From Zygnema circumcarinatum SAG 698-1b (taxonomy: Eukaryota > Plantae > Zygnematophyceae): a stretch of DNA of 64,000 bases. The first letter of the stretch is position 1. Every line of letters starts with the position of its first letter. The stretch covers positions 2,035,550 to 2,099,549 of the forward strand of contig CM074821.1 of NCBI GenBank assembly GCA_037447605.1, given 5' to 3'. The notes beneath the pieces are model-generated. The model worked only from the letters and a program-made list of their open reading frames with translations, was not told the origin of the DNA and ran no database searches. The position numbers and the translations under genes were made by a program. This document shows positions 1 to 64,000 of the stretch, one piece after another.

Positions 1-16
1 AGTGGCTGAAATCAAC

Positions 17-2449
17 CTCAATGGTGGCCACTCCCAAGCCAATCATAATGCCTCGAAACACCACCGCTCCCGCCAAGCCATATGTGAGTACTCTTCCCTG
101 AGGCCCCCCAAAAAGTCCAAAAAGCCCAGCATTGGCCTTGTCTTGTCTTGTGTTGTTTGTCTGGTCTTGTCTTGTTACGTGTTTGCACACAAAGCAGCTC
201 ACAAGTTCCCTCAGCCAAAAATAACATGGAAAGGTAATTTTCAAAAGCATAAAATATAACTCTGAACTATCCTGTCCTTGGAGGCAGCTGAGACTTTCAC
301 CTGTATCCCACCTGAAAGGCCAAAGGAACTTTGAAATAGTTGAAGATGAGGACGAACACAAGCAGGTTGTCCACAGAGAGACTTTGTTCCAGAAGATAAC
401 TGAACCAATGGAACAGGGGACAGTACAATACAAATTCAAGAGCTCACTCAGTGCTGCCAATTAGCCTTATCCTGGTAAAGCTCCCAACTTTCACACATCC
501 ATATTTAATTTTGATTCGTGAACCGTCCGTTCACTTCGAATTGATTTCAATAAAGGTCAAGGACTAAACATTGGACTCACCCTGCAAAAAATTCTGATGC
601 TTTTGAAGGACCCTCGGTATAGCCAATACCACATCCAAAAATTAAAGCTGAAGTCACCTGCCATCCAAGGCAAATGACGTCTTCTTTCAGTAACTCACAG
701 TTTGAAGCACAATAAAGACAGGCTCTTTTGCAGTAAAAACACTTTGACATGAAGTAAAAGAAAGAATTATTGACGAAGGACACGCATGTAATGGCTTAAA
801 CTAAGACAAGATTCCAGCACAGGAGCAGCAGACCCAGATTGCCACAGTTGTCAAAGCCTGTTGTCGATCCTCTGGCTGCAACTCCTGCTCCCTTGGAAGC
901 TCCCCTACGGAGGAGACAGTCTGGGCTGCAACTTCCACCCCCTTCTCCACTGCATCTACAACTATGGCTGCCTCTTCCACCACTGCCTCCTTCACTGCCT
1001 TTACACCGTCCTTCACGGTGCTCAATAGCTCTGGCTCACGCTCTGTATCAATGATAGGCAGTGTTGTGCGATTGGTGGTTGCAATATCTTCATCTTCTTC
1101 AGCCGCGGGATGAGGCTGGCTGGCTTTACTGTTGCCTGAAGATTGCTCCTCTATGGACACTGCGAAGAATCACATTTACACCTTGCGTGAGGAGAAAAAT
1201 GGAGGCGGGTTTTTGAGAAAATGAAGGTAGTAGAACTCTAGAGAATTCAAAAGGAAAACCTGCACGTACAGAAAGGAATGTGTACGTTGAGGTGTCAGCA
1301 GACACGCCAACAGAAGCAGCAAACAATAGCAATCACTGATAGGACGGAGGTGCGAGTAATGTAGGCAAACACAACCAAGTATACACCTGCAAAAAACATC
1401 ACATGGGATGAACGAACATTACAGACTTGCTCGACCGTTAATCACTCAGCTTCACATGTTGCTAACACGGAAGCCTTATCAACCAGCATAGATTGCTGTC
1501 TCTAAGAGTAAACAGATAAGACGGTTACATGCAACACCTCCACCCAAATCTGCATGCCGTACAAACCTGCAGTTTCGCCGTGCCGGTTGTGAGCCGCAAC
1601 GTGTTTGAGGGGCTGTGGAGAAGCGGCATACGCAACGGAAGGCCATGCTGCGCCCCGCACCTGCTGCGGATGCAGAGTGCAGATGAATCTCAAAATATGA
1701 CAGGAAGTGGAAAGAGAGGGACAAAAAAAAAGTCCATTTGAGCAGAAAGTTCCCCGTGAATTCCTTCCCGGCACGAAAGCGTCGGCTGATTTTGTAATCA
1801 TGAAAAAATCAGAATATGGTTGCACAGAAATAAGGCCCATTTTTTAACCTCTAATGAACATCTCTTCGTCGCAAACCTCTTCTGGTCTCACTGTGCCTTC
1901 CCTACACTCTGTCTCCTATTTTTTTATATTTCCTCTTTATCTAATTACCCTCGCTTCTGGCCTTCCCCGTTCAGTTCCAGCTATGGCTCTCAAGGTCTGA
2001 GCCAAAGTACCCATTCAAAAGGGACTTATAATTCAGGTTCGCTTCTTGTATTCATAGTACGGAACGAGGCCGAACATCACTGATTTTTTCACTATTTTCA
2101 AGAATGCATTAAAAATATTCATTTAACTGGTTTTACATTTTAATATGAGAGCGCAAACGTGCTTAATTTTCCAAAGACAGATGGCCAGCTCATCTCCATA
2201 TCTCTAAAGGCTCAGATTTCTCTATGAACACGGCAGTATGTGGGTGCCTGCACAGGAATGAGCACTCACAGCGCTTCCAAGATGGCGCGCGAGTCCGCGG
2301 TGGTCAACAGGAGCAGCCCCGATCCGCCACGAGGACGCCCCCTGCTGCGGGCGCGCGAGGCCCGTCCCGGCAGCGGACTGCGCGTCCAGGCGTCGCCCCC
2401 CTGCGGCGGAAGAGGCGGCGAGAGCAGCAGTGCCGGACGCGGCAGCCAT
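17..2449 (-). CDS. TERC: Thylakoid membrane TerC-family protein (TERC/PDE149-like); spliced, 3' part lies beyond the left window edge
   Basis: Hand-joined GT-AG exons with consistent phases: 2449-2270 (gccATGG start, Ala/Ser-rich transit-like), 1663-1567, 1159-834, 657-581, 399-312, 97-17. They give QALTTVAIW|VTSALIFGCGIGYTEGPSKASEFFAG|YLLEQSLSVDNLLVFVLIFNYFKVPLAFQ|GRVLTYGLAGAVVFRGIMIGLG, the TerC signature (KASEFFAGYxLEQSLSVDNL). The first two exons are less certain. Confidence 0.92.
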
Positions 2450-2673
2450 GGCTCCGCCCTCCTCCTGCTCCTGCTTCTCCTCCTGCTTCTCCTCCTCCTC
2501 CTGCTCCTACACGCACACCCCACAGGCAGCGGAGGACGCAGGTTCTGGCCCCCGCTTCGGGCTGTGCCGCCCGATACGGTACGGTATGATACGATACGCC
2601 TGCGATACGCGGTCCGAGCGAGTTGCCGTTGGGCGGGAGAGAGCGGAGTGGAGAGAGGGAGAGAGGGGAGGCT

Positions 2674-5600
2674 ATGGAGGTGATGCGCGAGCAGGTCGTG
2701 GCGCTGCTGGAGCAGGGCCTGCACGACTCCGCCGCCATTCTGGTGCGCGCAACCGCGCCATTCGCCGCCTTTGCTCGGGATGTTCTGTCAATCATTCGCT
2801 GGAAAGCATGCTACAGAATTAGAAAATTTGAAGCGCTGAGATTCCAATGTTCTTGACTATCGTGCTCAATCGGTACCCTTATTTTTTTAAACTTCTTTTG
2901 GACGCTGCCTCCTTAACCTGTACCCATGCATTTTCCTGTTTCGGCATTGAATTACACGCTACGCAGAAATTGAGGAGAGAATAGCAGAAGTATTCTCGTA
3001 ATCCTTTTTCTCCGAAGTCATTTCGCCGTTGTTTGCTTGTTTCAGGCAAGCTTCTTAGTGTCTGCAGCAAACGGCAGTTCCGACGTTTCTTCGGCAACTC
3101 GAGCAGAAGACTTGGTACTTGTTGATTTTAAATCCCTTTTTGCTGATTTTTTTGGAGGAGAGGAAGGACTTGTCGTGTTGTGAATGCGAGACTGGCCTCA
3201 CAAGGTCAGCGGTGAAACTGATTTACTTCCAAGAAATGTGGATTTATCTTACGCAGTCGTAAGGAATTCTGGCTGCAGGTGCTCTATGCAGATGCACTGT
3301 ATGGAAAACAGGAGTACAGACGGGCTTTGGTAGGTGGCTTTCTCGATTGACCTTGGCTTCATCATCTGGAATTTGTTTCAGCTCGCATTTCGAAGTGGTA
3401 ATGTGTTGCTATTGAATGATGCACTTTTGGTCTTATATGCAGAACTTCTATAAGCAAGCGCAGCAGTTGAGCAGAGTTAGTTCACCTGCTCGGCAAAGCC
3501 TAAGTTCTCGAGCGGGGCCTCTGCAAAGTAAGCAAGCTGGCGCTACTGTGCATGCAGGCCCTCTCAGTCCTGCTGGAACTCACGGGGCTTCGGTCGCAGT
3601 CACCAGCGATGCTGAGGTAAAACGGCATCACAATTTTTTGTGCACTGGTTTCCAGTTCCTTTCATTCCTAGAGCAGAATGAGCAAGATAAAGTTGGGGAA
3701 CTGATTCTTTGAATGCCTTATTATAGACACGGCCAAGGAGATGTTTTAATTTTTTTTTTTTTGTTAAAGTTAGCCTCGGTTAACACGGGAATTCTGTTAC
3801 CGCTAAATAATGTTTACAGGTGAAGCTTAAAGTGGCACAATGCTATGTAGCACTTAAGGAGACTCGAGCTGCTCTGACGGAGGTGAGCTGCCTTTGGTGT
3901 GTTCCTTTGCTACTTCTTTAGAATTTAATTGAATTCTTTAACTGTTTTCAGCCTGTTGTATACAGGGAATCAAAGAGTTTGCAACGCATATGCTCCTCAT
4001 TCGAGGTCTACGCCAGATTTAATTTAACTTTTTAGTGAGAGCATGGCGTCTGCCTGAGGATTGCAGTTGGAAAGCATTTCTCCACGGCTGAGAACTTTGC
4101 AGGCTACCTTAATTCTGGCTCGTTTATACCACAGTAGTGGCTACGACCGTGCTGCAGTTGCATCGTACAAAGAGTGCCTCAGGTAGGGAGTTTGAACACT
4201 CTCAGGTTATGCTTTTCGAAATGTGAGAATCGTAGATGAAGAATCTACATTGTTTCCTATCGTTCTGAACATGAGTAAAGGTGAATCTAGTTAAGATTAA
4301 GGAATGCGTCGTCCTTCCTTCTATTGAAGCACGTGCTTCATGACCTAGCCATTTTAAGTAAATTTGCCGATTAGCCCCCTCATCGTTGAGTGAGATGCAG
4401 ACAAAACCCATACTTAGTAGAAGCGGTGACAGCTTTGGCTATGTTGGGAGCGCCCGCCAAAGACATCCAAACGCAACTTCCTCAAGTAAGGGATTCATCT
4501 TCGCATTTTGACTCTCATTTCTGCTGGGTGTCCTTTCACATTGTGAGAATGTGCTATGGCAATGGTTTTGGGCGGATGAGTTCATGAACTCTACTGGTTG
4601 TTTTGAGTCAATGGTTGTTTTCTTACAAATTCAGTTTACCTTTCACCTTTCGAGAGCAGCCAGTTACCTGCGCATGTCCTCAAACTCATGGCAGAAAAAA
4701 TGTCATCGAATGAAGAAATGTGAAGCTAGAGTAATCTGTTAGCCAACTTCAATGGCACTTGACACTGAAAGCTGCAAGGGTAAGGAAAAAGTGAAGGCGT
4801 AAGGCTACTGAACCTGACACGTGTACGTGGACCAGTAATGACCATTTTTTCGCCTTTTGTTTTGTGTTTAATGTCAGCCAGCAGTGGCAAGCAAGACTCG
4901 GAATGGGATTGACGTATTGGATCCGGCACGTTGGCTTTCGGTCAGCTCTGCTGCAGTCCTTTCTGATGTTTTGCGCCTTTTTGTTTGTTTGTTTGGTTTT
5001 TTTTTGTTGTTTTTATCTGTAAATGATGAGGACATTCTGCAAATTTGGTGAATGGCCACGGGTGTCTGTGGTTCCTCTGGATGTTGGATTGTCCCAAGTT
5101 ACATCGTTGAGAGATCTATGGTGTTTGTGGTTCCTATAGTAGGTCACTAGCCTATGACTACGTAATGCAAAAGATGCAGGTGGGGGCCCATACAGTCAAT
5201 AGTTTGACGTTCACAGAGGATAGGATGGGCAGTCATATGTAGCCTGGGTTTTTCCAATGGTTCGATGATGTTGTGACTACTTTGTTGATGTTATGAGGTC
5301 TGTGTTGCATTGCAGAGATTGGTAGAGGCGCACTGCTCTGCTGCTTCACATGACTATAAGAGTATCTTTCGCACTCCCTGCTGCTCTGCATGAAGACATT
5401 TCAGCCTGACAACCACTGGGAAGCTGCATGCTATATCTGGCCCACTTCCAAGAGAATAAACAGATATATCGTGCGCAACAGGTGCTTTGAACACTTTTCG
5501 GACTCTTGGAAATCGATTTCCAGGCAATACCCATCTTCAAGTGGAAATCGCTAGGGTAAGCATTTCAGGCTACAGTTGGTCTCCGTACCTTCCTTCTGTT

Positions 5601-8600
5601 GGTTTAATATGCACGCCACGCATGTTTATTCAGCTGGGAGTGAACACTTATTGTTGAGATACTCGGTAGAAGTTAGCTGCTGAGTTGCTAGTCAACTGCT
5701 TTGGGGCAGTTATTGTAACAGACTATCTCTTACTATAGTAGTATTAACTTCATCTGAAGTAGTGTTGCTCTGCTAGTTTGTTATCCCTGACTTGGAGTAT
5801 GCATGCAGGCAGAGGCAGCCTTGGGACATTGCAAAGAGGCCATCCAATCTTTCCAGAATGTGAGGCAATCGACCTTTGTATAAACGAGCTTGTTTTTTAT
5901 ACTAACCCGAACATAACCTGACTGTTTAATGCTTTCAACATATTAAGTACATGCATTTGATACCGTGGGAGCTCATCAGCTACAGTCAGACTAATATAAA
6001 CGGTAGATATCATGGCCAAACTACAACTTCACTACCAACGCTACTAGTATCACAGTATTTTAAATCAAACCCAAGTTTTGATTCATCTCTGTACGTTCTG
6101 CAGGCAAGGGCATTGGATTCACATTTAGTGCAAGCCATGGACGAGTATGCTATTCTGCTGCAACCCCGAGGGCCAGAGAATTGGGAGCTCAACCGCCTTT
6201 TGAGTGAAGTTCTTAGTACAGACTCTTGTCGACCAGAGGCCTGGGTCACAGCTGCAATATTTTGGCAAGCCAGGGAAGACCCGGCGCAAGCCCTTGTCTA
6301 TGTGGAAAAGGTAGGCTTTCATTTTTCGTTGAAGACCCGTGTGTAAGACATCTGTAATTGGATTCACATGAAATGTGGTCAGGACACGGAGAGGGCTGAT
6401 GCAGGTGTTCACAGCACTATTGTAGATCAATTTATGATTCTATAGAATATTCTCTGCTAGCTGCAGCTGTACACATGCTGTGAACACTGGCGCAAATTCG
6501 AAAAGACTGTGAAGCGGTGTCCATATGGCATAAGGGTACAGATTTGGATGCATTCCGGGCTCATAGAGTGTTGAATCTGAGCCTGGCGAGTTTCAATACT
6601 TTGAAGGATTTTTTTGCGTATTGGTTGATCTGCAACAGGCGATTCGGGCAAACGACCGGCATGCTTTGGCTCATCTTGTGAAGGTGAACCTCTGCTAGAT
6701 CCTCTTGTAATGTGCTGTCGCCAGTGTGTACCGAAACAACAAGTAGGTGCTTGAGAGCTTCGGGAGTTAACAAAGTCAACCATCACATACCTTGACATGC
6801 AAAGAAAAGGCGAACAATAGATTACTCACAGCTATTGCGCTTGAGGTCTTTTTGGGTGCGTTTTTGGAGGCTCGACGTTATCTGAAAAGTGAATAGCAAT
6901 TGCTTCTGGGGCTTCATGATGGGCAGGGTAACGTCGCGTTGGAAGCACAGAGGATCGAAATCGCAGCTGCTTCTTTCAGAAGGGTTCAATCACTCCATTT
7001 TGACCTTCGCGCGTCTCAAGGTGTTCCGCGTTACCTTCTCCTTTTTTTGTCTGGGTCCGTTGTACGAGCTTCTTTATGAGCCGTATTCTCCTAGGACTAG
7101 GAGAGTCTTTGCCTCGCACTGCATGGTATAGTGTTCTACTCTGGAACGTCTAATATTCGTGAAATGTGAACGAAGGGCGTGTCTCGTTGTGCGATGTGTT
7201 GGAACAGGTCTAGTCAGTGTGTATCTTGCGCAAGAGAAGCATAAAGAGGCGCTATTGGCTGCAAGAGAGGCAATAAAGGCCATGCCACAATCAGCAGCTG
7301 CGCTCACTCTCGTTGGACATGTCTATGCAAGAAATCAGAATGATCATGACAAGGTAGCCCTTTTACCTTTACAGTTTGACTCTATCTTGACTGTTTGGCA
7401 AAGAGTTCTGGGCGTGCATCAACTAGAAGTACGTATATCGGTGCCTCCAGTTTTGCAAGCATGTTATTAGATGTGTAAGGTTGGTGATTGGAATTTCAAG
7501 GAGCAAGTCAAATGCAGTGTCCTCTTCCGCGTCATGTAGATTATATGAGTGCAAAAGAAACAGTCAGTAATAGTTCAAGACAGCTCCATACAACTCATGG
7601 TTGGGACTCAGTTGGAATGGTTTCACTTGCCATGGATGGGACTGTCTTGGTTTTGTGAACGTGGCTTTCACAGTTGGAAAGGCGTTGCCCTTCTTGAGGA
7701 TATACGCTGGCCTTTGGTGAATACATCTTCAAGGCTTTTCTCCATGAATAATGTACATCCTAGTCCAGAAGCTTTGTGTGAGTGAGCAAGTGGGCTTTCA
7801 AACGGGGCAGGCTCGCAAGTTTTATGAATCTGCAATTCGACATGATGACAACTGTCTGGAAGCCGTTCTGGCACTAGCAGATCTCCAATTGGCGGATGGA
7901 CGATACAATTTGGCATATGAATTGTGAGTAGGATTTTCTTCTTGCTACTTCTGTAATTTCAGCACACACCAGAGGTTGGTTCTCAGAGGTGCGTAAGGAA
8001 AAACCAGACGACGGTGTCTAGGTAACCTCTCTCTCTGTTAATCAAATGGAGAGACTATTGTGGCTTTAGGCACACCGACTGGTCGGCATTATAAGTTTTT
8101 AAGTGTTTTTAGTTTTCTTTGTTCCAAACAGAACTGATGTGTACAGGATGAACATTTAGCCGGTCTGGAGGTGCAGGCTGCAGCGTTACATTGCCAAGGC
8201 GGCCAATGATGAGCTTCATGTTAAGCTTGGACAAGTGTTGGCATCATGGAATCGCCCAGAAGAGGCACTTGAACAGTATGAAGCAGCTCTAAGGTGGCAA
8301 CCCGTCACCCTTATCATGCAATTAGCGTGTATTTGGAGTCACATCTTTGTTTCCCTTAAATTCAAGAAGGGTGCTTTTGCATTAATCAGACCCGAGAGCG
8401 ACTTTTTACTATGAAAACGAGAACCTTGATCGTGCTTTGCTTAGTTTGGCCTGGCAAGGTCTCGTGTTGATTAGCTGTGGTGGAACAATGCAGCATGAAT
8501 CCACGAAACAAGGATGCTCGACTTGGCCTTCATCGGGTTGAGAAGCTCCTTAAGGTGTGACTCGCATACCTTTCCTTTTTGGGAATATGAGGAGATGTGA

Positions 8601-9375
8601 ATAATTGAATCTACGGATGCTGGACCCTGCTTGCTAAGTGTTCATGTCCAGACCATTAAAGAAAACGTGGCTTGGATGGATTGACAAGTGCTGAATAGCA
8701 GGCTCTTGTAGAAAGGGTTCACTGACTTGCCGAATGCTTGTTCTAGTGGACTTGTGAATCCAATGGACTCCGCACTCATAATCACGTAAGAGCGTAGATC
8801 AGAAGTTGGACTTCACGAGCTGATGGAACTGATGAAGTTTTGGTGATTTTATTTCCAACCTCACAATTTTGTAGTCTCTGGATGAGAAGGACGGGTTTTG
8901 AGAAGAATGTGACTGTTGGACTTATGCGAGTCCCAAATGAAAGGGTCACGGTATATCTTCATGCTCAGCATGTGTAAGCCACCCGGATATGTGCGCAGTC
9001 CTAGGGACACAAGTCCATGTGCAATGGATGCCAAGTGATTTCCGTGTGATGTTGGCTGACCGGTCAATGTGGCGGGTCGAATGTAAAGCCCGACTGGGTG
9101 GCCATTGAATTGAGTGCTTGTCTTTGCACGTCCATGTTGCGTGGCGTGCAGCTTGAGTGAGCAGGCAGGCTGCCATGCCGTCTGCCTCCCCCCGTGTAGT
9201 CCTCAGTGTGGAGTGTGCCGGATGGCGGGTCCCTGGGCTGACCGCGGCGCTGGCCTGGAGAGGGGGGGCGGGCTGACAGGGGCAGGACCCGGACGCTGGC
9301 GAGGCGGAGGACGACCCCGACGCCGACGACGCGGACGCTGACGCCGACCAGCAGGACGCGGAGTTCTTCTCATGA
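2674..9375 (+). CDS. APC7: Anaphase-promoting complex subunit 7 (TPR protein), multi-exon
   Basis: Exon 1 (2674-2742) MEVMREQVVALLEQGLHDSAAIL. Later exons read VLYADALYGKQEYRRAL, ARALDSHLVQAMDEYAILLQ, KHKEALLAAREAIKAMPQSAAALTLVGHVYA and ANDELHVKLGQVLA. The last exon GQDPDAGEAEDDPDADDADADADQQDAEFFS ends at TGA 9373-9375. Order and content match plant APC7 as I recall it. Confidence 0.93.
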
Positions 9376-9842
9376 GAGGGAGGGCCGATCCAACCAGCGG
9401 CATTCGCATGATGCAGCAGCAGCAGATGATGCGGCCATTAGGTCTTTAGGATACGATGGGATGCTTTGGGAGAGAGGTCGAGGGTGGCCACTGTGCCCTT
9501 GTTGGAGTATGAATACAAGTTTGTCCACCATGTTGCCAACGCCTTCACGCCCTATGCAGTGTGTTCACAGAGTTTTCCAGCCCGGCAGGGCCACTCCGTG
9601 GCCGCGGACATGAAACCATTTACAGTATTCGGAAATGTGCCTCGCCGCTCTTCCTTCACTTATTTCACCCTCGTAAGAAGATCAGACTGGTCGGTCACTC
9701 CGAGCGTGGCCGTGGCCGTGGCCGTGGCCGTGGCCGTGGCCGAGCTCGTAGCGCCTCCCCGGCGCGGGCGAACGTCCTCGATATGCCGCACGATATGTAT
9801 CGAGCGCGCGCGGTGCGACGCGATACGATACGATACCAAGTG

Positions 9843-10050
9843 ATGCCATGCCATGCCATGGCCCATGTCATGCCATGCCGTGGCCCATGCCATGCCCCAT
9901 GCCATGCTATTCCATGTTATGCCATGCCATGCCATGCCGTGCCATGCCACATGCCATGCCGTGCCATGCTATGCCATGCCGTGCCATGCTATGCCATGCT
10001 ATGCCATGCTATGCCATGCTATGCCATGCCATGCCCCATGCCATGCCATG
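9843..10050. repeat. (GCCAT)n/(GCTAT)n pentamer microsatellite, preceded by (CCGTGG)n at ~9713-9740
   Basis: Tandem gccat/gctat units are directly visible. The overlapping MPCHA-type ORFs are by-products. Confidence 0.95.
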
Positions 10051-10733
10051 CGGTGGGTGCGATGCCATCCGCCCACAGCATGACGTGCGCGTGACACGCG
10101 TGACGGGGGCCGCGCGGCCCCTGCCCATTGGTCCGCCGCCGATCCGGGCCCGCGAGGAGTCAGAACTCCGACGCCGCCCGCCCGCGCGGGCAGGGCGGGT
10201 GGGTAGGAAGGCTCGGCGGAACCTCGGACGACTGCGGACGTCGGGGCGCGGCTGGGCGCAGGCTCGGAGCGGGCTCGGGCCCATTAGGGTTCCAGTCCGC
10301 TCCCTGGTGTGGCAGGCAGTCCAGCACCGGCGAGCTCGCGCTCGCTCACTGTATTCGGGACTGAACTGCCACTGTTGCTGTCTCTGTCTCTGCTGCTTCC
10401 TGGGCTGGGGAGGGGAGGAAAGGGGAGGGTGCTGCAACCGTGCGGCCGACAAGATCACTCGCTCCTCTCTTCGCCGGCTTGCTTTCATAGGACATCCATC
10501 AAGTTCTCTGTTGATCGTGTTCTGGCATGCAGCAAAGGATTTAGTGTGCTGGGAAGATTTTTCAGCAAAAGTGGAGCAGGAAGGCCTATTAGAAACCGTC
10601 AAAGGTAGAATTTGGACTTTTTGGAGCTCTGGACTCCCTCAGACGCCCGTATATTTGAACGCAATATTTTGTGTTACAAAGTTAAGTTTCTGTATCATCT
10701 GAAGGTTGGTTAGGTTGGGAAACTGCAGATAAG

Positions 10734-11658
10734 ATGACTTCGAATTCGTCTCCGAGGCCTGCTCCCTATGCCACAAGTGATGATGTCCCCAAAATTCACC
10801 GATCGAACAGCAGGACGCCTGCAACAGCGCCGTGGGAGAAGGATCAATCGCCAAAGATGCAGAGCAAGGGTGGAGATTCGAGGAAAGTTGATCCGAGCAC
10901 TAGACCTCGGATTTCAGAAGCGGCTCCGTTCGGCACTACGGATAATATAAGGCCGATGACTAATCGACCGACGCCAGAGAAGTCTGCAAGCGAGGCCGCG
11001 CCCTATGGCACCTCGGAGAACGTGCCTGTGCAACGCGCAAATTGGCATCCTGCGCCGAAGGCTGCTCCTTTTGGCACATCCGCTGATGTCAGAACCTTTG
11101 CCAAGGTACAATCTGCAAAGGTGCTGTCGTCGATCAACCTCATCCACGTCGTGCTCTTGCAGACCGGAAGTTCGTATATGTACTGGCCGTCCTTTGCATG
11201 CGCTGTGCAATCCCTTGGTCACTTTCACCTTCTGTAACAATAGTTTCCTCTTTCTTCAGAAAAGGTTCCCGTAGCTTGTTTATCGTGCCAGGTGTAAACT
11301 TTACCTTTGCATTTACGTGCTGCCTTTCAACAAATCATTCACCATTCGCGTACCAGTCTGAGCTTGAGCTCGTGTAAGCTGCGTCTGGCACTGTGATACC
11401 AAGCAGCCAGACTGAACTTCTGCCGTTCTGACTTACAGGCGCCAGCGCCGAAAAGTTCAGCACCATGGGAGCGAGACGAAAGCAGATACACTCATAAGGT
11501 ACTTGGTTGTTCTGCAGACCTGATTTTTTGCTAGCTATCAAGCAGGATATCTTCCTTTTTGGATATGCTGCTTACTTATTTTGCTTTTGCGTGTGATGCA
11601 GGGAAAGGGAGCAGTAAGCTTTAGTAATGATGCACCGTATGCAACCGAGGGCAAATAA
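10734..11658 (+). CDS. Unknown ~162-aa basic, Pro-rich protein with seven AP[FYW]-x-[TK/R] motifs
   Basis: In-phase exons 10734-11105, 11439-11498 and 11602-11658 (TAA), with canonical GT-AG sites. The same motif (APYAT, APWEK, APFGT, APYGT, APFGT, APWER, APYAT) recurs in all three exons, which supports the splicing. An upstream coding exon is not excluded (acceptor at ~10728). Confidence 0.7.
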
Positions 11659-13189
11659 TGTTTGTAGAATAGTGATGTAACGGGCAATATAATAGTCAGA
11701 CACGAAGACTGCCAGGTCTTCTCCGAGTAGTAACCACAGGGAACCTCCAGTTATGTCTGAGATAACTTTTGCAGATTCCCAAGATCCGAGTCTCATCATT
11801 TTATTGCTACCGCAGTTTCAAACCTACAGAAGTTGTTGGACCAGCTCCGCATTGACTTAGCTGTACATGTTTGGTACTAGTTATTTTTTGCTTCAAGCCT
11901 TTCGGAAGACCTGGGCAAAGGTTGAGGATTTTGACTTGTTTATGGAGTCCTTTGTGGCCTCCAAAGAGGGCTGTATTCATTTTCTGGATTACAGGCAGGG
12001 GTTATGGCAAAGAAATGTTCTGGTAGCAGAGGCATTGCTGCTACCACAGCGGCAAAGCTGTTCACTTACTTTGTTTCCGTAGAGTTGGCCGGGTGGAGAT
12101 GAAGGCGAAGGTCCATGTCAGGTGACTTCTATTCCTTCTTAATTTATGTGCCATAAATTCGGAAGGCCTCATCCAGATCACTACGAATGGCTCGAGTCGA
12201 ACTGGGAGAAGCCATGCAGGCCTCTCCCTGGTCATTGCCCGCATGTGAAGGTGCGTCATGATGCACAGGATCAATCGTTTGCATTATTTCCAATATTGTA
12301 TGTGCTTCAGATTTGCTCCTTTTGGCATATTTTTGTAGCGCAGTGAAAGGAGCAGGTGATATATCTTGCCTGCATGCTCACAGGTAGGTGTGCCCCGCTC
12401 AGCTTGGTTTCTTACCGTGTCCGGCTTACGCAAATGTGCATGTAATGTTGCACGGTGTGATGATTTCTTAAGCTGCTGTGTGTGTTGGGTTTGTCTGGGC
12501 CTGTCTGTCCAATCAAATTGGACGGGAGCAAATCCTTGCCCGCCTCTTTTGCCGTATGTTTTACACCTCAGCAGCACCTCCGTAGTCTTTCCGTACAAAG
12601 AGAGCGGTCCGCAAGCATCAGGGTGGACTTCGTCAGTTCGTTTGCCAGGGGATGCCAAGGGAATTAAGGGATTTGTACTTTTTTCTGTAATTTGTTTGTA
12701 CTTTTTATGTACAGTACTTTGTTTGTATTTTTTCGTACTGTTTTTGTACTTTTCTGTACTTTTACGAAGTTTTTGTCACATTGTAGCATTCGAACGTCAT
12801 CACTATTTCCATTAGTGGACATACCCACTAATCCTTTGCATCGTTTTTTTTCCCACTAATGTTTCTCGCCATAAAGAGTGGCTGCATAAACAATCCATGA
12901 ACTTCACCAATGCTTCAAGCATCAACTCGCCGGTCAACTAATTGGCAACGCCAACAAATGAAAGCTTGGCATGAGCCCTTCAACTGAGAAACGTACGCAA
13001 GGCCTGTTGTTGTTGAGTCCCAAGCAATGACCTTGAGATCAAACGTGTTTTCGTGTCCTTGTGGAACTTCACAACCATCTTGCTCTTTGTCATTGGCGGC
13101 ATTTTGGGCTTGAAAAAAAACAAGCCAAGAAAGAGGGAAGCAGGCGAACAGGCGGGCAGGCGGGCAGGCAGGCAGGCGGGCAGGCAGTA

Positions 13190-13873
13190 CAGTAACCCCC
13201 CCCCTAATATTTTCGCCATGGCTTCGGCAAATATTGGGCGAAAATCTTGGAATTTGAAAATATAAGGAAGTCCGTGTTAACAATAGGCGAGCGGTATTAT
13301 GTTAGAGTCCGGCCTGTGGCCGTACTGTTTCTCTCTGTACGGAGGCGCACGGCCGCCGGGTCCTGTCGCGAGCTCCTATTGGTACCGTACATTTAACTTC
13401 ACGAGCTCCTATTGGTGCCGTGCATATACCGTACGATTTAGAGATTTTATCCGTACTTACCATACATCTGAATAGCGTNNNNNNNNNNCTGCAAAAGCTC
13501 CCAATCCCCACCCAAAAAACGAAGACATCGCCGACGGGTCTCGCGAACGGCGCTGGCCCCACCACGAGGGGGCAAAATTAAAACCCAAAGGGGGAAAAGA
13601 AGAAGGACATGCCATGCAGCAACATCTGATGGATCACACGCAAGACGAGCAAGAGGCAAACGCAAAGCATCACGAACACAAACACGCAAAGCCCGTGGGA
13701 TACGAGCGTAAAGACGAGAGGTTTTGTATTGAAAAATAGGTCAGGTTAGGTTAACACCCCTAATATACATTAACACAGACTTACCGTACTAAAAGTGGTT
13801 TCCTCAAAATCAGGGCGAATTTCTTGGGTAACGAAAGGACTCGGGTGGAAAATATTAGGGGGGAGGGGTACTG
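13190..13873. mobile_element. Non-autonomous Tc1/mariner (pogo/Tigger-like) DNA transposon (MITE), containing an assembly gap
   Basis: Left end CAGTAACCCCCCCCCTAATATTTTC; right end reverse-complemented CAGTACCCCTCCCCCCTAATATTTTC. TA flanks both sides (13188-13189 and 13874-13875). An N gap at 13479-13488 makes the true length unknown. Confidence 0.75.
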
Positions 13874-15461
13874 TACAGTATTTCGTTTCACCCGTACGTC
13901 GTGCGCGCCTTGTTTAAGTTGTTTTCTATTTTTTTCCATATTGAAGAAAGAGAGAAAAAGATGTTTGTTTGAACTCACGATGGCAAGGCCGTCAAATGTA
14001 CATGGATAAAATCGACATAGGGAACCAGAGGAAACGGTCACAAAGGACCTAAGGACAAAGAGAAAGCCTCGAAACGGAAGTCTGCTTATAGGCTCAACAC
14101 CACGGCACTAGAAGCAGCCGCGAAGGTCGCCGATGTGGGGCGCAACACGCGCAGGAAGGGGCTATTGAAGGGGCGGCATCCTTAAGGGAAAATCTGAGGT
14201 TTGCTCAAGGGATTTAAGGGATTTTTTCAAAAAAATCCCTTATTTGACGATGCCGGTGTGCGTGCGTCTGCCGCGGCGGAGGTACCTTACGGTACGGACG
14301 GACGGACGGATGGACGGACGGACGGACGGACGGACGGGCCGGGCAAGGCCGAGGGGCGCGCCTCCCCTCCCGCCGCGTGTGCGCGTGCACGTGCGCCCCT
14401 CGCTCGCTCGCTCGCTCGCTCGCTCTTGCTCTCGCTCTCCCCCCCTCTCTCTCTCTCCCCCCCCTCTCTCTCTCTCTCGCTGCGGTATGTCCTAGCGCGG
14501 GCTGGGCGTTCTGTTGGAGGCGAGACACGAGACGAGACACGAGACGGGAGGTCGTTCTGCTTGCCTCCCTCCCTCCCTCCCCCCCACGCGGCTCACACTC
14601 CGCCGCTGCTCGCCTGGTGCAGTGCAGCACAGTGCAGGGAGGTGGACCTGATCGGGAAGGTGCGCGCGCGGCAGAAGGCAACGGCGATACAGGTGCGTGT
14701 GCGGGGCGTGGAGGGCCATGGCGGGGTCCGGAAAGCGTTCTTCGTGCCAGACATGGCATCATGGAAAGAGAGAGCACATGCAGGGAGCTTGCAGCCGCTG
14801 AATAGGACTCGTTTTTATTTTTTTCATCAGCTATTTGTCAGCTGTTTTTCCGACATTTAGGCACTTTTGGGAAGTACTTCATGTCAGCTTGGAATAGAGG
14901 AGTCTGCAATTGCTCAAGCCAAATACTAGCATGCATCACATGGCCTAGGAAGCATCCAGCGAAAGTTTCAATTTCCATGTTTGGGAGCTTAGTCTATTTC
15001 CACTAGTAATTTGGCAGAATTGCAATCGCAATGGATGAAAAACCAGCGTTCGACGGAGGATCGGGGCAATTTTTCTCGGATTATAGGCTTTGATAAAATA
15101 TTGTCGTGAATTCATCTTTTCCTTCTAATCCGCGCTGGGGACCAAAGTTTGTAAACCATTAAACATCGCAACACTATTGACAAGCTTGGAGAGCTGGTTC
15201 GCCTCCCTTTCATGGCCTGACAGCTGCCATTCATTTGTGTTTTCGTGGCTGTAAATAATTGGACTTCAGCCGAAGCTGTCTGCTCATTGGCAGCAGTAAG
15301 CCCGCTGCATTTTCGACTGGCCGCTTCTTGTATACGGCAAATGTCCCGAAAGTGGCTGAAAGGCAATCACGAAGAAACCACTCACAGCCGCTGGTAGTCA
15401 TCTCCTTGAGCTGTCTCCCTCACACGCCGTGTGGAATGTCCTTCGGTCGTCTCCGTCAGCC

Positions 15462-18400
15462 ATGGTTTTGGAGCAGCGTGGAAAGCAGCCCGCAGCTGCG
15501 CCCACGGCTAGGCTGCGCAGAAGGCCTCGGGGAGGGTCTGCGGAGGACGGTGCGGCAGCGGCACGGGAGACGAGCCCGCTTAATAGAGGACGGTCCTCCA
15601 AGAAGCGAAGGAGGGAAGAACGAGACGTAGCGGTTGCACAGATTTGTGAGAGGCAGGAGTGCGGAGAGAAAGAGAACACAGCAAATGAAAGGAGGCTTGA
15701 GGATGGGGAGCAGGAGGGGGCGCCAATCAAAACGTATAGTAGAAGGCATGTTAGAAGGTCAGAGAGGGTAATGGGTCAGCTGAAAAGGGCGGGTGAAGAG
15801 GTTTCATCTGGCAATTTAAGGAATAAGGGACAACAGGCGAGGAAGTTGAACCCTGAGGTCGCCGCAGGGGGTGGGGAGGAGAGGAAGGAGGCTGTGGCTC
15901 GCCAGGTGGTGTCTGACAAGGTTCAGGATCAGTCAGAAGGTTGTGGTACGAAGAAAGCGTCGGTAGAGGTCGTCTCAAATATGGTGAAAGTTATCGCCAA
16001 CATAGGGGCTTTACCTGGAATGAAAACGAATCCTCAGGATGGGTTAACGTCGTCGGACGGTCTTAACCTTGGGACGCAGAGAAATGTTGTGAGATTGGTT
16101 GTGGTTGGCAACGGCCTTGAGAGCAGTAAAGAGGCATCAAAATCTGTGGCGGGTGATCAACGTCAGCCAGGCGGATCTAGTCATTCGAAATCGACATCTG
16201 GTACAAAGGATTTGGCAGTTGTAAAGAGTGAGGGCCTTGATTCTAGAAAATCCCCAGTAGGTGTGGCCTTGTCTGCAGATTTGGACGGACATAGGAGCGA
16301 TGACGCAGCTCTACCTACGATTAGCGTAGAGGAAGGTAGACGGCGGAGTGAAGAAGCAGAGCCACAGGAGGAGAATGCTGAGAGCACGATTGTTGATAAC
16401 ATGGTTGTGAATGAAGGGCAGCATGCAGAGAAGGAAATTGTTTATGAGGAAGAGGAGAGGGCAATGGAGGTGAAGGAGGGGGAGCATGCACTGAAGGAGT
16501 TCAAGAAGGTTGTAGAGGGGCTTGAACAGGAGCAGGAGCAGGCAGTAGGATGGAATGTCGAAGGGGGAAAACAGTTGAGGGAGGAGAAGGCAGAGGAGCA
16601 GGAAGGAAAGGTGGATGAGCTGGTAGCAATGGAAGACGAGACGAAGGAGCGCGGAGAAGAAGCCGTAGAGGACGAAGAGGGGATGGGGACGGAGAGGAGG
16701 GTAGAGGTGAGTGCTTTGGTGGTGATGGAAGGAAAGGAGGAGCAGCAAGAGGGAAAGGACGAGCAGATGGTGGCGAAGGAGAAGGTAGAGGAGGAGGAGG
16801 AGGAGGAGGAGGAGGGCGAGGAGGAGGAGGAGGACGACGAAGAGGAAGAGGAGGTGGAGGAGATGGAGGAGGAGGAGGAGGAGGAGGAGGAGGAGGAGGA
16901 GGAGGAGGAGGAGGAGGAGGAGGAGGAGGAAGAGGAGGAGGAGGAGGAGGAGGAGGAGAGGGAGGAGGAGGAGGAGGACGAGGAAGAGGAGGAGGAGGAG
17001 GATGAGGAGGAGGTGAAGGTGGTGGTGGAGGAGGAGAAGAAAGTGGAGGAAGATGGGAAGGAGGATGAAGGGAAGGAGGAAGAGGAAGAAGGGAAAGAGG
17101 AGGAGGAGGAGGAGGAGAAGGAGGAAGAGGAAGAGGAGGCGGAGGAGGAGGAGGAGGAGGGGGGGGGGAAGAAGGAGGTGAGGGAGGTGGGAGAGGAGGA
17201 CGAAGAGGAAGGGAAGGAGGACGACGAGGCACTGATGGAATTTGAGTGGGAAGTGGGACAGCAAGCGGCATATATCAACGAGAGTGACGATGACGAAGAT
17301 TTGGCAGAAGATTTATACGAAGAGGAGATTATTGCACGTGCGGATTTCATCAGGAGCAAGCAACAGGTGGGTACTCGGCAAATGATTGCAGATGAGCAGT
17401 TTGTCAAGTTGAAATTCTTTTCAGTGACGAATTATTAGGCATTTCATAGAGACAATTTTCGTAGTGTTGTTCAGAGAGATGTATTAGGGTCTGCAGAATA
17501 ATTGAAGTTTGATGCGTTTTGTTGAGTAACTTTAATTCAGGGGATGGAAGAGACGCGTGTATCACGTGTGAGCAAAAATGAGTCAAGTGCGCCTTTTTTC
17601 CCACCATTTTCGTTTATGGAAAATGTGAATGTGGCTGCCAACTTGCCGACGTGGAAGCTGCCGCGGCCTGACAGTTTTACGGCCTTTTGCGATACTATGC
17701 TTGTGCTTGCATGTTGGATGCTTCCATTGACTTGTGTTGGAATAGCTGATGTTAAGACTTGAAGGACATGGCTGAGAGGCGACATGTTATATTGGCGGCT
17801 AGCGACATTGCGTGGCAACATAATGTATCCAGAAGTTTGTAGTGGCCTTGTCATGGAGAGGCTTCAGATAGAAGCCAACTTCAGCCAGTTCAGTTGGATT
17901 CGGAATTCGTAGTATGCGTAGACTTCTTGAATGGCTTGGTATTGAAATACAGCTCAAGGTTGGTGCACGCATGTAGTAAGTAGCTGGATTTGTTATTGAA
18001 CATTCGGCATAGGGTTATGTTAAGTATTTTTCTGCAGCCTTGTCTGTGTATACATTTGAAACCTCCCGTTTGACCGGCATGACCGACCAGCATTCCGTCA
18101 ACATACGCCCTTTGTTAACACGGACATGTGACAGCAGTTTCACGAGTTTGCAGATTTTGAATGCCAAGAAGCTCCCCAAGTTTCAGGATCCGACGCGCAG
18201 CAAGACGCACTGGGAGTTTTTGCTGGAAGAAATGGCTTGGCTGGCCAAGGTGAGCTGAACTGACTGCCTGATCCTGAGTGACGCGACGGAGTGTGCCGGT
18301 TGTGGAAGCGTTTGGAGGTGACGCGTGGCCTAGGCCGAAGTGCAGTGCAGTGCAATATCCCTGCCGAGTAGGCAGACTTGAGTCACACCGGGAAGCAATA

Positions 18401-21400
18401 GCCTGTACTCCTTTGCCTGAACGCAGTTGCAGGCTCAGTATTTGGTGAGGCAAATGGTACTTGACTTGACTTGGCTGAAACTTAGGGAGTTGGAATTGAT
18501 ACGAAAATCCTTACCTCATAGGAGCAAAAGGTGGCTTGAAGGACGGGAAAAGCAGTAAAGCTACTTACTGCTAGTGGGCTGGTTGTGGGGCGAGCAGGAC
18601 TTTGAGCGGGAAAGGAAGTGGAAGGTGAGCCAAGCAAAGAAGGTGGCGTCACGTGTGAGCAAGTCCGGGCTGGACGTGCAGGCCCGCGAGATGCGGCGCA
18701 GGAGGGTGAGTGCTGCTGCTATCTCTGCCCCGCCCACAGCTTTGGGCTGCACAAGCACATCGCTGTGCTTGGTCTCATGCAAGTGCGAGGGCTCTGACAG
18801 GAGGAGGAGCAGCGCATGCGGAGGGTGGCGAGCAACATCGCCAAGGAAGTGAAACGGTTTTGGGTCAAAGTTGAAAAGCTGGCAAGCCGCAGGATGACCT
18901 GTTTCTTCCCTGGCGCTTGTGGAACAATAATGCTATGGCTCTTTTGAATACGGCTTGTTCATATCTTGGTTACTCAAATTGGTTGCAGCTGGATGACAGT
19001 AAATTGTTGGGTTATTTAGGAATGCAGGAATGACGAAGCAAGTTTGCACAGAAGCAACTTTGTACAGAAGCAAGTTTGCAAGGAACTTAAGAGATTGGGC
19101 ATCTTATGGATGTATATGATTGGTTGATTGCAGTTTCAATAGCTGACATGGTGGCCGATATCCCACGCTGTTCTGTACTGCTCCGTGGTGAAGCCGCGTG
19201 TGGCAGCTGAGTCGTGTGCTGTGGGCGCAGGTGGTGTACAAGCACCAACTGAGGCTGGAGGAGAAGAAGAAGGAGGCGTTGGACAAGCATTTGGACTTTC
19301 TGCTGGGCCAAACGGAACGGTGCGCACACCACACAGTTGGCCTCCATGCCCTCTCAATAACGCTCGTTTTTGGGTTTGGGGATGCATGTTCGTCCTGTAT
19401 CCGCGGCAGTATGTGGATACGTCCTTTTTCGTTCCCTTTATTTTGCTCTGTCCTTTCCTCCAGTGCTGTTGCTTATCCTTCTTCATTAGCGCGCACATTA
19501 GCGTTGTCATTCCTGTGCTGTAACACGAGTCCCGTTGCCGTGTGCGGGCATGCAGCTACTCGTCCATGTTGGCGGAGAATCTCGCGGACGCCCTTCCTGC
19601 CTCGCCTGCGCGGCAACCTCGGCCTCCTCTCGCCGCGCCGACACCCGCGGGACCTGCTCTGCTGGAAGGCTTGCCAGGGGAAGGGGAAGGGGAAGGAAAA
19701 GGGGAAGGGGAAGGAGAAGAGGAAGAGGAAGGGGAAGGGGAAGGGAAAGGGAAAGGGAAAGGGGAAGGGGAAAGGGAAGGGGAAGGGGAAGGGGAAGGGG
19801 AACGGGAACGGGAAGGGAAAGGGGAAGGGGAAGGGGGAGGGAAAGGAAAAGGGGAAGGGGGAGGGGAAGGGCCCGGGACGGCCGCGGTTGAGGGGGACGA
19901 GGATGTGTCTTACAGTGACCGCGGGAGGGAGCGCGCCTCTGGCAGCGACGGCCATGCGGGTCAGGAGGGTGGACTGGCCTTGGAGGAGGGAGGCAAGGAG
20001 TTTGTGATGGAGGACGTTCAAATGGTAATGACTGCTCTCCTTTGCTATTTCTGCCAAAGACACTAGAGTTGGCAGCTTCACATGTTAAAGCTGCCCATTT
20101 AGGATGGTGACGATGCTCTCCTTTCCTTAGTTCAACGGCTTCAACGCCAACTGCGGCCGCAGAGGCCAAGAGTGGGAGAAGGGGCCTATCAGATCCATCT
20201 CTGAACATTCTTTCGTTTTCATTAGATGGCACTACATGGGATCCGTCTTTGCACGAAAGCAGTATCAAGCTTGGTCTATCGTTGGCCATGGTAAGGCAGA
20301 CAATTGAGAAGATGGTCCATTGTAGCGTATTGTTTCAGTGAAGCAGCAGTTTAGGCGTTGGGAACCCCCCCCACTGTTCCTCCCCCTCCCCCCCCCCTAC
20401 TCTGTCTCTTTCGCGTTCTTTCTCCCCCTTTCTCTCGCTTCCACTCTCTCGCTTTCTCCCTGGGCCTCTCTCTCTCTTTCTCTCCCCGTCGGTCTCTCCA
20501 CTCCTCTTTCCCTCCCCCCTCCCATCCTCGCCGAGATCTCACTGACAGAGTTTACAATAGGGCCGTGATTGCATTTGGCAGGAGGATGAGGATGCGACAT
20601 TGGAGGCCAACGAGGCTCTGACATCGACGGAGGCGAGAGAGGGGGAACTGCACGCGCTGTGTACAGAGGGCGAGATGCCCATTGAAGTGCTTACGCGGAG
20701 ATATGCGACAGCAGGTATAAGCGTTCGACAGTTTCAATTCCATCATTACTTTTAGACGAATTGTCATCTATATGTGTGGGAAGGTGCATAATTGGCGGGA
20801 TTCGGCCATCTTTTTCCTCATGATATGTCTGCAGTCTCTTAATTGTAGAGTCAAAGCTTGACTAGAGACGGATACTCTTTTCATTTTTGTTTCAGTACTT
20901 TCGTTTCGCAATTTTTGTCAGTTTTTGCTTTCCCTCTGTGCGCAAGGAATAAGTTATTCTCCGTTCTGGAGGCTGACAAGAGAAGAATGGTGATTTGTGT
21001 TAGGAAAACTTAATGGTAATGATGAAAAGGAGGAGAAGAGCGGTAGCCGAGACGATGAAAGCTGTGAAGAAGCCGGCAGTCCCGAGCCTGTGAGCCCTTC
21101 GCTCTCTGGTGGTCGGAGAGGCCGCAAGGGAGGGAGGGGGAGGGAGGAGGCGGCCGGCAGAGCGGCGGGGGCTGCAGAGCGACCGGGTACGGAAGGCAGT
21201 GCAGGGGCCGGGGAGCATGCCGGCCTGCGCCCTCTCCTGCCAGGCTCTGCGGATGTAAGGAGGCAGGAGGGAGGGGGAGAGGGAGAGGGAGAGGGGAGGG
21301 AGAGGGAGAGGGAGAGGGAGAGGGAGAGGGAGAGGGAGAGGGAGGGAGAGGGAGAGGGAGAGGGAGAGGAGAGGGAGAGGGAGGAGGGAGAGGGAGAGAG

Positions 21401-24400
21401 GGAGAGGGAGAGGGAGAGGGAGAGGGAGAGGGAGAGAGAGTGGGAGACACGAGCGCCCATGAAAGGGAGGTGGAGGCCAAAGTAGGAGACGCCTGCACCA
21501 TGGCTTATGTTGTAGAGGAGGCAGGGGGGAACGAGGGATTGGCAGCCACTGGAAGTTTGAGGAAGCGGAGAAGGAGAGAAAGAGTGACAGAGGAGATTGG
21601 TGTGGAGAAGGTGGTGGATTTTGCAACCATCCGCACTCACGTGTTGCTGTTTTTAGTTGCAATGCCCTCTGTTTTTTTGACGCTTTTGCTACTCATTGAC
21701 TTTATGCAGTCCATCCAATCTGTAGGACAACTATCACCTGCGTCTGTTCTTTAGGCGCCCTTTAGCTTCTCATCTTAAGGGCATCCCTCCTAATGTGAAC
21801 AGCGATGAAGGTGGATGGCAGGCGGAGGTCGATGTAGAATACGAGCCGCCCAGACAGGGGGAGGGCTTTGCTGAGGTGAGCCTGACGTGGTCACTCAGTC
21901 GACGCTCCGCGGTAGAAATGGACCATGCTTTTGGTAGCGTGTGGTTTCTGAATGAATGCCATTAGTGGCCTCGTAATGTGGATTATGACAAAAGGCTTAT
22001 TTATTGTTGAGCTTGAATGCAATGAAATGTTACTCACGTATCCTCCTCCTCCCCACAATCGGACGTATACCTTTGTTTTTCTCCCTAAGTACATCTTCCA
22101 GACGTGTGCATAGGATTTTTCTCGTGGAATCTTATTGAATTAGTGTGCACGAGATGTAGACTCCTTTAGCCGTTTTGAGCAGACAGAATGTGGCAGATCA
22201 GTCTAACAGGCGGCTGAGTTGCTCTGCACTGACCGATTGGTCAGGACGACGAGTCAACGCTGGAGGAGGAGGAGAGGCGAGCGCGCGAAGAGGGTGCAGA
22301 CGATGCTGAAGAGGTAAAAAGCACGAAAGCGCCCGTCACTGCAGAGGGCCTGATTTGACAGCTGCTGGCCAGTTTCTCCGGGAATGTTTCTGGTGACCCT
22401 GCCTGTTCAGAATGCGGAGGAAGATTTCACACCTTGTTATTGCTGGAGGGGGTTTATCTGCCACAGTCTGGCGGACTCTAGAGGATGGCTGACGGCTGTC
22501 CCGCTCTGCAGGTTGACCTCCTGAAGCGCGAGAGTGAACTGCCGCTCGAAGAGCTTCTTGCTCACTATCGCGCGGTGAGTAAACCACATGAGGTTTCCAC
22601 CTGATTCACGTTTTTGGGGAGGTGATTGCTTACCTTTTTTTCTCGACTCAATCTGTTATTCGCCAGTAAACAGTAATTGGTGTAGATTTTCACACAACTG
22701 TTAGACGATAGTTCCTGATTCGGAGACCATTGGGAGTGTTGAGTTATTTTGCAGCGTACGAGGATTTCCAGGTGTCAGTTTTGTTTGTATTAAGCATTTA
22801 TAGCTTCAGTTGTGGACCTCCCCTGTCATTGTCGATGCGTATCAATGGTACTTTTCCCTTTCAGGAAGGGCCATAACAGCCAGTATGTCCTATGTAGACA
22901 TGCATCACGCATGTTGCGCATCAAAATTCTCGCGAGGGTTCTATGCAAGCACGTAACCTTCGGAGACCAGCGGCCGGCCAGTCAAAAAACTGTGTAGATT
23001 GCATTTTGAATACATTCAAGCGTAGAAATTCAGTCGGTCGGCGGCAGCTGCATCCCAGGAAGTCGGAGGGGAGGGGGCAGCTCTAAACATCACTTGCCAA
23101 ACTGCCGCTTTTGAGTCGATGTGAACGGGCAATACGGCTGCAGCTGTGGAACAAAATTCACGAGATGGCATTCCTGGCGTGCCGTCAACCCATTTAGCAG
23201 TGGAATGTGTCTTTTCTGTACAGCGGTAACCTGTTTATTGGCTATATGCAATGTCAGTCACGAGTTTTGGAAGCTTGAAATTACAGGACGGGCTTTCGTG
23301 CAATGGTGTACATATAGTCATGGGATTGAAGCTGAATGGTGTTGACTGGGCTGTTCTATGAGGGAGGGCTGCGATGGCAGATGAATGGAGATACCCTGGG
23401 AGAGAGTGAGCAAGAGGAGGACAAGGACGAGGATGGGAGTTCTGACGGAGGTAGTGGCAGTGAAAGTGATGGCGAGAGAGAGGCGGAGGAGGCCGTACAT
23501 ACGGAGGAAGGAGCCGAAGGGAATGCCGAGAGAGAGGCGGAGGGCCGGGGCGGCGGGGAACTGCCCAAGGTGACTGCTCCAAAGGAAGAGGAGGTCGAAG
23601 TTTGTGCAGAATTTCCAACGCGAGTTAATGAAGGTTGGGAGAGAAAGAGGTGCGATGTGAAGCTGGAGGAAGGGGCCGCAGATCATGGTGAAAATCTGAA
23701 TTGTTTAGAGAAAGGGATAGGTGATTTTGAGAAGATCATGCATCCCCTCGACAATGGTAATGATATTGCCAGCAAGGAGCGGGGATTTCTAGATGGAGCC
23801 GCTGGAACTGGGGATGTCGGTCGTTCATTAGAACCGGAAACAAACCACCATCTGGAGGGAAGAATCGAGGCAGAATATGACAGCCGGCCAGGAATGCTTG
23901 TAAAGGTGGAGAAGGAAGCCTCTCTGGGAGTGATGATGGAGAGGCACGAGGAGGAAGTAATCGAGTTGAAAACAGAGGCGGAGGAGAGCCCTGGGAAGGA
24001 GGCCCGAGACAAGAGAAGCAATGAGGAAAGGCTGGTAGATGCGGCTGCAGAAGCCATGGCTGCGCAGCCGACGGGGTATACCTTGTCGACGACCAACGTT
24101 CGGACGAAGGTGCCCTTTCTGCTCAAGGGCTCGTTGAGGGAATACCAGCACATAGGACTGGACTGGCTCGTGACCATGTACGACAAAAAGCTGAACGGCA
24201 TTCTGGCGGACGAGATGGGTCTGGGGAAGACCATCATGACCATCGCGCTGTTGGCCCACCTCGCGTGCGAAAAGGGCGTGTGGGGCCCACACCTGGTGGT
24301 GGTGCCCACATCCGTCATGCTCAACTGGGAGATGGAGTTCATGAAGTGGTGCCCCGGCTTCAAGGTCTTGACTTACTTTGGAACTGCGAAAGAGCGGAAG

Positions 24401-27400
24401 CTGAAACGGCAAGGTTGGAGCAAGGGGAATTTTTTCCATGTGTGCATTACAACCTACCGCCTCGTGATCCAGGATGCCAAAATGTTCAAACGGAAGAAGT
24501 GGAAATACCTCATCTTGGACGAAGCTCATCTCATCAAGAATTGGAAGTCGCAGCGCTGGCAGACCCTCCTCAATTTCAATGCAAAGCGGCGAATTTTGCT
24601 GACAGGGACCCCTCTTCAGAACGATCTGATGGAGCTGTGGTCGTTGATGCATTTCCTTATGCCCCACGTCTTTCAGTCTCACCAGGAGTTCCGCGACTGG
24701 TTCAGCAAACCCATTAGCGGGATGGTAGAGGGGCAGGAGTGTGTCAACAAGGCGGTGGTGGGCCGCCTTCACAATGTGCTGCGGCCTTTCCTTCTCCGCC
24801 GCCTTAAGCGCGACGTGGAGAAGCAACTCCCGCAGAAGCACGAGCACGTCATTTCCTGCCGCCTCTCCAAGCGGCAGCGTCACCTCTACGAAGACTTCAT
24901 GGCCAGCTCCGACACCAGGGCGACGCTTGCATCCGGCAACTTCCTTGGACTCATCAACGTGCTCATGCAGCTGAGGAAAGTCTGCAACCATCCCGACTTG
25001 TTCGAGGGCCGCCCCATCGTCTCCTCCTTCGACATGGAAGGCTTGGTGCTGCACTTCAGCTCGGCGGCGCTGACAGCCGGGAAAGCTTGTTCAGACCCTT
25101 TCGGCGGAGTAAATCTCGGTGCCCTCAACCTCCTCCTGTGGACTGCAGAATGCGATCTGGCAGCGTGGGAGGCCGACGAGGTAGCAGAGCTGGCTACTAA
25201 CAAGCCCCTCATAGTCGAGCTTGCGAGCACGGGGCAAGAGCAGCAGGAAGAACAATACGACAGCGTTGCTCGCGGCGGGGCCGGTCTGGTAGCGGAGGTG
25301 ACTGGCGAAGAGGGCTATCTGGCAGGGGAGGGTTTACTGGCGGAAGTCGCCCGCCGTGCGGGGGAAGCAAGGCGGCGGTGCAGTGCTCAGCGAGCGGCCG
25401 CTCTTTTGTCCCTCAGCCTCTTGCGCTGCCAAAGGAGGCCGCCCCTCGGCCGCGATTTGCGCCAAGCTGTGCGGGTAACCCTGCCCCTCCCCGCGGCTGT
25501 GGCTCTAGCGGGGGGGTGGGGAGGGTCCGCGGTCCTGGGGGAGGCGGTGAAGACGGCATTGGGGAGGGCGGAGGAGATGAAGGCTCTCATTGAAGCGTTT
25601 GTGTTTGTTACTCCGAAAGCGAGGGCGCCTGCGCCTGTGGTGTGGTGCAGTCACCCGAATCTGTCCGACGCCATGGCGGAGCAGAGGTTCGCGAGGAGGT
25701 TCACAGAGGCGGTTTCTCCACTGCTCACTCCCTTCCGAACAACTATTGTCCGACGTCAGCTGTTTTTCCCTGACCGCAGACTGCTTCAGTACGATTGTGG
25801 AAAGCTGCAGGTACATACATCCCCAACAAATGTGCCCTCATGAGATTGTCATAATGGGACATCTTCTTGTTGCATTGTTGATTCTCGTGGAGAAAAGAAA
25901 GGATCTTGATCAAGATTCTCACGATTTTCTTTCTGATTAACTGTAAGAAACGGATCATAGAGAGAGAGATTTTTTTCTTTTTTTTTTTTTGAGAGCCTTT
26001 CTTCCTTCGGCGCCCTTGGCAGGAACTCGCTGGTCTTCTTCGTCGTCTTAAATCAGAAGGACATCGGGCATTGATCTTCACTCAAATGACAAAAATGCTG
26101 GACGTTTTGGAAAGCTTCATAAATTTGTATGGATACACATATATGCGATTGGATGGATCGACCAAGCCAGAGCAACGCCAGATTCTTATGCAACGGTTCA
26201 ACACTAATCCGAAAATATTCCTTTTCATCCTCAGTACAAGAAGCGGAGGGGTAGGCATCAACCTTGTCGGAGCAGATACTGTCATCTTCTACGACAGCGA
26301 TTGGAATCCGGCCATGGATCTGCAAGCTCAGGTCAGCACGCTGCAACCTACCCAACACATCAGAATCAGTGAGAGGCGAGGCGAGAGAAGCAGAGGTGTC
26401 GAAAATGAGGGACAGTAGTAGAACAGGAGCTAGTCTTAGTTGCAGTCGTGTTGCTAGGACAGTCGTGGTAAGGGTGGGAGGCGGCAGAGGGCTTTGCACC
26501 GTCTCCGCCAGTACCAACTGCCCAGATGTGTGTGTGTGTGTGTGTGTGTGTGTTTGGGGGGGGGGGGGTGTGTGTGTGTGCGCGACCTAAGTCGGGCGCA
26601 TGCTCTCTTTCCGTGCCTGCTCTCCATCTTCGGAGGGCAGCACACTTCCATGTCCGACTGGTGGCAAGTAGGCATCTGCCTTAAGGGGAACAAGTGGTGC
26701 TCTGCCTCGTCCCCAAGATCCAATCTTGTATTTTGTAGACGATCCTGTCGTCCTTGGGGTTCCTGGGCGGATACTCGTTTTTCCTTAAGGAGGATGCTTG
26801 TACAGATGCCGCATGCCTTTTGTAGTGCATCTAAGCAGAGACATTCAAGTGAAGCATTGAGGGAAGAAGCTGGCTGAACTCACGTTCCTCTGCAAATTCC
26901 TCGGCCAGTTTGCGATTAGGGGATTTTGGACGCGTCCTTTTGATTGGCAGTTGTTCGTTGCCCATGAGTTTGCTGAGCCGCCCTTAAGCCGCGGTGAGTG
27001 CTGCAGGACCGTTGCCACCGCATAGGGCAGACCCGCGAGGTGAACATCTACCGCCTCGTCAGCGAAAGCACCATCGAAGAGAACATCCTCCGCAAGGCCA
27101 ACCAGAAGCGCGCTCTGGACGACCTCGTCATTCAAGTGAGCGCTAACTCACTGCCTCCCACCGTGCACTTGCTAAAAAGGTGGCGGATAAGCACTGTTGG
27201 GGAGCACAGTCAAGCTGACTCTCGGTTGATAACGGTGTGTTTTGCAGAGCGGGAGCTATAATACAGAGTTTTTCAAGCGGCTTGATCCTCGGGAGCTCTT
27301 TTCTGGCATGAAAGGGGCAGAAGTGGGGGAAATGCCCGCGGCGGCAGCATTACAGCCCAACCCTTGCGGAGCAGATTCAGCCGCCGAAAGACAAGGGCCC

Positions 27401-30400
27401 GCGCAGGAAGGGCCGGCCCCGGATAGCATTGGGCCGCCCCCTGCAGAGCCCTCTGTGGCAGAGGTGGAAGCAGCGCTGCGGAATGCCGAGGAGGAGGAGG
27501 ACTACCTCGCCATGAAGCAGGTGGAGAGGGAGGAGGCGGCTGATTATCAGGAGTTCATGGAGGAAGGACCTCCGCCTGGGCTGGAGGAAGAGGAGGGGGG
27601 AGAAGGATGGGGGGAAGATGAGAATGGAGGAGAAGCAAAAGAGGGAGCGCACTCTGCAGAGGGAGGGGCAGGAGTGGTTGCTCCATTAGAAGTCGAAGAG
27701 GCCGAGACTTTGGCAGCGCGAGACACGCCGGCGGGGGCGAGCCATGTGGCGCTCATAGCGGGGGAGGACATGGGCATGGGCATGGGCATGGGCATGGAGA
27801 TGGACATGGACGTGGACATGCTCGCGGATGTGCGTCAGCTGGCAGCGGCGGCGGCCGCCTCAGGGACGGGGGAGAGCGCGTTCGAAGAGCATCTGCGGCC
27901 CATTGAGAGGTGCTACCGAGGGGCCCTGCGTTACCAAGAGGAGATCATCATTCTCCTCTTGGGGGGCTAGTGGGTAGTTTCGTTTGTTTGAACACGAATT
28001 GTTTACCTTGATAGGTCAAGATCGGCAAGCGTCTATTTGGGTTCTCGTTTGTTTTGAGGCGAAGCTGCGTAGCAAACGTGCACTGCGTGAACTCATTATC
28101 CTCCGATTGATGCTGGTCCAGTAAACTAATGCACAATGACACTTGAACCTAGCTGGACTCGGCTGGGCTTGCCCCTTCCAGTCATGAAGCAGTCTTGGGC
28201 CATCAGATGCGGTGTTCTGTTTCGCGCTGCTTTTCGGTAACTTTTTGAAGGAAAATTGGAGCGAAGAAGAAATGCGGAAAGCAGCGAGTAACAGCGGATG
28301 GCCCCTTGTCCCTTTTCTAGGATGCTATGGACAGGAGTCCCCCTGACTATGCAGGGGCTGCGTGGGTGTGGAGGGCGCGTTCAGATATGCTATGCGCTTT
28401 TTGGAAGAGGTGGATCGCATTGTGGACGAGGAGGCGGTGCGGGCGGCTGTTGTATATGAGGAGAGGGAGTGGGAGCTCGAGCAGTTGGAGAAGCTAAAGG
28501 AAGAGCAGGAGGCCGATGTGGATGAGGATGACGAGCCTCTTCAGTACGAGAGTAAGCTCTATGAGCCATTGCCTCGGAATGTATGTCTTTCAAGTCGGCT
28601 CTTTGCGGTAGACTGTGAAGACTGCGAGAATCCTACCTCGCCCATGAAGCAGAGTTGTGACAAGGGCCCATTTGACAGGTCTCAGTCCATAATGTCTGAC
28701 AGGCACAGCGTAGTGTTCTTATCATTCTGTAATACCTAGGTAAATGCGAAACCTGGTTTACCTAGTATGGTTTTTACTTTCCTAGAAGTTTTTTCAGAGG
28801 TTTTGTTATTCTGCTTGGCTGACTTGAAAGTCCACGACGGTTGGATGGCGGCGTCCAAGCAGGCTGGGACACCGCCCTTGCTGACGAGGCGTACCGCCAC
28901 CAGGTGGAGGCGTTGGCCCAGCAGCAGGTGCATCTCTGTAGCCCTCGACCATCCTCATAAACTGTGTGCTTCGATGTAATGCTTTGGAGGTTTGTGTTCA
29001 TGTGTTGGAACTGTTCAGGGAATGCTGCGTGGGTGTTGTGTGGAGAAATTGAGGTCTGGCTTCTGTGTGTTGCTTTGACTAACAGATTACTCAAAGAGGA
29101 GTCTTCGTTGCGATTGCATTTGATGTTTGTGTCTTCTCCATCTAACACGCGAAGTTTCTGCAATCCAGGAAGAGCAAAGACTCTTGGAATTGAAGGCCCT
29201 GCGGCCGCCGGTGGAGAAGAGCAAAGGGCCAGCAACCAGCGCCAAATTAAACGAGACAGAATCGAAAACCCCACTGTCTGAGGTCCACACGAAGGCCAAG
29301 CAGCCCAAGGCGAAATTCATATCCCTGCAGGAGACGACAAAGCAGCAGCAGCAGCCTCCCCGGAAGATACACTCGAAGTCCATGGCTCTCGCGGTTTTGG
29401 CGGGCCGTACGACCTCTCCAGAGAGGCCTCCGCCAAACGAGGGTGCGGCCGCAGGCGAGGGCGAGGGAGAGGGAGAGGGAGAGGGAGAGGGGGGGGGGCG
29501 GAGGGCGAGGGGGGGGGTGGCGGGGCTGAGGGCGGTAGAGCCGCGGGGGCCCTCTTTGAGGCGGCGGCAGGCGCCGCGGCTGCTGGAGGAGGACATGCTG
29601 CTCGACCGCCACCTCTCGCGGCTAAAGAGGGAGCATGCGCGGACCATGCGGGAGAGGCCGTGGGGGGTCGAGAGGGAGGAGAGGAGGGCGGCGAAGAGAG
29701 CGAGGAAGACTCTGGAGGATTGGGATTACATACCTCAAGGACAAAGGGACAGAGAGAGGGAGGAGTCTGGGGAGCAAGAGGAGGAAGAGGACGAGGAAGT
29801 GATGGACGTGGATGAGGGAGAGAACGGGGCGATGGTGGTGTCTGATGAGGAGGAGAGTATTGAAAGAGAAGGGGATGACGGAGCCGAGTACTTGAGGCAT
29901 GATCATGAAGTGAAAGGAAGATCAGATCGAGGTGTTGTGGAGGAAAGTGTCAGGGAGAGGAAGTGGCAAGAGCAGGGATCAGGAGAAGCTGTGCATGTGC
30001 GGAAAAGCAAAATGTGGGTGTTTGCCCTGCGACCAGGTGTGGTTGTGACTTTAAGACTCAGTGGCAGGGAGGAAGCCCACAAAGCAGTGCAATCAAACAA
30101 CGATTGGATTGTTTCTGAAGACGCCGCACTCGCTGCTGCTGTGCACGAGTACGGTGGAAATTGGACACTTGTCAGCGACATAGTGACTGGAGAACTCGAG
30201 GGACAACTATTACGAGGGCGACGGAGAGGACCTGCTGAGTGCAGAGAAAGGTTGGGAAAGCTGTTGACAATGCATGGAGTGCTGCCGGCAGGTCAGACTG
30301 CAGGGCAGGCGAACGGCAGGCCTGCTCCTGGGAAAATATATGTGACAGAGGTAAGTTTGCGACACCCCCATCATTCTTCCCTTTTCTTGAACAGCGTTCA

Positions 30401-33400
30401 CTCCTCTCTTCGTAGGTGTCTTCTCTTCTGCACTATTCCTCCAGTTGACCACTTGTGCTCTGCGGTACGATGTGGGCAGGAGCACATGCGCCGCCTGCTT
30501 GCCGCCATCCAGCGTTCGCCTGACAGCGCCCGCGTCCTGGAGAGGCACCTCCGCCTGCTGCTCCGCCTGGCGGGAGGGCCGGGAGGGGGAGAGGGAGGGG
30601 GAGAGGGAGGGGGAGAGGGAGGGGGAGAGGGAGGGGGAGAGGGAGGGAGAGGGGGAGGCCAGCCGAGGCCAGCCCTCGCCCTCGCGGCCGCACTTCTTCC
30701 CCCCGCGGGAGGGAGGGGGGGGTTTGTAGCGCTCGCAGACCTGGCAAAGGAAGCTTCTGAAGGACGCACGGCGCTTCAGAAGCTCGATGAGGTTAACGAA
30801 GAGAGCATAGGAAAGAAGGGACAGCCGAAACAATCGCTGGTAGAGAGACTGAAAGCAGAGCTGAAAAGTATGGGAGTTATGGCAGCCCCTTGGGAATACG
30901 GACCCGGGTCGGAAGCGGCGAGAGCTGTTGCAGAAAAGCTGGCAAGTGTGCGTGGTGTAGGGGCAAAGGAAGGCGAAGAGGAGGAAGCTCCCCCTTCTTT
31001 TGAGCCTGAGATGGATTCAGAAGAGATTGGGGAAGCAGCCCCTCCAGAGAGTGCTCCCGATTTGACTGTCGAGCGGGAAGAAGAATTGCCTGGGGAATTG
31101 GATGTGTCGGATTTCCTCGTATTTCCAGAGGGATGGAAAAAGGAGGACCGGCAAGAAGAGGCGGCGAGGGTTGATGCGGGGCAGTCGTTAACGTCCGAGT
31201 GGTGGATGTTGACAAGCAATGCAGAGAGAAGCAGGGGGTCTGTTCACAGGCCGTTGAGAAAGTCCGGAATCGCTCGGGCGGATCTGCGCTTCAGGTGTGC
31301 TCTCTGTGGCTAACCTTGGCCTGCAGGCAATAGGAAAGGTTGAGAATAGTGCAGATTGTTGTCTGCATTGTTCGTTGCGCCGCAAGGTAGACTTTGTTTG
31401 TTGCTCTTATGAGTCAACAAGAACGTTTCCTCGCAGTTTATCTTTGGCTGCTAACTCATTTCTGCTCTAAAGTGTGCACATTTCTAAACAAAAAAACAAA
31501 CGGGTTTGGTTGTTTCACGCCTCACCTTTTGAACCCGGGTTTTCCTAATCGTTACCTTCCCTGGTTCATGTCTATCGCTTCTCTTTAGAGCTGCGTTTGC
31601 GATGGCCAACGGTGGAAGAATGAGGCAGTGGGCGCGTTCAGCCGCAAGAGCTGTGAGCGCGGCCGAGGTGAGGCGGGCCAAGACGGCTGGCGGCACACCC
31701 TTTCCGCTGAAGAGACAGCAGGCGGAGCCGCTAGAGGGGGAGAGGGGGCGCAAGCGGCAGGCACCCTCAACAGGTGAATCGGAATCGGACAGAACGGGGC
31801 CGTTGTGCTCTAAGACGCAGTCTACTTCTGAAAAGGGAGCTGCCTCTGGACACGAAGGGCCGGTGGTCCTTGACTCCACAGTTGCCGGACGAGCAACACC
31901 GGCAAGCAGATGGATTCCTACGAATGATGTGCGAAACCCTCGAGCAAATGCGGCAGATGATGGTTGCGTAGGCGCAAAAAGAGCAGCCAACAGCTCATCC
32001 CCCCTACGAAAACGAAGGGTATCCATGGAGCAGGGTTTGGGACAGGGGGCAGAGAGCCGTTGGTCGGGGATGGTACAAGGTCAAGCACAGGAAAGTCAAC
32101 CTGCTGGTCGAGTGGGTACTAAACTTAGCCAGTCACAAAAGAGCAGGGAGAAGACAGGCGATCAAGGAGGAGAGGAAAAAGATCCGAGGAGACATCATTT
32201 TCCGGCGAATGGCAGTGGAGAAAACGTAGCCGCCTTTCAGTCGATGGCTCATAGCAAACCTTCGGCTTGGCAAACTAGTGGCGGGCAGGGAGCATCTATT
32301 GTACCTCCGTGGTTGGCAAAGGCAGGAATTGTAAGGGGGCTTGCAGGAGATGAGGGTGGGCCTGTCAGGAGAGCGGGTGGAGGTTCAAGGGATGGAGTGC
32401 AGCAGGGCGCAAGCAGGATATTGTTGGAAGCCACTGGAGTGGCCAATACAGGCGGGACAGGTTGGACTCTGCAAGGTGGTTTGAGGCAAGGAGAGGATGT
32501 TGGCCTGGGAAGAGGGAGGCATGATGGACAAGCAGGACAAGGTAGTCAGAATGTGTTTGGAGTACTTGCAGGAGGAGAATTGCATGGACATGTGCATGGT
32601 GACCTGAGAAGAGTCGGTGGAGAGACAATCTCTGCTGCCCGTCCACCTTCAGGAGGAAGTTGGCTTCCCTCACTGCCGATGCCGTCCGGCCTGCCGCCGG
32701 GCCCTAAGGCAAGCCTTAACTCTGCCATTGGCTGCGGCTATGAAGGAGCAGCTGGCAATCGAGGGGACCCTGATGGGGATGATGACTGCGTCATTGTGGG
32801 TGAGCTCAGTGGGGGTGCCCGGCAGGGAGGAAGCTATGAGCATGGCGTTGGCATTAGGTCAGGACTTGGGTCCGACCTGGCTGGGGGTTTCCAAGCAGCG
32901 GCTTATCCCCCGGCATGGCAGAACATGAGCGGAGTGGCCAGCGTGCATCCGCCTTTGGCAAATAATTGGCCCGTTCATTCAGCTGCAGTTGGGCGTGAAG
33001 TCAGACCGTCAAGCAGGCCAATTCAGGGGAGCTCGGGGAGTGGCACATCTCGCAATCATGGTGGAGGGGCGGCTCTGCGGAGGTCGGGGCAGGCGGGAGT
33101 GCAGCTCATGGGCGCCTCTATAGTGCCGGCCGGCTGTGATGGACTTCAGCTTTCCAACCAGTCGCCCAGGCCTTCTCAAGACCTTCACCCAAATGCAGCT
33201 GCTCACGAGGCCATGACGCCAACAGCACCGTTGCGGGGAGGGGAGAGCACAAGAGGCTGGTCCATGGCTTCTCCGTTGGAGCAGCAACAGCTGCTTTCTG
33301 CAACAAACAGCGAGGCTATGGCTCACTCGCTGGCCTGGTCTCCCGCAAGACCACTTCCCTCGGCGAAAGGGGCGTCATGGCGAGGGTTCGCGAGGGAGGA

Positions 33401-33902
33401 TGTGGTGCTGATGGGCAGCCGGCCAGGGAGAGCCGGAGTCGTTGAGCCTGCCAGCGGGTACTACGCCTCCAAAACTCATGGAGGCAGCTACCGCGGGAAG
33501 GAGACGCAAGGGGTCATGGGGCTCGGAAGCGGTTGTGTCAAAGAGGCTGCCAGGCAGGCGGCCCCTTCTACAGCGACCGGAGCATGGCGGCAGCAGCAGC
33601 AGCAGCAGATGGCGCAGGGCAGCAGGCCAATGGCAGGGAGCCATCCGTTGATGCTGCCCACCAGCGTGCCCGCTGCGGGGCCTGACGCCGCCCCGTTGCG
33701 TTCGTTTCCGGAGGCGCTTTTCAGAAGTGCGCTGGCGGACTCCGGATTGTGCGGAGCCGCGGAGGACGGTAGAGGCAAGCAGAGCTTGGCGGGTGCTGAG
33801 GACGAGGAGAGCGCGATGCCCGACCTCGGGCTGTCCCTGGGAATGCAGGGGTGCGGCGGGAAGCCGTTGAGGAAAGGCAACAGCCGAGGGACTCCCGGCT
33901 GA
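15462..33902 (+). CDS. PIE1: SWR1/SRCAP-type chromatin-remodelling ATPase (PIE1) with long acidic N-terminal and low-complexity C-terminal extensions
   Basis: Start gccATGG at 15462 after acceptor 15459. HSA-domain exons ([16 protein letters not shown]|DFERERKWK...|[30 protein letters not shown]). SNF2 ATPase in ~24050-25050 ([29 protein letters not shown]). Helicase-C exons at ~26020-26330 and 27007-27135 ([12 protein letters not shown]|[12 protein letters not shown]). SANT/Myb-like [25 protein letters not shown] at ~30100. The last exon starts ~31589 (phase 2) and runs to TGA 33902. Exon structure around 21000-21900 is unresolved. Confidence 0.93.
16790..17230 (+). repeat. Exonic (GAG)n/(GAA)n tract encoding poly-Glu in PIE1 exon 1
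   Basis: Long gag runs in frame within ORF 15429-17438. Confidence 0.9.
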
Positions 33903-34619
33903 GCATGAGACGAAAATTGTGCAAACTTGTTGGCACCTTGCGACACTCGCGAGGTGGAATGGTGCAGCGCTGCTGCTGTTCTCTGTTCGTGTGATCTGCC
34001 AGTCGTCGGCTGCTAGAGATTGGGGGTGAGAATGGACCTTCAGCAGCAGGTAGTTGCGCCATACGCGGGAGGCCTGCGCATTCTCAAACGCCACAGTAGC
34101 ACCAGGATAGGCAGTCTGCCTCAAATGCAAAAAAAAAAATGATGAATTCGAATGGAATGCAAGTGGCATGTTACCCTCTGTCCAACTGAGTCAACAAATT
34201 AAATATGAGCAATTGATTTCCTCCCAACAAATGATGTCTTAATTTGCACCTTCCAAATACGGATGGAATACTGTCAAACGCATTCAAAACTCGTCTTTTT
34301 CCCAACCAATTTCTGAAAAAGCTGACTCGCAGTGACAATACTGGGAAATGTTGAAGCACGGTCTTTACAAATTTCTCGTAACATTGGAAAACTTCGGCGC
34401 CCTCACCTCCTTCACTGGCGCAGTTCACGCTGAAAAACCAACCAGCCAGGCAGGCAGGATATGTCGATATGCCGATATTACTATATGCCGATATGCCTAT
34501 AGGCTTTGTATGCTTATTATGGGGATACGGGCACCAGCCAGCCTGCCAGATCGTACGGTACGGTACGGTACGGTACGGTACGGTGCTACTAGGCCATCCC
34601 GCCAGCCCGAGTTTCCCCA

Positions 34620-34860
34620 GGACGTGTTTTGCACACGTGGCGTCGACGTGGCGCCGACGTGGCTGCCACGCCTCGCCAGTGACGCCACGCCGCTCGTTTT
34701 TGCGAATCGAGCGTGTCCCAATCGCGCGGCGCCACGCGGGCGGCCGTGCCCGTCCCGTCCCGTCCCGTCCAAGAGGAGCGCGCGCGCGGCCACTCGGCAG
34801 TGGTCGCGTGGCGCGCGTTCGCTGGAGGCGCTCCGTCCGCCGTGGCACGCCACGTGGCGC
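34620..34860. promoter_or_regulatory. Cluster of ABRE/G-box cores upstream of VTE1
   Basis: ACGTGGC at 34635, 34646 and 34657 (11-bp period), and palindromic GCCACGTGGC at 34849-34858, 130-350 bp upstream of the VTE1 ATG. Function is inferred only. Confidence 0.4.
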
Positions 34861-34984
34861 GCTGCAGGCGCCCCGCCCCGCCGCGCGGAGGGAGGGAGGG
34901 AGGGAGGACTGAGGAGAGAGAGGGAGGGAGGGGGGCGGAGGGAGGGCGCGCAAGCAAGCAAGCACCACTTTGCTCGCTCGCGCC

Positions 34985-37900
34985 ATGGCGCTGCGCCACG
35001 TGGCGCTCTGCCACGGCACACACGTGGCCAGCCTCTCGGTCTGTACGCCACGTGGCCTGGCGGGAGGCGGAGGGCGGCGGGGGGCGGCGCGGGCGGGCGC
35101 GGAGGAGGTCGGCAGCGACCCGCGCACGCCGCACAGCGGGTACCACTTCGACGGGTCCGGGCGGCGGTTCTTCGAGGGGTGGTACCTGCGCGTGTCCCTC
35201 CCGGAGGCGCGCCAGAGCTTCGCGTGGATGTACTCCGTGGAGGACCCGGGGACGCCGCCGGCCGCGGCCGTGGGCGCGCAGGTGCTGGGCCCGGACGACG
35301 AGTACCTGTGGCAGTACGGCCGCGGCGCGGAGGCCTTCTGGGCGAGTGAGTGAGGCAGCCAGGCAGCCAGGCAAGCAGGCAGGCAGGCGACTCGTCTCCA
35401 AACGAAGCAGACAAGCATCACAGACTTGCTGTCCGCCTTGTGTCCTTTACTTTCAAGAAAAGGAAGCAATCCGCAGCAGCCGTGCTGGGAAGGACGGCAG
35501 TACCGCTCAGAGCCCACCATGCTCGAGCACGTTTTTTGCTTTTTGAAGTGTCCATTTCGGTGCGGGCGTGGCGATGTTCGCAGGCAGACACGAGCTGTCG
35601 CTGGGACACACATTCGAGGCTCGCACGCCAAAGGGCCGCCCCAAGGGGCCAACGCGGCCCGAGGTAGCACTTCAGTTCTCTCTGTCCCTCTCCCTCCCTC
35701 TCTCTTTCCTCCCCCCCTTCCGGCAGAATAGACGCTCAAGCATATGTGCCCTTTTTTTCTCATCTTTCTCGTCGGCTTCATTTTGATGGACTCAGCCTCA
35801 TCAACGGTGTTCTGTTGTCATTTTTTATCACAGGTGTTTATGTATGCTGTTTGAATGCTTTTCCAACGGGGCTTGTTCAAGGGTGCTCTACGACTCAGAC
35901 TTAGGGGCTTTTCTGGCGAAGTTGTTGATTTAGAGCATCTTTAGGACAAACAGAACCTGATTATTCCCTTGTCCAGTTGACAATTTCAGTGCGGCGGTCT
36001 CAAAATCCCTTGAAACGGCGGATGACTTGGCAGGATATGACTGAATCAATTTTGGAGCCGGACTGCCGCTGTAGACGAATTTACACTCATAAACATGTAG
36101 AGGAGGACGCGAGTTCAGGAGTATTGCTTTCATTATGTTCGTACTGTTGGCTTTTGTCCACGAGAACTTATGTCACAAATTAGGTGATTTATTCATTGCA
36201 TTGCAGGAATTTTCTACACTTGTAAAAGAAGGCTTTCAAGTGACTCCAACGTGGCACCAGGGCACCCTCCGAGATAAAGGGCGGTGAGACTCCTAAACAT
36301 TCTCGTACCATCTTCAACTTCAGGTCTTCGCATCATCCTTTCATTCTCCTGCTTGCATTCGAGTCATCCGAAGTTGAAATCACGGCATCCATCCTATGGA
36401 CCAAGAGTCAACCCATAATCCCCTTTGGTCCCCCACCGCGTCTTGCAACTCGTGGTTTCCCCGCTGGCTGGCTGCCGCAGGTCTGCCTCCTCCCCCTCAG
36501 AGGAGGAGGAGGAGGCGGCCGTGAGTTGGTCGTACAGGACGCGCGCGGTGTACGGATGGGGCGCGCAGCGGTCGACGGCGGGGTGGCTCGCGGCGGTGCC
36601 CCTAGCCGTGTTCGAGCCGCACTGGCAGGTCTGCATGGCCGCCGGCCTCTCCTCGGGGACCGTGCGCTGGCGGGGCCGCACCTACGCCTTCGAGGACGCG
36701 CCCTCCTACGTCGAGAAGAACTGGGGGGGCTCGTTTCCGGGGAAGTGGTTCTGGGTCAGTGCCGCCACGCACGCTTGTACCTTGTTGCTTGTTTGTGGTA
36801 GCGCGGGTTGTGTCGGTGAATGGGCGAGAGATGGAGGAACGAGAGAGGAGGGGGGGGAGAGAGAAAGAAGGAAGCACGACGGGGGAAAGAGGGAGGGCGT
36901 TGGGAGGGAATGGACATGAGAATGTCGACGTTGATGGTGGGGAAGAGGCAGAGGAGGGGGAGAGGAACAGAGGGAGAGCGGAAATATGTGGGGAGGAATA
37001 GTGTGTAGAGAACGTTAGAGAGTCACAGAGAGTGGAAAGAACTGTGACGAAATGGAGAGAGGGTCCCAAAGCTGTGAATGGAGATAAATGAGTGATGGCG
37101 GAGAAGAGAAAAGGAAACGGAATGAAAGCCATAAGAATGAAAAAGAGGCGTAGGAAGTAATGGCTTAACATTTGGAAAGCAATTTCGTGAGGTAACCAGG
37201 TCTGTTAGGGGCTTAAGCTAAATTGGAAAGTCTCTTGTCGGTGTCTCATATGGATGCTCGCACGTGCGAGGGCCTTGAATGACAGGTCCAATGCAACGTG
37301 TTCGAAGGAGTGGAGGGCGAAATGGCTCTCACTGCAGGAGGGGGGCGGAGGGGCCTTCCGCTGCTGCAAGACGCGGTCGAAGAAGTCGCCATGGTGAGTG
37401 AGTGAGTGAGTGAGCCCTTTTTGAACTGAGCTCGACCGCAGCTCTTGAGGTGCCTAAACTAAGGAGGACTGTCAGATAGGGTCAAGGGTCTCTATAGTTA
37501 CCGTGCCGTCATGAACAGGACTTTTATGGGTGCACAGCATGCCATGAGAAGACAAGTGAATGCTGGTCCAATGGTCTCCCGTTTTTGTGCCTCTGGTTGT
37601 ATGTACGGATATGGCAGCGAATGGTCCTCATTTCGCCTTGCCTCCACTGGGACTGGAGGAGTTTCTCTGCCATTGGAAAAAATGCAGGTGGGCGTGCACT
37701 ATAAAGGGCGGTTTTATGAATTTGTGCCGTGGAAGGGAGAAGTTTCGTGGAAAATATCACCCTGGGGAAATTGGATGATTTCGGCGAAGACGACAGAATA
37801 TGAGGTTGTTACCCGCTTGCCTCTTTAGGAGTAGAAGCATATGGAGATGTATGCAGGCCGAATGCATGCATGGTCGGTTTCACTCGGCTTCAGTTTACAA

Positions 37901-38955
37901 TGCAAGTGAAAGAAGTCAATGCAATGGGGCTTTGAGAGGGGATGGAGAATGCTTGGATGTTGCCATGTCTGAAGACCTTCTTCCTTGACTCGATCTCAAC
38001 GCATGGAGGGTCAAAGGCTGTGGGGCTGCCCCAAGTCGAGTTTGGATTGGGGCTGAGTGTAGTGCCATACAACTCTCGTTCCCCTGACGTGGATCCCATG
38101 AAGTTGATTTGTCTTGATGATCAGCCGGTGGATCCAATTCATGTTCAGTCGTATATTCTGTGGATCCACCACAAATTTGATCAACTTGGAAACGAACGTG
38201 TGCAGTCGGGGACGCTGCAAAGCGCTGTGTTCTGTTTGGCTTCCATTCTTGAGTTGGCGAGGAACTCGAGAGGTTGGCTGCTTCCCTTCGATGAGTTTGA
38301 CAGTTAAAATGTGCCGTTAACAGCTGCATTGGGGTTGCCTCTGGAACTGAAACTGAAACTGCAGGTGGAGTTGATAGCCAGCACGGAGAGCCCGGGCACG
38401 GTGCTGAGGGCCCCGACAAAGGACAATGGATTAGCGCCTTTTTGTCGAGACACCTTTTTTGGCAATCTGGAACTTTCCATTTGGGAATGCAACAAGAGCG
38501 GCCGAAGAACAAAGGTATTGCAGCAGCAGACATGGCGGGCTGCAGGGAAAGGCTGGCTGGGCTACATGGTAAAAGACAAAAGTGGCAATTGGCCGATTCG
38601 TCCATGAAAAACGAAAATCAAGAGTCAAGAATCCGGATCAAGAACTTGTTCTCTCTCTGTCGCCTAAATTTTGAAAACTCAATTAAGCTATGCACGAACC
38701 TATGAAAGTAGTTGCTTTGTTACTTAGAGTGCCTTCACACATGATTTGTAAAGAGGCGGGGGGGTCATGTTTCTCTTGTCGCAGGTGGTTGTGCAAGCAA
38801 CCAGCACCATGGCTGCTTTGGAGGTGGGAGGAGGCCCGTGGTGGGAACCGTGGGAGAATGTTTCGAAAATTTCGGGGCCTCAAAGTGCCCTTTTGAGCCT
38901 CCCGCTGGACGTTGGCTCCCTGCTACCGCCCGCCCTGAGGCCGCCCGGGCTCTGA
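34985..38955 (+). CDS. VTE1: Tocopherol cyclase, plastid
   Basis: Exon 1 (34985-35345) contains TPHSGYHFDGSGRRFFEGWYLRVSLPE...MYSVEDP. Later exons read RHELSLGHTF, EGFQVTPTWHQG, FEPHWQVCMAAGLSSG...EKNWGGSFPGKWFW|VQCNVFEG, YEFVPWKGEVSWKISPWG and TVLRAPTKDNGLAPFCRDTFFG. The final exon AALEVGGGPWW...PPGL ends at TGA 38955. Confidence 0.96.
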
Positions 38956-38989
38956 CCTCGCTCGCTCGCTTGCGGTTCCTTTGAAGCCT

Positions 38990-39125
38990 GACAGACTCTT
39001 CCTTGGACAGACAGACTGACAGACTCTTCCTTGGACAGACGGACAGACAGACAGACAGAGAGGCAGACAGACATACAGACTCTTTCTCTGACAGACGGAC
39101 AGACAAACAGACAGACGCACAGACC
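38990..39125. repeat. (GACA)n-based microsatellite with repeated 'gactcttccttggacag' spacers
   Basis: Tandem acag/gaca units directly after the VTE1 stop. Confidence 0.85.
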
Positions 39126-40251
39126 ACCAGGCGCGCACATCCTCCCTCCCGGGTGGCCTCAACACGCAGCGCTGCTTCTTGCGCTTCTTCTTCCTTGCCC
39201 TCCCTCCCTGTGGCCTGCCTGCAGCAGGCAGTCAGTCAGTTAGTCGAGTGGGGGGGTTGCTCTCTGTGTTGTGTGCCTTGCGGCGTTCCATGCGACCCAG
39301 CGTCCGCACAGTCACGTCGCCTCCGACGCTTCTCTGCGCCCACACAGAACCAATCAACCGCGCGGCGCTCGCCGCGTCGGCAGCCGGCCATCGCCATGGC
39401 CGAGCTCCGTCCCCGGAGTGAGTGCCGACTCCCTGCCTTCGCCGGCGCGGGTTGCGCGCTCGCTCTGCGGGGGGCCGCGCCGCCGCCTTCCTTCCTTCCT
39501 TCCTTTCGTCCGTCTTGTTCAGCCTGGAAGCAGCAGCAAGGGAGTACGACTATTTTTTATGTGGCTAGAACCCAAAACTTTAGAGGTTACAACTGGGAAT
39601 TTAGTTTTTGAAAGGAGGTTTCCAGACTATGATGGATTCCAAGAAGGTCATATTTGGAGTAATTCATGATGGATGGAAATAGAGATGGAGACTTTTGGAT
39701 GCTGTGATGAACAAGGCTTTGATACAATTGGGTCTTTCAATCAGTACTAATATGTCGTGATTGCCAAATGCACGCGTGTTTCCATTAATTGGTAAAATAA
39801 TCAATCTATTAGAGTTGAAGAGTTTGCACCAATTGTTAGCGCCCTGGTGTGAAACCAAGAAGTAATTTTCATGTACGTATAGGAGTCAGACATTGACCAT
39901 CGCCAAATCAATATAGTAAGCCTGTCGGGCGAATTAAGCATTGGCTAGGTACAGTAAGCATTTCGGTACGGCTGGTACGGTGGAGCCGCGGACCCGGACC
40001 CGGAATTCGTACAGTACAGTACAGTACAATGACGCACGGTATTGTACGGTAATGTACGACACGGAAGGCCGCGCGGCAGCAGGCGGGGGGGCGGGTCAAC
40101 GGGTGCCCCGCACTGCCACGTGTCGCAGGAGTGCCACGTGGCACCCTCCTCCCTCTCTCTCTGCGAGCGAGCGAGCGAGCGCTTCAGGACTGGCGGGAGA
40201 GGAGAAGAGAGGAGAGGACGCGGGGCGGGGCGGGGCGGGGCGGAGGGCGCC

Positions 40252-43200
40252 ATGGCCATGGCCGCGGCCGCCGCGCCTTCTGAAGGGCGCCTTCTCGTCC
40301 GCGGCTTCCTGCACCTCATGGGTACGTACGTAGGGCAGGCGGAGCCAGTTAGCCCCAACATCTCCTGCCTGTCTGCCTGTGGAATACAGCGCAGCGCCGG
40401 AACTTGGCTCTCGCTTTTGAGTTTACTGGTCGGAACGAGGAGCCTTCCCACCGTGGACGCCGGCGCGGCCTGCCAGACTGCGCGCTGGCCTCACGCCGGG
40501 CGGGAAGGGACGGGAGGGGGCGCAGCCTCGCAGGTGTCGACGCGCCTCCTGACGTTCGTCCTCAACTGGCTGGTCGTGCAGCGCCTCTCGCCCGCCGAGC
40601 ACGGGGTGAGGCGCGCCCTCCCTCCCTCCCTCCCTCCCTCCCTCCCTCTGAACTGAACTGAACTGAGCCAACCGCCATGGCACGGGCCGGACGGACTCGC
40701 GTTTGATTGAGTTTCCTCTCGGTCTGAGCGAGCAGCACTTCACAGTTCGCGCCAGCCATGCAGCAGGTCGCGCGTAGAGCCGGCGTCGGTTCGCACTTGG
40801 GTAGAGGGCGGGATGGATCACACAGCTGCCGAGGGCTGTGGACCGCTGTGAGCAGGAAAAGCCTGTCGTCAATATTTGTGAATACAAGTGTTTGTAAAAC
40901 GTAATAAAAAACAAAACACATTTTACATGCATTGGGTAACTGACGAAGATTCTTTCGTTCCAGCTCGCAGCGCAATACCAACTGCTGTCCTCCACCGTCC
41001 TCTTCATCAGCAGAGAGGGCTTCCGGAGAGGATGCCTCCGCGCCGAAGTGCGGTGAGTGGCCCGCCTTGGCCTTAAACTATTTTTTCTCTGGCTAATGAA
41101 TGTGATTATTGACTGAGGAACCTGATGCTCACTTTACAAGTTCCAGTCCTCCCGCTCTGTCCCCCGCTCTGCTCTCCCTTTATTGCTCATGGTCCGTGCG
41201 TCCTCTGCATTCACTCCTCCCCTCTATCAGATTTTCAATGTCGTGCATTGGCTGGCTGGCTGAGGGATGATGAGATCAGTGAAAGCGGCGCATTTTCTCA
41301 ATCCCTAGCCAAGACGATCAACGTGGCGTGGCTTACTGTGCCAGTTGGCACAATTATTTCTATAGGAGCAACAATGTCTGTTTTGTGGTGGCGAGCATTG
41401 CCGCAGTCCGACCCTCAATACAAAGCTATTTTGCTTTTAGGTACAATAGCATGCCTAGCCTTACCATTCTTTTCTGGCTGCATGAACATTTGTTGCGCCG
41501 TTTTGTTGAAGGTAGGAACTCTGTTGCCTGTGGTCGGATCAGCAGGTCATTGTGCAGACTGGTTGATAACTAACTAATTGCGTGTTCGATTGGCGAGTCC
41601 GTGCGTGCAGGGGTCGCAGCTGTTGTGGAGAGTTGCAGTGAGCCGCTGTATATTCGTAGTCAGTCGATGCTCTATCTGCGGCTAAGGGCAGCTTTTGAGG
41701 CTGCTGCCACCTTTGCGCGATGTCTGCTTACATATGGCCTACTTGTGCAAGGATTTGGAGCGGTGAGTTTCTTCGTCACCAAAAAATTATTGCAATGATA
41801 TGGTATTAACTTTCATTCTGTTAATATGCTTGTCATGGGTTTTTTTCTGACGTACAGAAAGGAGGTCTAGTCTTCGCCTATGCTGAATTGGGTTACAGCT
41901 GTACTTTATTTCTAAGCTATTGGAGCTATTTCCTCTTTATAGAACCCAAAAGAATTGCTCAAGAAGGGAGAACTTCTCCCTCCTCTGCTTTGCAGCTGTG
42001 GCCCTCCAGGTCAGCAATGCCCTTTGCCTTGCCCTTGAAACTGAATGGCCCGTGTGTGCAACCACTATGAAGAGAAAACAGTAACGCAAAAGCTTCTTGA
42101 AATTTGGAAGCAGCTGCAAGTACAGCTATCTGTGAGATTCATTCAGTTCCGTGCGAGTGAGTGAGTGAGTGAGTGAGTGAGTGAGTGAGTGAGTGAGTGA
42201 GTGAGTGCAGAGCGCAGGGTTTGGACCGCGCCGTCGTGCGGTTGTGTGTCGTGTTTTCGGGTCAGGCCGCGGTGAAGCATCTCCTCGGGAAAGGGGGCGA
42301 ACTGGTGATGGCCCTCTCCGACTCCCGCTACAACCAGGGAGTGTACAATCTCGTCACAAACCTCGGTGAGCCTTTCTGCCGCCATTTCTTGCATCGTTCC
42401 GTTATGCAAAGTGACCAGACACTTGCTATGATCCCAGAATGCTGAACCAGAAATTGGCAGAAGCCAATTGTTTCCTGAAATGTCGACTGGTCATTTTGCC
42501 GACGTGATACTTTGAGGCAGTGTTTTGTGTGAAATGGGTTGCCGACTAACATAGACCGGACTCTGTGATCATTTGAACGAATTCTGCCTGCTTTGAGGCG
42601 TTTCCGGGCCTTCATAGTTGCTGGGGTGCAAGAATTCTGTACAGGAAGCTTGGTGGTTCGATCAGTTCTGCAGCCCTTTGAGGAGAGCGCCTTCCTTATT
42701 TTTGCAAAGGCTTCTGATGCCCAGATTTCAGGCGCTAGAGGTGGGAAAGAAAGCAACGGTGAGTCTCAATATGAAATTGCGTCGATCGTGAGATTGTGCG
42801 CAACTAAGGATTCCCTTCAGCTGAGGACGTCGACCAAGAGTGCATGGACCAAAGGAAAGAGCTAATGCAGTATAGACTTTTGAAAGTTGGTAGTCCAGGT
42901 TCATATCATAGGTAGAGAGGGCTTTCTTGCTTATGGAAAGGGGTGGGGTGGGGGCAGCTACCGCTGGACAGTTGCAGATATGGAGAGGAAGAGTCGCCTG
43001 GCTCGCGTTCTCGTTTTGGCGATGAAACTTGTTTCTATCTTAGGTATGTACTGCCATCCACTTTTTGTTGTGTTGACAAGGAAGAAAATCAATGTGAAGT
43101 TTGTTGTTTGAATTTAAATAGATCGTTTTCTATCTTGATGGGTTGTTAAAAATTTGGTTTGGGGAATGTGAGTAGATTCGACGTGAGAATCATGATGTTG

Positions 43201-44469
43201 CCAACATGGAAGCAGGACTCTGCCAACACGTGTCACGTTTCGACCCGCATTCAGTATTCAGAATTCTGAGTTTTTTCCTTTCAATGCAGGGCTTTTCTTT
43301 GTTGTTTTTGGGCCGAGTTACTCGTACACCCTGCTAGCTCTTTTGTATGGCGCCACTTGGAGCGTTGGGGAGACTCCTACTGCTCTCGCATACTATTGCT
43401 TCCTTATCTTTGCTCTCGCACTTAATGGTAGGGTACTGTTGCTTCCTATTTCTCTCGTTCCTCCCCCCTTCTTTTTCTAATTTCAGTTACTCTTCTCCTA
43501 ATTTCTTTCCTTGTTGATTGATTTTTTAACATTTACGGGGGGTGTTGCAGGTATTTCGGAAGCCTTTCTTCACGCAGTTGGGAATGAGGCCCAGCTAGCT
43601 CGGTCGAATTTCTTTCTTGTTGTGTTCTCAGTGGTGCACATCATCATGAACTTGGTTCTCATTAAAGCGGCTGGTGCGGTTGGCCTCATCTTGGCAAACT
43701 TGTGCAGTATCCTTCGGAAAGTCATCTCTACTTCCCCACGACTCACTAGTCAGGGCGAGTCGTGTTGAGTCGAGTCAAGTGAAGTTGTGGCCACCCAATC
43801 CATTTCAGGTCAGACAAACTGTTGCTCTGAGGGTATAAAGCTTTTTATATTCATGAGTCGAGTCCGTCAGTCGAGCCTTCGAGGCTGTTCTGCCCTTAAC
43901 AGCGCGCATCAGACATGGCCATGCGAGTGTCGTATTCTCTGGCCTTCACTCGGCGTTACTTCAAAGTGAGTGCCGTTGCCGTTCTAGCCATTCCCTCCTC
44001 ACATTGCAAGCAGTCCTGCCTCTAAGGGTTTGCATTCTTAGTAGGCGCCTCCGTGGTCACACGGTGTGTCCTCCAACAGGCAAGACGCAATTGATGCTAC
44101 TGCGTGTCATAACATTTTCCTCGTTCACAAGAGATTTCAGCCTCCTGTTGCCGGGGGGGGGGGGGGGGGGGGGGGGGNNNNNNNNNNGGGGGGGGGGGGG
44201 GGGGGGGGGGGAGCAGGGCGTGCCGTCCTTTGCGCTGCGCGAGGCCGTGCCGGCCCCGCCCGTCCTCGCGGCCTTCGCGGCGGCGGCCGCGATCACGCGG
44301 CTGTCGGAGGCGGCGCTGCTCCCTGCGAGGGAGAGGGAGAGGGAGAGGGGCGGAGGGGCGCTGCCCGCGGCGGCAGCCGGCCTTCACATCGCCGTGGGCA
44401 GCGCCTGCTTCACGGGGCTGCTGCTTGTCTTGTACGCGCTTTCACTTCCTTGCCTCAGCTCGTCATCCT

Positions 44470-44506
<37 letters not shown>

Positions 44507-45026
44507 TCCTCCCTCCCTTGCTCCCCCTCCCCTTCCCTCCTTTTTGCTCCCCTCCCCTCGCCTCGCCTCCCCTCTCCCTCCCCCCCCCTTCCCCTCCCCC
44601 CCTCCCTTCCCCTTCCCTCCCCCCCTTCCCCTTCCCCCCCCCCCTTCCCCCTTTCCCCTTGCCCCCTCCCCCCTTCCCCCCTTCCACGACCGTCCGCTTT
44701 TTTTACCTCCGTTCCTTTTCTTCCGTGGCCTCACTCTCCCCCGCCTCTCTCCCCGCCTCCCTTTTTGCTCTGTATACACAATAATCTGTGATAGGCCCTC
44801 AAACACGTAAGCACGACTGTCTATTTCTTGTTTTTTCTTTTGGACGCTTCTTTGGACATTGCAGGCGTTGATGCAGCTATTGTAGGTGCCCTTCATTGCA
44901 TAGGTGGTTCGATTAATCATTATGCTTCTGTCGGGTTGGGACAGGATGGTGTTCGAGAAAGCATTTCTACAAAGTGTCTCATCATTAGTAGAACGACAAA
45001 GTCATGAAGATGTAAAGGTCGAATGA
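40252..45026 (+). CDS. RFT1: RFT1 (Man5GlcNAc2-PP-dolichol translocation protein)
   Basis: Exons give RGFLHLM|ASQVSTRLLTFVLNWLVVQRLSPAEHG|LAAQYQLLSSTVLFISREGFRRGCLR, GVYNLVTNL|GSLVVRSVLQPFEESAFLIFAK and MAMRVSYSLAFTRRYFK. The last exon MVFEKAFLQSVSSLVERQSHEDVKVE ends at TGA 45024-45026. The gene spans an N gap at 44178-44187 inside a poly-G intronic tract. Confidence 0.9.
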
Positions 45027-45709
45027 ATGAATGAATTTTGTACGGACGTTTCGCTCCGCCTGTACTCGAAGTGAAGGCCAAAAGGGCCTCTTCTTCAAGT
45101 CGCCTGCCCGCCCTTTTCAATTATTATACGTTTCAAGCTGTTTGGCAGTCGTCGTCGTCGTCTGTAAAGTCGGTCGCTGTATGCTTTCTTTTGATTCACT
45201 CACTCGGGACTTCGGGACTCGAGTCGCACGTGGCCGCCCACTGTCTGCGCTCTCGCTCGCTCGCGGTCGTGTTCTCCTCGGTTTGGAGTGAGTTGAAATT
45301 TGGTACCGAATCGGGTTTCTGTCCCGATGATTCAAGCCTGACACGGTGTCAAGAAGGTCATGGGACGGGTCATGACATCTGCCCATTTCGTCGGATCCGC
45401 CATGAGCAGGTCATGACCACCTTTGACCATTCCGTGGAGTTAGGGTTTGCAGCATGCTACTGTTAACAAAAAGACTGAATTCCTAGTTTGAAATCTGCAT
45501 TCTTTTTGTGTCATACTTCTCTTTGCTAATTATCCATTAATTAGGCTTTTCTTTTTAGTTATTTTTTGGAAGTTCTTGTTCTGTCGATTGATCGTTTCTT
45601 TGATGTCCATTTCTTCGTTAGGGTCATTCGGTTTTCGGTTCGCTGATCCCTTATTCTTTTTGAGTTTTAGGTCCACGCCGTTGTTGTCATGAAGCAGCAT
45701 CAAGCATTG

Positions 45710-46008
45710 CACAGGTCGGACCATTCGACCAACCATTCGATTGGTTGCCAACCATTCGATTAGTTGCCAACCATTGGCGTCGGGCTGAAAAACATTCGAT
45801 TGGTTCAGGACTAGTGGATGCCAATGGTTGGTAACCATTTGACTGGTTTGGAACCATTGGATCCAATGTTTGCGAACACATTGGCGCCATACCGAAACAA
45901 CCATTTCAACTGGTTCGGAACCAGTAGATGCGAATGGTTGGCAAACATTTGATTGGTTGTGAACCACTAGGCTTCCAACCATTGCTATCCAATGGTTGCC
46001 GACCAGTG
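45710..46008. mobile_element. ~299-bp non-autonomous TIR element (hAT-like MITE) with palindromic internal repeats
   Basis: Left end CACAGGTCGGACCATT; right end reverse-complemented CACTGGTCGGCAACCATT. Flanks are AAGCATTG and CAGCATTG (7/8 identical). The interior is built of AACCATT/AATGGTT/GATTGGTT motifs in both orientations. Confidence 0.7.
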
Positions 46009-46302
46009 CAGCATTGTTGCGATGAATGAACGAACGAGTCAACCCACGATGCGCCCGCGCGCCGCTCGGACGGACGGACGGACGGACGGACGGCGCGGAT
46101 GGCCCTCTGCGAGCGCCACGTAGTTGCGGGGGTGCCGCGTCATCGGTCCGGCGCCACGTGGCGCGACGGCCCCGCCCCCGCCCCCGCTCGCAGCCACTCC
46201 CGCTCAGACCAGTCACCACAGAGAGAGAGAGAGAGAGAGAGAGGGGAAGGAGAGAGGAGAGGACAAGAGGGAGGGAGGGAAGGAGGCGAAGAGGCCTGGG
46301 CC

Positions 46303-54501
<8,199 letters not shown>

Positions 54502-54864
54502 AGAGGGAAGGCGCACGGCCAAGGGCCGATCGCCGAAGCGGAGGGACGGGCAGTCAGTCAGCCAGTCAGTCAGTCAGCGCCGACAGAAGGAAGGGAGGGA
54601 GGGAGGGAGCGAGGGAAGGGTCCATGCGTGCTATAGCAGCAGAGCGCTGATTGAGTCGCGGCAAACCGACCGCACTCAGCCGCTCGTCGCATGCGCTCGC
54701 TCGCTCGCTCCCTTGCTTATTCAAGACAATCAAGCGCCAATTTTGAATGTGCCCTCATTGCAGTCCTTGTCATCGGCGCCCGCTCCTTCTCGTCCATGTC
54801 TGGCTCTGTCGACGTCCACCAGGTTATGATGAAGGATTCGATCCGCCCTGTCAAAGTGCAGCAG

Positions 54865-55060
54865 TATTGTGTGCTGTGTGGTGTGTGCCGTGTGCTGTGT
54901 GCCGTGTGCTTGTGCTTGTGCTGTGTGCTGTGTGCCGTGTGCCGTGTGCCGTTTGCCGTGTGCCGTGTGCCGTGTACCGTGTGCCGTGTGCTGTGTGCTG
55001 TGTGCCGTGTGCTGTGTGCTGTGTGCCGTGTGCTGTGTGCTGTGCTGTGTGTGCCGTGTG
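54865..55060. repeat. (TGTGC/TGCCG)-based intergenic microsatellite
   Basis: Tandem gtgtgct/gtgtgcc units. The overlapping CAVC/HTAH ORFs are by-products. Confidence 0.9.
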
Positions 55061-55569
55061 CTGCGCTGCACAGAGCGGCGGCGAAGGAAAGGACAGGAAA
55101 GGGCGCACCGCTCTCTGTCCGAGTGGCAGTACCGCACAGCGGCGAGACGTTCAAAATCGATTATTATTTCTGATTTTTTTTTTTATTCGCCTATCCCCAT
55201 CCCCATCGCTCACTTATCGGTCGGTCGATCGGTCGGTCGGTCCGTTCCGATGAACGCACGCACGTACGCACGCACGTACGGGCGGACGGACGGACGGCAG
55301 CCGTTCGTACAGTTGAGTACGTTGGGCGGGATGGATGTCACGTCACACGACACCCGCCAAAACTGTACGACAAAGTACCCGCCTTGTCGCCGTGTCGGCC
55401 TCCGTACCGTACGGCCGCACCGCACTGTGCCGGGCAGGATGGGGCTGGGGGGAAAGGGAGAGGGAGAGGGAGAGGGAGAGGGAGAGGGAGAGGGGGCAGG
55501 GAGAGCGGGAGGGAGAGGGAGGGAGAGGGAGAGGGAGGGAGAGTGAAAGGGAGAGAGGGAGGGAGAGAT

Positions 55570-58226
55570 ATGGCGAAACTCCTGCGATTGCTCGCGTTCA
55601 CCATGACGGCGCTGCTACTGAGAGAGGTTCAGGGCCTCCAGGTTTCCTCTACTGCCGCAAATGAGAATGCGGCTCGGAGGAGTTTAACCGAGTTTTCAGG
55701 TGGAGGTGGATCCACCGGTGTTGATCCGCTGAAAGTGGATGCGAGCGGGGGTTGCATCCTGGGCATGGACAGCCGGACGCTGGACGCGCGGTCGGAGGAG
55801 GAGGCGCCGTGGACGTACTTCGAGGAGAGGGGCCGCAACCTGCCGTTTTGGGTCACCACGAGATTCATCAACAAGTGGGTGGAGGGCGCCTTTCGCTTGT
55901 TTGGAAAATTTCCTTTCAGAAATGAACTATATAATCTGGTACCCTCTCTTTATTTTTCATTCTTGTTGGTTCTTCATTTTGGAAAATCAACAGGTCTAGT
56001 AGAGTGACCCGGTGCTCGAGTAGAGCCTATCATTCTATTTCTTGGGTATTTTGAGTTCCGTCAGTTTTCCTTCTGGGGTCGTGTCAACGCTGCTTATGCC
56101 CTCTTTCTTTTTCCTCCTCCAGACATTATGCCGACAAGCATGGCTATAAGTACGTCTTTAAGACACCAACTGCCTTTATTGTGCCTAACGGGGAAGAGGA
56201 ACAACGAGCAGATTCTTGGTATAAGGTGCAGACTTCGTCACAAAACAATATGTTGGTGTAGATCTAATTACAAGCAAAATATCAATTCGGTAAGACGTTT
56301 TTTGAAATTAAAACAGCTCATTACGTACTGCCTTTTCATTTATATAGAGATGTCTTACTTGGCAGTTCAGTGACCAATTAGTGCTTTTTGCAGATAAAGC
56401 TCATGAAGGAGCAGCTGCTGTGCTGCTGCCGGTGGACTTTCTTCGTCGACTCGGACGCCTACTTTCGAATGAGCAGCCACTCCCTCTCTATTGAAGGGTG
56501 GCTTGGAAAATTGAGTGAGCCGGTTAGACGACCCCTCTCTCTCCCTCCCCCACTATTTCCCTCTGTTGCACTCTCTCTCCCCTCTCTCAAAACCCGAAAT
56601 TCCCCTTTCTTCCCTCTCTTTGAAAGGAAAATTGGTGCCTATTGGATCTCCACTTAACTTATGCATAGGTGTTCGGACTTGCGATCACTAAGTTGATCCT
56701 GTCACGTTAACCTCTTGCCCTCTTCGAAATTTGTCCTTTGCTTGCTTAGAGTGAGTGCGAGAGTAGCCCGTCCACTTAGGTACAGGGCTTCACAATACAT
56801 GGCGCTTTCAGTCTTTTTACTTTCCTCCACTCACCTTTGTCTCTCCTCAAAGGCTTTTTCACAGGTGGGCTGTGTCTCTCACTCTCACTCTCGCTACCCT
56901 CTCTCTCTCCCCCCTCTCACTTCTCTCTCACTCTCTCTGCCCCCCTCCCCTCCCTCTTTTCTCCTCCCTCTCCCTTTCTTTCTCCTTAAACCCTATTCCC
57001 TCCCCCACCTCTGTTACTAATGCTCCAACCCTCATTTCCAACACAAACATAGAATGGCCAATGGCCAATGGCCAACTTCTAGTATTCGCCTTATTTTTTG
57101 TCCCAGGGCTATTTCGCCGAGCTCGAATCCAAGGGAGTGGACCTTCAGAACCAGATCTGGTATCCAGAGAATCCTCTTCGCCTGCTTGAATCGGACGACT
57201 CCGACACAAAGTTGATCGCGTTGATCCCAAGAAACAGCGATAATCTGAACGGTTTCTGTAGAGAGGAACTTAACTTTCTTCGGAATTTACCGCCGAGCAA
57301 TTGCCCGGATTTCTTCAATGCCGGAATCATGCTGTTGAGAAATACAACGTTGACTATAGAGGTAACTAATGCAAATTTTTTTTTTGGCTGAAATTTGAGT
57401 TTTCCTGCACATCATTCTCTCTGAGAATTGTCCCCTCGCCCTCTTTCTCTCTTTCTCTCTTTCTCTCCCTCCCTTTCACTCTGTGTTCGGCCCCTCCGAC
57501 CAAATATCTCCCTCTCCTTCTCTCCCTATTATTTGTCCCTACTCTTTTCCTCCACCCTCATCCCACCTCCACTCTCTCAATTTTGGCTTTCTCACATTTT
57601 CTCTGTCTTCACTCTCCCGTACTTTTCCACTATCCTCTATCACTTCATCTTCATCCTCCCTTTCAACTTCCGTCCACCCCCCCCACCCCCTCCCACTCAC
57701 ACCAACTCACTCTCGCCCCATCCCACTCCCCCACACTCTCCCATCCCTCCCATTTCCATCCAACTCCCACTCCACCCACATTCTCCCACCCTTTCCCACC
57801 CTTTCCCACCCTCACCAACTTTCTCCCACACCCCCCACACTCTCCCACCCCATCAACTCCCACCCCACCAACTCCCTCCCACTCCCGCCCACTCTCTCCC
57901 ACTCACTCCCATGTCTTCCCCCCTCCCACTCCCTCCCACTCCTTTCCTCTCTCTCTCTCTCGCCCTCGCAGTTCCTGGACGATTGGTACAACGAGCAGCG
58001 TCCCCAGTACCTGCTTTCGCATCCGTGGGAGCAGCGGAACCTCAACATGATCTGCAACAAGTACCGAGACCACATCGCCGCCGTTCCGTACATGGAGGCC
58101 ACGGGCCCGGAGGGCCGTCAGATCCGTCACCTGTGGGGAGATCAAGGGTACGCGCAGCGCCACAGCCGCATCCGGGACGCCGCTCTGGGCGTCGTGGCAG
58201 ACATGGCGATGGAGATTGCCGCCTGA
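55570..58226 (+). CDS. GT34-like (GMA12/MNN10-type) glycosyltransferase, divergent
   Basis: Hydrophobic N-terminus MAKLLRLLAFTMTALLL. Exons read HYADKHGYK, FIVPNGEEEQRADSWYK|IKLMKEQLLCCCRWTFFVDSDAYF (DxD), FFNAGIMLLRNT, and FLDDWYN...HPWEQRNLN...IRHLWG. TGA at 58224-58226. The motif order is the one I associate with GT34; specificity is unknown. Confidence 0.72.
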
Positions 58227-58527
58227 ATGAAGAATTCAAAACTCAAAGAAATTTCCAACTATGAAATTTTAGAATCTGAGAAAGTTACATCCGATAAAGT
58301 TACATTTAAGACTGCTAGGAGATGGGAATGTTTGACACTTGTCATGAACTACGAATAGACAACTATAAAAAAAACAAAACGAAAGTAAGGATAGAAGTAG
58401 CTCTTAGGGTGCGTGTCATGGCTAGGGATGGAAATTCAAACGCACCCTCAAGTTTTAATATTCAATTTTTTTGTTTGAAAATTCGAGCCCTTTCATAAAA
58501 CATTTTCAAATAGCTGTAGGACAGTAC

Positions 58528-58700
58528 GGGTTTTTAGGGTTTTTTAGGGGTTTTTTAGAAGGTTTTTTTAGGGGTTTTTTCGGGTTTTTAGTGGTTTTTT
58601 TTTGAGAGGTTTTTTGAGGGGTTTTGTGAGGGGTTCTTTGAGGGGTTTTTTGAGGGGTTGTGTGAGGGGTTGTTTGAGAGGTTTTTAGGGTTCAGGTTCA
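58528..58700 (+). repeat. Degenerate interstitial telomere-like (TnAGGG/TnGAGGG) tract
   Basis: Exact TTTAGGG at 58533, 58543, 58567 and 58684, plus many TTTGAGGG-like variants. Confidence 0.55.
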
Positions 58701-59643
58701 GCTTGAGTGGCTAAGTGAAACATGTAAGGATACACGTAGTTCATTTTTGCCAAAGATCGGTCTACAAAGTTTTCTTAATAAACAAACGTCTAAAATTCTA
58801 ACCCTAGCAGCCTAATAATGCTTCTGGAAACCCTCTAAACTCTGAACATTGGCTAGCTTGGTGTATCACAAACGTGGTTCAAAAGATGACCTATCGCGAT
58901 GGAGCAAATTTCATTTTATGTAGGTCGCAAAGTTGTACATTTTCTTCTCCTATGAGTTAGGTGATGGTGTTGCTGCTGCTATTGGACGGGTTGTTGGAAT
59001 TGTGGCTCTTTCGGTAGGTCTATTTTCAAACTTTACTATATCATTAAAAAAAAAAAATTATGTGTTTTTAGCCTTTCTTCTTCTCGTATGTTGTACCCGA
59101 TCTCCTCATCGTAATGGTGAATGTATACTGTTTGTGCAACGTCTTCTCGGGATGGCTGCTTCAAACGGGCCTTGCCCTCGTGAGTCAACTGGGCATGGGG
59201 GTGTTTTTAGGGTTTTTGTTGTCCTGCTCTACGTAGGAGCAATTGTTTATTTGGCATTCAGGAAGGACACGGAATTCCCTTTTTCACCACCTTATGATCA
59301 ACCAGGGGACAATAGTCCAACAGATTCTGACATTCAAGTTTCAGAAGGGTTTGAAGAGTATGTTCCTAACCACTCTCATCCAGCTCAGCAAGAGCTCAAA
59401 GTCATTTCTAAAAGGAAATTTGTACGCTCCAGATATCAAAACTTTGCAAGTCTGATGATGCAAAATGGGCATAGCAAAACACATCAAGAATGTGAACCAA
59501 CTTCATCTTGAGTTGCACGCATGTATTGTTTGTGGAATTTTTATTATGCAATGCATACACTTATTGCAAAGGACCACTGGCTAACCATTTGCACGAGGCG
59601 AAGACTGACCAAAGCAAGACAAGGCGTAGAAAAAGCCTCCAAT

Positions 59644-59894
59644 AGAGAGAAAAGAGGGAAAATAGGGAAAAGAGGAAAAAGAGGGAAAAAAGGGAAAAGA
59701 GGGAAACGAGGGCAAGAGGAAAAACAAGGAAAAGAGGGAAAAGAGGGAAAAGAGGGAAAAGAGGGAAAGGAGGGAAAAGAGGAAAAAGAGAGAAAAGAGG
59801 GAAAAGAGGGAAAGGAGGGAAAAGAGGGAAAAGAGATAAAAGAGGGAAAAGACGAAAAAAAGGGACAAGAGGAAAAAGAACGCAAAGAGGAAAA
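59644..59894. repeat. (GAGGGAAAA)n 9-mer purine array
   Basis: Tandem agagggaaa units with variants, directly abutting the 7-mer satellite. Confidence 0.9.
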
Positions 59895-62871
59895 GCCATG
59901 AGCCACGAGCCACAAGCCACGAGCCACGAGCCACGAGCAACGAGCCACGAGCAACGAGCCACGAGCTACGAGCCATGAGCCACAAGCCACAAGCCACGAG
60001 CCATGAGCCATGAGCCACGATTCATGAGCCACGAGCCATGAGCCATGAGCCCTGAGCCACGAGCCACGAGCCACGAGCCACGAGCCACGAGCCATGAGCC
60101 ATGAGCCTTGAGCCACGAGCAACGAGCCACGAGCAACGAGCCACTAGCCACGAGGCACGAGCCACGAGCCACGAGCCAGGAGCCACGAGGCACGAGGCAC
60201 GTGCCACGAGCCACGAGCCATGAGCCACGAGCCATGAGCCACGAGCCACGAGCCATAGCCACGAGCCACGAGCCATGAGCCATGAGCCATGAGCCATGAG
60301 CCACGAGCCACGAGAGCCACGAGCCACGAGCCACGAGCCACGAGCCACGAGCCAGAGCCACGAGCCACACGAGCCACGAGCCACGAGCCACGAGAGCCAT
60401 GAGCCACGAGCCACGAGCCACGAGCCACGAGCAACGAGCCACGAGCAACGAGCCACGAGCAACGAGCCACGAGCAACAACGAGCCACGAGCCACGAGCCA
60501 TGAGCCACGAGCCACGAGGCACGAGGCACGAGGCACGAGGCGAGGCACGAGGCACGAGGCACGAGGCGAGGCACGAGGCACGAGGCACGAGGCGAGGCAC
60601 GAGGCACGAGGCACGAGGCACGAAGCAACAGGCACGAGGCACGCAGGCACGCAGGCACGCAGGCGCAGGCACGCAGGCGCAGGCACGCAGGCACGCAGGC
60701 ACGCAGGCACGAGGCACGCAGGCACGAGGCACGCAGGCACGCAGGCACGAGGCACGCAGGCACGCAGGCGCAGGCACGCAGGCGCAGGCACGCAGGCACG
60801 CAGGCGCAGGCACGCAGGCACGAGGCACGCAGGCACGCAGGCGCAGGCACGCAGGCGCAGGCACGCAGGCACGAGGCACGCAGGCACGCAGGCACGAGGC
60901 ACGCAGGCACGCAGGCGCAGGCACGCAGGCGCAGGCACGCAGGCACGCAGGCACGCAGGCACGAGGCACGCAGGCGCAGGCACGCAGGCGCAGGCACGCA
61001 GGCGCAGGCACGCAGGCACGCAGGCACGAGGCACGCAGGCACGCAGGCACGCAGGCACGCAGGCGCAGGCACGCAGGCGCAGGCACGCAGGCACGCAGGC
61101 ACGCAGGCACGAGGCACGCAGGCGCAGGCACGCAGGCGCAGGCACGCAGGCACGAGGCACGCAGGCACGAGGCACGCAGGCGCAGGCACGCAGGCGCAGG
61201 CACGCAGGCGCAGGCACGCAGGCACGCAGGCACGCAGGCACGAGGCACGCAGGCACGCAGGCACGCAGGCACGAGGCACGAGGCACGCAGGCACGCAGGC
61301 GCAGGCACGCAGGCACGCAGGCGCAGGCACGCAGGCGCAGGCACGCAGGCGCAGGCACGCAGGCACGCAGGCACGCAGGCACGAGGCACGCAGGCACGCA
61401 GGCGCAGGCACGCAGGCGCAGGCACGCAGGCACGAGGCACGCAGGCACGCAGGCACGCAGGCACGCAGGCGCAGGCACGCAGGCGCAGGCACGCAGGCGC
61501 AGGCACGCAGGCACGCAGGCGCAGGCACGCAGGCACGAGGCACGCAGGCACGCAGGCGCAGGCACGCAGGCACGCAGGCACGCAGGCGCAGGCACGCAGG
61601 CACGCAGGCACGCAGGCGCAGGCACGCAGGCGCAGGCACGCAGGCACGAGGCACGAGGCACGAGGCACGAGGCACGAGGCACGAGGCACGAGGCACGAGG
61701 CACGAGGCACGAGGCACGAGGCACGAGGCAGGCAGGCGAGGCACGAGGCACGAGGCGAGGCACGAGGCACGAGGCGAGGCACGAGGCACGAGGCACGAGG
61801 CACGAGGCACGAGGCACGAGGCACGAGGCACGAGGCACGAGGCACGCAGGCACGCAGGCGCAGGCACGCAGGCACGCAGGCACGAGGCACGAGGCACGCA
61901 GGCACGCAGGCGCAGGCACGCAGGCACGCAGGCACGCAGGCGCAGGCACGCAGGCGCAGGCACGCAGGCACGCAGGCGCAGGCACGCAGGCACGCAGGCG
62001 CAGGCACGCAGGCGCAGGCACGCAGGCACGCAGGCGCAGGCACGCAGGCACGAGGCACGCAGGCACGAGGCACGCAGGCACGCAGGCGCAGGCACGCAGG
62101 CGCAGGCACGCAGGCACGAGGCACGCAGGCACGAGGCACGCAGGCACGAGGCACGCAGGCGCAGGCACGCAGGCACGAGGCACGCAGGCACGCAGGCACG
62201 CAGGCACGCAGGCGCAGGCACGCAGGCGCAGGCACGCAGGCGCAGGCACGCAGGCACGAGGCACGAGGCACGAGGCACGAGGCGAGGCACGAGGCACGAG
62301 GCACGAGGCACGAGGCACGAGGCACGAGGCACGAGGCACGAGGCACGAGGCACGAGGCACGAGGCGAGGCACGAGGCACGAGGCGAGGCACGAGGCACGA
62401 GGCACGAGGCACGAGGCACGAGGCACGAGGCGAGGCACGAGGCACGAGGCACGAGGCACGAGGCACGAGGCACGAGGCACGAGGCACGAGGCACGAGGCA
62501 CGAGGCACGAGGCACGAGGCACGAGGCACGAGGCACGAGGCACGAGGCACGAGGCGAGGCACGAGGCACGAGGCGAGGCACGAGGCACGAGGCACGAGGC
62601 ACGAGGCACGAGGCACGAGGCGAGGCACGAGGCACGAGGCACGAGGCACGAGGCACGAGGCACGAGGCACGAGGCACGAGGCACGCAGGCACGAGGCACG
62701 CAGGCACGAGGCACGCAGGCACGAGGCACGCAGGCACGCAGGCGCAGGCACGCAGGCACGCAGGCACGCAGGCACGCAGGCACGAGGCACGCAGGCGCAG
62801 GCACGCAGGCGCAGGCACGCAGGCACGAGGCACGAGGCGAGGCACGAGGCACTAGGCGAGGCACGAGGCAC
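59895..62871. repeat. ~3-kb composite satellite: GAGCCAC/GAGCCAT/GAGCAAC, then GAGGCAC, then GCAGGCAC/GCAGGC blocks
   Basis: Units read directly. Approximate blocks: 59895-60515 (GAGCCAC), 60516-60642 (GAGGCAC), 60643-61647 (GCAGGCAC mix), 61648-61845 (GAGGCAC), 61846-62257 (mix), 62258-62684 (GAGGCAC), 62685-62871 (mix). Confidence 0.95.
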
Positions 62872-63323
62872 TGTAGCGAAACGCTATACATGTGTTGTAT
62901 GGCCTAGTACTTATATCCGCGGTTGCCTTTTAATGGTAAAGCACAGGTGTGGATACCGGGAGGTCTTGTGTTCAAACCTTGCAGTTGGCAGGTTTGTTAC
63001 ATTGGTATCAGAGCCAGTGCCCGGTATTTGTAATCCACCCTAAAAACACCGTGATCTCACGAGCATGAATGCGGGAGGAGTCCTTAGTGGCTGAGGGGTA
63101 GGCGTGGCCACGTGTGTTGAAGGGCTTGAGCGGCTGCTTTCGTGAAAACCCTTGAGTCTTTCGAGGGGGCGAGCCGGTTTAGGTGGGGAGGAATGTAGCG
63201 AAACGCTATACATGTGTTGTATGGCCTAGTACTTACATCCGCGGTTGCCTTTTAATGGTAAAGCACTGGTGTGGGTACCGGGAGGTCTTGTGTTCAAACC
63301 TTGCAGTTGGCAGGTTTGTTACA
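62872..63323 (+). mobile_element. Terminal-repeat retrotransposon in miniature (TRIM) with tRNA-like sequence in its LTRs
   Basis: LTR1 62872-63001 and LTR2 63194-63323: 130 bp each, TGTAGC...GTTACA, 3 mismatches. PBS TGGTATCAGAGCCAG at 63003-63017 is complementary to the initiator tRNA-Met 3' end. PPT AGGTGGGGAGGAA at 63181-63193. The internal region is 192 bp with no pol coding. No matching TSD (GGCAC vs ATTTG). Confidence 0.92.
62918..62990 (+). other. Degenerate tRNA-like cassette (Pol III A/B box) inside LTR1; second copy at 63240-63312
   Basis: 73 nt. D-arm CTTT-TAATGGT-AAAG, variable-loop-like GAGGTC, B-box GTTCAAAC, 3' end AGTTGGCA. The anticodon and T stems pair poorly, so this is not a functional tRNA. 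Confidence 0.65.
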
Positions 63324-63360
63324 ATTTGTTGTACCTTTTTCCTGTGACTTATTGAATATT

Positions 63361-63816
63361 ATGGGCCGGCAGCCCCTTGAGTCTGATATTTTTGTTTTGC
63401 ATTGCCCGGAATATTTGAATGACTCTTTGTTCTCCCTCTCCACCCGGATGACCTCTCTTGAGTTTTCTGTTGCGCAATGGAATGAACCTGCTGAAATCTG
63501 GATTCTGAACCCTACTGGAGCTACCGATCTGTTTGATAGTGTCCTTGATGCCCTCCGACGGGGGCGCCCTTCAAAGATGGTGTCGGCTTTGCACATCTTG
63601 CTTCCGCAGCACGTCCCCATCACTTGTTTCGGCCACGCCCATTGGAAAGTGGTACGGATTTGGCGGAAGGGTCACACGTTCGTGTGCTGGGACGACTCAG
63701 GACACGGCACCTCTTGCACGCTTCCGTTCCCAGTCCTTTGGCGCATGGCACGTCCCGATAAGTTGGTTGTATACTTTCGGATCCATGTTTTACGGCCGAT
63801 CCCGCGATTGCCATGA
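63361..63816 (+). pseudogene. Possible degenerate retroelement-type DNA N6-adenine methyltransferase-like ORF (151 aa)
   Basis: The pattern FSVAQWNEPAEIWILNPTG...VLDALRRG...SALHILLP...WKVVRIWRKGHTF...PFPV resembles, from memory, Dam-like domains of DIRS-type retroelements (FSxxWxxExxWxNPP[FY]). The catalytic motif is changed to NPTG. Not confirmed by search. Confidence 0.3.
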
Positions 63817-64000
63817 CCTTTTACGGGGTTGTGGAAGTAGACTATCATCGCCTTGTTGATTGAGCGGCGATAATTTTACGAACTCTTAGTTTGTTAAGAT
63901 GACTTCCCTTGTCGCTTCGCAGACCACTCCGTCTGATCCGCGTTGATAATTAAGTAAAGGCGAATCTCGATTGTGTGACCCGCATTGCCGGATTGATCTT

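Follow-up and report, generated by a model that had tools for sequence, protein, structure and literature searches.

What is the 452-bp sequence at positions 62,872 to 63,323 of a 64,000-nucleotide stretch of the Zygnema circumcarinatum SAG 698-1b genome (assembly GCA_037447605.1, contig CM074821.1; hereafter the window, whose numbering is used throughout), and how did it come to lie, with both of its ends intact, between a satellite array on one side and unique DNA on the other? The sequence is bounded by two direct repeats and consists of the following parts:

62872..63001, plus strand: 5' LTR, 130 bp, TGTA...TACA (direct-repeat family D5, 127/130 by alignment)
63003..63017, plus strand: primer-binding site (PBS) for the 3' end of initiator tRNA-Met, of which the first 12 nt are exact and the 15-nt extent is presumed
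63018..63180, plus strand: non-coding internal region with short ORFs only and no similarity elsewhere in the window
63181..63193, plus strand: polypurine tract (PPT), 12 of 13 purines, the last nine pure, adjoining the 3' LTR
63194..63323, plus strand: 3' LTR, 130 bp, with a tRNA-like block at about 63241-63312

The two repeats start 322 bp apart and were returned by the repeat finder as a two-copy family of 130 nt. Their mismatches fall at repeat positions 43 (T/C), 74 (A/T) and 82 (A/G). Both copies start with TGTA and end with TACA, so that the canonical TG..CA forms part of a 4-bp terminal inverted repeat. The PBS 12-mer TGGTATCAGAGC at 63003-63014 is unique in the window on both strands, even when one mismatch is allowed (expected number 0.17). 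Complementarity to the 3' end of plant initiator tRNA-Met presumably extends to 15 nt (..CCAG, to 63017). The pure run of nine purines that ends the PPT was read directly at 63185-63193. Within the 192-bp core all ORFs are short and unsupported, leaving no credible coding capacity: Pfam and word searches gave no match for the ORFs of the element and revealed no gag or pol coding capacity, and the word search found no relatives of the longest one, a 57-aa antisense ORF that continues across the PPT and 20 nt into the 3' LTR.

The probability of finding an exact 12-nt PBS by chance at precisely this position is of the order of 1e-7. This figure, the purine run and the terminal TG..CA together mean that the structure did not arise as a chance duplication; the combination of repeats, PBS, PPT and termini is far beyond chance. 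The element is thus a TRIM, a non-autonomous LTR retrotransposon, structurally complete and orientated along the plus strand, and its total length of 452 bp (62872-63323) and its LTRs lie within the TRIM range (LTRs of about 100-250 bp, TG..CA ends, less than 1 kb in total). An earlier note on this stretch had described two 130-bp direct repeats with TG...CA ends and three differences, a PPT directly before the second repeat, a 192-bp non-coding core and, from these, a non-autonomous TRIM, all of which is borne out. Its PBS of 15 nt directly after the first LTR needs one correction: the 12-mer is exact and the 15 nt presumably agree with the tRNA end, but one T spacer intervenes between PBS and LTR.

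Each LTR opens with a small hairpin, TAGCG-AAA-CGCTA, within its first 17 nt (62872-62888 and 63194-63210). A TATA-like TTATATC in the 5' LTR (62911-62917) reads TTACATC in the 3' LTR (63233-63239), which is one of the three LTR differences; the remaining two lie in the tRNA-like block described below, where they affect its anticodon-arm part.

To which type of TRIM does the element belong? Classical plant TRIMs (Witte et al. 2001; Gao et al., 10.1101/010850) share with it a size below 1 kb, LTRs of 100-250 bp, a PBS for initiator tRNA-Met, a PPT, a non-coding interior and a position near genes. Unlike them, the Zygnema copy lacks a 5-bp target-site duplication (TSD), and its LTRs carry a block apparently derived from a small RNA. 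The same 12-mer is the conserved PBS of TRIM/Cassandra elements (PMC7215508), and this PBS motif is also given for TRIMs including those of rice (PMC7215508, 10.1101/010850). Cassandra resembles the Zygnema element further in keeping a relic of a small-RNA gene within a TRIM LTR. Searches for its 5S boxes A and C nevertheless gave no match in 62872-63323 at up to two mismatches, and membership in Cassandra is ruled out by these absent boxes and by the lack of an Rfam 5S match. A resemblance to 5S, seen by eye, was dropped on account of the absent boxes.

A closer counterpart is Helenus, the name given in 2024 to TRIMs with tRNA-like LTRs (Kojima 2024, PMC10886601). Its hosts are fungi, animals and one plant, Selaginella (PMC10886601), and the LTR sequence of Helenus-1_SMo from Selaginella moellendorffii is printed in the supplement of the same paper. 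Both Helenus-1_SMo and the Zygnema element are miniature LTR elements, and the tRNA-like block of the former has a putative counterpart in each LTR of the latter. The LTRs are of similar size (130 bp against 120 bp), and both elements have a PBS of the type matching the 3' end of initiator tRNA-Met (TGGTATCAGAGC in the Zygnema element, TGGTATCGGAGC in Helenus-1_SMo). The internal region measures 192 bp in the Zygnema element and 85 bp in Helenus-1_SMo, and the host is a streptophyte alga, whereas Helenus is known from only one plant. The block in question is:

62919..62990, plus strand: decayed tRNA-like block of the 5' LTR, at LTR positions of about 48-119, with the matches to the Helenus-1_SMo motifs

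In the 5' LTR it comprises a TTTT run (62928-62931), a D-arm or box A-like part (62932-62944) and a T-arm or box B-like part (62959-62978). The comparison with the Helenus-1_SMo LTR consisted of searches with two short motifs, the remainder being judged by eye. The T-arm 20-mer of Helenus-1_SMo matches both LTRs at 17 of 20 positions and nothing else in the window (expected number 0.01), a statistic weakened by the fact that both motifs were picked after the resemblance had been seen by eye. Its D-arm 13-mer matches both LTRs at 11 of 13 positions; D-arm and T-arm blocks are collinear in the two elements, with an identical spacing of 27 nt. The stretch between them is unrelated to Helenus-1_SMo (1 of 14 positions identical, by eye), and the anticodon-arm stretch is accordingly among the points in which the elements differ, together with the missing 5-bp TSD and the failure of Rfam and ARAGORN to report a tRNA in the Zygnema element. 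Measured against the consensus used for this comparison (box A TRGCY .. YGG, box B GGTTC), the box A region of the Zygnema element reads TTGCC, an inserted T run and TGG, and its box B reads TGTTC, so each departs by one or more changes; Helenus-1_SMo has neither the inserted T run nor TGTTC in place of GGTTC.

General tRNA detection responds poorly to the block. Rfam reported no tRNA or 5S RNA at E values up to 10, either on 801 nt or on the LTR alone, and ARAGORN found no tRNA at default settings. A cloverleaf was returned by ARAGORN at the 75% and 70% thresholds only, at which shuffled repeats also score (14% and 28%, respectively), as do ordinary tiles of the window (11% and 19%). A scan for boxes A and B in their textbook consensus form was equalled by about 16% of shuffles. 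The surviving blocks, to judge from their motifs, are those conserved in all tRNAs and carrying boxes A and B, the other parts apparently having gone; that these same blocks are the ones common to both elements is no proof of common descent. We regard it as very probable that the element is a genuine Helenus-type TRIM copy whose LTRs retain a worn relic of a tRNA. Whether the putative tRNA-like promoter is used by RNA polymerase III in the present copy appears doubtful, because box A is disrupted and the block contains the TTTT run at 62928-62931, which would tend to halt this polymerase early. TRIMs of this kind weakly mimic tRNA genes and sit near genes, which matters for annotation.

The earlier note had supposed a possibly uncatalogued algal TRIM family. 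This stands at the level of the family only, since both TRIMs of algae (10.1101/010850) and Helenus (PMC10886601) have already been described, the former from C. reinhardtii, V. carteri as well as C. crispus. A literature search for TRIMs in streptophyte algae returned nothing specific, the word 'trim' mostly matching read-trimming software.

Relatives of the element were sought in several collections. A blastn comparison at word size 7 detected no other copy within the window, which likewise showed no solo LTR, autonomous partner, further PBS or other LTR pair of at least 80 bp. Scans of prokaryote genomes and viruses with a 23-nt LTR word returned no relatives. A metagenome scan for the box B-like motif together with the PBS gave two matches, both unrelated to the element: the first, an AT-rich LTR end of plant-like character, has only the PBS in common with it, and the second is a chance match in a bacterial gene. 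On the AT-rich, plant-like metagenome contig L001 (5538-5554) the PBS is identical to that of the element over 16-17 nt (TGGTATCAGAGCCAGT) and stands behind an unrelated LTR end; because of this longer identity, the complement of initiator tRNA-Met may extend beyond 15 nt in some hosts.

The mobility of such an element would follow the course established for LTR retroelements. An RNA reaching from the start of the 5' LTR to the end of the 3' LTR would be packaged by Gag and Pol of an autonomous partner. The 3' end of initiator tRNA-Met would then anneal to the PBS and prime minus-strand DNA, the purine tract would prime plus-strand DNA, and the integrase of the partner would act on the TG..CA ends.

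The second part of our question concerns the flanks. No TSD of 4, 5 or 6 bp is present, even if either flank is shifted by 0-5 nt; the element is preceded by GGCAC and followed by ATTTG. The right flank is unique sequence and not satellite. On the left lies the following array:

59898..62871, no strand assigned: satellite of about 3 kb, 7- and 8-bp units (TRF arrays 59900-62871 and 60513-62838)

Its units are a degenerate GAGCCAC at the left and change rightward to GAGGCAC and the 8-mer CACGCAGG. Unit purity per block shows that the right edge is canonical through 62871, the base that precedes the 5' LTR, and that the left edge is frayed. The earlier note was right both in reporting no 5-bp TSD and in describing the left LTR as fused straight onto the satellite. 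A sharp near edge together with a frayed far edge suggests that the array was cut in its interior. A simple insertion of the satellite between a TSD and the LTR is ruled out, ATTTG being absent at the far edge of the satellite. The lack of a TSD makes it probable that the element did not originally insert between the two sequences that flank it now.

Several features of this surrounding deserve mention in their own right. The satellite (59898-62871) has about 73-77% G+C and a strong skew of A over T. It is preceded by a (AGAGGGAAA)n array at 59644-59895, and the whole stretch of the window from 55 to 63 kb is rich in simple repeats. Interstitial repeats of T runs and G runs, TTTTTAGGGT and GGGTTTTTTGAG, at 58531-58686 resemble variants of the green-algal telomere repeat, and shorter copies are found near 59200.

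Among the non-autonomous LTR elements of sugar beet, 229 of 1,581 full-length copies, or about 14%, lack TSDs, and for young families the authors blame the loss on recombination (PMC13570524). The reading of the Zygnema locus that we consider first is of this kind: unequal homologous recombination would have taken place between one family copy inside the satellite and another beside the unique sequence that now lies to the right. Such an exchange between two copies would leave the element ends exact, eliminate the duplications that once matched and sever the array internally. This course of events fits the sugar beet base rate, and we give recombination between two family copies roughly an even chance, or slightly under, of accounting for the present flanks.

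The LTRs diverge by 2.3%, and three differences in 130 bp give an interval of about 0.5-6.6%; at the rates generally assumed for plants, 2.3% taken at face value would amount to some 1-2 million years, again with a wide interval. Should the present copy have arisen by recombination between two elements, the divergence measures the difference between two copies and not an age. The recent insertion proposed in the earlier note is thus unsupported: there is no TSD, the flanks are probably not original, the divergence would give no age for a recombinant, and the interval is broad. A structurally perfect element without a footprint shows in addition that ages from LTR identity and calls of recent insertion are unsafe when made from structure alone.

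Recombination between copies has to be weighed against other ways of losing, or never making, a duplication. Insertion at or in the satellite may have been normal, with the later loss of one flank and its 5-bp duplication by deletion or by satellite turnover through slippage, unequal exchange or conversion, and no second TRIM copy involved. The array is large, heterogeneous and evidently dynamic, and it lies in the stretch of simple repeats noted above, all of which speaks for such a course; yet the deletion or the spread of the array would need to end precisely at the last base beyond an intact LTR, and this on both sides, and the pentamer of the right flank has left no trace at the far edge of the satellite. 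We consider this explanation unlikely.

The junction itself could be an artefact of assembly, in which a repeat-rich contig end was joined to a TRIM copy. Both partners are repeats of the sort that assemblers handle poorly, and the junction is exact, but neither an N run nor a visible change of quality marks it, and the element is complete and continuous with its right flank, so that misassembly appears distinctly improbable.

Capture of cDNA at chromosome breaks is known for yeast Ty1. Here, a cDNA of the element might have been taken up by end joining, without integrase, at a break in the break-prone satellite, and the duplication would never have been made. The absence of a TSD and the position of one junction within a G-rich repeat agree with this, but neither LTR end is short of a single base, the right junction lacks the extra T expected of unprocessed cDNA, and the right flank is not satellite; capture is accordingly highly improbable. 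Alternatively, the repeats could represent an immobile tandem duplication of 322 bp that arose locally, its PBS- and PPT-like motifs being fortuitous. This would be in keeping with the single copy in the window, the missing TSD and the lack of relatives in the collections scanned, but it is scarcely credible given that an exact 12-nt (probably 15-nt) PBS 1 nt past the repeat, a purine run adjoining the second repeat and TG..CA ends on both are too specific for chance and that the tRNA-like block agrees in two short motifs with the published LTR of a Helenus element.

Taken as a whole, the 452-bp sequence is an ordinary mobile element whose flanks were probably rearranged after its insertion. 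A single such element matters little, TRIMs being widespread and the type with tRNA-like LTRs having been named since 2024. If its membership at the family level holds, a green alga would join a group for which a single plant host has been described. A bolder reading would see here an algal Helenus family that is still active, with the tRNA relic as its putative RNA polymerase III promoter, and, separately, a TSD-less copy that records recombination of one TRIM with another; on the present sequence we hold this reading to be improbable. Were it true, the range of the TRIMp3 elements would grow beyond a single lycophyte to include algae related to land plants, and recombination between TRIMs would have removed a piece of chromosome and split a satellite array.

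An ORF on the same strand as the element lies 125 bp downstream of the 3' LTR:

63448..63813, plus strand: unannotated 122-aa ORF, possibly related to Ulp1/C48 peptidases

Its stop codon (63814-63816) is located 184 bases before the end of the window. Pfam gave no match for it, and its nearest Atlas clusters carry Peptidase_C48 (Ulp1), a weak connection (score 0.90, 147 shared features). Inspection by eye shows an H-W ... D-S motif, and the ORF could be a gene or a fragment of a transposon-borne protease. Two long, uninterrupted ORFs of host genes are found further to the left, both on the plus strand: one at 23336-25843 with an SNF2-family helicase domain (E 5.6e-89), the other at 53160-54026 with a beta-galactosidase small-chain domain (E 2.3e-51).
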